A stretch of DNA of 49,897 nt from a virus. Position numbers and translations under genes: made by a program. Positions within the stretch are counted from its first letter, which is position 1, and every line of letters starts with the position of its first letter. Positions 1 through 49,897 of this stretch are shown here, one piece after another. The notes under the pieces are model-generated. The model did not search any database. It was not told the DNA's origin and saw only the letters and a list, made by a program, of their open reading frames with translations. The stretch lies in UHGV virus genome UHGV-0143838. The stretch is one strand, 5' to 3'.

Positions 1-211
1 ATAGGATTCAATTCTTTTAGCGTCTCGTCATATCGTTTAAAACGATCAAAAACAATCTTATGATAGTTTTTATCTATCATAAATAGATATTCGATCGATT
101 GTAACAATTAATTACCGATCGATACCACCTGTTCAATCGTCAAAATCTATCAATAATCAATTATCGATCTTTTATATCGATCATTTTATTGAGATCTGTT
201 CACAAAATGAT

Positions 212-595
212 ATGCTTCGCGTAGGTCGTTCAGTAGGATCTGGTGAGGTGAGTATGGAAGTCATCAACAAGGAAACCGACAGCATTCAAACAAAGTCTAA
301 CAGTGCTGTTTTATCATATATCTATGGACAGTCTGGATTCACCATTGTTCTGAATAAATGTTTTGTGCGGCTATTCAATAATGCATCTGGCATTAATGCC
401 TTATATGGCTATAACCAAATCCGGGAAATCAATTACACATTACCAAACACTGATTTCGGTGAGGCAGAGATCTGTATTCTCACATCTGGAAGCAACAATG
501 CTTTATGGAAGTTTACTGTTAAGTCGGAAGACAATGAAAGAGTTTGTGAGAGATGGATTAGCATATTTGATGAGCAGATATTTAACAGTATATAA
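212..595 (+). CDS. hypothetical protein
   Basis: ORF 127 aa; better RBS (GGTGAGG) precedes the internal ATG at 254, so the true start may be 254; GATC-rich region immediately upstream. Confidence 0.45.
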   Translation: MLRVGRSVGSGEVSMEVINKETDSIQTKSNSAVLSYIYGQSGFTIVLNKCFVRLFNNASGINALYGYNQIREINYTLPNTDFGEAEICILTSGSNNALWKFTVKSEDNERVCERWISIFDEQIFNSI

Positions 596-708
596 AATAA
601 AACATAAAATGTTAATTCTTTTATAAAGGAAACCGCAAATATATTTGCTTTTTTAGAAATTAATATTTAATTATATACACATGTAATATTTAATAATGAG
701 GTTTATTT

Positions 709-1179
709 ATGTCTGGAAAAAATCCATTCTGGAATTATGATTATAATGCAGCACAACGCAACAGAGAGATAGTAGATTCATATCAACAGGCTAATGAGGC
801 CAGACTGAACTCTCAGCAAGCTCAGTTTGAAGCATCAATGGCAAACGATGAAGTTAATCATCTACAATTGCGCCTTAACCAAACTATATCCAGTCATAAG
901 AAGGTAGTGGACAGGTATGAACAACAGTTGGAAGGATTTAAAAATAATTTTTTCCGCGTTGCATTACACAAGAATATTCTTTATAGAACCATCAGCAAAC
1001 TGCAGGAGGAATGGCCCGACAAAAAGGAATTTATCCTTGACGAAATGCAAAGACAACGCGATTTATGTAATCAACAGGATTATAAAGAAAGATGGTGGAA
1101 CGCTATCAAAAGTAATAACCTTGCTGATGACTATCTTGATTTCCCGTTCCCTGAGCGTAAGGTCAAGAACAAAGCATAA
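709..1179 (+). CDS. hypothetical coiled-coil protein
   Basis: ORF 156 aa with RBS (TGAGGT) upstream; Q/E/R-rich heptad-like sequence; co-directional with neighbours. Confidence 0.5.
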   Translation: MSGKNPFWNYDYNAAQRNREIVDSYQQANEARLNSQQAQFEASMANDEVNHLQLRLNQTISSHKKVVDRYEQQLEGFKNNFFRVALHKNILYRTISKLQEEWPDKKEFILDEMQRQRDLCNQQDYKERWWNAIKSNNLADDYLDFPFPERKVKNKA

Positions 1180-1325
1180 TATATGGTGATTATTATGTAA
1201 TAACAAATACACAAGATGAAACTAAGCATTTCTTCATAACGACTATTGATTTCGACAAGACACTACCCTGTCATGTCTCCTACAGGCACCCCCATATCAA
1301 CCATTCACTTTATGGAATCATCCGC

Positions 1326-1883
1326 ATGTCTCATGAGAAAAAACAGTATATAAAATCATATAAGCATACACTGGTTGAGTATAGTAAACCCACAGAAGAG
1401 CTGAGCAGGCAAGATATAGAAAATAGTGATGATGATCTCAAAAATCGGCAAGCAAAAGCTATTTTGTTAGATTTTTCACTAATCTTTATTTTAGTGCCTT
1501 TTATTGGCTTCTTGTTTTATGTGATTATTAAATTTATGAACTCAACACAGCCACGCATGATTTCGCCACCGGACAACTATGTTGACGTAGGGATCTTTTT
1601 GTTTATAGGAACTGTTATATGGCTACTTTATGTAATTAGAGGTAGATCATTTAAAAATTTAAATGATACAATCTTATTTACTGGAACAGCTATTGGCTTT
1701 GTATTATTCTTTCACAAAGATGTTACAATCATAGATCATAACAACGCTACATGGATTTTTGGTCAAATAGTTTTAGCGAGTTGTTCTGTTGGCAAAGCTC
1801 TTATTGCATTTACAGAATTTATTGTAGAACGAGTTGGCGAAACTAAAAAATCAGTAGAAAAGAAAACTTATCCCCACCACTAA
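1326..1883 (+). CDS. hypothetical integral membrane protein (about 4 TM segments)
   Basis: ORF 185 aa; four long hydrophobic stretches (e.g. AILLDFSLIFILVPFIGFLFYVII, VGIFLFIGTVIWLLYVI). Confidence 0.5.
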   Translation: MSHEKKQYIKSYKHTLVEYSKPTEELSRQDIENSDDDLKNRQAKAILLDFSLIFILVPFIGFLFYVIIKFMNSTQPRMISPPDNYVDVGIFLFIGTVIWLLYVIRGRSFKNLNDTILFTGTAIGFVLFFHKDVTIIDHNNATWIFGQIVLASCSVGKALIAFTEFIVERVGETKKSVEKKTYPHH

Positions 1884-2365
1884 CCTTACATACATCAGAT
1901 ATCTTAGCTAAGACCTAATCTGATAGTTACCGGTTATTTATACAGGTGTCTGTCAGATTACATCTGGTTTAAATTTCGCTCAAAGTATTTGTTATAATTC
2001 TTTCTTATTCACTTTTTCATTATCACACATCATTAAGAGAATCGTTAAAAAAACCCCACACTTACAAAATGAATAAAAACTTAATAACATTATTACCGCT
2101 GCCCATAGGTACTTCAATGAGTTAAAAGAAAACCTCAGAAAAAATTTCAGAAATAGCATCACCGTTTCATATTTTTTAGACATACTCTTATCCTTTCATT
2201 ATACTTTTATATACATCAATATTGAATAGATGTAATCTACTGTTGATTCCTATACGTATAGCCCATATATAGATTAATGTCTATCAAACACGATTTTTTA
2301 TTTATTGTGATTTTATAAACTTAATGACCAGTACCACCATTAACCCATAAAAATTATGAATAATG

Positions 2366-2596
2366 CTATTTTGCCAAGATTTTATTTTTCTCAAAACGTT
2401 TAAAAAGCCATGATGATAAAACATCACTAATAAAGAACAAAGGAACGAGAACTAAATATTTATATTTGTTCGTGATACATGAATCAAACAAAATAATAAT
2501 CAGGATAAGAAAAATAAAATCCCCCCTCAGTTTATTCATTACACTGTCAAACACTTCATAAAATCTCATGATCTTTATATCCATATTATTTCTCAT
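2366..2596 (-). CDS. hypothetical small membrane protein
   Basis: ORF 76 aa with two hydrophobic segments; very AT-rich, could be spurious. Confidence 0.25.
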   Translation of the reverse strand: MRNNMDIKIMRFYEVFDSVMNKLRGDFIFLILIIILFDSCITNKYKYLVLVPLFFISDVLSSWLFKRFEKNKILAK

Positions 2597-2686
2597 CCTT
2601 TTATATACGTCTAATTCAATATATTGACAAGAATATAAAACTACCTTATTGCTTCATTTATATAAACAAAAACATGGGGCTAAAAG

Positions 2687-3115
2687 ATGGGAAGAACATT
2701 TAGAGAAAAAACAATCAACATATTACAAATAATCACTCTGTTGACATTCTATTGGCTAATTTATAATTTTTGTCTCGACCACCTGTATGCTAATGCCTCA
2801 AAAGGCCCTGCAAGCATTATTACTGATACATATTTTCCAGCTGCATTATTAGCTCATGTTGGGCTATTGTTTCTTTTCATCCCATACTATTTAATGTGGA
2901 AGGCGAAGGAGAAATTTAACTGGAGAGGAATCTTCAATGCTCATCGAAACTATCCTTTCACAGTCTTTATTAGTTATACTTCAGCTACCATAACATATAT
3001 GATAGCTGATAAAGCATCTTTCTATGATTCTGGTATAAATACTCTATACTTGATTCAAATTATTGCCTTTATTTTTGTTACGATTATTTATCTGCATTCT
3101 TCCAACAAAGATTAA
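2687..3115 (+). CDS. hypothetical integral membrane protein
   Basis: ORF 142 aa with multiple hydrophobic helices; 3' end overlaps the convergent 3044-4210 ORF. Confidence 0.4.
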   Translation: MGRTFREKTINILQIITLLTFYWLIYNFCLDHLYANASKGPASIITDTYFPAALLAHVGLLFLFIPYYLMWKAKEKFNWRGIFNAHRNYPFTVFISYTSATITYMIADKASFYDSGINTLYLIQIIAFIFVTIIYLHSSNKD

Positions 3116-4210
3116 TATAATACCATATACGACAATAACAGCTAGAACATAAAATATTATACCTACCCGTGAAATATCGGAATTAAACCATTTGAACATT
3201 TTCATTAAAGAATAAACAACTCGATCAAGGGACGATGTTTTCTCCCTTACCTCCATACATGACAGCTTGCACTCACTGTCATCTATCTGGTTAAGAATAC
3301 TCATTGCCTCATTTCGCTGTCCTTTTCCCAAGAAATGTCTGGCTAATATAAGTCGTTTGTCCACAGAAGATATATCATCCTGAATTAATCCATATAATAT
3401 ATGGATATCTTTTTGACTCAGTTGTTTCTTGTTTTCTCTATCTTCATAGTAAAAATCGAGGACGAGTGGGTTGTCTGACATACTTTTATCGATAGATTTG
3501 ACAACAGCATCCCATCGATGACTGTCCATATCGGCTAAAGATAATATAGGGTATAACTTCTCAATGACACGTTCCCCTACAGGAGAATAATAAAATCTAT
3601 GATGTGTTTTTTTATAAAATGAGTCTGATATATTGGCTATAACACCTGTATTCTCATTTTCTGTAGTTTCCCAATAAAATCTCATTCCATATTTTTCACT
3701 AATAAATGATAGAAAAGCATGACGTGGAGCATAAACTATTTCTAACTTTTTACTGAATGCTCTTGCAGCATCAAACATAAGATATACGTTCAGATCACAG
3801 TCAGAAAAGTGATTAGCATAAGCCTTAGCTACTGTAGCTGATGGTTTATAATAAAAGTTAGCTCCTAATATTTTGTTTGCACAGTCCAAGAAATTTTCAG
3901 TAGTATCATCAATCCTACATGTATCTTTTACTTTCTTTAAAAAATTATTTATAGCCCCATATGCTTTACGCGCTTCGTTAGAATTAATGATACCATTTTG
4001 CTCATCCATCCTGACGAGGCGATGAGTCAGGTTTAATGGGTCATAGTCCGCAAATACATCCGGGGTATGTTCAAATCGTTCGGCACGCGTTGCACTTTTA
4101 TCTTTGGTCAGAGTTATAGATACGAATGAGATAACAAGCACAGGAAGAATAATTAACGCCACAGGCATTATTAATTTTCGCAAAGTTAATAATTTGATAC
4201 GCAATAACAT
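3044..4210 (-). CDS. hypothetical membrane-anchored protein (N- and C-terminal TM segments)
   Basis: ORF 388 aa; N-terminal hydrophobic anchor (PVALIILPVLVISFVSI) and C-terminal TM (VGIIFYVLAVIVVYGIILIFVG); no family recognised. Confidence 0.5.
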   Translation of the reverse strand: MLLRIKLLTLRKLIMPVALIILPVLVISFVSITLTKDKSATRAERFEHTPDVFADYDPLNLTHRLVRMDEQNGIINSNEARKAYGAINNFLKKVKDTCRIDDTTENFLDCANKILGANFYYKPSATVAKAYANHFSDCDLNVYLMFDAARAFSKKLEIVYAPRHAFLSFISEKYGMRFYWETTENENTGVIANISDSFYKKTHHRFYYSPVGERVIEKLYPILSLADMDSHRWDAVVKSIDKSMSDNPLVLDFYYEDRENKKQLSQKDIHILYGLIQDDISSVDKRLILARHFLGKGQRNEAMSILNQIDDSECKLSCMEVREKTSSLDRVVYSLMKMFKWFNSDISRVGIIFYVLAVIVVYGIILIFVGRMQINNRNKNKGNNLNQV

Positions 4211-4330
4211 TTAATCATCCACTGATAATAGAAAAGCAAATGTTAACACTAAATCAATCAAGCAGTAACTTATAATTGGCTTAACTACGAATCTTTACAT
4301 TGTTATTACCCATCCAAGTAACTCATTAAA

Positions 4331-4350
4331 TTAGTTAGTTAGTTAGTTAG
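4331..4350. repeat. tetranucleotide microsatellite (TTAG)5
   Basis: Five perfect tandem TTAG units read directly; intergenic, about 120 bp upstream of the 3044-4210 start codon. Confidence 0.9.
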
Positions 4351-4511
4351 TTTTATTTTGAAAATTAATTTTAGATTTACTAACTCTACAAACTTGTATA
4401 CTTATCAATAAAATAGAATGTGCATAACAAAAACAAAATACAAACAGCAAAAATTTAATAACAAATAGATGAATATTATGCATTCTCATATAATCTAATA
4501 CAGATCTAAGC

Positions 4512-5768
4512 TTAGTTAGTTGCTGCCTGCGTTGATTTTGTGGCATTGATTTTCAGATTATTCAACATCACCTTATCGACAGGTTGTAGTTGCTGTCCTA
4601 ATAGGGCTGCTAATAAAATATTTGTGTCTTCTGTTCTTTCTATTAGAAGCATCTGTAATCTTAAATCAATGGCCTGCATTCTTGCCTGCTCATGTGCGGT
4701 TTCTTTTTCATCTGTACTGCTGATCTTGACCTGCCATGCATCAGCACCAGTAGTATCCGCATAGCGAGAATAGATCTCATATCTCAACATTTCCCATTCC
4801 GAAGGTTTAGACGGGAACTCTGCTCCGGGGAATAATGTCGCATACTTGGTTTTCACAGACGCATCAGTCCACGCCTGACTTGCTCCTGCTGTAGAACCAA
4901 GTCCTGAGCCGATATTTACCCCTCTTGAGTTTACTGATACATCACCAGATTTCTTTATTGCCAGAATAGAATCAACAGCATTAGTTCCCGCTGTGCTTCT
5001 GGCAACAAAACTTGAGAATGCTGACAGGTATTCGCGTCCTTCTTTCGTATCTTCAAGACTCCTGTCGTTTAGCTGCTGTAGCGGTAAATTACCAATCAGA
5101 TTTCGCTTAGCAGCATCAGCCACTTTCATCTGTTTAACATCATAAGATTGGTTTGAAACTTTATTCCCCTGAGCATCAGATATGGATAACGGTGGTGTGG
5201 TGAGTGAGGTAGCAGATTTATCTTTATCAGCATATGCACCAATAGAACTACATCCACCTCTGTTGTATTTCACATCCTCGTCAGAACAGACTTCAATTGA
5301 GACTCGGCCCATCACGTTATTTTTAGCCTCATTTATACCGGTGCTCGCTCCCGTAAACATTTTCACACTATTTTCAGCTAAAGCAGCTTTAGCTGAGCTT
5401 GTGTTTGATCCTGCCGACCCTCTACCTCCTGCTGCTGTAGCTTCCTCACAAGCATTAGCATCAGGAATTCGCTTAAGGATATTTTGCATTCTTTGCTCCT
5501 GAATAGCTTGGTTTGCATTGCTTATAACAGAGTTCTTTTGATTCTCATTAGCAGTAATATTAGCCTGTGCAAGTTTGTCATTCATTGAGACTAATGTCTC
5601 AATCATTCCATTTCCCATAGATTGAGGGTATGCCCCCATTACGTAAGGTGTCAATACTTCTTCCGTGACGGGCCAGACAGCAAAAGCTGTATTTGAATAC
5701 AGAACAGAAAAACACAAAATCGAAGTCGCTGCTATTCTTTTTATTTTGAAATTACCATGACTCATCAC
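4512..5768 (-). CDS. hypothetical secreted protein (Sec signal peptide)
   Basis: ORF 418 aa; N-terminal signal-like sequence ending AFA; RBS AAGGGAG precedes ATG at 5765; Ala/Ser/Gly/Asn-rich mature region. Confidence 0.55.
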   Translation of the reverse strand: MMSHGNFKIKRIAATSILCFSVLYSNTAFAVWPVTEEVLTPYVMGAYPQSMGNGMIETLVSMNDKLAQANITANENQKNSVISNANQAIQEQRMQNILKRIPDANACEEATAAGGRGSAGSNTSSAKAALAENSVKMFTGASTGINEAKNNVMGRVSIEVCSDEDVKYNRGGCSSIGAYADKDKSATSLTTPPLSISDAQGNKVSNQSYDVKQMKVADAAKRNLIGNLPLQQLNDRSLEDTKEGREYLSAFSSFVARSTAGTNAVDSILAIKKSGDVSVNSRGVNIGSGLGSTAGASQAWTDASVKTKYATLFPGAEFPSKPSEWEMLRYEIYSRYADTTGADAWQVKISSTDEKETAHEQARMQAIDLRLQMLLIERTEDTNILLAALLGQQLQPVDKVMLNNLKINATKSTQAATN

Positions 5769-5975
5769 ACACTCCCTTTAATTCATTACATTCTTTATTA
5801 ATTAATAAATTAAAAATGAATTGTCAATTGTTCTGACTATGCTTAATGATCCCTTATCGTGTTTAAAAAGCATAGATTTTAAAACCAACTCAGATTAATA
5901 TATTCACTCCTGAATCATCATTAAGAGAATTGCCATGTCGATTTATAATATTTAAACAAATTCGGATGGAGTTTT

Positions 5976-6353
5976 TTAGCGACGAAAAGAATCAGGGCGT
6001 TTCCATTCAAACACTGCAGCATGTCTTGCTTTAGTTCTTTCACTTTTAATCTGATTAGCTTTACGCTGAGAACATATTTGTTCACGAGCAACACCCAGAA
6101 CTTTTCTTCTCTCTTCTTTGGTAAGATTCTTACCTTTCACTTTCATTGCCTCACACACTGCATCATCAAGAAATTTCTTTTCCGATACTGTCACGCTTCT
6201 TAAACATCCATGCTTATTCATATTTTTATCCATTTGTTTTTTCTCTTTTTTAATCCCGAGATCTGATTTTTTGTTTCCATCTTCAATATTGGTTCCATTA
6301 AAACTTCCCTCGTTATTATTTGTTACAGAACCTTCTTCAGTTTCGTTTTTCAT
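5976..6353 (-). CDS. hypothetical lysine-rich protein
   Basis: ORF 125 aa, highly basic C-terminus; no family recognised. Confidence 0.4.
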   Translation of the reverse strand: MKNETEEGSVTNNNEGSFNGTNIEDGNKKSDLGIKKEKKQMDKNMNKHGCLRSVTVSEKKFLDDAVCEAMKVKGKNLTKEERRKVLGVAREQICSQRKANQIKSERTKARHAAVFEWKRPDSFRR

Positions 6354-7326
6354 TTTTCTGACTCTTTATTATGTAAGTTATCTATTTAATACAATTAAAA
6401 TTTTGTTTTTTCAAATTAACTCGTTTTTTAAAACCATTTAAAATGCATATTTTCACAAATCACTTTAGATTTATATTTTTTCTGTACTAGTTTTACTATT
6501 TAATTTATTTTAAAAGATTTAGGGTTTTAGAGGGAACTCCGTCAGGAGTAGTATGGTTTTTCTAGAGCTTCGCCTCTCCTAATCCGCATATTAAAGTTTC
6601 AAAACAATCTCATGATTTTCAAATTTTATACACGTAATAGGACAAGACGCTTCTCATGCTATGACTTAGAATTGCAATACGTTTCCATATTGCGACACCC
6701 TTCTGCACTCCCATAGACAACATCATAGCTATAAAAACATTTTCTCGTTTTGCTAAAGAAAATTACACTGCTGTTTTTATAAGCCTTAGATGTGCGCTTC
6801 GAGTTGATGTTACGCAGACTCCCCGCTTTGGCATCGACAATAACCTTGAGAATGAATCAAACACTTTCGCTCCTACCTTCTCAGACCCGTACAATCAGGT
6901 TTAACGTTATTGCTTTTGAGAACTAGATTAGTTTTTGGAAATGGTATTTGACAGACTTGTAAAAAGTTGAGATTTAGATTTGACAAATATGGAAAGATTA
7001 TTTAATACTTTATTATATTTGTAGTCATGTTATCTGGTTAACTGATTACGAGGCTTCAAAAGTCGGCAAAACTTTTTTAGTCCTTAAAAAGTCAACTTTG
7101 ATAAGTTGGCTTTTTTTGTATCTTCATTCTGTTTACATCCAAATATTTCACTTGTCAAACAAAACAGTTCTTAAATACTATAATAAATTATATTCATCCA
7201 AAATGATGACCCCGAACTTTATTGTTATCTTCTCATTAAGAGCACAACCAGTAGTTGTTTAACTAACAAGTATCGTTAATATTCACAAAGCTTATTTATT
7301 GGCACCAACGTAAAAAAGTAGTATAA

Positions 7327-7842
7327 GTGAAGGATCAGACATTAAATGGAGTGACCGATATGGATGCTGGATTTATTTTACCTCAAGAAAAACAACAGGT
7401 TCTTGATGAAATAAACAGATGGCTTAACACAGTCTATCCCTACAAAAAACCACCTGCACATCTTTGTGATCCGATTGATAGGGCCAGTAAATTTTTCCGT
7501 ATTGATGTTCACAGGAAAAAATTCAGTATTTATCTTAGACTTGGAAAAACATGGGCATCATCTCAGAATAAATCTATTGTCATTGCTAAACTCTGTTTTG
7601 AAAAAGAACGTTCTGGTTATGGCTCAGCGTTGCTGAAATGCCTTGCGAAAATAGCAGAAAAATATAATTATGAAAATATTGCTATCGAGTCAGTCAATGA
7701 AAAAAGTAGATCATTTGCGTTGAAATTTGGTTTTTCAGAATATCAAAACAAAAATGATTATATCATTACAACTGAAAAACTTACTACTATCCTTAATAAA
7801 CTGCCTCCCCCCTTATCTTTGAGTCGAATTCATGTGTCATAG
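7327..7842 (+). CDS. GNAT-family N-acetyltransferase (putative)
   Basis: ORF 171 aa (GTG start; ATG at 7360 possible); GNAT-like motif region RSGYGSALLKCLAKIAEKY...SFALKFGFSE. Confidence 0.5.
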   Translation: MKDQTLNGVTDMDAGFILPQEKQQVLDEINRWLNTVYPYKKPPAHLCDPIDRASKFFRIDVHRKKFSIYLRLGKTWASSQNKSIVIAKLCFEKERSGYGSALLKCLAKIAEKYNYENIAIESVNEKSRSFALKFGFSEYQNKNDYIITTEKLTTILNKLPPPLSLSRIHVS

Positions 7843-7924
7843 TATTATTATTTTTTTCAAACAAGGTCCTATACCTATGACGAAATATAATAATATTTTC
7901 ATATGATTTTAAAATAAAAAGGAG

Positions 7925-8662
7925 TTGCTGATGCTAACAATTGAAGTAGAAACAGCAAAGTTGACTGTTGGAAACAGTGAATTTTTAATCGAAATACCTA
8001 AATCATTATATGAAGTGATTTCAAGTCAAAATAAAAAGGACCAATTAACAACGATAAAAAATAATGATGCAGAAAAAATAGAGTATTTCTTAAGAGATAA
8101 GTTGTATTATGACACAAGGCCGTCAAGTAAAAGACAAATGGATTACGTAATAGCAATAGCTGAAAAACTAAAGATAAAAATCAATAAAAAAACGCTCGAA
8201 AATACATCCAGTGCGAGTGCCTTTATTGATAAGCATAAATACGAATTTGATAAAAAAGTGGAAGAGGAACATCAAGCATGGATTGAGTATAAAAAGAGTG
8301 ATGAATATAAAATTCTTCAAAAAGTTGAAAGTGCAATAAAAAGACATTTTATAAGATATGGCACAACAAGAAAAAAATTACTTGCACATCAGATGATTGA
8401 ATCTGGCTTATCAATAAATGATATTGCAGATAAAATAGGCGTTACCACAACCACTATCAATAAATATTTAGCTGAAGTGGTAGATATAACTAACCGATCC
8501 ATAGCAAATGAAAGTTCATGGATGATATTTCATTATGTTCTATCAAAGATGGTTTTCTCAAATAAGGAAAATCTAACACCAAGTGAATGGAGAGATACTA
8601 TTATAGCCTTGACCATGAAAAACAGATGGTATGAAGAAACTTGGTTTTTTACAGAAGAATAA
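7925..8662 (+). CDS. hypothetical protein with helix-turn-helix-like segment
   Basis: ORF 245 aa; HTH-like stretch LSINDIADKIGVTTTTINKYL; directly downstream of the GNAT gene. Confidence 0.45.
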   Translation: MLMLTIEVETAKLTVGNSEFLIEIPKSLYEVISSQNKKDQLTTIKNNDAEKIEYFLRDKLYYDTRPSSKRQMDYVIAIAEKLKIKINKKTLENTSSASAFIDKHKYEFDKKVEEEHQAWIEYKKSDEYKILQKVESAIKRHFIRYGTTRKKLLAHQMIESGLSINDIADKIGVTTTTINKYLAEVVDITNRSIANESSWMIFHYVLSKMVFSNKENLTPSEWRDTIIALTMKNRWYEETWFFTEE

Positions 8663-8788
8663 ACATCCCTTGATACATTGTTTATATTTCAAAAAAGGCT
8701 ATGGCGACATTTTACTTTTGCCATAACCATTTCAATATTGCTTGTAAGTAATCATATAAGATGATTTTTATTCTAAATAATAATTAAT

Positions 8789-8816
8789 ACTAAAGAGGAC
8801 CGAAGTCCTCTTTAGT
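8789..8816. terminator. bidirectional hairpin between convergent genes
   Basis: Perfect 12-bp inverted repeat ACTAAAGAGGAC-cgaa-GTCCTCTTTAGT flanked by A/T-rich sequence; lies at the 3' end of the 8818-11532 gene. Confidence 0.55.
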
Positions 8817-8817
8817 A

Positions 8818-18799: not shown

Positions 18800-18862
18800 C
18801 CGCTACAGCATATCCGGGCTTCACTGTTCTCAAGATAACAGGCCCGGAAAATATTCGATTAT

Positions 18863-19243
18863 TCATCCAAGACTATCCCAGTCTGGCAGGTTGTTAACGA
18901 CCTTTCGCCACCAATGATACGCAGCCATAAGAACACCAAAACAAATACCTGCTACGACGCTTGAGACAAATGCAGTGCCCGGTTGTATCCCCGTATCCTT
19001 CCAAGTAAAAAACCACATACAGATCCCCCATGCCGGACCAAACCATCCACCCATCAACAAAGTGATTTGCCAGAATGAGGCAAAAGGTAGCGGTGGTATC
19101 TTGAGTCCAGCTTTCCATGCGAGGTGTAGCAAAGGAGGGGCATAATTACTTCGCCACATCTTCTTGCTTTCCATGATGGCAATAGCGTGTTTCTTTTTAG
19201 CTTCAAAGCCCATACGGTTCCCTCCAGCTCCACCTTTACTCAT
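18863..19243 (-). CDS. hypothetical membrane protein
   Basis: ORF 126 aa with 2-3 hydrophobic Trp-rich segments. Confidence 0.45.
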   Translation of the reverse strand: MSKGGAGGNRMGFEAKKKHAIAIMESKKMWRSNYAPPLLHLAWKAGLKIPPLPFASFWQITLLMGGWFGPAWGICMWFFTWKDTGIQPGTAFVSSVVAGICFGVLMAAYHWWRKVVNNLPDWDSLG

Positions 19244-19317
19244 CTATCGATAAAAAGCCACAATAGACAATAATGATTATCAATTCCATGTATGTAAGTC
19301 AAAAATAACTCAAATAG

Positions 19318-19560
19318 TCATTCCTTTAGATCTTCTGGTGAAACCCGGTCACATGCCATTTTCTCAAGCATTCTTTGTAATCTTTTCATTTTCAACTTAC
19401 GCGCTTTTTTCTCACCAATCTCCTGATAGTATTCTTCACGACGTTCGTTGACCACGCTCCTGAAATTTTTCAAAAGCTGTTCAAGTGTTTTGATGTCAGT
19501 AGTTGCGGCTTCCGCTTGGATTTTTTTATACATATACATCACATGAAATTCATCAATCAT
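19318..19560 (-). CDS. hnsT: truncated H-NS-like protein (H-NST-like; oligomerisation domain only)
   Basis: 80 aa; LEQLLKNFRSVVNERREE matches the H-NS N-terminal dimerisation region ([19 protein letters not shown]); no C-terminal DNA-binding domain. Confidence 0.7.
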   Translation of the reverse strand: MIDEFHVMYMYKKIQAEAATTDIKTLEQLLKNFRSVVNERREEYYQEIGEKKARKLKMKRLQRMLEKMACDRVSPEDLKE

Positions 19561-19633
19561 TTTTTTGCTCCTTGGAAAGACAAATAAGATTTGTTATCAG
19601 CCCCAAGAAGGGGCCGATAGACGTCAGAATATA

Positions 19634-19930
19634 TCAGCATATTGATTCCGCCAGAACAGTGTAGTGCATTTTGGCTAATGCCTGCCTAACCTCTTTAAAA
19701 TCCACCTCAGATAGTTTTTCAGCCGCGTTCTTTTTCCATGCTTTTTTCAGAAGATGCTTTTCAGCATTTCTCATCGCCAGATCGATTAGCTTACAAACAA
19801 ACTCATGATCCATTACATGCGTTATAATCATATTGCTGGTCGTTTTATCCTTTGAGTTAAAAAGCTCCGCATAGATATGCAAGGACACAACATAGAAGAT
19901 TTCAGTGTTTTTATTTTTAAATGTATTCAT
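19634..19930 (-). CDS. hypothetical protein
   Basis: ORF 98 aa, same strand as flanking island genes. Confidence 0.4.
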   Translation of the reverse strand: MNTFKNKNTEIFYVVSLHIYAELFNSKDKTTSNMIITHVMDHEFVCKLIDLAMRNAEKHLLKKAWKKNAAEKLSEVDFKEVRQALAKMHYTVLAESIC

Positions 19931-19982
19931 TTTTATTTCCTCTTTAGTTTAATATTGGAATAGCAAAATATTTGTATGAGCA

Positions 19983-20285
19983 TTAGCGGTATACACACTT
20001 ATAGACAATCCAAAGCTGACGAAGGTGTTGCTTTACCTTACAGTGGTTTACTTCTCCATAAATCCGATTCCTTTTGCCTTCTTCTGTGTCATCGTAAAAA
20101 TGATATCGCGTTTTTTTAATGATACTTTCCATAATGTCATTCATATTGTATTTATTGTTGAGAAAATAATAAAAATCATCTGGTGCATTCCGCCGTAATC
20201 CGTCCATATAGTTCCTGAAATAACATTCGGCTTGTTCAATAAACTCTTTTATCGTAATAAGTTCTATCTTCATATTTTTCTCCAT
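19983..20285 (-). CDS. hypothetical protein
   Basis: ORF 100 aa, same strand as flanking island genes. Confidence 0.4.
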   Translation of the reverse strand: MEKNMKIELITIKEFIEQAECYFRNYMDGLRRNAPDDFYYFLNNKYNMNDIMESIIKKTRYHFYDDTEEGKRNRIYGEVNHCKVKQHLRQLWIVYKCVYR

Positions 20286-20354
20286 TATTGTTTAGGGTAA
20301 TAAGATGCCCTGTGCGAACAGATATTTGTTCGACACGAGATCTTGTTTCTTTTT

Positions 20355-20645
20355 TTATGCAGCGTTCTGGCGTGAGTGTCGAATAGTCACTTCAATCCAT
20401 TCATCAATCTCACTTTCAACAAAAGCGACACACCTCGGACCTATTTTTACTCTGTCAGGAAAGTTTCCTTCCTTAATACGCTCATATAAAGTCGTGCGAC
20501 TAAATCCCACTCGATTTAAAACATCAGGAACGCGGATAAATCGTTTTACGCTGGTTTCAATATTTTCTTTCATTGTCTGCCCTCTATTATTGTAAGTAAT
20601 CTCTATGAGATTTCGCTTTTCTCTATGTTGTTTCGACGTGAACAA
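20355..20645 (-). CDS. alpA: AlpA-family phage/island transcriptional regulator
   Basis: Segment RFIRVPDVLNRVGFSRTTLYERIKEGNFPDRVKIGPRCVAFVESEIDEWI is the characteristic AlpA/CP4-57 regulatory HTH; likely true start at the internal Met (MKENIE..., about 20573). Confidence 0.75.
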   Translation of the reverse strand: MFTSKQHREKRNLIEITYNNRGQTMKENIETSVKRFIRVPDVLNRVGFSRTTLYERIKEGNFPDRVKIGPRCVAFVESEIDEWIEVTIRHSRQNAA

Positions 20646-20789
20646 TGATAGCGATTTTGCTTATGGTAATTTAGGGACGTTCAAAGAAGTTTTTTTTGAA
20701 AAATTCGAAGGGGCACGGATGGAAAGATAACGGTTAACACTGGATGCGATCACGTTCGCACGGAGCGAACGTAACCCTTTTTACTTGGC

Positions 20790-21683
20790 TTATTTTTTCT
20801 TATTCCTGTCGTCTTCTACATGCTTTTCAACAGGGGAGTCTTTCAAGTGATTGTTTTCCATCATGTAATCTTCAAGCGATTTCAGATAGCTCGCATCCGT
20901 CAGAAAAGCCATTGCTAACGGGTAGTCCGTTGCCTTTAGCATTCCTTCATCACGATCGTTGTCGCTGTCCTCGTGAAGCAGCGAGGAAATCAGTGAAAGC
21001 GGGATTTTAATGCCGTTATCTTCTCCCCAGAAGATCAGGTCCATCATCGGGATAAGACGATAATCAATAATTTTTCTGAATGTGCTTTTCCCAAAACGAT
21101 ACTCTCTTGGCGCTGGAGACTTCATCTTAAGCTGTCTCTTCCATCGGGGGATCAACACTTTCAGATGTTCAATGATCTCTTCGGTTGATGCTTCTTCCAG
21201 ATGAATATCGACAGTAATACGTGAAAGATTATTAAGGGATGTCTCTTTCAGATACTCGGACAGAAATTCAGACTGGCTTAACCCAGAGAGTTCAGGCGTG
21301 GCTTCGGTTAATGCCAGCGTTTTCGCATAAAATTGCGCGTGGCTTCGTGTCGTAGGATTTACTGCGTAGGTTCTGGCAAGCTCATGTCCAAGAGTAGCGG
21401 TATCACCACTGAAAAAGATTTCACCGCTGAGGATCTTGTTGCGGTAATCATCCAGCATTAATCGGTTAAAGGTAGGTATGGTGTTCCGGCTCAACAACAT
21501 TCTGTAAGCCAAGATGCGCCGCTCAACCTCAACATAAAAATGCTGTAAGGTGAGTTTCTCTATCGCCTCATAGCGTTCCACATCAAACCATGCTTCCAGT
21601 GCTTTCCTGATTTCACTTCTTTTCATCCATCCTCCAACAATCCATTTCCTTTGATATATCTTCACAGGATCCGTTTGGAACAA
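20790..21683 (-). CDS. hypothetical protein (not a recognisable integrase)
   Basis: ORF 297 aa adjacent to the tRNA fragment; I see no tyrosine-recombinase R..HxxR..Y signature. Confidence 0.5.
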   Translation of the reverse strand: MFQTDPVKIYQRKWIVGGWMKRSEIRKALEAWFDVERYEAIEKLTLQHFYVEVERRILAYRMLLSRNTIPTFNRLMLDDYRNKILSGEIFFSGDTATLGHELARTYAVNPTTRSHAQFYAKTLALTEATPELSGLSQSEFLSEYLKETSLNNLSRITVDIHLEEASTEEIIEHLKVLIPRWKRQLKMKSPAPREYRFGKSTFRKIIDYRLIPMMDLIFWGEDNGIKIPLSLISSLLHEDSDNDRDEGMLKATDYPLAMAFLTDASYLKSLEDYMMENNHLKDSPVEKHVEDDRNKKK

Positions 21684-21904
21684 TTGAAGTTCAACTGTTT
21701 TGTCATCAGAGACGGGGGAATGGCTAAGTTGTTGTTAAGAGTGTGAACTCGAGAGCATAAAAGTGGATGCCCGACGCGCGGCAAAATGGTAAAAAACAGC
21801 ATCAGTAGTAAGAAAAATTGAGCGAGAGAAAGGAATTTTAATGCAGGGATTTATGCATGACAAAATCAAAAATGCTTTGTAAGTGATTGATTTTGTTGAA
21901 TGAT

Positions 21905-21966
21905 TGGCGGAGAGAGGGGGATTTGAACCCCCGGTAGAGTTGCCCCTACTCCGGTTTTCGAGACCG
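21905..21966 (-). tRNA. partial tRNA-Ser(CGA) (3' 62 nt, serU-like): prophage attachment core, not a functional tRNA
   Basis: Minus strand reads CGGTCTCGAAAACCGGAGTAGGGGCAACTCTACCGGGGGTTCAAATCCCCCTCTCTCCGCCA: anticodon stem-loop (CGA), long variable arm, T-arm GGTTCAAATCC and acceptor end; the 5' half is absent. Confidence 0.8.
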
Positions 21967-22694
21967 ATGATACAGAGTCGAAAAATCAAAGAGTTAAAAA
22001 TTTTTCTTGGAATAAATGTCTTAAAATCGTACACGAAAAATCAATAAATTACATAACATTAAAGAAGAATATTCCAAGCCTTCTTGAGGCCACCACCTGT
22101 TTTCAGGTGTCATTCAGATGTGATTTACCCCAGATTGGGAAAGCACGCTTTTTTTTCTCAGCTTATTCCGTTTTGCCTGTGTGTTGAATAATTCCACTGC
22201 AGTTATATAAAATCAGTAACAGCTGGAAATCATTCAATACTCGCACTATCGAAAGTTCGCCAGCCAGCCGTGGCACGTTCTTGCATACGACGTGCTACGG
22301 TTTCATTTATCTCCGACCGGAAACCTCTTATACAAAGTCGATATGCCAACATCATAGATGATCGCCTACTGGTGGAACTTATATATAAAGCAATAATGAC
22401 CAAACTTTACAGGCGGAGAAGAGCCGCTTCTTTAAACTTTCCTCAATAACAGCATTACTTGTATAATGCATCAGTTCACAATAGAAAAATGCATACTGCT
22501 ATGTTGCCCGGATCATCACGGGCATTTTTTATCCACCCTACCACGACATATTCATACGCTGCCACACAGAACATTTCAATCCACCAGTATGTTTCCGGTG
22601 TTTCACTCTCAGCAACAAACAACAGGAGAACGCATAATCGCAGCATAAAATGCATGATGTAAGGAGCTTATATCGCTCCTTACATTAATATTAT

Positions 22695-25070
22695 TCACTG
22701 GCCAGACAGCGATGCCAGCATGAAATAATGCAGCTCATCATTCCTTACAGACATTATTTCACCAGCCTCCCTGACCAGCTTGCGCTCTCCGGTATCGTAT
22801 TCTTCCATTGTAAGGAGTCCGTCAGAACCAAGCTCCATACGAGTCCCGTAAACCACTTCATATTCCGCCGGATATTCATCACGACACAAAATACCGTAAT
22901 CAAAAGCGTCCAGCCCTTCCTCAGAGAAGACCTTCTGTACGTCCTGAGCAATCACTCCTACATGCCATCTGGCTGCGTTCCCTTTGCTGGACACTGCATC
23001 TCTGAAACGGAACCGACAGATATACCCGAGCAGCTTTCTGGCAACCCTTTTTTCTGCATCCGACAGAATTGTTTCGTCCTGTTTATGAGTCCGGTCTGAT
23101 GTACTGATACTTCCCGTAGCTGAATAAACCTGTGCGGGTCGCCATGAGGCATAACCGATCGAATACGTATTATCTGTATAAGGGCGGAGATTTCCTGATG
23201 AATCTATGCGCCATCTCTTTTCTCCTCCTGTGGCATTTGCATCCTGATTCGTTGCAAAATCAATCACTGTCGCTGACCTGAACACAGATGAACCACCGCC
23301 AATTACCAGCGTGTTATTCCCCTCTGATGCCTGTTGGTCAACTACCAGTATTTTATCCTGATTTTTACCTGAACCACTTTTCGAGGCAGCGATAATACGA
23401 TTAAACTGATCCTCACCATCGCTCTTTTGTGCGATGGTGATAACATTGGACCAGATTGCCTCTCTTTGTCGCTGAAAACCATATTCTCCGCTGTCTGTAG
23501 TGACAGCTTTATATTTTATTCCACCTTCAGCTGACTCCTGCGTTATATAGAATGTCTGGTTATTAGCATTCTTGATGAACACATAATTGTCAGCAGGAAT
23601 GTCATTTCCACTCAGATCTTTAATCGGTGTCGTGGTTGTATGCAGACAAAACCATTTCTGACTCACAGAACGCATATATGCCAGAATTTCAGACAGGGAT
23701 GTGAATACCGTCCCCAACACCGGGTTTACCAACCCCTGGGCACTACGGGGAAATGTTCCAATACTGGCATGAGACACATCAAACCCCGTGTACAACCAGG
23801 CTGCCTGACGAAAATCAATAGCATCTCTGCCAGTACTGAACTCTTTCATCAGAACAATTCCTTTCTGATAAGCCTGTGGTAACCCACGCTCCAGAAAGAT
23901 ATAAAGCGAATATATACTGCCGCCGTCGTCAGAAATACAAATTCCTTCGTTCTCAATGCGCGAAGGTGTAAAACCCTGCCTGGTAAGCACATCTATCATT
24001 TTTTGGGGATGAAGAATGGATTCCTGCTGCTTTACTCCATCCGGAGAAAAGACCTTAACCCCCTGAAACTGGTTAAATCCGGCTGATGCCCCAGTATTAA
24101 AATAGCCACCATAAGAACAGGCAATATAATCGTCTCCCACAGCAATTCCCTGACGTTTTGTGAAGCGTCTTGCATAGCTGTCTGTGCTTTCCGTGATATA
24201 TCCGGAATCATGCAACGGTAATGTGAATGTCCCTGTCCGACGAAACTGAAAATCATACACCGCAAATACTGTGCGGGTGATCAGGCCTCCCACTTCCGGT
24301 GCTGACTGTTCAACCACCCAGCGGTTTTTACGATAGCTGAACTGGTTGTAAACACCGACATCATGTTCATCAATTAACGGCAATACTGAACCAGAAATTG
24401 CCCCATCAAGCGAAAACTGTTTCAGTAATCCATTTTCTCCTGACATGAACAAACGTAATCCACCGTAATCCGTTGTCACCACAAGGCCTTCGCTGACAAC
24501 GCCACGACCTCCATTATCGACATAATAATATCCCTCATATTCGCCGGATGTTGTGTACTGAACTATAACGTTCCGTGTCTGCTTTGGCTCAACGGTATAA
24601 CTCAGATAGATTTTTTCTCCTGTCACCACAAATCCCTGTGGATACATATATTCCGCACCAGACTGAGCAGCCAGCACCGTATCGTAGTCCGGGAATAATA
24701 ACGGCAATTCCATTAAGACACTACGGGAATGGTTAGTGTACAGATTGTTCAATGAACCAGCTTTTACATCCTGTAACCCCAGATTTTCAAGAGCGCGTTC
24801 TACCGTGCCATCCGATTTGATATCGCCAAACGGATTTTTGCGGCTTAACAGCAGCGCACGAAGCGCGGTAAGCAGCTGGTCGTGCCGCGCCTTCTCCAGA
24901 CTGGCACCGGAGGCCTCCACCACGCTGCAAAGTTCTTCCTGCAACATGTCAAAGTAGTCATCATCCAGATCGGTGGCAGGCGTGCCGGTCTGGGGGTTAC
25001 CACGGGTAAAACCGTTCTTACCCGCGCCGAACTTATCCTTCTGCGCGGTTTTCGTGTCTATACGATGCAT
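22695..25070 (-). CDS. tail fibre protein with C-terminal intramolecular chaperone (peptidase S74-like) domain
   Basis: 791 aa; last gene of the tail module; C-terminal [17 protein letters not shown]...GLLTMEEYD resembles self-cleaving tail-fibre/endosialidase chaperone domains; no separate tail-fibre assembly gene follows. Confidence 0.8.
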
Positions 25071-25073
25071 GGA

Positions 25074-25658
25074 TTACTCCGGATATTTGAAAATTACGTA
25101 GGTATGCGAAGGGCAGAGTTTGTTAAGCACGCACTCGACAACGGTGTCGCCCCAGATACGCAGTGCGGAATCACAGGGATCGCCACATGTCATCCAGGTG
25201 GTGTTGGTGGCGGCTGGCATGTTGACCTGCCAGTAATACCGCCATTCCGTCGCATTCACTGCGTCAGTACAGGCCGATGAGCAGGTGAACGTGCTTTTGT
25301 CGTATCGCGTGATGGTGGCGTCTGGTCTGCCCAGGGCAGCAAGCTGTGCAAGGTAAAAATCCTCATTGATGCCGCCCGCCAGATTAACCTTCGCATCCAG
25401 CCGTTGCTGACGCTGGCGAAGGGTCTGCGTTCCCGCCGGAATACATTCATCCGGCAGGCCGCACAGACGCTCCCAGCGGTTTATCAGTTCAGTGGTGGTG
25501 CGCAGGTCCAGCTCCCGCATCAGGGCATCCGCACGCTGATGAACGCGGGTTAATGACGGTGCCGCACCGGCAATCGCTGGATCGCTGGATGACCACGCCG
25601 GACCGGGGGGCAACAGTGCCGACAACAGACGGATGTAATCATCGTTTGTCACGTCCAT
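25074..25658 (-). CDS. Mu gp48-like tail protein (DUF2313/YmfQ-like)
   Basis: 194 aa between baseplate J and tail fibre, the canonical position; overlaps the J-like gene by 10 nt. Confidence 0.65.
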
Positions 25659-26707
25659 GAAATCGTCCCCAGTACCGCCAGTTCATTTTTTGCAATGGAG
25701 ATATTGTCTGCCGGTGCAAGCAACTGATGGCTGTATTCCCCGTTCGCACCGGAAATCGCTTCACTGATACGCGACACCTTCAGTTCTCCCTGCGGATAAC
25801 CATCACGCAGCAGGAACGAACGCAACTCGGCGGTGATGGCAGCCCGTATTTCCGGTGTGTCCGGCGTCACGCGGATATGAAAATCCACTTTATGCGCCAC
25901 CGGCCTGAATACATATAAATCAGAGCCTGCCACCGGGGCCAGTGGCCCGATATGTTGTCTTGCCGCCGTTTCCGTTGATTCTTCCGGAATGGGATTAATC
26001 AGGTCACTGCTGGCAATCATCACACCGACAGTTCCCGTTCCCATCCAGTGACGGTATGTCCATGCGCGGGTAATGCCGGGCACTTCTTTAGCCCAGACGA
26101 CATAGTCCCCGTCAGCCCCGCCCTGAGGCGTCCAGTAATACCGCTCAATGACGCGGGCGCGCCACGTTTCCAGATCTTCAGTATCGAATCCGCCAGTCAG
26201 GGTATCTGCAACACCGGAAGACGGCAGACCATTCACCGGCGTGACCAGGATTAATGCCGTACCGTCGTCAGCGTTACCGACCGCGCCTGTAGTTGAGCAA
26301 GTGATCGGCGCACGCAGGACACCACCGGAGCTGGTTGCATCGGCAGTTGCCGTGTACTGAACCAGGTCATCGCGCTGAATCACGCTCCCGGCAGTCACCT
26401 TCAGGCCATCGCTGACACCTTCCCAGCGCATATACCCGCTGGCAGCCGTGGCCCCCTTGCGCGGACACCGTTTCATCGCAGCATGTCGTGCCAGCCAGGA
26501 CTCATCGCACAGGTCAGGCAGCATATTCATTGCCAGATAATCGATGTACCCATAAACCGTATGCAGCGCCGCCGCATACACCTTTGCCCGCACGTCTTCA
26601 TCCATGCGCCGGAGCGTGTCGCTGACGTCCAGCCTGGCGAATAAATCGTTACGGAGCATACTGATATTTTCTGCCAGCGTCGGGCGCTGAAATTCACTGT
26701 CCGCCAT
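25649..26707 (-). CDS. baseplate J-like protein (Mu gp47-like)
   Basis: 352 aa; size and position downstream of the W/gp46-like gene; overlapping start and stop with neighbours. Confidence 0.8.
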
Positions 26708-27122
26708 GCGTTATCGCACTCCACAGATCATCAAAAGAAATCATTACCGGTCCGTCACGACGCCAGAGAGTGATACTGTTACCCAGTTCATTAATCCCGG
26801 TGCGGCGGATATCCAGATCAATACGGGACACCACGCCGTCATCAATCATCCATTGCAGGCATTCGCGGATAGACCCCCTTACCGTCTGCACCAGCTGATT
26901 GGTCAGTTTGCTGCGCTGAAGCAGCCACAGCCGGGAGCCGTAACGGTCATTCTGTACCGCAGGCCAGGTATCCCCCCACCATCCCATCGGGACGTCGGCG
27001 TTGTCATCAGGCTCCGCCCGCCGCCAGGTAAACAGGGAAATCACCACGGCGCGGGTCAGCGGATCCAGCGGTGCGCTGGCGCAGGTGCGTTTACCGTTCA
27101 CCGTCAGCCACAGTTCCATCAT
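26694..27122 (-). CDS. baseplate wedge protein (Mu gp46 / GPW / gp25-like)
   Basis: 142 aa, between V-like and J-like genes with 4-nt overlaps. Confidence 0.7.
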   Translation of the reverse strand: MMELWLTVNGKRTCASAPLDPLTRAVVISLFTWRRAEPDDNADVPMGWWGDTWPAVQNDRYGSRLWLLQRSKLTNQLVQTVRGSIRECLQWMIDDGVVSRIDLDIRRTGINELGNSITLWRRDGPVMISFDDLWSAITHGGQ

Positions 27123-27667
27123 GCCTCCATCGCTTTATCCGGTTTGTCGGTGTTACTGCCCTGACCGTTCTCTCTGTGACGATGCCCGTTATAGGCAAGC
27201 CGCATCGCTGACATGGTGGTGCCGCCGGAGTCGCACAGGTCTTTCACCTGTCCTGTCACTTCCAGGTCCATTTCAAAACGTGCTTTAGGTGAATTGCGAA
27301 ACGTGATCGTTTTACCTGCACCGTCCACCACGATCCCCTCCCGGGTCAGCGTCACGGACTGCCCCTGATCGTCATAGACAGCCACCTCACCCGTCTGCAG
27401 TCCTTTCAGGCGGTAGCGCCGGTCCGACACCGTAACAACCACCGCATGAGAACGGTCGCCATCCGGAAACAACACCACCGCTTCCGCACCGCTGTTTGCC
27501 CTTGCGGTAAAACCGTAGGGTTCAAGATGTTCAACCCCGGCTTTGGGTTCACCGGCAATCAGGGACACATCCACGGTCTGACATTTCGTGGCGGCACTGA
27601 TGCTTTTCACCACGGCCCGCCCAATCAGGCCGAGTAGTTGTCGCTGCATGGCTTCAATCGCCCTCAT
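27119..27667 (-). CDS. baseplate assembly protein V-like (spike)
   Basis: 182 aa following the gpP/gpD-like hub gene. Confidence 0.7.
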   Translation of the reverse strand: MRAIEAMQRQLLGLIGRAVVKSISAATKCQTVDVSLIAGEPKAGVEHLEPYGFTARANSGAEAVVLFPDGDRSHAVVVTVSDRRYRLKGLQTGEVAVYDDQGQSVTLTREGIVVDGAGKTITFRNSPKARFEMDLEVTGQVKDLCDSGGTTMSAMRLAYNGHRHRENGQGSNTDKPDKAMEA

Positions 27668-28746
27668 CAGAACGGGTCCTCCTGTACTCTGGCTTTTTTC
27701 TTTTTCCGCGCGCCGGGGTCTTCGGGTTCAGGCAGATAAGCATCAGGCGGGCCGACACGGATTTCCGTCAGGGTGCCGTTCTGGTCCTGAGTAAACGTGA
27801 CTTCCGAGACAAGCAGTTCGGTATTGTCAAAACCACAGACCGGATCAAAGACAATCACCCGCTGGTTGGGCTGCCACAGCGTACCGTTACCCTGTCGCCA
27901 GCCCTGCACCACATAGGTGGTTTCATCCGTCCGCGCCGCCCGTTGTCGGGCTTCAAAGTCAGCACGCGCAATACAGCCTGCCCCCGTAGCCTGCCCTGTC
28001 TGCCTGATATACATCGGACGGTAACGGGCAATAAATGCGTCCTCTGTGCGGGCCCGCAGCGCGGTGGTGGTGGCCTCACCGAAATCATCGTCGTTTCCGG
28101 CACGCTGCCCCGCCACCTGGTAAACAGAAAACCGCTCCCGGATACTCTTCTCCGTATCACAGGAAAGGATATTTTCCCCAAGTACCAGCGCGGTATGTGC
28201 CCGCGTTGAGCCAATACCGCCAATCACCAGCCTGCCGTGCGGGTCGTCGTAAGCCAGTGCCTGCTGCTGACCGAGTATTTTGTTGATTACCTCAATCACC
28301 GTTTCACCGTGATCAGGCTGAACATCAGGAATAACACCCGATGGCGCACCGCTGTTCACCACCTCAATGCCGAAAGGCGCAGCAAGCGCCTGCGCAATCT
28401 GCACCAGCGAGCGTCCGTTAAACTGTGTCGGTTCGGCTGCACAGTCAATCAGGTCAGCCGTCAGACTACGTCCGGCAATACCGGTGCTGACCGAACGGGC
28501 ATCGTAATGAACGGGAGTCGCCTCCACCCAGCCGGTGATCACCAGCTCATCACCAATCAGCACTTCCACTTTTGAACCGTTTTTAATGCGCGGCTGAAGC
28601 GTGGTGATACCCTCATCACCCGGCCACTGGCGGGTGATCTCCACACTGAAATCCCGCGCCAGCCGTTCAATACCGGCACCGATGCGCACCGATGTCCAGC
28701 CATTCCACTCCCGGCCATTTACCCGTAGCGTGACATTGTCGTTCAT
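27667..28746 (-). CDS. tail/baseplate hub protein (Mu gpP / P2 gpD-like)
   Basis: 359 aa; position after the DNA-circularisation gene; GC-rich phage codon usage. Confidence 0.75.
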   Translation of the reverse strand: MNDNVTLRVNGREWNGWTSVRIGAGIERLARDFSVEITRQWPGDEGITTLQPRIKNGSKVEVLIGDELVITGWVEATPVHYDARSVSTGIAGRSLTADLIDCAAEPTQFNGRSLVQIAQALAAPFGIEVVNSGAPSGVIPDVQPDHGETVIEVINKILGQQQALAYDDPHGRLVIGGIGSTRAHTALVLGENILSCDTEKSIRERFSVYQVAGQRAGNDDDFGEATTTALRARTEDAFIARYRPMYIRQTGQATGAGCIARADFEARQRAARTDETTYVVQGWRQGNGTLWQPNQRVIVFDPVCGFDNTELLVSEVTFTQDQNGTLTEIRVGPPDAYLPEPEDPGARKKKKARVQEDPF

Positions 28747-48797: not shown

Positions 48798-48828
48798 AAA
48801 TAAAAACAAAAACCCGCCGAAGCGGGTT
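48798..48828 (-). terminator. intrinsic terminator of the hok transcript
   Basis: Minus strand AACCCGC-uucg-GCGGGUU followed by UUUUUGUUUUUAUUUU. Confidence 0.65.
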
Positions 48829-48896
48829 AAGTGCGGGTGCGTTGAGGATGCCTGACACATCAGAGGTGGCGAGGGATTTCTCCCCCGCCTGGTCTC

Positions 48897-49052
48897 TTAC
48901 TCCTCAGGTTCGTAAGCTGTGAAGACAGCGACCTCCGTCTGGCCGGTTCGGATTCGTACCTCGCAGAGGTCTTTCCTCGTTACCAGTGCCGTCACTATGA
49001 CGGTTAAACAGATGACGATCAGGGCGATTAACATCGCCTTTTGCTGCTTCAT
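48897..49052 (-). CDS. hokD: Hok/Gef-family type I toxin (HokD/RelF-like)
   Basis: 51 aa from the internal ATG: MKQQKAMLIALIVICLTVIVTALVTRKDLCEVRIRTGQTEVAVFTAYEPEE, the Hok/Gef consensus; the longer in-frame ORF to 49109 is probably leader. Confidence 0.85.
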   Translation of the reverse strand: MKQQKAMLIALIVICLTVIVTALVTRKDLCEVRIRTGQTEVAVFTAYEPEE

Positions 49053-49515
49053 AGCCTGCTTCTCCTTGCCTTTCGGCACGTAAGAGGCTAACCTACGTTT
49101 GTGAAGCATAGATTGGGCCTCAGATTAATGTTAAACGTCTTGCAGGACGCGTAATGTTAACTGGGGCTTTTCTCTATCTGCCGTTGGTGTTCATGCCCGA
49201 GGCAGATAGCCTCAAGCACCCGCAGCAATTCTACTTAACTCACGTCACCTCGCCAATATAAAATCAATCAGAGAGGTGATTCATAAGAACGATAACAAGA
49301 CAATAAATTGCCATTACTGCCGCAATAGCCAGCGCACATTTCAGAACCAGCACGATGACCTCCCATATTTGACGTACACGCGCATGGTTCAATATGTAGC
49401 AACCTATTTCTTGCTTCAATATAAAATCAGGTATTGTTGTATAACTATTTAACTAACTCCCTATCCCCACATCTCAGGCGCTCAACGTCTGTGTGCGGGG
49501 CGTTTTTTTAATACC

Positions 49516-49599
49516 TCACATCCAGTGGCAAATCGAATACACCACCAGCGCCACCGCTATTGCAATTCCTACCGTTGTGAATGCTTCAGGCCAGGTCAT
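49516..49599 (-). CDS. unlisted 27-aa hydrophobic peptide, translationally coupled to the upstream gene
   Basis: ATG overlaps the upstream TGA (ATGA) with GGAGG RBS 9 nt upstream; MTWPEAFTTVGIAIAVALVVYSICHWM. Confidence 0.35.
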   Translation of the reverse strand: MTWPEAFTTVGIAIAVALVVYSICHWM

Positions 49600-49877
49600 C
49601 GCAAAACATCCTCCGCGCTTATCAGTTCGTTCCGCTTCAGGTAGTCCATCGCCTTCTCCGGTAATTTGCAGTCTGGATTAGCTTTTTTCAGTTGACTGAC
49701 CAGTCGTTTAACCCACATTGTTAATTCGCCAACTTGGTTACTGGATGCTAATGGATTGTCGGCTTTACCCAGAATGACAGCACAGCAGGCCTCTTTGAGA
49801 ACCCAATCAACAGCATCTTTCCATACTCCTGTTTCGACTGGTGGATTCTCACGCTTTACCTGTTCATAAAAGCGCAC
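49596..49877 (-). CDS. hypothetical protein (may extend beyond the window edge)
   Basis: 93 aa; not RelE/RelB-like by sequence; 5' end within 20 nt of the window end. Confidence 0.45.
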   Translation of the reverse strand: MRFYEQVKRENPPVETGVWKDAVDWVLKEACCAVILGKADNPLASSNQVGELTMWVKRLVSQLKKANPDCKLPEKAMDYLKRNELISAEDVLR

Positions 49878-49897
49878 GGCTTTAACCAGTCCTTCTG

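Follow-up and report, generated by a model that had tools for sequence, protein, structure and literature searches.

Do the GATC and ATCGAT sites crowded at the left edge of the analysed window (the whole stretch of DNA studied, 49,897 bp) belong to a regulatory element and, if so, which genes could be under its control? Within positions 44-196, six GATC (start positions 44, 93, 117, 166, 179 and 193) and four ATCGAT (94, 118, 163 and 176) are indeed present, as described in the original prediction, and a seventh GATC starts at 237. The recurring TATCGATC-like unit mentioned there proved to be a loose description: exact TATCGATC occurs only at 162 and 175, and the remaining two ATCGAT sites have CGATCGAT in common, which starts at 92 and 116. 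With 162 GATC in the window, 0.50 would be expected per 153 bp, or 0.37 at the local composition of 28% G+C. The cluster is the densest GATC group of the window, the runner-up containing 4 in 160 bp, but the strong enrichment initially proposed is only modest on a window-wide scale (P ~0.01-0.03): at least 6 GATC in 153 bp were reached by 3.3% of 300 Markov-1 simulations in a window-wide scan, and a Poisson scan estimate gave about 0.01. The significance of the cluster comes mainly from its conservation and its architecture, and not from the number of sites.

The window sequence is that of the E. coli FDAARGOS_1260 chromosome, and the cluster is located between divergently oriented genes of a ROD21-like (EARL) genomic island. 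In the RefSeq annotation, this island carries int, pilV, pilS, TraD, MobQ, a SEN1982-type lipoprotein, RepL-like, H-NS, AlpA-like and DUF6387 genes. This gene set is the EARL backbone: the P4-like integrase, AlpA-like RDF, type IV pilin genes, TraD, MobA/MobL relaxase and H-NS paralogue that characterise the family, as defined in PMC6035254, were all found, and the same backbone is present in the serU/tcpC island of CFT073 and in ROD21 of S. Enteritidis. Matches to the conserved block described below were detected in 681 of the 5,426 complete E. coli genomes, with further copies in S. Enteritidis ROD21, Klebsiella, Yersinia, Pectobacterium, Serratia and other genera. Three papers devoted to EARL islands (PMC6035254, PMC10655114 and PMC6968874) mention neither Dam nor OxyR.

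Comparison of these islands delimited a putative switch block of about 200 bp, from window position -12 to 186 (L001 11988-12186). The region is thus cut by the window edge, as originally noted: the block begins about 12 bp left of base 1, and on that side the intergenic region runs 116 bp beyond the block to the divergent lipoprotein gene. The block is kept in 24 island copies, which represent 14 or more genera of enterobacteria (17 collected with a pattern devoid of GATC and 7 via a neighbouring protein), with an overall identity of 70-80%, and homology between island types stops at about 184-198. The match of a nhmmer profile built from 17 copies covered 1-185 of the window (E 3e-47) and 11989-12185 of L001. 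Five of the six GATC of the cluster are near-invariant, each being present in 21 to 24 of the 24 copies, and in the 17-copy set 85% of the GATC columns are invariant versus 35% of the others. The block also contains several short inverted repeats. A scan of the intergenic region against Rfam returned only sub-threshold chance matches (plant miRNA, fungal snoRNA) and no known RNA element.

The conserved letters of the block read ATAG.t...a.CTAT, which is the OxyR consensus. Five half-sites of 15 bp fit this consensus (ATAGnTnnnAnCTAT), with conserved arms and variable centres; they are centred at 39, 70, 101, 143 and 174, so that their spacing of 31/31/42/31 bp corresponds to whole helical turns, and they score 8, 10, 8, 8 and 7 out of 10, respectively. 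Half-site S-1 (32-46, ATCGTTTAAAACGAT, 8/10) has its right arm overlapped by the GATC at 44-47; its ATCG/CGAT arms are invariant around a variable centre, and GATC44 is found in all 24 copies. Half-site A (63-77, ATAGTTTTTATCTAT), devoid of GATC, is the sole perfect OxyR half-site (10/10) of the 49.9-kb window, scores 8-10/10 across the 17 copies scored and aligns with opvAB OBSA or OBSC. Half-site B (94-108, ATCGATTGTAACAAT, 8/10) carries the GATC 93-96 in its left arm, and the TCGATCG at this place is invariant (24/24 copies). The central GATC (117-120) lies between half-sites B and C and is kept in 23 of the 24 copies, being absent only from that of Erwinia psidii. Half-site C (136-150, ATCGTCAAAATCTAT), again devoid of GATC, scores 8/10 in the window, and its counterparts in other island types reach values of up to 10/10. 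Half-site D (167-181, ATCTTTTATATCGAT, 7/10) carries GATC 166-169 in its left arm and GATC 179-182 in its right arm, which are found in 23 and 21 of the 24 copies, respectively. The same alternation was observed in all 17 copies scored: the GATC-free half-sites A and C reach 8-10/10 (9-10/10 in most copies) and the GATC-bearing S-1, B and D 6-8/10. The summed score of the five sites is 41/50, to be compared with 28 for the best unrelated site of the window and 31 for 1 Mb of simulated AT-rich DNA. When the offsets were fixed a priori from opvAB, the block was again the best site of the window (33/40, about 7 sd above the mean).

The Salmonella opvAB operon (STM2209-STM2208) is subject to a phase-variation switch by OxyR and Dam (Cota 2012, PMC3350482; Cota 2016, PMC4856963); OxyR binds its regulatory region in vitro and Dam controls it (PMC4856963). 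The block displays 72% identity to this regulatory region over 131 bp (blastn, E 4e-7 in a 7.3-Gb database), and the Salmonella match sits directly upstream of opvA/opvB. Local alignment to opvAB gave scores of 31-52, to be compared with 11.7 +/- 1.9 for shuffled sequences, which never exceeded 19. The four opvAB sites OBSA-D are placed at -148, -116, -75 and -43, i.e. with a 32/41/32 bp spacing (PMC4856963), and score 10, 8, 10 and 7 against the OxyR consensus; for the island half-sites A-D, the scores are 10, 8, 8-10 and 7-8 of 10 and the spacing is 31/42-44/31 bp. The nhmmer profile matched the opvAB region better in reverse (E 1e-11, 42.9 bits) than in forward orientation (E 7e-9, 33.5 bits). 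Pairwise alignment was likewise better in reverse for 20 of the 24 copies, and better forward for this window, ROD21 and MOD1 (47 vs 31 for the window and ROD21). In the forward register, the distal flank of the Salmonella region has CGTCA.AT in common with the island block. GATC117 corresponds to opvAB GATC3 in the forward mapping and to GATC2 in the reverse one. We conclude that the block is too symmetric for its sequence to settle the orientation relative to opvAB.

These data point to a GATC cluster that is, with good probability, the core of an OxyR-binding, Dam-sensitive epigenetic switch of the opvAB type, forming a conserved module of the ROD21-like (EARL) backbone. Of the regulatory readings originally offered, Dam-dependent phase variation is therefore the best supported, by the homology to opvAB, the shared architecture and the conservation of the GATC across genera. 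If the switch operates like its opvAB homologue, OxyR bound to one subset of half-sites would shield the adjacent GATC from Dam, and the unshielded GATC within the other half-sites would be methylated, OxyR being blocked there. The pattern of occupancy and methylation would then be inherited through replication, giving rise to ON and OFF lineages, and transcription should be activated when the promoter-proximal weak site is occupied. By analogy with opvAB, the contribution of SeqA would be ancillary at most. Since the block lies between divergent operons encoding envelope proteins, island genes are very probably phase-variable.

The target is a separate matter. The original prediction had assigned the switch to the rightward 212-1883 cluster; phase variation itself is retained, but this target is only one of the candidates, given the quasi-palindromic array, a conserved promoter-like element directed leftward and a rightward promoter that varies between island types. 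On the right, the first gene (254-595, + strand, a RefSeq CDS) codes for a 113-aa DUF4755-like protein and has a Shine-Dalgarno sequence, GAGGTGAG, ahead of its ATG at 254; by BLASTP, the protein matches (E 1e-13) a CFT073 DUF4755 protein encoded at the same position. In ROD21, the rightward side carries a DUF4755 gene and a gene for a 125-aa protein. Two further genes follow in the window on the + strand (709-1179, 156 aa, and 1326-1883, 185 aa), whose products did not match any Pfam, NCBIfam or PADLOC family significantly; a promoter-like site is visible ahead of them at 582-610. On the left, a SEN1982-family lipoprotein operon is located immediately beyond the window edge. According to the passages of PMC10655114 and PMC6968874 that cite this result, SEN1982 was scored as required for systemic colonisation of mice. 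Among the flanking proteins, only DUF4755 and a lipoprotein signal peptide were recognised with Pfam, PADLOC and NCBIfam.

A candidate promoter was found on each side. The rightward one, P_R (189-216, + strand), was detected by the promoter scan as a sigma-70-like element (TTGAGA, 16 nt, TG-a-TATGCT), the -35 hexamer of which is overlapped by the non-conserved GATC 193-196. Its predicted start near 223 would place half-site D at about -49, and not at -43. By eye, roughly one copy in two shows a P_R-like geometry (TTGCTA or TTGAGA 8-9 nt after D), which the NRZ, Hafnia and Erwinia types lack; P_R is not conserved across island types. On the half-site D side, non-coding DNA exceeds 1 kb in some island types. 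The candidate leftward promoter, P_L (3-31, - strand), would consist of a -35-like ATGACG (reverse complement of 26-31) directly adjoining S-1 and, after a spacer of 17 nt, of a weak -10 AATCCT (reverse complement of 3-8). Its predicted start near window position -4 would place S-1 at -43, like the OBSD of opvAB. In 24 of 24 copies, this candidate has an invariant GTCAT, an indel-free spacer of variable sequence and a -10 pattern AAT..T; as a promoter it would be weak, since it matches the consensus at 7 of 12 positions and was not called by the promoter scan, its score being under the threshold. Because the array is nearly dyad-symmetric, either direction, or both, may be under its control. 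Control of the leftward SEN1982-family lipoprotein operon alone, from the candidate promoter adjoining S-1 with this half-site at -43, comes near to an even chance. Control of both sides is possible but rather unlikely, and that of the rightward DUF4755-like cluster alone (254-1883), from the putative promoter at 189-216 with half-site D at about -49, is a little more doubtful still.

Could the same conservation be explained otherwise? The block may be an operator array for another protein (a wHTH/RepL-like or AlpA-like protein of the island, or another LysR-type regulator) acting by conventional regulation, the GATC being kept only as part of palindromic arms (ATCGAT/CGATCG) and Dam methylation being irrelevant. 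The arms of the weak half-sites, which read ATCG/CGAT and not ATAG/CTAT, would suit such a regulator, and recognition of conserved palindromic arms by a protein other than OxyR could account for part of the GATC conservation. Among the products of EARL islands are several putative DNA-binding proteins, one of which, SEN1990, has been described as wHTH (PMC10655114). This explanation is nevertheless improbable: the conserved positions reproduce ATAGnTnnnAnCTAT, most copies matching the OxyR consensus at 9-10 of 10 positions of A and C, and OxyR binding in vitro as well as control by Dam have been reported for the homologous Salmonella region (PMC4856963). Moreover, the Salmonella copy is not part of an island and has no island regulator in its vicinity, and GATC117 is outside any conserved half-site and still kept in 23 of 24 copies. 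As to a chance accumulation of GATC in functionless AT-rich intergenic DNA, the modest window-wide scan statistic (P ~0.01-0.03) would leave room for it, but the conservation across at least 14 genera with near-invariant GATC, together with a phased half-site score far beyond the null, makes its probability practically negligible; the comparative data effectively refute it.

Two further explanations consider the block as a DNA-processing site of the island. An oriT at which the MobQ relaxase would nick, the inverted repeats being binding sites of the relaxosome, would be compatible with a conserved non-coding element of a mobilisable island containing several such repeats, and for the ROD21 oriT one possible location that has been proposed is a non-coding stretch of this island part (PMC10655114). 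It is however very unlikely. A far better candidate is found about 100 bp upstream of mobQ (L001 about 8300-8370), where a conserved 12-nt inverted repeat is followed by an invariant G+C-rich stretch of 40 nt; in Yersinia, the repeat differs in sequence and is, by eye, still an inverted repeat. No RSF1010/NES-type nick core was found in L001 with up to 2 mismatches, some 2 kb and other genes separate the block from mobQ, its homologous copies on Salmonella chromosomes are a promoter-regulatory region without relaxase, and a copy in Erwinia psidii is not within an island backbone. A MOBQ-type oriT was consequently rejected for the block, given the missing nick core and the better candidate upstream of mobQ. 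The replication or partition site envisaged in the original prediction, here a replication origin, a SeqA sequestration site or a partition site of the excised island, is in our estimation most unlikely. Both oriC-type origins and SeqA targets typically contain GATC clusters, and a RepL-annotated gene is located 1.1-1.5 kb from the block in minimal islands. But neither a DnaA-box-like 9-mer (up to 1 mismatch) nor a direct repeat of at least 9 nt that could serve as iteron was detected in the block, ROD21 is present in one copy per chromosome, and deletion of its RepL-like gene left the copy number and the amount of excised form unchanged (PMC10655114). In addition, of the four spacings between adjacent conserved GATC, only those of 24 and 13 bp would allow SeqA pairing, and the two of 49 bp are too long for it. 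A replication origin was rejected on these grounds, the absence of DnaA boxes and iterons and a ROD21 devoid of autonomous replication (PMC10655114).

The OxyR/Dam switch being retained as the preferred reading, its relation to the opvAB genes has to be considered. Essentially all OpvB homologues are from Salmonella, and a survey of 2026 stated that opvAB is not present in other enteric bacteria (PMC12902445). Upstream of one distant opvAB-like operon, located on L024, a short contig of metagenome type, there is no GATC/OxyR array. A derivation of the opvAB coding genes from these islands was rejected, and the Salmonella confinement of OpvB together with the L024 operon lacking the array suggests that the switch and the opvAB genes have had separate histories. 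The opvAB switch is functional in E. coli (PMC6677893). More tentatively, the block could be an ancestral, portable and dyad-symmetric epigenetic toggle with two outputs, of which the opvAB switch, so far considered to be without relatives beyond Salmonella, would be a one-sided derivative, a proposal to which we attach a rather low likelihood. In such a toggle, the OxyR/Dam states of an array of five to six half-sites would set two divergent envelope-protein operons, the SEN1982-type lipoprotein operon versus the DUF4755 gene (with the gene for the 125-aa protein in ROD21), in ROD21-like islands across Enterobacterales, including those of UPEC CFT073, Nissle 1917 and S. Enteritidis. The literature searched contained no report of an opvAB-type switch outside Salmonella, and that on E. 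coli, Klebsiella and S. Enteritidis methylomes nothing specific on GATC undermethylation in this block.

In bacteria, few heritable epigenetic switches are well understood; those based on OxyR and Dam are among them and, to our knowledge, only a handful of such loci have been described (agn43, gtr and opvAB). If the proposed reading is true, a conserved OxyR/Dam switch would be a backbone part of a widespread family of mobilisable islands, and the opvAB regulatory region would gain an evolutionary source. The envelope proteins of these islands would be expressed in subpopulations, so that island studies by bulk RT-qPCR or RNA-seq would be confounded. The natural variants of the block could also serve as test cases relating half-site strength and spacing to switching rates.

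Among the known systems, the pap-type Lrp/Dam switches resemble the island locus by heritable methylation at two GATC groups upstream of a divergent promoter pair, but pap has Lrp sites, two GATC about 102 bp apart and PapI/PapB. No pair of conserved GATC about 102 bp apart exists among the block positions and no PapI/PapB-like genes flanking the block are annotated; a pap-type switch was rejected accordingly. In E. coli agn43 (flu), methylation by Dam of the GATC in the OxyR site competes with OxyR binding, giving heritable ON/OFF states. There, however, OxyR is a repressor bound to one site only, where three GATC follow the promoter; the island array, which is not homologous to agn43, is multi-site, upstream and of opvAB-like layout. 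The gtr operons of P22 and of Salmonella O-antigen glucosylation were reportedly recognised as an OxyR/Dam switch by Broadbent et al. in 2010 (cited in PMC4856963). At gtr, OxyR occupies alternative pairs among three half-sites, and methylation alternates between the flanking sites, which carry GATC. On the left of the block, S-1, A and B (weak-strong-weak in 31-bp steps) are reminiscent of this triad in their layout, with three half-sites in gtr versus five in the block. The closest system is opvAB, to which the block has detectable sequence homology: both have four half-sites with the same quality pattern and similar spacing (32/41/32 vs 31/42/31), four GATC at identical 49/24/49 spacing, GATC within weak but not strong half-sites, and a location in AT-rich, horizontally acquired DNA. 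The island block differs from it by a fifth conserved half-site (S-1, with its GATC), by a second GATC in D, by unrelated downstream genes and non-homologous core promoter sequences, and by its position between the divergent operons of a mobile island, whereas opvAB has its array upstream of a single chromosomal operon.

All six GATC sites proposed between 40 and 200 (starts 44, 93, 117, 166, 179 and 193) and the four ATCGAT palindromes (94, 118, 163 and 176) were confirmed. A seventh GATC starts at 237, and the exact octamer TATCGATC (162 and 175) and CGATCGAT (92 and 116) each occur twice. The window holds 162 GATC in 49,897 bp, which predicts about 0.5 per 153 bp; the local composition (28% G+C) predicts 0.37. 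The strong enrichment claimed by the original prediction stood in so far as the cluster is the densest of the whole window; the window-wide scan statistic was, however, modestly unusual, with at least six GATC in 153 bp in 3.3% of simulations (Markov-1, n = 300) and a Poisson scan estimate of about 0.01. The GATC count by itself would be too little to support the finding.

The window is identical to the chromosome of E. coli FDAARGOS_1260 (NZ_CP069438.1, starting at 830109; window position x is position x + 12000 of L001, a locus of this chromosome). The cluster lies inside a 369-bp divergent intergenic region, bordered on the left by a lipoprotein gene on the minus strand (start codon at -116) and on the right by a rightward gene encoding 113 aa (254-595). 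The host island, of about 34 kb, adjoins zinT and carries genes for a P4-like integrase, PilV, a type IVb pilin, TraD, a MobQ relaxase, RepL-like and DUF4756 proteins, two H-NS paralogues, a small HTH (AlpA-like) protein and DUF6387. These genes make up the backbone by which EARL islands (Enterobacteriaceae-associated ROD21-like; PMC6035254) are built, and the arrangement is common to the CFT073 serU/tcpC island and S. Enteritidis ROD21. Window 1889-1982, directly after the 1326-1883 gene, is 90-95% identical to DNA in or beside IS481-family transposase genes of many enterobacterial plasmids and may be a recombination scar bounding cargo. At window ~8894-11542 and neighbouring positions (L001 20894-23542), between the intergenic region and the RepL-like gene, a DotA/TraY-family gene and several large hypothetical genes are found, which CFT073 and minimal island types lack; they could be inserted cargo, a partial type IVB secretion or conjugation module. 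A complete-looking prophage begins directly after the island DUF6387 gene (window ~22770-49897; from 10880 onward in L002, a locus further rightward), with tail fibre, baseplate, sheath, tube, HK97-type capsid, portal and P27-family terminase genes as well as hokD, replication P/DnaT-like, Cro/CI and dicB genes.

The intergenic region matched 681 of 5,426 complete E. coli genomes by blastn, and in 134 of these 681 the match consisted of about 200 bp only (window ~-10 to 185, 60-80% identity) without annotated feature. This conserved non-coding module, hereafter the block, is also present in Yersinia and Klebsiella islands. Copies were gathered by two routes, neither of which selected for GATC. 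One was to scan a genome collection for a pattern taken at the block's left edge (TTGATAGGATTNAATT...TCGTCATAT), which yielded 12 species; the other used contigs encoding homologues of the neighbouring lipoprotein, where seven of eight loci had a block copy. The 24 copies come from at least 14 genera, and within the block the island types are ~66-81% identical to each other (17-copy set, collected by pattern). GATC44 and GATC93 (named by their starts) were kept in all 24 copies, GATC117 and GATC166 in 23 and GATC179 in 21, and GATC193 is confined to this island type; between 33 and 184, 85% of GATC columns were invariant versus 35% of the others (17-copy set). Homology between island types runs ~45 bp past the first GATC on the left and ends at ~184-198 on the right. 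The region is indeed cut by the window edge, the block match beginning at about -10 and the intergenic region reaching -116. Copies were also observed in other settings. A Morganella morganii plasmid outside ROD21-like islands (NZ_CP135145.1, L009 7349-7424) has a partial copy that contains two GATC and one perfect ATAG-N7-CTAT site; the gene of a small HTH regulator follows ~260 bp downstream. In Erwinia psidii (RQRZ01000001.1, L027 2702-2897) the block is accompanied by a SEN1982-type lipoprotein gene, and both are surrounded by toxin-immunity genes (PAAR, pyocin-S and CdiI types), not by an island backbone; this copy has lost GATC117 and GATC179.

The conservation string of the 17-copy set reads ...ATCGTTT..A.CGATC...ATAG.t...a.CTATC...TCGATCG.T...a.cAAT...GATC...AT.G....aa.CTAT...ATC.ttt..AtCgATc. 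By sequence, its conserved letters form 15-bp units that follow ATAGnTnnnAnCTAT, which is the consensus of OxyR half-sites in the opvAB literature (PMC4856963), with conserved arms and freely variable centres. The five putative half-sites are S-1 (32-46, 8/10 consensus, carrying GATC44), A (63-77, 10/10, the sole perfect site in 49.9 kb, no GATC), B (94-108, 8/10, carrying GATC93), C (136-150, 8/10 here and up to 10/10 in other island types, no GATC) and D (167-181, 7/10, carrying GATC166 and GATC179); the M. morganii partial copy spans S-1 to B. Their centres are spaced by 31/31/42/31 bp here and by 31-32/31/42-44/31 bp in other copies, i.e. whole helical turns. The five phased sites sum to 41/50, the next unrelated place in the window reaches 28, and in 1 Mb of simulated AT-rich sequence the sum never exceeded 31.

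Salmonella chromosome fragments were also matched in a plasmid-collection search, with 72% identity along 131 bp (E 4e-7). The matched stretch is located between ykgJ and setB, directly upstream of a pair of small genes that encode 40 and 221 aa. By position, sizes and sequence these genes are opvA and opvB (STM2209-STM2208), and the matched DNA is the opvAB regulatory region. According to PMC4856963 and PMC3350482, this region is an experimentally dissected OxyR and Dam phase-variation switch with four GATC and half-sites OBSA-D at -148, -116, -75 and -43 (10, 8, 10 and 7 of 10 consensus), where OxyR binding creates opposite methylation patterns in ON and OFF lineages and SeqA and HU are ancillary factors; PMC6677893 reports it as portable and functional in E. 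coli. OBSA-D were located in L010, the Salmonella opvAB locus, at 9025-9039, 9057-9071, 9098-9112 and 9130-9144, and the published scores were reproduced. With offsets preset from opvAB (0/32/73/105, +/-1), position 63 was the top of the window (33/40, ~7 sd above the mean). The opvAB region was also detected by a profile built from the island copies (E 1e-11), and local alignments scored 31-52 versus 11.7 +/- 1.9 for shuffles.

As to the direction of regulation, the rightward gene cluster named by the original prediction is only one of two candidate targets, the leftward operon being the other. The array is nearly dyad-symmetric (centres 39, 70, 101, (112), 143, 174), like the opvAB region (L010 centres 9001, 9032, 9064, 9074, 9105, 9137). 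In the latter, ATCGTTATAAATAAT (L010 9067-9081, bottom strand) has 7/10 of the OxyR half-site consensus with GATC3 on its arm; placed 31 bp from OBSC and 42 bp from OBSA, it mirrors OBSB, and the opvAB region is therefore itself dyad-symmetric. No description of this site was found in the accessible parts of the opvAB literature. The profile favoured the reverse orientation (42.9 vs 33.5 bits), and pairwise alignment to opvAB favoured forward for this window (47 vs 31), ROD21 and MOD1 and reverse for 20 of 24 copies.

In favour of a rightward target, the layout published for OBSA-D is matched best by the forward mapping (33 vs 31 of 40), and a candidate sigma-70 promoter at 189-216 (TTGAGA, 16 nt, TG-a-TATGCT), a reasonable match, is followed by a Shine-Dalgarno sequence and the ATG at 254. 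A -35-like hexamer (TTGCTA/TTGAGA) was seen by eye 8-9 nt past D in about half of the copies. The first rightward gene encodes a DUF4755-like product (E 1e-13 to its counterpart at the same position in CFT073), and ROD21 has a DUF4755 gene and a gene for a 125-aa protein on that side. In favour of a leftward target, conservation runs past S-1. A minus-strand ATGAC, invariant in 24/24 copies, directly abuts S-1 as the opvAB -35 abuts OBSD, and is followed by a 17-nt spacer of fixed length and variable sequence and an AAT..T hexamer. This candidate promoter places S-1, A and C at -43, -74 and -147, near the -43, -75 and -148 of opvAB, whereas the rightward promoter places D at about -49. Every copy is next to a leftward operon encoding a SEN1982-family lipoprotein, in some types after a 191-193-aa protein. 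On the D side, the block of E. psidii is faced by no more than an unrelated gene's 3' end, and non-coding DNA exceeds 1 kb in several island types. Just downstream of the candidate leftward promoter, TATCAATTGGTTA (window -12 to 1, L001 11988-12001, minus strand) is conserved in 24/24 copies and fits the IHF core consensus, WATCAANNNNTTR. By our estimate, control of the leftward operon alone is the leading prediction at somewhat below an even chance, control of both sides is less likely, and control of the rightward side alone is slightly less likely still.

The half-site array, its phasing, the GATC in weak sites, the cross-genus conservation and the opvAB homology are established at the level of sequence. 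The phase variation invoked by the original prediction is well supported as a putative Dam-dependent process by this homology and architecture. Dam and OxyR are core E. coli functions. By analogy with opvAB, OxyR would occupy alternative subsets of half-sites; GATC near bound OxyR would stay unmethylated, methylated GATC within weak sites would exclude OxyR, and both patterns would be heritable, giving ON and OFF lineages, with transcription activated when the promoter-proximal weak site is occupied.

An operator for a different protein, its GATC kept merely as part of palindromic arms, seems unlikely: it leaves unexplained the near-perfect OxyR consensus at A and C and the conserved GATC117, which lies outside any half-site. 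The replication or partition-type site also suggested, whether as origin, SeqA or partition site, is not supported, as neither DnaA boxes nor iterons were found in the block and ROD21 is not replicative (PMC10655114). The same paper leaves the ROD21 oriT without assigned position, which would allow the block to be oriT; this is nevertheless very improbable, as the MOBQ nick core was not found in L001 and a far stronger candidate is located outside the window, ~100 bp upstream of mobQ. That strongly conserved element (L001 8300-8370, ~3.6 kb left of the window start; NZ_CP069438.1 ~826408-826478) consists of an inverted repeat, CCCACCTATACACTGC-TAC-GCAGTGTGTGGG, followed by an invariant G+C-rich 40-mer, GTCTACCGACGGTTGCCTGCCGCAGGCTAA; in Yersinia the repeat has a different sequence and is still inverted (by eye). 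It is a plausible oriT candidate of ROD21-like islands. Known RNA families were not found in the intergenic region.

The EARL/ROD21 papers PMC6035254, PMC10655114 and PMC6968874 do not mention OxyR, Dam or phase variation, and targeted searches of the accessible literature found no prior report of the block as such. According to a 2026 survey, neither S. bongori nor other enteric bacteria have the opvAB operon; its analysis of the regulatory region was confined to Salmonella (PMC12902445). In agreement with that survey, the protein search placed OpvB homologues essentially all in Salmonella. A distant opvAB-like operon was observed in Logan contig SRR13870719_5642 (L024 1222-2011), with an OpvB homologue of 37% identity preceded by an opvA-like small ORF and no GATC/OxyR array upstream. 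Switch and coding genes therefore have separate histories, and the lack of the array indicates that the two were brought together secondarily in opvAB. The prediction is specific and cheap to test, and covers the well-studied CFT073, Nissle 1917 and S. Enteritidis.

The predicted switch would connect a widespread family of islands with a model epigenetic system. Like opvAB, it alternates strong GATC-free and weak GATC-bearing half-sites and has a GATC spacing of 49/24/49; unlike opvAB, it lies between divergent operons, carries two GATC in D and includes a fifth half-site. The putative island switch is of wider distribution and somewhat richer anatomy than that of opvAB.

Follow-up and report, generated by a model that had tools for sequence, protein, structure and literature searches.

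A hypermutable (TTAG)n microsatellite in a chromosomal island of E. coli and its possible influence on the downstream gene

A perfect tetranucleotide repeat upstream of a gene for a predicted membrane-anchored protein raises two questions: does the number of its units change, and, if it does, what follows for the gene? E. coli is the textbook case of a bacterium that is not known to make use of long simple sequence repeats; invertible DNA and Dam methylation are the basis of the phase variation described in this species. We considered both questions for a TTAG repeat in UHGV virus genome UHGV-0143838, the 49,897-nucleotide stretch of DNA that is called the window below. A sequence-only reading of the window had proposed that units are gained and lost by slipped-strand mispairing and that promoter spacing is altered as a consequence.

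The tract and its genomic setting

The five whole TTAG units that had been noted at 4331-4350 are present, and an extra half unit (TT) carries the tract to position 4352. It is located 120 bp from the ATG of the gene at 3044-4210, in agreement with the earlier estimate, and the end of a traW-like gene is about 160 bp away on the other side. The tract is inside the 301-bp spacer (4211-4511) between two minus-strand genes. The features of the locus are:

3044-4210, minus strand: downstream gene, encoding a 388-aa protein with N- and C-terminal membrane helices and a predicted periplasmic transglutaminase/papain-like Cys138-His164 core plus TPR-like helices
4211-4330, minus strand: gene-proximal 120 bp from the tract to the ATG, with about 105 bp conserved in repeat-free alleles and the ribosome-binding region
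4269-4240, minus strand: best proximal promoter candidate, GTTACT-18-TGtTAACAT (weak; weight-matrix scan)
4331-4352, no strand assigned: (TTAG)5.5 microsatellite, TTAGTTAGTTAGTTAGTTAGTT, which is (CTAA)n on the strand of both flanking genes (sequence, TRF, shuffles)
4353-4511, minus strand: distal spacer from the traW-like stop codon to the tract, 20% G+C, poorly conserved, with no intrinsic terminator
4464-4435, minus strand: distal promoter candidate, TTGTTA-18-TATTTT (weak; weight-matrix scan)
4512-4521, no strand assigned: second, short repeat, (TTAG)2.5, which overlaps the stop codon of the traW-like gene (gene strand: ...ACT AAC TAA), then the palindrome CTAAGCTTAG
4512-5765, minus strand: upstream traW-like gene, encoding a 417-aa signal-peptide protein with a weak Pfam TraW-like match; a GTG start at 5768 is possible (418 aa)
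8818-11532: DotA/TraY (TIGR04346, E = 1e-124)

TRF describes the tract as a repeat of period 4 with 5.5 copies, 100% matches and 0 indels. When up to two mismatches were allowed, the (TTAG)5 20-mer was found in none of 100 dinucleotide-preserving shuffles of the window; the three matches in the real window represent one tract in shifted registers. The tract contains stop codons in all three frames of both strands and therefore cannot be coding. Phase variation by frameshifting within an ORF, as in translational SSRs, is ruled out, since the tract is intergenic and all six frames have stops. A small ORF at 4343-4546 (67 aa) is regarded as spurious: its start is within the traW-like 3' end, in a different frame of the same strand, and it ends simply where the repeat supplies the first in-frame TAA. 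At window 4504-4521, the stop codon of the traW-like gene is embedded in (CTAA)2.5, after which comes the palindrome. This short repeat (4512-4521) shares its unit with the hypervariable tract 160 bp away and showed no variation in size among the loci read.

The 388-aa protein is one of 24 members of an orphan family, and every member with a named source is from Enterobacterales. The transglutaminase-like motif Cys138/His164 is invariant in the family, and there are conserved cysteine pairs. Searches of Pfam, NCBIfam and PDB profiles produced no match, and only the fold comparison was informative: the predicted fold is menin-like, i.e. a transglutaminase core with TPR. A related-locus search of genome contigs with the 388-aa protein returned no relative, and the homologous loci were obtained via contigs encoding homologous proteins. 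One Salmonella homologue (P0007, 55% identical) resides in a different context without traW. In part of the RefSeq records, the product of the upstream gene carries the name 'conjugal transfer protein TraW family'. A hydrophobic ORF of 142 aa on the plus strand (2687-3115) converges on the 3' end of the 388-aa gene with a 72-bp overlap; certain assemblies call it as a gene (142 or 143 aa, in loci of E. coli and Salmonella), and it matched no family.

The low-G+C region from position 1 to about 21.7 kb of the window is part of an island of about 33 kb, whose boundary is marked by a tyrosine integrase adjoining zinT. The island encodes pilV (shufflon tip adhesin), a BfpA-like pilin, traD, a MobQ relaxase, the traW-like protein and DotA/TraY, and also a restriction endonuclease, repL and two hns-family genes. 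Since most I-type transfer genes are missing, the island looks mobilizable or decayed rather than self-transmissible, and it may be an element mobilised by IncI-type plasmids. The island region is also seen in a second locus extract (L167, 1-11800). The commoner form of the island is that of E. coli MP1 (NZ_CP139039.1; extract L176, 2900-3010). In islands of this MP1 type, the entire module that otherwise separates the traW-like stop codon from a 156-aa gene is absent, and with it both the 388-aa gene and the tract; a terminator-like hairpin follows immediately after traW.

A tailed prophage with G+C content of 44-59% (window positions about 22000-48300) abuts the low-G+C island. Its genes encode terminase, portal, HK97-type capsid, sheath and tube, baseplate and tail-fibre proteins. 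The arrangement of prophage and island in FDAARGOS_1259 is the same as in the window.

Variation and origin of the tract

Comparison of the repeat number across isolates, which had been suggested as a check, was carried out for 28 E. coli sequences (each genome taken once, the window included). There are 19 sizes among them, from 5 to 72 units with a median of 15, corresponding to tracts of 20-288 bp. None of the tracts has an imperfect unit or an interruption, and all sequences agree at both junctions. The window allele with its 5 units is the shortest found. Direct reading gave 72 units in FDAARGOS_1259, 24 units in FDAARGOS_1260, and 48, 47, 30, 26, 20, 16, 16, 15, 15, 12, 11, 10, 9 and 8 units in other complete genomes; three further genomes were sized by length arithmetic (8, 10 and 15 units). 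Assemblies with exactly the window's proteins have 31, 11, 34, 15 and 24, 11, 12, 10, 13 units, and 14 units were observed in one metagenome contig.

A 2.8-kb query spanning the locus had at least a partial match in 172 of 5,426 complete genomes, with query coverage of at least 80% in 20 of them. A 411-bp query across the spacer reached this coverage in 21 genomes, and the spacer is of the repeat type in 19 of the 21. The matched lengths differ from the query by exact multiples of 4. The plasmid collection contains a single matching record, with only the traW-like half, and thus the locus is chromosomal. Short-read assemblies end at the tract or scaffold over it with Ns. With flanks that do not differ and lengths that change only by multiples of 4, the tract bears out the proposed change of unit number by slipped-strand mispairing.

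The speed of this process can be compared with that of point mutation. Haplotypes of the flanks were defined in 20 sequences over 2,380 bp (1,280 bp on the left side of the tract, 1,100 bp on the right). There are seven haplotypes, 1-35 substitutions apart. Sequences of a single haplotype, with 0 substitutions between them, have tracts of very different sizes: 72/24/5; 48/47/15/31/34; 26/20/8/15/16; 9/12/16; and 10/11 units. A3 (48 units) and A26 (47 units), which have the same haplotype, differ by one unit. In FDAARGOS_1259 and FDAARGOS_1260, 24.4 kb of the adjacent core chromosome, from zinT to fliK, match at full self-score with no mismatch; the next best of the 5,426 genomes over these 24.4 kb is 99.3% identical. 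Since this backbone is identical, the two genomes represent one clone, and their tracts are 48 units apart.

On the evidence of these alleles, TTAG units are gained and lost whole, far faster than the flanks acquire point mutations. The tract has perfect head-to-tail copies beyond chance, whole-unit differences between identical flanks, and changes within a clone, as is characteristic of the SSR class. These comparisons identify it as a hypermutable tetranucleotide microsatellite that changes by slipped-strand mispairing, and the locus is among the most length-variable simple repeats one could expect in E. coli. MutS recognises loops of four bases poorly, a property that would go some way to account for such instability. 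At tetranucleotide loci of Haemophilus influenzae, instability reportedly depends on the length of the tract (De Bolle et al. 2000).

Several relatives of the locus have no repeat. E. coli SCU-106 and 2013C-3181 have the same gene pair with a spacer that is 75% identical and contains TAATGCGTTTAATAATTAATTT at the site of the tract. In Salmonella enterica loci of three allele groups (P0003, P0004, P0005; proteins 80-82% identical), this site is occupied by unrelated AT-rich sequence. Since these sister alleles from E. coli and Salmonella keep the gene pair without the repeat, the tract is derived. In alignments of the repeat-free alleles, about 105 bp adjoining the ATG are well conserved in both E. 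coli and Salmonella, including the strings TAATAACAATGTAAAGATT..., GTGTTAACATTT... and TTTTCT.TTATCA.TGGA.GATTAAATG. Across the locus, divergence is highest in the distal spacer, and the tract is positioned exactly at the distal edge of the conserved proximal block. The tract arose once in, and is confined to, one lineage of the E. coli chromosomal mobile island, yet it is old enough to be common to haplotypes that are 1.5% apart.

Possible effects of tract length on the 388-aa gene

The spacer contains few recognisable regulatory signals. A scan of positions 4000-4800 with consensus patterns found no promoter on the minus strand, and no intrinsic terminator was found by the consensus scan in 4211-4511. 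The position-weight scan produced only weak sigma-70 candidates, with scores of about 5 bits, on either side of the tract. As the scans give no candidates or weak ones only, the promoter cannot be placed from sequence. The element TGTTAACAT of the proximal candidate is invariant in all alleles aligned (SCU-106/2013C-3181 and Salmonella). An Rfam search of 3900-4800 produced nothing except a chance microRNA match far below the threshold.

The RNA from traW to the ATG was folded with 0 to 72 units. The minimum free energy is always -55.6 kcal/mol, and the accessibility of the ribosome-binding site is the same. The repeat stays unpaired in the fold, and its unpaired probability grows with the number of units. 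A repeat hairpin in the leader, of the hmw type, was considered and rejected, as the fold energy is identical for 0-72 units. The base composition does change: the best 78-nt window of the intercistronic RNA contains 7C/8G with no units, 8C/6G with 5 units, 12C/1G with 10 units, and 20C/0G with 20 or more units. A search for nadA-type operators flanking the tract found only a 9-nt inverted repeat (4300-4308 and 4456-4464). It is the sole perfect one bracketing the tract, and by a hand estimate it is expected by chance in AT-rich DNA.

Our main reading, to which we assign a probability of about one half, is that the variable-length tract tunes, rather than toggles, the downstream 388-aa gene. 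A graded, length-dependent effect is favoured because the tract measures 20-288 bp, is distal to the 105-bp conserved block, and there is no terminator between the genes. This position, 120 bp before the ATG and beyond the conserved block, in front of a gene whose product is predicted to be membrane-anchored, would suit a rheostat of the nadA, uspA2 or hmw type. The tract would then serve as an untranslatable, unstructured spacer of 20-288 bp adjoining the conserved promoter-proximal block.

Two routes may be considered. At the DNA level, a change in the number of units would alter how far distal elements or read-through transcription are from the core promoter, and their phase on the helix relative to it, in the manner of nadA and uspA2. 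The RNA-level route is the one that we slightly favour; the relevant properties of (CUAA)n would be that it is G-free, unpaired, and has a C every 4 nt. Rho loads onto untranslated, unstructured stretches of about 80 nt in which C exceeds G. With about 10-20 units or more, the intercistronic RNA, in which G otherwise exceeds C, could become a Rho-loading site, and longer tracts would progressively uncouple the 388-aa gene from read-through from traW. The suggestion of Rho loading rests on the composition of the RNA. The most specific form of this model, that the locus is an E. coli contingency locus in which the island-borne tract acts as a stochastic rheostat, its length setting the Rho-dependent uncoupling, for a transglutaminase-like protein linked to I-type conjugation genes, is considerably more doubtful.

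The closest positional analogue is the AGAT tract of uspA2 in Moraxella catarrhalis, which is located 132 bp upstream of the ORF, has 13-18 units across strains and causes graded changes of the mRNA level (PMC7302503). Both loci have a non-coding, strain-variable tetranucleotide repeat at a similar distance (132 bp and 120 bp) from a gene for an envelope protein. They differ in species, motif and gene family; the range of sizes is far larger here (5-72), and the effect on expression has been measured for uspA2. In Neisseria meningitidis, the number of TAAA units upstream of nadA shifts the spacing of distal promoter elements rather than that of the -35 and -10 boxes (PMC2791445). The likeness consists in an AT-rich tetranucleotide tract upstream of the core promoter, which is a candidate in our case. 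However, nadA requires NadR operators flanking the tract and IHF, and flanking operators are not recognisable here. The hmw1A/hmw2A genes of H. influenzae have a transcribed 7-bp repeat in the 5'-UTR, and their expression is inversely proportional to the repeat number (PMC12721329). This repeat is also intergenic and resembles the RNA-level model proposed above. However, the hmw system depends on a long hairpin in which the repeats pair with a G-rich arm and which RNase III cleaves, whereas (CUAA)n is unpaired. The lic1, mod and hgp loci of H. influenzae also have perfect tetranucleotide tracts changing in whole-unit steps, but those tracts are within ORFs and act by frameshift switching, whereas the tract considered here is intergenic and contains stops.

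Neutrality is nearly as likely as the tuning model. The tract would then be an expansion-prone microsatellite in an unconstrained AT-rich spacer of horizontally acquired DNA, with no meaningful effect and under no selection; we consider this a serious possibility, at somewhat less than even odds. The sizes are spread from 5 to 72 units without preferred classes, as expected if length is unselected, and the sister alleles carry the same genes with no tract, so that the 388-aa gene does not need it. Arrays of eight or more TTAG units occur in at least 120 other species, and those of 8-214 units are present in many unrelated bacteria among the matches listed, so the motif may simply expand easily; a second enterobacterial tract appears to have grown from a (CTAA)2 seed. 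Neutrality is further favoured by the distal spacer, where conservation is lower than anywhere else in the locus, and by an RNA fold and accessibility of the ribosome-binding site that are independent of the number of units; it speaks against tuning that the promoter candidates are weak and fall on both sides of the tract. On the other hand, at least five perfect units are retained in 28 of the 28 sequences, which include seven haplotypes up to 35 SNPs apart per 2.4 kb. The insertion of up to 288 bp directly upstream of a conserved promoter-proximal block, in a region without a terminator, makes neutrality with respect to expression unlikely, and the positional analogues uspA2, nadA and hmw do modulate expression.

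Other explanations have far lower probabilities. A role at the DNA level apart from expression of the neighbours, as an array of IS5 targets, a protein-binding array or a recombination hotspot of the island, is improbable. It would agree with CTAA/TTAG being among the listed target tetranucleotides of IS5, which prefers easily melted AT-rich DNA (PMC5493358), and with the fact that the module absent from MP1-type islands starts just past the traW-like stop codon, which bears (CTAA)2.5. However, inspection of the 28 sequences revealed no IS within the tract, none of the known binding motifs was recognised, and Rfam had no match. Still less probable is a classical ON/OFF switch, in which the units would alter the spacing of the -35 and -10 boxes, or an equally strict spacing, in the promoter of the 388-aa gene. 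The tract is upstream of the gene, on the correct side for a promoter element, but alleles extend from 20-22 bp to 288 bp, and none fits a spacer of 16-18 bp. There are no -35- or -10-like hexamers in the tract or at its junctions, as checked by direct reading and the weight-matrix scan, and the tract, 120 bp away from the ATG, falls beyond the stretch that the repeat-free alleles conserve. As a tract of 20-288 bp cannot separate the -35 and -10 boxes and lies outside the 105-bp conserved block, altered promoter spacing in the classical sense, the mechanism suggested by the sequence-only reading, is not supported. Since the size range is wide and apparently unconstrained, such a switch fits worse than a graded or a neutral effect. 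Finally, the variation could be a sequencing or assembly artefact of long-read or hybrid assemblies, given that short-read assemblies fail at the tract and the five units of the window are the smallest value. This we find hardly credible, as the differences are exact multiples of 4, the units are perfect, and the junctions are identical in more than 20 independent complete genomes from different laboratories and platforms; moreover, a de Bruijn collapse would be expected to leave at least one k-mer rather than 22 bp.

Other TTAG arrays and implications

A scan of one genome per species found (TTAG)n arrays with eight or more units at no fewer than 120 loci. Among the matches listed, they are mostly from Bacteroidota, namely Flavobacterium, Chryseobacterium, Sphingobacterium and Pedobacter, and often are at contig ends; the highest number of units among these matches is 214, in Pedobacter arcticus. 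The listed matches also include Colwellia, Gilliamella and Salmonella diarizonae. The latter, an unrelated (CTAA)16 in Salmonella enterica subsp. diarizonae CCUG 30040T (NZ_VXJV01000018.1; extract L060, 6005-6068), precedes a kfrA-like DNA-binding gene by 62 bp; the backbone is of the plasmid type, with parA-like, KfrC and Fic neighbours. It looks like an independent expansion from a two-unit seed, since at that site the related plasmids of E. coli show no more than an imperfect, A/C-rich stretch containing (CTAA)2. A long tract of this motif would be a concentrated array of IS5 sites, and a 4-bp target duplication is a conceivable seed of the repeat.

No description of a long TTAG or CTAA tract in E. 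coli was found in the open-access literature, including searches for the literal strings TTAGTTAGTTAG and CTAACTAACTAA, which is not proof of novelty. The literature matches of CTAACTAACTAA are, to judge by their titles, unrelated eukaryotic or cloning work, possibly primers or engineered stop cassettes. The MLVA loci known from E. coli have units of at least 6 bp. Copy-number polymorphism of tandem repeats between E. coli strains is known from VNTR/MLVA loci and is used for typing (PMC7015867). According to the same review, tetranucleotide repeats in E. coli K-12 have at most four units, compared to 5-72 here, in line with the earlier remark that this mechanism is uncommon in enterobacteria (PMC7015867). 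The keyword-matched passages of a review of phase variation bring up E. coli solely in connection with fimbrial inversion and the Dam-dependent switching of pap (PMC11868660). Repeat-mediated variation is a well-known kind of system, and it is the host that makes this tract unusual.

A natural tract of 5-72 units that changes within a clone is a ready system for studying the expansion and contraction of microsatellites in the best-understood background of replication and repair. It is also a very fine-grained marker for lineages carrying the island, and a warning that short-read assemblies break or have gaps at such a site. If its length tunes the gene, repeat-based bet-hedging extends to mobile elements of E. 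coli, and the putative orphan envelope enzyme acquires a function to test. If the Rho rheostat is true, this would be the first natural phase or level variation by a tetranucleotide repeat described in E. coli, and a Rho-loading site built of repeats would be a new RNA-level route for repeat-mediated control.

Follow-up and report, generated by a model that had tools for sequence, protein, structure and literature searches.

The window, i.e., the whole 49,897-nucleotide stretch of DNA analyzed here, corresponds to the reverse strand of the Escherichia coli FDAARGOS_1259 chromosome (NZ_CP069559.1), with one mismatch in 45.6 kb; from window position 4331 onward, the coordinate in that record equals 2421722 minus the window coordinate. 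Near window 4331-4352, ~268 nt of FDAARGOS_1259 are missing from the window, with a 22-nt overlap at the breakpoint. This stretch and the single mismatch are the sole differences between the two sequences, and the former would be explained either by the window deriving from a very close relative or by an indel or repeat variant. The junction region described below is also present in four other complete genomes, with 99.9-100% identity.

In the window orientation, the locus starts with zinT, followed by a spacer of ~650 bp, the 14-nt sequence TGGCGGAGAGAGGG, and a gene encoding a 416-aa tyrosine recombinase. The genes of a genomic island come next, encoding PilV, pilin, TraD, MobQ, DotA/TraY, RepL, two H-NS paralogues, AlpA, and a DUF6387 protein, and they lead to a 62-nt fragment of the tRNA gene serU. 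Then comes a prophage with a tail fibre gene, tail and head genes of the SfV-like myovirus type, genes for lysis, hok/sok, and a lambdoid early region, ending in the DUF4224 and integrase genes; an intact serU gene, mtfA, asnT, and a yersiniabactin island form the right end of the locus. The whole makes a cluster of ~110 kb with three mobile elements around two tRNA genes: next to one another lie the yersiniabactin island at its asnT site, mtfA, serU, the prophage, and the serU island. The flanks of the locus correspond to L002 11860-14440 and L003 12700-13700. The yodB gene, located in K-12 between zinT and serU, is missing from the FDAARGOS_1259 locus. The features of the window are as follows:

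1-21904, no strand: in-window part of a ~34-kb serU island variant (remainder left of the window, including MobQ, TraD, pilin, PilV, and the P4-like integrase)
18395-18799, plus strand: full-length H-NS paralogue, Hfp/H-NSB-like (Pfam Histone_HNS_N and Histone_HNS)
19318-19560, minus strand: truncated H-NS paralogue, H-NST-like, 80 aa (only Histone_HNS_N above the Pfam cutoff)
20355-20573, minus strand: AlpA-family regulator, a candidate excision regulator (Pfam Phage_AlpA, E=9.5e-19)
20790-21626, minus strand: DUF6387 gene, of all island genes the nearest to the fragment (Pfam DUF6387, E=1.9e-52)
21905-21966, minus strand: displaced serU 3' fragment, nt 29-90 including CCA, the probable prophage attR core together with its bacterial side (62/62 to K-12)
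21905-21918, minus strand: 14-nt repeat, serU nt 77-90 (TGGCGGAGAGAGGG on the plus strand), the probable tRNA-proximal att repeat of the island, within the fragment
21948-21966, minus strand: 19-nt interval, tRNA nt 29-47, that holds the phage strand-exchange point according to the allele pattern
21967-22295, no strand: P arm of the prophage attR, non-coding, common to different serU-integrating phages
21967-49897, no strand: in-window part of a ~40.4-kb serU prophage (SfV-like myovirus structural genes, lambdoid lysis and early genes)
22695-25070, minus strand: tail-fibre ORF, the outermost prophage gene at the attR side (RefSeq tail fiber domain protein; Pfam Peptidase_S74)
49047-49221, minus strand: sok antitoxin RNA in the prophage early region, with hokD annotated alongside (Rfam RF01794, 113 bits)

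A preliminary description of the window, made from the letters alone, had recognized at 21905-21966 the 3' part of a serU-type tRNA-Ser(CGA) gene without its 5' half. The minus-strand letters, CGGTCTCGAAAACCGGAGTAGGGGCAACTCTACCGGGGGTTCAAATCCCCCTCTCTCCGCCA, are indeed identical at 62 of 62 positions to nt 29-90 of the 90-nt K-12 serU gene encoding tRNA-Ser(CGA), and the 5' 28 nt are absent. Two details had to be corrected: the acceptor end, described as CCA-less, encodes the CCA at 21905-21907 (TGG), and the fragment starts not at the anticodon loop but 4 nt ahead of it, within the 5' strand of the anticodon stem. Identity stops exactly at 21966, because window 21967 mismatches serU nt 28. The fragment is present in a single copy in the window when up to three mismatches are allowed, and no match to it was obtained in 100 shuffles. 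ARAGORN detected no tRNA genes over the window, and Rfam returned no tRNA at the fragment either at the gathering threshold or at E<=1, as expected for a sequence deprived of the 5' 28 nt. The sub-threshold Rfam matches at this site were a tmRNA T-arm and a plastid family on the opposite strand, the latter suspected of lying opposite a plastid trnS gene. In KU052038, the identical 62 nt are annotated as a tRNA-Ser pseudogene.

The same description had placed an intact tRNA gene and an integrase beyond the right edge of the window, and both were found there in FDAARGOS_1259. Intact serU (record 2359350-2359439, window-equivalent 62283-62372) lies 12.4 kb beyond the edge in the orientation of the fragment, at a core-to-core distance of 40,378 bp. 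The predicted direct repeat is present, but the identity expected of the two copies is not complete: they agree at 60 of 62 positions, with nt 48 changed from A to G and nt 59 from U to C in the intact gene. Since nt 48 and 59 pair in the long variable arm (ARAGORN cloverleaf), the two substitutions constitute one compensatory exchange of an A-U for a G-C pair, the latter being that of the phage attP. The fragment carries the native A48-U59 allele at window 21947 and 21936.

Between the tRNA gene and the fragment, 52 nt off the serU 3' end, lies a 341-aa tyrosine recombinase ORF, located on the minus strand at 14493-15518 of the FDAARGOS_1259 extract (L002) and given as window-equivalent ~62400-63425. 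It contains the Pfam domains Phage_integrase (catalytic), Phage_int_M, and SAM-like, and its residues 1-313 align to residues 1-338 of lambda Int (PDB 1z1b) with E=5.9e-13. RefSeq labels the integrase of the FDAARGOS_1259 serU prophage as a "frameshifted" pseudogene. A frameshift was rejected: the ORF reads through 341 aa and is collinear with its homologues in ON470580 and ON470583, and we judge the label to be an annotation artefact on the basis of this comparison. The DUF4224 gene adjoins int, in the position of xis, and may encode the excisionase. The mtfA-serU-integrase junction is also present in E. coli O157:H7 strain 2571, with 99.0% match.

The preliminary description regarded the fragment as the footprint of an att core left by tRNA-targeted integration and proposed comparison with an empty-site genome. 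Such a site is available in K-12, where serU is unoccupied, and all four att sites were recovered. In attB of K-12, the yodB-side flank runs to gataaag and continues into full serU and the mtfA side; attB was seen in K-12 W3110 and in Nissle, the Nissle copy being associated with the island. In attL, the phage P' arm runs to gattgaattt, followed by serU nt 29-90, the host 5' 28 nt, and mtfA. In attR, i.e., in the window, the island end runs to gttgaatgat, followed by serU nt 29-90 and the phage P arm from atgatacagagtcg. With an exact-pattern scan, attP was located in three viral contigs of IMG/VR, where P' arm, core, and P arm follow one another without interruption. The only one of the three examined (L011, IMG/VR UViG_2531839668_000011) carries an ORF of the size of the 341-aa int on one side, and its sequence is 96.5% identical to the reconstructed attP over the 329 nt beyond the core. 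Beside its P arm, at 999-3011, lie three genes encoding NleG-family type III effectors; given that they adjoin a true attP, the int/att module would therefore also travel with effector-carrying lambdoid phages.

Several other phage records that resembled attP sources were set aside. ON470580 and ON470583, which encode the same integrase, are prophage excerpts with host mtfA and asnT and thus represent attL. In phages ev099, mEp332, and PhiR70_1, sequence matching the core and the P arm is bordered on the opposite side by chromosomal DNA of the K-12 type; they contain not the attP of this integrase but a fossil serU attR composed of at least 278 nt of K-12-type flank, the 62-nt fragment with the host A-U allele, and the P arm (L009, ev099, LR597635, ~2223-2900; L008, mEp332, PV340541, ~2329-2585; also PhiR70_1, PV340577). 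In ev099, it lies ~2.4 kb downstream of an integrase gene, from which it is separated by IS remnants and an AraC-type gene, and these intervening genes are also those of mEp332. The fossil attR looks like host DNA that was caught by imprecise excision or recombination and then kept.

The compensatory pair separates the att sites with no exception: G48-C59 is present in attP (3/3) and attL (3/3), and A48-U59 in attB (2/2) and attR (7/7); among the seven attR copies are those of the species representatives of S. flexneri and E. coli and the fossil ones of the phages. It follows from this allele pattern that the 3' part of the working tRNA is phage-derived and that the fragment is the original 3' part of the host gene, and also that strand exchange took place 5' of nt 48. 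The resulting interval, 21948-21966, is the anticodon stem-loop, in which CGGT and ACCG form inverted stem halves around the loop CTCGAAA (window 21956-21962). Sites of the anticodon-centred attP class (PMC4383910) show this geometry, with a 7-nt loop between inverted stem halves, and by analogy with this class we infer that strands were most likely exchanged within the 7-nt anticodon loop.

The P arm of ~330 nt (to window ~22295) is kept in this prophage, in the real attP, and in a different, lambda-like siphovirus-type prophage located at this same site in CFSAN067215, and P-arm matches in other genomes reach window 22271-22305. The integrase and the att region behave as a module common to otherwise different phages. 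The octamer ATTCCAAG is present in three tandem copies in the P' arm, 76, 63, and 53 nt from the core and overlapping the int end, and in two copies in the P arm, one inverted (22006-22013) and one direct (22071-22078). This gives five copies in attP compared to three in the whole 49.9-kb window, two of those three being the P-arm copies, and the repeats are considered candidate arm-type Int sites. In addition, a diverged taagt[c/g]attga motif is found just beyond the tRNA 3' end in the native serU 3' flank, in the P' arm, and at the island end (window 21835-21904; L002 14441-14460; L005 3000-3016), so the att regions of both elements seem to bear a remnant of the serU 3' flank.

The DNA left of the fragment had been proposed to be a separate AT-rich island with AlpA and H-NS paralogues, and this view was borne out. 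GC content is 29-44% over most of 1-24000 compared to 50-59% over most of 25000-49000, and the AlpA gene and both H-NS paralogues, one full-length and one limited to the N-terminal domain, are located where listed above. The element has its own integrase, a 416-aa P4-like protein with Arm-DNA-bind_3, Phage_int_M, and Phage_integrase domains, which shares with the phage integrase only 24% identity over 130 aa. It is bounded on both sides by its own 14-nt repeats of the serU 3' end: one forms the last 14 nt of the fragment, and the distal TGGCGGAGAGAGGG (serU nt 77-90; record 2433941-2433954) adjoins the island integrase at the far end of the island. Beyond the distal 14-mer, the K-12 serU downstream flank resumes base for base.

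The tRNA-proximal 4.3 kb (window 17691-21966) are 97.8% identical to the end of the serU island of E. coli Nissle 1917. In place of the Nissle tcpC/TIR/macro segment (L014 ~6199-8972), for which blastn gave no match in the island, the element carries ~14 kb of cargo (window ~185-14393). As tcpC is absent at the DNA level, the left element is, by sequence comparison, best described as a cargo variant of the published serU island. H-NST is known as a serU-island gene (PMC7074111). The preliminary description mentioned neither the published serU-island identity nor the island att repeat inside the fragment, nor the CCA. The cargo includes genes for a DotA/TraY-like protein, an Mrr-type restriction endonuclease, and a GNAT protein, and Pfam and PADLOC scans of this variable region gave almost no matches; a 388-aa protein (3044-4210, minus strand) and a 417-aa protein (4512-5765, minus strand) are among those with no match in either. 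Because the cargo occupies the slot of the TIR/NADase module, it may hold uncharacterized defence or virulence genes.

Searches for the island outside the chromosome gave the following results. The predicted circular island junction had no match in two collections, one of genome contigs and one of viral contigs, and the right end of the island was found in no phage record, where matches were confined to the tRNA block of 62-71 nt. Klebsiella and Citrobacter phages MK416017, ON041214, OR327748, and PQ133623 match the 62-nt core and 9 nt of island-type flank. In a plasmid collection, substantial matches to the right part of the island were limited to two records, covering 83% and 56% of the query; at 4.8 Mb, one of them looks like a chromosome, and the other is 393 kb long.

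Taken together, the fragment is the tail of E. coli serU displaced by a lambda-like prophage adjoining the known "serU island". With a probability of about 0.93, we consider that a lambda-Int-type prophage is inserted in serU and that the fragment forms its attR core, the final 14 nt of the fragment serving at the same time as the tRNA-proximal att repeat of the older serU island. This reading draws on direct observations, namely the four att sites, both integrases, the allele pattern, and counts in 5,426 complete E. coli genomes. According to the proposed mechanism, a P4-like integrase would first have recombined the island into the last 14 nt of serU, so that serU stayed intact upstream of the island and a 14-nt repeat came to lie beside zinT at the far end. 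A phage with serU nt 29-90 copied in its attP would later have recombined in the serU anticodon stem-loop. At attL, the host 5' 28 nt and the phage-borne 3' part would have been joined into a working chimeric serU beside the integrase, and at attR the native 3' 62 nt, with the island attached, would have been moved 40.4 kb away to become the fragment found in the window.

The order of arrival is the point at which another explanation comes closest, as it is unreadable from the sequence, both orders yielding the same junctions. The phage might have entered native serU first, and the island might later have used the 14-nt target on the displaced fragment rather than that on the regenerated tRNA gene. 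Since the T-arm and the 3' strand of the acceptor are complete in the fragment, it should remain a substrate for the island integrase; moreover, recipients of this kind exist, since at least 99 of the 5,426 genomes show native flank, fragment, and phage arm without the island. The counts nevertheless disfavor this order: in 339 genomes, the island end adjoins an intact native serU followed by mtfA, compared to 41 with the tandem of island end, fragment, and phage arm. Furthermore, at least two unrelated kinds of prophage border this same island end, the myovirus-type one described here and the lambda-like siphovirus-type one in CFSAN067215, which fits repeated phage arrivals better than islands repeatedly picking the fragment over the intact tRNA gene. 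We therefore regard the phage-first order as improbable, and the island was probably resident first and later received repeated phage integrations.

A far less probable explanation is that the whole 62-nt block is the island's own att site, with the prophage merely adjacent. The fragment does adjoin the island directly, and its last 14 nt are the island repeat, but the distal island repeat is just 14 nt long, island-only genomes have a complete serU and no fragment at the island end, and in attP the block runs directly into the phage arms; the proposal is refuted by these observations and by island-free copies of the block in KU052038, E. coli ECMA0423, and S. flexneri. Debris from deletion or rearrangement of a duplicated tRNA gene, or chance similarity, has nothing in its favor beyond the missing 5' half and is refuted by the 62/62 match, not reached in any of 100 shuffles, and by a breakpoint that falls on the same base across independent genomes, at the point where the attP/attB identity block ends.

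Under the preferred reading, with the prophage integrated in serU next to an older island, the fragment gives base-exact ends of two mobile elements, which is of value for annotation, and the working serU of the strain is a host-phage chimera bearing the phage allele. The compensatory base pair provides a natural marker that distinguishes host- from phage-derived tRNA halves and positions the exchange. Together with neighboring asnT, occupied by the yersiniabactin island, serU represents a stacked hot spot in extraintestinal E. coli. The 14-nt island att core is present in three direct copies in the chromosome, in the regenerated serU, in the fragment, and at the far end of the island, so the island integrase could in principle excise the island, the prophage, or a composite of ~74.5 kb. 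Such composite excision, or sloppy phage excision at attR that packages the AlpA/H-NST/Hfp end of the island, comparable to ev099 and mEp332 carrying native chromosomal flank, seems to us unlikely, with perhaps a slight chance of occurring; if true, it would couple the mobility of the island and the prophage.

The arrangement can be compared with four known systems. As in phage lambda, the integrase aligns across the N-terminal, core-binding, and catalytic regions of lambda Int, and the putative arm sites, three in tandem between core and int and two beyond the core, resemble P'1-3 and P1-2. A small gene lies beside int in the position of xis, as in lambda, but it encodes a DUF4224 protein and not Xis, and integration targets a tRNA gene, over an identity block of 62 nt as opposed to the 15-bp core of lambda.

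The serU gene is a listed phage insertion site (PMC8065619). Lambdoid prophages at serU, such as SerU-LTIIb (KU052038) and the serU prophage of O157:H7, share with the element described here the target gene and the same 62-nt displaced fragment. The O157:H7 element is presumably the one named CP-933U/Sp14. The present prophage differs from them in that its integrase/att module accompanies structural genes of the SfV-like myovirus type and in that the fragment adjoins the serU island and not the native yodB-side flank; the P arm of SerU-LTIIb has also diverged from the P arm found here.

First reported in 2005 (PMC7074111), the serU island of CFT073 and 536 comprises 22 kb with 38% GC and encodes H-NST, Hfp/H-NSB, and TcpC (PMC7074111, PMC7545054). 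Similarly to PAI-CFT073-serU, PAI VII536, and the Nissle 1917 island, the left element is located at the serU 3' end, has ~38% GC, and encodes H-NST, Hfp/H-NSB, AlpA, RepL, MobQ, TraD, pilin, and PilV. In contrast to the serU island, it measures ~34 kb instead of 22 kb, lacks tcpC, and is separated by a prophage from the functional tRNA gene.

Tandem accretion of two elements at one tRNA locus, as suggested in the preliminary description, corresponds to the tandem arrays of the Islander database, in which 125 tandems of two or more were recorded among 3,919 islands (PMC4383910). Of the features that mark a displaced fragment by the Islander criteria, the following were found here: an intact cognate tRNA gene on the same replicon and in the same orientation, an integrase between the two, an attP carrying the same tRNA segment, and an empty attB. 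The two members are the prophage with a 62-nt fragment and a lambda-like Int and the island with a 14-nt fragment and a P4-like Int. As in the Islander arrays (PMC4383910), one site is anticodon-centred and the other repeat extends from the T-stem 3' strand to the 3' end, and there is no essential difference from them. Apart from tcpC, missing from the island variant, and with the arm-type Int sites and the DUF4224 excisionase as candidates, the defining features tested were present. The arrangement is thus a clear but ordinary case of known biology, two mobile elements stacked at one tRNA gene, which leaves the current understanding of tRNA-targeted integration unchanged. Small additions are the compensatory-pair crossover marker, the arm-motif layout, the correction of the integrase "frameshift", and the fossil attR in free phage genomes.

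Follow-up and report, generated by a model that had tools for sequence, protein, structure and literature searches.

A predicted self-chaperoning tail fibre with a propeller of receptor-binding type on a cassette that replaced an invertible fibre module in an E. coli prophage

The tail-fibre gene described here most probably encodes a functional modular receptor-binding protein (RBP) which carries its own chaperone and lies on a cassette that replaced an invertible fibre module; we put the probability of this reading at about 0.8. The gene belongs to an SfV/e14-like E. coli prophage with a Mu-type contractile tail and was analysed within a DNA stretch of 49,897 nucleotides (the 49.9-kb window, to which all coordinates refer). 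The prophage is complete and has lysis genes as well as a contractile tail and a head of HK97 type; the genes situated directly upstream of the fibre were assigned by Pfam to Baseplate_J (25649-26707) and Mu Gp48/YmfQ (25074-25658). The region is 100% identical in E. coli FDAARGOS_1259. A first-pass annotation made from the sequence alone had described the fibre as a 791-aa product; the reading frame is indeed intact and uninterrupted from its ATG start. That annotation missed two things: the protein is not an endosialidase, and the cassette can be seen to have displaced the ancestral, invertible module of the fibre. The features of the locus are as follows.

22695-25070, minus strand: intact tail-fibre/receptor-binding protein gene of 791 codons (open reading frame list and translation), stop codon at 22695-22697
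24774-25070, minus strand: N-terminal baseplate adapter, aa 1-99, constant region of StfP/SfV ORF21 type (homology, PHROG)
24768-24793, minus strand: degenerate invertase crossover site, CTCTTGAAAATCTGGGGTTACAGGAT, with 16 of 26 positions kept; left junction of the cassette
23781-24740, minus strand: predicted five-bladed beta-propeller, aa ~111-430, with conserved polar residues E194, K305, R306, Q307, E373 and E375
23466-23780, minus strand: conserved alpha/beta domain following the propeller, aa 431-535 (pLDDT 75-88)
23259-23465, minus strand: stalk segment, aa 536-604, for which the monomer model is poor (pLDDT 35-55)
23100-23258, minus strand: distal tip or pre-cleavage stalk, aa 605-657, with homology to the EndoNF stalk and to the final ~50 residues of mature T5 pb1
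22698-23099, minus strand: intramolecular chaperone domain (Peptidase_S74), aa 658-791 (Pfam, phmmer against PDB sequences, predicted fold)
23097-23099 and 23082-23084, minus strand: codons of Ser658 and Lys663, respectively (codons checked)
22657-22685, minus strand: terminator-like hairpin with an 11-13 bp stem and a weak T-run, 9 nt past the stop codon
22367-22656, no strand assigned: non-coding 3' tail of the replacement cassette, in E. coli found only with this cassette
22273-22366, minus strand: 3' relic of the pinE invertase gene with about 30 nt downstream, 94.7% identical at the nucleotide level to positions 6001-6094 of the related prophage L003; right junction of the cassette
22306-22365, minus strand: last 20 pinE codons, AIIYDVGISTLYKRFPVGDK* (tblastn)
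21905-21966, minus strand: att fragment, the 3' 62 nt of a tRNA-Ser gene and the end of the prophage (exact match to an annotated tRNA-Ser)

The C-terminal domain extends from aa 658 to the stop codon and so occupies the extreme C-terminus of the fibre, behind the conserved end of the stalk. The Pfam model PF13884 (Peptidase_S74) matches aa 658-720 with E=1.3e-9 and 38.6 bits (curated cut-off 22). The search of PDB sequences with phmmer retrieves T5 pb1 (4uw8, E=1.2e-17), phi29 gp12 (3gud, 2.3e-16) and the K1F endosialidase (3gw6, 5.7e-14) as well as a phage tail fibre (7y5s), and the predicted C-terminal fold matches 3gud, 3gw6 and 4uw8, which points to the CIMCD fold. The segment S658-D-R-T-H-K663 aligns on TADARLK of T5 pb1, TANGERK of EndoNF and SDERHK of phi29 gp12, with Lys663 placed on the lysine of each of these chaperones. 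The T5 pb1 and EndoNF segments are those of Ser-to-Ala mutants made for crystallisation; SDERHK represents the first residues of the released phi29 gp12 chaperone. Since the register of Ser658 and Lys663 matches that of the T5 pb1, EndoNF and phi29 gp12 alignments, the dyad is correctly placed. The Ser-x4-Lys dyad and the motif around it are also kept in a second copy of the cassette (described below), the sole nearby change being H662R. Judged by its sequence, the fibre belongs to the S74/CIMCD fibre class, all sequence-testable features of which were found. The endosialidase-type chaperone proposed in the first-pass annotation is confirmed by the Pfam score and by the alignment of Ser658 and Lys663 with known dyads, from which self-cleavage is predicted.

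The part of the fibre that precedes this domain resembles a stalk. Both entries of the mature T5 pb1 C-terminus, 4uw7 and 5aq5, match aa 603-657 with E about 1e-4. The low pLDDT further upstream would be expected for an intertwined trimeric stalk modelled as one chain. Residues ~536-657 would accordingly be read as a trimeric stalk ending in a T5 pb1-like tip. As in EndoNF, T5 pb1 and phi29 gp12, the stalk would trimerise and fold from a nucleus of the three C-terminal domains. The predicted cleavage site, the bond between Thr657 and Ser658, would then be cut by the Ser658-Lys663 dyad; the ~15-kDa chaperone would depart and leave the T5-like tip (aa 605-657) at the distal end.

Several proteins provide the frame for this comparison: EndoNF of phage K1F, the L-shaped fibre pb1 of T5 and the neck appendage gp12 of phi29. 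They carry a domain of the same family at the extreme C-terminus of a fibre or spike, with Ser-x4-Lys in the same register and with the preceding ~50-residue stalk or tip motif conserved. The dyad motif is SDERHK in phi29 gp12 and SDRTHK in the present fibre. The passengers differ. Here it is a predicted five-bladed propeller on a Mu-type myovirus adapter, whereas K1F carries a six-bladed sialidase, T5 a beta-helical fibre tip and phi29 a beta-helix.

Because the fibre has a predicted chaperone of its own, a separate Tfa chaperone would be unnecessary. For fibres, the BASEL study (PMC11990801) treated an intramolecular chaperone and a separate Mu-like Tfa as alternatives, and the gene content found here fits the former. 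The first-pass annotation had stated that no tail-fibre assembly gene is present, and this holds: re-annotation of 21967-22694 shows none, and tblastn of the whole 49.9-kb window with four Tfa proteins from related prophages gave nothing (best E=0.36).

Among Pfam and NCBIfam models none covers aa 100-600, the central part of the protein. AlphaFold2, applied to aa 100-791 as a monomer with a 19-sequence alignment, gave a model with a mean pLDDT of 75.6 and a pTM of 0.58 in which residues 535-600 are unreliable. In this model aa ~111-430 are predicted with high confidence and comprise 20 beta-strands. The best fold matches of the predicted propeller are the platforms of staphylococcal and Brochothrix phage RBPs; Foldseek also matches the RBPs of 80alpha and P68, and a fold search of viral models returns a Staphylococcus myophage tail fibre (E=5e-34) and the GA-1 neck appendage. 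The predicted fold resembles phi11 Gp45, glutaminyl cyclase and GH43-type folds, and does not resemble the catalytic domain of EndoNF. The central part is therefore predicted to be an unusual receptor-binding domain, a five-bladed propeller of the "platform" type of staphylococcal phage RBPs. [quoted passage not shown] The suggestion of the first-pass annotation that the central part is either enzymatic or an unusual receptor-binding domain stands, on the model, in its second half; catalysis is weighed below.

The relation to phi11 Gp45 can be claimed as fold likeness only. In the phmmer search of PDB sequences 5efv gave no match at E<=1, and hhalign with a profile of 60 family members assigned a probability of 5%. 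A true homologue is found in a staphylococcal siphophage protein encoded at the RBP gene position, with 31% identity over 418 aa and E=6e-59. The predicted propeller agrees with the five-bladed platform of the stem-platform-tower RBPs of the Gp45 type, and the differences lie on both sides of it. phi11 Gp45 and the RBPs of 80alpha, P68 (gp17) and Brochothrix phage NF5 (gp18) have an N-terminal triple coiled-coil stem with iron, which the present fibre lacks, having an adapter of the StfP/SfV type instead. The Gp45-type RBPs end in tower domains, whereas this fibre ends in a T5-like tip and the S74 domain. Their hosts are Gram-positive and the host here is Gram-negative.

An exhaustive homologue search yielded 285 clusters at 50% identity (E<=0.001) which align to aa ~114-514, so that the conserved module of ~400 aa includes the first ~85 residues of the alpha/beta domain. 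The exhaustive search was needed, as a word-indexed search with the propeller alone found 5 proteins. In 60 diverse members with 22-62% identity K305, Q307 and E373 are invariant and E194, R266, E375 and D419 nearly so. In the AlphaFold2 model these residues occupy, from one blade to the next, the beginning of the first strand or a position just ahead of it. In five-bladed propellers the start of the first strand of each blade lines the central cavity. From this inner-strand-start position only, E194, K305, Q307, E373 and E375 probably line the central cavity of the modelled propeller.

The module is common to RBPs of Staphylococcus and Bacillus phages and to tailspikes or fibres of enterobacterial, Aeromonas and Psychrobacter phages. 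The N-terminal anchors among the 60 members are of the T7 tail fibre, BppU_N, Tail_spike_N, P2 tail-collar, Mtd_N and endosialidase N-extension kinds, and an S74 end is present in 19 of them. Homologues share the central and C-terminal parts on N-terminal adapters of T7, P22, TSP1 and P2 tail-collar type. Two family members have a fused GDSL esterase. The literature searched contains no characterised member of the propeller family. A Dpo52 paper that mentions phage ST1UNAM was considered as a source of homologue data and set aside, since it concerns an unrelated beta-helix spike; the propeller is not treated in the paper on tailspike modularity in E. coli nor in the BASEL paper (PMC11990801). 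The arrangement recalls the beta-propeller phage depolymerases (DepoScope and Klebsiella fold classes), in which a propeller is likewise mounted on exchangeable N-terminal anchors, often with an S74 end. It differs from them in that the sources searched show neither a substrate nor an activity for any member of the ~400-aa family, and no Pfam or NCBIfam model describes it. Found on at least six kinds of anchor and in 285 clusters with no family model, the propeller module is a reasonable target for depolymerase and RBP discovery, as well as for the engineering of phages and tailocins against ExPEC lineages, one of which, ST131, carries the cassette.

The comparison of the fibre across related prophages that the first-pass annotation had proposed proved informative, as L003 reveals the replaced invertible module. 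In L003 (strain 2A) the order is ymfQ, the fibre gene (220 aa), tfa, an inverted tfa', an inverted alternative fibre end and pinE (5510-6064). Matches to the crossover-site consensus at 3854-3873 and 5433-5452 flank the invertible segment. The adapter of the present fibre is 94% identical to aa 1-102 of the L003 fibre and matches PHROG tail-fibre N-terminal families. Starting at the baseplate genes, the window and L003 share 96.5% identity as far as 24775 (L003 3869), where homology breaks off at fibre codon 99, inside the left crossover site of L003. It restarts at 22366, 64 nt before the end of pinE. Hence 22367-24774 represents a replacement cassette, which contains codons 100-791 and 328 bp. 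As judged from the alignment with L003, this cassette took the place of the variable and the alternative fibre ends, of both tfa genes and of all but 20 of the 184 codons of pinE (164 codons). No site in the fibre region matches the crossover consensus even at 3 mismatches, in comparison with the two of L003.

The absence of a Gin/Pin-type switch that the first-pass annotation had reported is correct as far as a working invertase and a crossover site are concerned. The invertase is not simply absent, because a 20-codon relic of pinE stays at 22306-22365: aa 165-184 of PinE match the window by tblastn with 95% identity and E=7e-8, and many genomes have pinE annotated under the match to 22273-22366.

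The second copy of the cassette, corresponding to window positions 22533-24881, was found in a different Mu-like prophage at another chromosomal site, with 97% nucleotide identity and fused to an unrelated N-terminal part of 63 aa. Over 727 codons the two copies differ at 35 codons synonymously and at 10 non-synonymously, so that purifying selection acts on the fibre gene. Of the 5426 complete E. coli genomes, 58 carry the cassette, always with at least 99% identity, and an O25b:H4-ST131 strain is among them.

It is proposed that 22367-24774 moves horizontally as a cassette and overwrote the ancestral invertible host-range module, with one junction in the crossover site and the second in pinE, 20 codons from its end. 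The left junction may lie where it does only because the constant part of the fibre meets the variable part there, and not through an event mediated by the invertase. The replacement would have locked the phage into a single receptor specificity. In the resulting protein residues 1-99 would plug as a constant adapter into the wedge formed by YmfQ/Gp48 and Baseplate_J, and residues ~111-514 (the propeller and the small accessory domain) would bind a glycan of the host surface and possibly process it.

The same locus, with the constant N-terminal fibre part and the baseplate genes, is occupied by StfP/StfE-Tfa-Pin in e14, by S/U-S'/U'-Gin in Mu and by Cin in P1. Relics of the crossover site and of pinE persist in the window; unlike the e14, Mu and P1 modules, it has no variable fibre ends, no tfa genes, no second crossover site and lacks 164 of the 184 pinE codons. 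In place of such a switch there is one fixed, predicted self-chaperoning receptor-binding cassette. The fibres of SfV (ORF21) and SfII (short tail fibre) share the Mu-like tail module and are about 71% identical over residues 1-149 of the fibre, whereas their receptor-binding part past residue ~100-150 is unrelated to that of the present one. The locus thereby illustrates how temperate coliphages change host range: a self-contained cassette can overwrite a whole fibre/chaperone/invertase switch because it needs no partner gene.

What the propeller does was weighed among several readings. Most likely it binds a surface glycan; whether it is also catalytic is close to an even question. That it acts as a pure lectin-like receptor-binding domain, its conserved polar residues holding a sugar or a structural metal, seems to us slightly short of an even bet. 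Central metal ions are held by five-bladed propellers such as olfactomedin and glutaminyl cyclase. The two fused GDSL esterases suggest that another domain supplies catalysis where it is needed, and the nearest solved relatives, the RBPs of phi11 (Gp45), 80alpha, P68 and NF5, which are at the same time the best fold matches, are described as binders, with binding alone proposed for such platforms (PMC4901313, PMC12917162). An enzyme is favoured by the acid and base residues that are invariant across the family and by the module serving as the only spike on podovirus anchors. The more specific proposal that the ~400-residue module (aa ~114-514) is an unnamed family of glycan-active enzymes with E194, K305, Q307, E373 and E375 in the active site is put forward tentatively, as the somewhat less probable of the two; if true, it would mean a cross-envelope depolymerase/esterase fold missed by Pfam and by the depolymerase catalogues. 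A far more remote prospect is an endosialidase (endo-N-acetylneuraminidase) directed against the K1 capsule. Homologues with 37% identity are labelled "endo-N-acetylneuraminidase" in phage records, the S74 domain was first described in endosialidases, and aa 621-657 give a weak match to End_tail_spike. That match lies in the stalk, however, and with E=0.096 its 13.2 bits fall short of the cut-off of 25. No family of endosialidase catalytic domains matches the protein, the EndoNF matches among PDB sequences are limited to the stalk end and the chaperone, and the propeller, predicted with five blades, is unlike the EndoNF catalytic domain in fold. Most likely, the label spread to the homologues from the S74 domain.

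Two further readings concern the gene as a whole and the fate of its chaperone. In RefSeq (PGAP) codons 1-100 appear as a pseudogene, "stfP, incomplete, missing C-terminus", a separate CDS of 326 aa begins at Met466, and the propeller codons 101-465 between them carry no annotation, as would suit a decayed remnant made of a truncated stfP and an unrelated fragment. The adjoining pinE is truly a relic, and a few genomes have an IS insertion within the fibre gene. Decay is nevertheless hardly credible in view of the uninterrupted 791-codon frame, the cluster of 365 member sequences of full-length 791-aa proteins, the full-length homologues in many phages, the strong synonymous excess between the two cassette copies and the presence of all head, tail and lysis genes of the prophage. 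The RefSeq division of the frame into a pseudogene and a fragment is wrong. There is thus an annotation problem, with the receptor-binding domain unlabelled in RefSeq and its homologues named endosialidases in phage records. It is also unlikely, if less so than decay, that the S74 domain is kept rather than released or that folding continues to depend on a chaperone from another locus of the genome. Genes for helper chaperones may lie apart from the fibre gene; against this, the dyad and its motif are intact, the second cassette copy conserves them, and Tfa-like sequence is absent from the window. Moreover, another prophage has the fibre as its final phage gene, and elsewhere among phages lysis genes or unrelated genes come directly after it.

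The DNA between the stop codon and the att fragment, estimated at about 700 bp and described as having no convincing reading frame in the first-pass annotation, measures 728 bp (21967-22694) and contains no open reading frame with a Pfam or PHROG match; nor do the frames of at least 40 aa in the wider interval 21684-22694 have one. Small frames at 22476-22655 (minus), 22230-22403 (minus), 22459-22662 (plus), 22270-22449 (plus) and 21735-22034 (minus) were considered as a hidden chaperone or moron and rejected, as they match no family, and the frame called in the second cassette copy is a different one. The frames of the 59-aa and 61-aa open reading frames of the non-coding tail likewise differ between the two copies. 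The segment 22367-22656 is matched only by genomes that carry the whole region. A candidate AgvB-like sRNA at 22477-22530 (plus strand) reaches just 22.9 bits, the gathering score being 56.

The stretch of 320 bp from the pinE relic to the att fragment also ends lambdoid prophages at other sites, and it therefore says little about the history of this prophage. No complete tRNA is found by ARAGORN. As the first-pass annotation had proposed, this is an att remnant: its 62 nt are identical to the 3' part of tRNA-Ser and unique in the window, and the matching tRNA-Ser gene is present in 5422 of 5426 E. coli genomes.

The tail-fibre gene is an intact 791-codon ORF (22695-25070, minus strand), but the RefSeq annotation produced by PGAP splits it into two pieces. 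Codons 1-100 are labeled as the pseudogene 'stfP', while the second piece is a 326-aa 'tail fiber domain-containing protein' with its start at Met466. Codons 101-465, which encode the predicted five-bladed β-propeller, are left without any RefSeq annotation. The naming of the homologues (~37% identity) in records of lytic coliphages and Salmonella phages is also of note: they are called 'endo-N-acetylneuraminidase' (including the one at 2515-5094 of the phage record L004). Despite these names, the fibre protein family does not show the endosialidase catalytic domain. The name has probably spread from the common S74 chaperone domain.

In a few carrier genomes, namely the E. coli chromosomes H5, H91 and H92, the match to this region is broken into two by the IS3-like element ISEc52. 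The insertion point in H91 and H92 lies inside the fibre gene.

The DNA between the fibre gene and the att fragment harbors a sub-threshold Rfam match to AgvB (anti-GcvB), a prophage sRNA, at 22477-22530 on the plus strand, i.e. opposite to the fibre gene (22.9 bits, where the gathering score is 56, and an E-value of 0.028 computed on 321 bases). The 3' end of this match is formed by a strong terminator hairpin (22505-22524) followed by a T-run. The ~320 bp from the pinE relic to the att fragment (21976-22295) are ~95% identical to positions 5001-5320 of the lambdoid prophage locus L011, a terminal segment of lambdoid prophages residing at other chromosomal sites. A 55-aa ORF of this counterpart is annotated as 'capsid protein', probably wrongly.

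On the side away from the prophage, the tRNA-Ser fragment is adjoined by a low-GC island (~30-43%) with the following content:

1-21904: RepL, two H-NS-family genes, a 904-aa DotA/TraY-family protein, an Mrr_cat restriction endonuclease, DUF4756 and DUF6387

Alignment of the other carrier genomes listed to the window starts at 21905, and what they have to the left of this position is not shared with the window. The island looks like a second mobile element that occupies this tRNA-Ser site in tandem.

Low GC content (~39% each) is also seen in two further ORFs:

44953-46344, minus strand: 463-aa AAA_16/STAND-like ATPase, just upstream of the holin-endolysin genes
30173-30694, minus strand: 173-aa ORF between the tape-measure and DNA-circularisation genes

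The sole PADLOC match of the ATPase is a weak one to mad8 (E=2e-4), and it is possible that this gene has an accessory or defence role. The 173-aa ORF, which has no match in Pfam or PADLOC, may be a moron within the tail module.

Follow-up and report, generated by a model that had tools for sequence, protein, structure and literature searches.

Known hok/sok systems

The enrichment of hok genes in prophages is documented. The hok/sok system of R1 is carried on a plasmid and has a demonstrated role in post-segregational killing. The hokW-sokW locus of prophage Sp5 of strain Sakai is a functional type I system that depends on RNase III and Hfq and aids the release of Sp5 (PMC8621323). For this locus, it has been shown that the toxicity of Hok is repressed by Sok with RNase III-dependent decay and that deletion of hokW-sokW halves phage release (PMC8621323). 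Chromosomal hok loci, in earlier work as it is cited in a passage of a preprint, were reported not to mediate post-segregational killing (bioRxiv 10.1101/2025.08.07.668861).

The DNA analyzed here (the window; 49,897 nucleotides of the virus genome UHGV-0143838) carries near one end a locus that, to judge from its sequence, is a complete hok/mok/sok toxin–antisense-RNA module of an Escherichia coli lambdoid prophage. With a probability of about 0.85, we read it as an intact hok-mok-sok type I module of the hokD/hokW type together with two upstream genes for small membrane peptides. The module is a member of the hokW-sokW/hokD group, which is experimentally characterized and already known. The novelty is mild and confined to the genes of the 27- and 29-residue peptides, and the rest of the locus is ordinary, since it combines a known module with two conserved, unannotated peptide genes.

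The hok/mok/sok module

The hok coding sequence (51 aa; positions 48897 to 49052, minus strand) matches the Pfam family HOK_GEF (PF01848) with an E value of 3e-23 (81.6 bits against a cutoff of 22), in line with the Hok-family toxin proposed by a sequence-only reading of this DNA, except that the ATG lies at 49052 and not at 49053. Its product is identical to K-12 HokD at all 51 residues, and the gene is annotated as hokD by RefSeq and PGAP in identical genomes; strains such as SMS-3-5 and THO-006 carry the locus in exactly this form. The mok frame (70 codons; 48897 to 49109, minus strand), recognized from the ORF listing and the layout of mokW, is in frame with hok. Its ATG at 49109 is preceded 8 nt upstream by a GAGG site (49121 to 49118), and the arrangement matches that of the annotated mokW of phage 933W, which is also 70 aa long and has its stop codon in common with hokW.

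The full-length hok mRNA is predicted to be about 417 nt long (48805 to 49221, minus strand), its 5' end being placed by the promoter and by position 1 of the Rfam hok leader model and its 3' end by the terminator. The promoter, found by a promoter scan, reads TTGGCG, 17 nt, TAGAAT (49228 to 49256, minus strand); across about 120 loci the hexamers are kept while the spacer varies. The Rfam model RF01794 (hok leader) scores 113.1 bits against a gathering score of 59, with model positions 1 to 157 falling at 49221 to 49047. The minimum free energy (MFE) structure of the mRNA has a z score of -6.15. In both the MFE and the centroid folds, the tac element GGGUGCUUGAGG at the 5' end of the mRNA (49210 to 49221, minus strand) forms a long-range pairing, 49221 to 49210 with 48847 to 48835, with the fbi element CCUCAACGCACCC (48835 to 48847, minus strand), which lies just upstream of the terminator. 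The pair differs in a compensatory manner from the GGCGCUU and AAGCGCC found at the same places in the R1-type locus. The strong terminator noted earlier downstream of hok was recovered by the terminator scan as AACCCGC-TTCG-GCGGGTT plus a T-run (48801 to 48828, minus strand), with a 7-bp stem at 48828 to 48811 followed by the T-run. A match of isrK to the hok 3' untranslated region was weak, below threshold, and was discarded.

The Sok promoter (TTGCCT, 17 nt, TAACCT; 49066 to 49094, plus strand) was read directly from the sequence, the strict consensus scan having missed it; its -10 hexamer TAACCT is weak. It occupies the position of the TTGCGC-17-TATCCT promoter in the R1-type locus. The predicted Sok antisense RNA, about 71 nt long (49101 to 49171, plus strand), takes its coordinates from the annotated sokW of phage 933W, to which it is identical at 65 of 71 positions, and covers the mok start and the mok ribosome-binding site. 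In its predicted fold (z score of -4.56), an unpaired 5' tail is followed by a long hairpin and a U-rich tail; compared with the Rfam consensus, the hairpin has 16 additional nucleotides inserted.

The hokW-mokW-sokW locus of 933W and Sp5 has the same layout, and from tac to fbi its hok mRNA is 94.8% identical to that of the window without gaps; HokW of 933W and the Hok protein here agree at 47 of 51 residues. The two loci differ in the -35 hexamer (TTGCGG in 933W hokW, TTGGCG here), and 933W diverges after fbi and lacks the terminator found here. Directly upstream of its hokW locus, 933W has a homolog of the 27-aa ORF described below, but it has neither the 29-aa gene nor a hairpin between the 27-aa ORF and the hok promoter. 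The R1 hok/sok system has the same order of elements (tac, mok site and start, Sok promoter in the leader, hok site, and fbi) and also closes its 5' and 3' ends in the MFE fold, but its toxin shows only moderate identity to the Hok protein here.

In the Qin prophage of K-12, hokD (relF) encodes an identical Hok protein, and its DNA is 99.3% identical to the window over 269 nt. The homology is limited to 49066 to 48798, and relBE lies immediately upstream in K-12; because the homology starts only at 49066, the K-12 gene has no hok promoter, tac, mok start, or Sok. The window thus holds a complete hokD locus of the ancestral type, of which the K-12 copy is truncated.

The module lies in a nin-like segment between replication and accessory genes and the rem-DUF968-Q genes. 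The sequence-only reading had placed hok upstream of DUF968-Q genes, in the same relative position as hokD of Qin-type prophages. Rem-like, DUF968, and DUF1133/Q genes do follow downstream, and K-12 hokD has the same downstream neighbors, rem, ydfU (DUF968), and Q. The hokW locus of 933W, in contrast, is found at the prophage end near att. That reading had also expected a hok/sok system, with the mok leader and Sok inside 49053 to 49300 but not delimitable by eye. None of the expected elements is missing: the sequence has the Sok promoter, the Sok hairpin and its U-tail, the start of mok, and both tac and fbi. The leader elements do lie in this area, within 49047 to 49256; they do not extend to 49300, and they can be delimited. 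The locus is intact rather than decayed, as every regulatory part is present and the Rfam hok leader scores 113 bits. A decayed locus without sok is excluded, the elements being homologous to those of the annotated and experimentally tested hokW-sokW locus. Hundreds of prophage copies retain all of the hok regulatory elements.

Two small ORFs upstream of hok

A hydrophobic 27-aa ORF, MTWPEAFTTVGIAIAVALVVYSICHWM (49516 to 49599, minus strand), lies upstream of the module. Its start in an ATGA overlap with the preceding gene, pointed out earlier, was borne out, the ATG following 10 nt after GGAGG (49614 to 49610). What had been taken for a preceding gene of 93 aa is the 3' part (49596 to 49897, minus strand) of a gene for 171 aa that is cut by the end of the window, as given by the PGAP coding sequence in the identical genome THO-006; its product matches phrog_660 (E = 2.2e-47). 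The 27-aa ORF had also been described as next to hok. A hairpin with a terminator (49466 to 49509) and a second hydrophobic ORF with its own promoter (49419 to 49264) lie between them.

Copies of both short ORFs were gathered with degenerate DNA patterns, and a 51-aa extended ORF was used as a protein query. The 27-aa ORF was found in 142 copies and is present in 90 phage genomes. Fifty-five of its alleles have exactly 27 codons; in-frame variants of 23 and 25 codons occur, and the deletions include in-frame ones of 3 nt and 12 nt. The ratio pN/pS is 0.24 in its own frame, and in none of the other sense frames does it fall below 1.09. The commonest peptide is encoded by 26 DNA alleles. Divergent members still begin with M[TS]WPEAF and retain a hydrophobic helix of about the same length; one such helix is predicted in the 27-aa peptide. 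The ATGA was present in all 140 copies, which is not independent evidence because the search pattern required it. In almost all copies, the upstream frame ends at the TGA of the ATGA behind at least three unrelated C termini, each with a GGAG-type site; a few copies have an internal stop in the upstream reading frame. The conserved length, the start overlap, the ribosome-binding site, the purifying selection, and the predicted helix support the earlier suggestion of a coupled small membrane peptide, and the ORF is very probably a real gene. A 62-aa ORF antisense to it on the plus strand was rejected because its ends lie in nonconserved flanks; its low pN/pS (0.29) follows from the wobble positions that it has in common with the 27-aa ORF. 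The 27-aa peptide seemed to cluster with DUF551 proteins, but this is an artifact of partial gene calls and does not reflect a fusion.

The second ORF, MLVLKCALAIAAVMAIYCLVIVLMNHLSD (29 aa; 49264 to 49353, minus strand), starts with GTG behind a GGGAGG site at 49364 to 49359. Its frame is intact in all 137 copies (32 alleles), and the start codon is GTG in each of them. The ribosome-binding site is GGGAGG or AGGAGG in most upstream types and AGGAG or GGGGG in a minority, and in one allele the stop TGA is changed to TAA. The sole open antisense frame over the ORF is broken in 36 copies, by stops that arise through changes synonymous in the 29-aa sense frame. This plus-strand frame, annotated as a 58-aa ORF in phage HannyBb, also has no ribosome-binding site and was set aside as a gene candidate. 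The predicted promoter of the 29-aa gene (TTGAAG, 17 nt, CATATT; 49391 to 49419, minus strand) was recognized by its conservation: the -10 hexamer is invariant, the -35 hexamer is TTGAAG, TTGAAT, TTGCTG, or TTGATT, and the spacer measures 17 nt in every case, over at least seven unrelated spacer sequences. In 13 copies, hok has been lost and the promoter and the ORF are kept, with homology stopping about 20 nt past the stop. Outside the search pattern, pN/pS is 0.61, the same value as for one antisense frame, and the case for a putative gene rests on the integrity of the ORF, the ribosome-binding site, the start and stop codons, and the promoter. A hairpin in the 5' untranslated region that could sequester the ribosome-binding site was not kept in other sequence types and was dropped. 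The peptide has a GRAVY of 1.95, a best 17-residue window of 2.92, and one predicted helix.

The hairpin between the two ORFs is followed by a run of seven Ts and was identified by terminator scan and folding as an intrinsic terminator on the plus strand (49466 to 49509). The fold z score is -3.2 on the plus strand and -1.17 on the minus strand. The G-U pairs in the hairpin itself (49466 to 49498) do not discriminate between minus- and plus-strand RNA, and the plus-strand terminator is favored on account of the T7 run. Two other sequence types have a hairpin of different sequence at the same place, with a weaker T-run.

Neither peptide had more than chance transmembrane matches in searches of Pfam, PHROGs, NCBIfam, and PADLOC, and a full-text literature search for their sequences as strings retrieved no paper. 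The 27-aa ORF is not annotated by PGAP; the 29-aa ORF is annotated now and then in Escherichia, as "membrane protein" or "hypothetical." An Rfam search of 49225 to 49640 on both strands gave no match even at an E value of ≤5. Both peptides resemble the single-helix membrane proteins encoded by small ORFs of phages and prophages in being shorter than 30 aa, in having one helix, in their conservation, and in their expression context (operon or own promoter), and like these they fall under the length limits of gene callers. In comparison with other unannotated small membrane proteins of phages, both are without a Pfam, PHROGs, or NCBIfam family. They are most likely bona fide small inner-membrane proteins. 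The Pas small RNAs of prophages, considered on account of a paper in which hokW-sokW is cited, are located close to the lysis genes and are unrelated.

Alternative explanations

The module might be a structurally complete but functionally silent passenger like other chromosomal hok loci, given that hokA, hokB, and hokC lack post-segregational killing according to earlier work as quoted in the preprint (bioRxiv 10.1101/2025.08.07.668861). The conservation of all regulatory elements over hundreds of prophage copies and the activity of the close homolog hokW-sokW, whose deletion affects phage release (PMC8621323), argue against this, and we regard it as unlikely. The 27-aa ORF could in turn be no gene but a conserved nucleotide linker, namely, a joint of mosaic recombination, or an RNA element where the early accessory region ends; it marks precisely the point at which the mosaic changes from unrelated genes upstream to variable modules downstream, and PGAP does not call it. 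A linker or RNA element of this kind is highly improbable in view of the frame-specific pN/pS, the many DNA alleles that encode one peptide, the in-frame deletions, the M[TS]WPEAF start and helix retained by divergent members, and a ribosome-binding site and ATGA overlap kept behind three different genes. A real 27-aa gene remains the reading that we prefer.

For the 29-aa ORF, the block could be an untranslated second promoter and leader for hok in which the open frame is incidental. Its stop is usually 8 nt before the hok -35 hexamer with no terminator between them, tac begins exactly 42 nt past the stop in 121 of 139 copies, and the pN/pS evidence for the frame is weak. Against these points stand the frame that is open in every copy with its constant GTG and preserved ribosome-binding site, the stop-to-stop change, the origin of the antisense stops through sense-synonymous changes, and the 13 hok-less copies that retain promoter and ORF, which together make a mere leader distinctly unlikely. 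The ORF could also encode a second type I toxin, whose antitoxin would be either an Ibs/Sib-like cis-antisense RNA, read from a plus-strand promoter (TTAACT at 49235 and TAAAAT at 49264) that overlaps the hok promoter and ending at the T7 run (49503 to 49509), or a divergent small RNA ending at the same terminator. The peptide is small and very hydrophobic, has a strong ribosome-binding site and its own promoter, and adjoins a known type I toxin, and in the window a promoter-like site and a terminator on the plus strand bracket its gene. In size, hydrophobicity, promoter, and ribosome-binding site it is like the peptides of Ibs/Sib, ShoB/OhsC, ZorO/OrzO, and TisB/IstR, but it shares no sequence similarity with them, and its gene lacks the conserved antisense or divergent small RNA gene. 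The -10 hexamer of the candidate antisense promoter is polymorphic at its key second base, with TAAAAT, TGAAAT, and TGTAAT similarly frequent; copies in other contexts (Hanny-type, AbiH-flanked, or without hok) keep the promoter and the ORF but have no equivalent plus-strand terminator; and Rfam has no match on either strand. With this variable -10 hexamer, no terminator elsewhere, and no Rfam match, a conserved cognate antitoxin RNA was not found for the 29-aa ORF. In addition, the C-terminal tail of the peptide is acidic or neutral and not basic, and a second toxin of this type is very unlikely.

A speculative extension, to which we give little weight, is a membrane cassette of three peptides (27 aa, 29 aa, and Hok). 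In such a cassette, the 29-aa peptide would be either a new toxin resembling those of type I or a membrane peptide that modulates Hok, such as an anti-Hok peptide or one that sets the time of lysis. The 27-aa peptide would have a related function in the membrane and would come from a conserved gene at the end of the lambdoid early accessory operon.

Proposed mechanism

By homology with R1 hok/sok and hokW-sokW, the sigma-70 promoter at 49256 to 49228 would produce a stable hok mRNA of about 417 nt, which would be held in a closed, untranslated form by pairing of the 5' tac with the 3' fbi element. Slow trimming of the 3' end would allow the mRNA to refold, making mok and the coupled hok translatable. 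The short-lived Sok RNA (49101 to 49171, plus strand), made from its own promoter, would pair across the mok start region, block mok and hok translation, and trigger cleavage by RNase III. A drop in Sok, e.g., after loss of the element or on prophage induction, would let Hok enter the inner membrane and kill or lyse the cell.

The analysis shows the sequence features, how far they are homologous and conserved, and the predicted folds; expression, toxicity, and the roles of the 27- and 29-aa peptides are inferred. Translation of the 27-aa single-helix peptide would be coupled, through the ATGA, to that of the accessory gene that comes last in the early operon. The 29-aa single-helix peptide would be expressed from its own promoter, on a transcript that probably reads through into hok. 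The plus-strand terminator between the two small genes probably halts antisense transcription coming from the hok/sok side.

Significance

The hok/mok/sok module in the window adds nothing new, as it is annotated in RefSeq and its homolog hokW-sokW has been characterized. The window does display a complete hokD locus, of which the textbook K-12 copy is truncated by relBE. Beside hok, there are two conserved genes for peptides of less than 30 aa, which occur widely in prophages of E. coli and Shigella and in 90 sequenced phages; NCBI's pipeline leaves them unannotated, and Pfam, PHROGs, and NCBIfam have no family for them. An effect of either peptide on Hok activity, on the timing of lysis, or on superinfection exclusion, should there be one, would bring a protein component into a system that is taken to be regulated by RNA alone.

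Organization of the hok/mok/sok locus

The main feature of the region is, judging by its sequence, an intact type I toxin-antitoxin locus of the already known hokD/hokW type. The hok ORF (49052..48897, minus strand; Pfam HOK_GEF, E=3e-23) encodes a product that is the same as K-12 HokD and that shares 47/51 residues with HokW of the Stx2 phage 933W. A consensus scan placed its promoter, TTGGCG-17-TAGAAT, at 49256..49228 (minus), and the terminator scan placed a hairpin followed by a T-run at 48828..48811 (minus). The predicted 417-nt hok mRNA (49221..48805, minus) is strongly folded compared with shuffled controls (z=-6.15), and the 12-nt tac element that opens it, GGGUGCUUGAGG, is base paired in the MFE and centroid structures alike with CCUCAACGCACCC (fbi; 48847..48835, minus), which adjoins the terminator on its upstream side. 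The MFE fold of an R1-type plasmid locus also pairs the two ends, with GGCGCUU as the 5'-terminal partner and AAGCGCC as the one near the 3' end; these sequences differ from those of the window yet pair, so the long-range closure is kept via compensatory differences. The 70-codon mok frame opens at ATG 49109 (minus), 8 nt after a GAGG, and reads through into hok in the same frame, the same layout as that annotated for mokW in 933W.

Sok was placed on the plus strand at 49101-49171 by carrying over the coordinates of the annotated 933W sokW (65/71 identical), which lies on the strand opposite hokW. A putative promoter, TTGCCT-17-TAACCT (49066-49094, plus), is read upstream of it, and the R1-type locus has TTGCGC-17-TATCCT at the equivalent position. 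In its predicted fold (z=-4.56), Sok has a single-stranded 5' tail, then a long hairpin, and finally a U-rich tail, and it covers both the start codon and the ribosome-binding site of mok. The sequence-only reading had proposed a Hok toxin gene here and would have taken a decayed locus, without a Sok-like antisense promoter or pairing region, as evidence against it. The hok promoter, tac, mok start, and Sok region are all present, so the locus is not decayed, and the Sok RNA and mok leader that this reading could not delimit were both located. Its interpretation is supported, and its observation, once corrected in some details, is confirmed.

Rfam model RF01794 matches 49221..49047 (minus) over its full length at 113 bits (gathering score, 59). 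Although it is named "sok," the match lies on the hok-sense strand, so what the model represents is the leader of hok and not Sok itself; strand calls taken from it can mislead. The isrK model (RF01394) gives a weak, subthreshold match over the 3' UTR of hok and its terminator (48807-48888, minus; 24.9 bits, gathering score 50), for which the two hairpins are probably responsible. In Gifsy-1, IsrK has a comparable position, lying upstream of a Q-like gene. The hok frame also contains UACG at Tyr47 (TAC then G; 48911-48914, minus), which is the TadA A-to-I editing motif through which Tyr-to-Cys recoding of hokB, hokC, hokD, and hokE mRNAs has been reported (bioRxiv 10.1101/2025.08.07.668861).

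Comparison with 933W, K-12, and other prophages

From tac to fbi, the mRNA is 94.8% identical to that of 933W without gaps. The 933W locus (segment L004, 1450-1572) departs from the window sequence right after fbi; the AACCCGC...GCGGGTT terminator is missing there, and a YgiW/YdeI-like gene follows hokW instead. It also lacks a block of ~250 nt that the window has between a 27-aa ORF and the hok promoter. The hokW-sokW pair has been shown to act as a functional type I system that requires RNase III and Hfq and that promotes lysis as well as the release of Sp5 phage upon mitomycin C treatment (PMC8621323). K-12 hokD (5021-5289 of segment L159, MG1655 1640000-1650000) shares only window positions 49066..48798 (99.3% over 269 nt), with relBE directly upstream in place of the leader, mok start, and Sok region. 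Because homology begins only at 49066, with relBE upstream, K-12 hokD has neither the hok promoter and tac nor the mok start and Sok, a truncation reportedly described by Pedersen and Gerdes in 1999. By this comparison, the window contains the hokD locus in its complete form.

From 48700 to the right end of the window (49897), identity to a lambdoid prophage carried by several E. coli chromosomes (those of THO-006 and SMS-3-5 among them) is 99.9 to 100%. In these records, the minus strand carries, in order, replication genes, small accessory genes (DUF1627, DUF977, DUF4014, and DUF7167 among them), a hypothetical gene of 171 aa, hokD, two short hypothetical genes, DUF968, the Q-like DUF1133, and lysis genes. 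The 87-aa ORF after hok (48416-48679, minus) is 72% identical to K-12 Rem, and a 92-aa ORF (48071-48349, minus) belongs to phrog_1212. Given the Rem-like ORF, the order hok-rem-DUF968-Q is the same as in Qin, which bears out the Qin-like position first suggested for hok. The gene preceding the small ORFs, initially taken as 93 aa long, is 171 aa in the identical genome; the shorter length is an artifact of the window end, past which the gene runs.

A conserved 27-aa ORF

The 27-aa ORF (49599..49516, minus) starts, as had been noted from the sequence, in an ATGA overlap with the upstream stop and behind a GGAGG; this site lies 10 nt upstream. A degenerate pattern on the first codons recovered >120 IMG/VR loci, and 142 copies were obtained with other loci added. 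Almost all have 27 codons, with variants including in-frame deletions (23 and 25 aa), and divergent members retain M[TS]WPEAF and the hydrophobic stretch. The commonest peptide, MTWPEAFTTVGIAMAVALVVYSICRWG, is encoded by 26 distinct DNA alleles. With the codons of the search pattern set aside, pN/pS comes to 0.24 for the ORF's own frame, compared with 1.09 and 1.44 for the two alternative sense frames. The antisense frame also has a low ratio (0.29), as expected from shared wobble positions, but both boundaries of its ORF fall within nonconserved flanks.

Since ATGA is part of the search pattern, its presence in the copies is not independent; the informative feature is the upstream frame, which in nearly every copy stops at that TGA and has a GGAG-type site within its last codons. 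At least three unrelated proteins precede the ORF (C termini ...PPQEVNQ*, ...NIEQEVNR*, and ...ISAEDVLR*), and the upstream proteins include DUF551, Ea22/EaA-like, and phrog_660 members. Of 116 informative copies, about 94 are followed by hok within 3 kb; 22 copies lack it, and there a bidirectional terminator or another coupled gene comes next, which indicates that the ORF is an operon-terminal gene by itself and no part of hok. The peptide has a single hydrophobic segment (17-residue window, 2.26) and no match in Pfam, PHROGs, NCBIfam, or PADLOC. It is unannotated by PGAP and appears as "bacteriophage protein" or "hypothetical" in a few GenBank records. tblastn found it in 90 phage genomes of Escherichia or Shigella, the sole exception being deposited as an Actinobacillus phage. 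The 27-aa ORF is thus very probably a real conserved gene for a predicted small membrane protein; the conservation, the pN/pS of 0.24, and the hydrophobic segment favor the second small membrane peptide proposed in the sequence-only reading.

A probable 29-aa gene upstream of hok

The block absent from 933W contains a further probable gene, overlooked in that reading, between the 27-aa ORF and hok. This hydrophobic 29-aa ORF (GTG 49353 to TGA 49264, minus; GGGAGG at 5-nt spacing) encodes MLVLKCALAIAAVMAIYCLVIVLMNHLSD (GRAVY, 1.95). Pattern searches yielded 139 copies, 137 with the full 90 nt; in all 137 (32 alleles), the frame is intact with a GTG start, and one allele has a TGA-to-TAA stop change. 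On the antisense strand lies the one other open frame, which is interrupted by stops in 36 copies. Substitution ratios outside the pattern (0.61) do not separate the frames. The predicted promoter, TTGAAG-17-CATATT (49419..49391, minus; predicted start site near 49385), has conserved hexamers: the -35 is TTGAAG, TTGAAT, TTGCTG, or TTGATT, the -10 is invariant, and the spacer is constantly 17 nt across at least seven unrelated sequences. In 121/139 copies, tac of hok begins exactly 42 nt downstream of this stop, which precedes the hok -35 by 8 nt. In 13 hok-less copies, Shigella flexneri among them, the promoter and ORF are kept and homology stops ~20 nt past the stop.

The ORF is unannotated by PGAP, and database proteins with its core are all from Escherichia, labeled "hypothetical" or "membrane protein," their N termini differing because gene callers guessed different starts. 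A species-level genome scan with the pattern matched only Shigella and three short MAG contigs (L160, L161, and L162) binned as Collinsella, "Candidatus Scatousia," and Haemophilus, which are most likely mis-binned E. coli prophage DNA. Within a widespread chromosomal prophage remnant, seen in E. coli ECCWS199 (L006, 4040-5313), the 29-aa gene and hokD adjoin an AbiH abortive-infection gene in back-to-back orientation; a promoter-like site for AbiH, TTGATT-16-TATAGT, overlaps the 29-aa promoter region there.

The 29-aa gene might itself be a type I toxin with a plus-strand RNA as its antitoxin. In the window, it is bracketed by a plus-strand promoter-like site (TTAACT 49235/TAAAAT 49264) and a plus-strand intrinsic terminator between the two small ORFs (hairpin 49466-49498 plus T7, to 49509; z=-3.2), and Ibs/Sib would look alike. 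However, the candidate antisense -10 differs among copies at its key second base (TAAAAT, TGAAAT, and TGTAAT), copies in other contexts have no matching plus-strand terminator, and an Rfam search found no match on either strand, making a second toxin-antitoxin pair quite improbable. Hairpins of unrelated sequence occupy the place equivalent to 49466-49509 in two other sequence types. The role of the 49466-49498 hairpin is most likely to shield the early operon from antisense transcripts coming from the hok/sok side; the RNA that it ends may be Sok read-through or another plus-strand transcript. While the hok/mok/sok part of the window is already known, the two small flanking genes of 27 and 29 aa are conserved and largely unannotated, and they give the region a modest residual interest.
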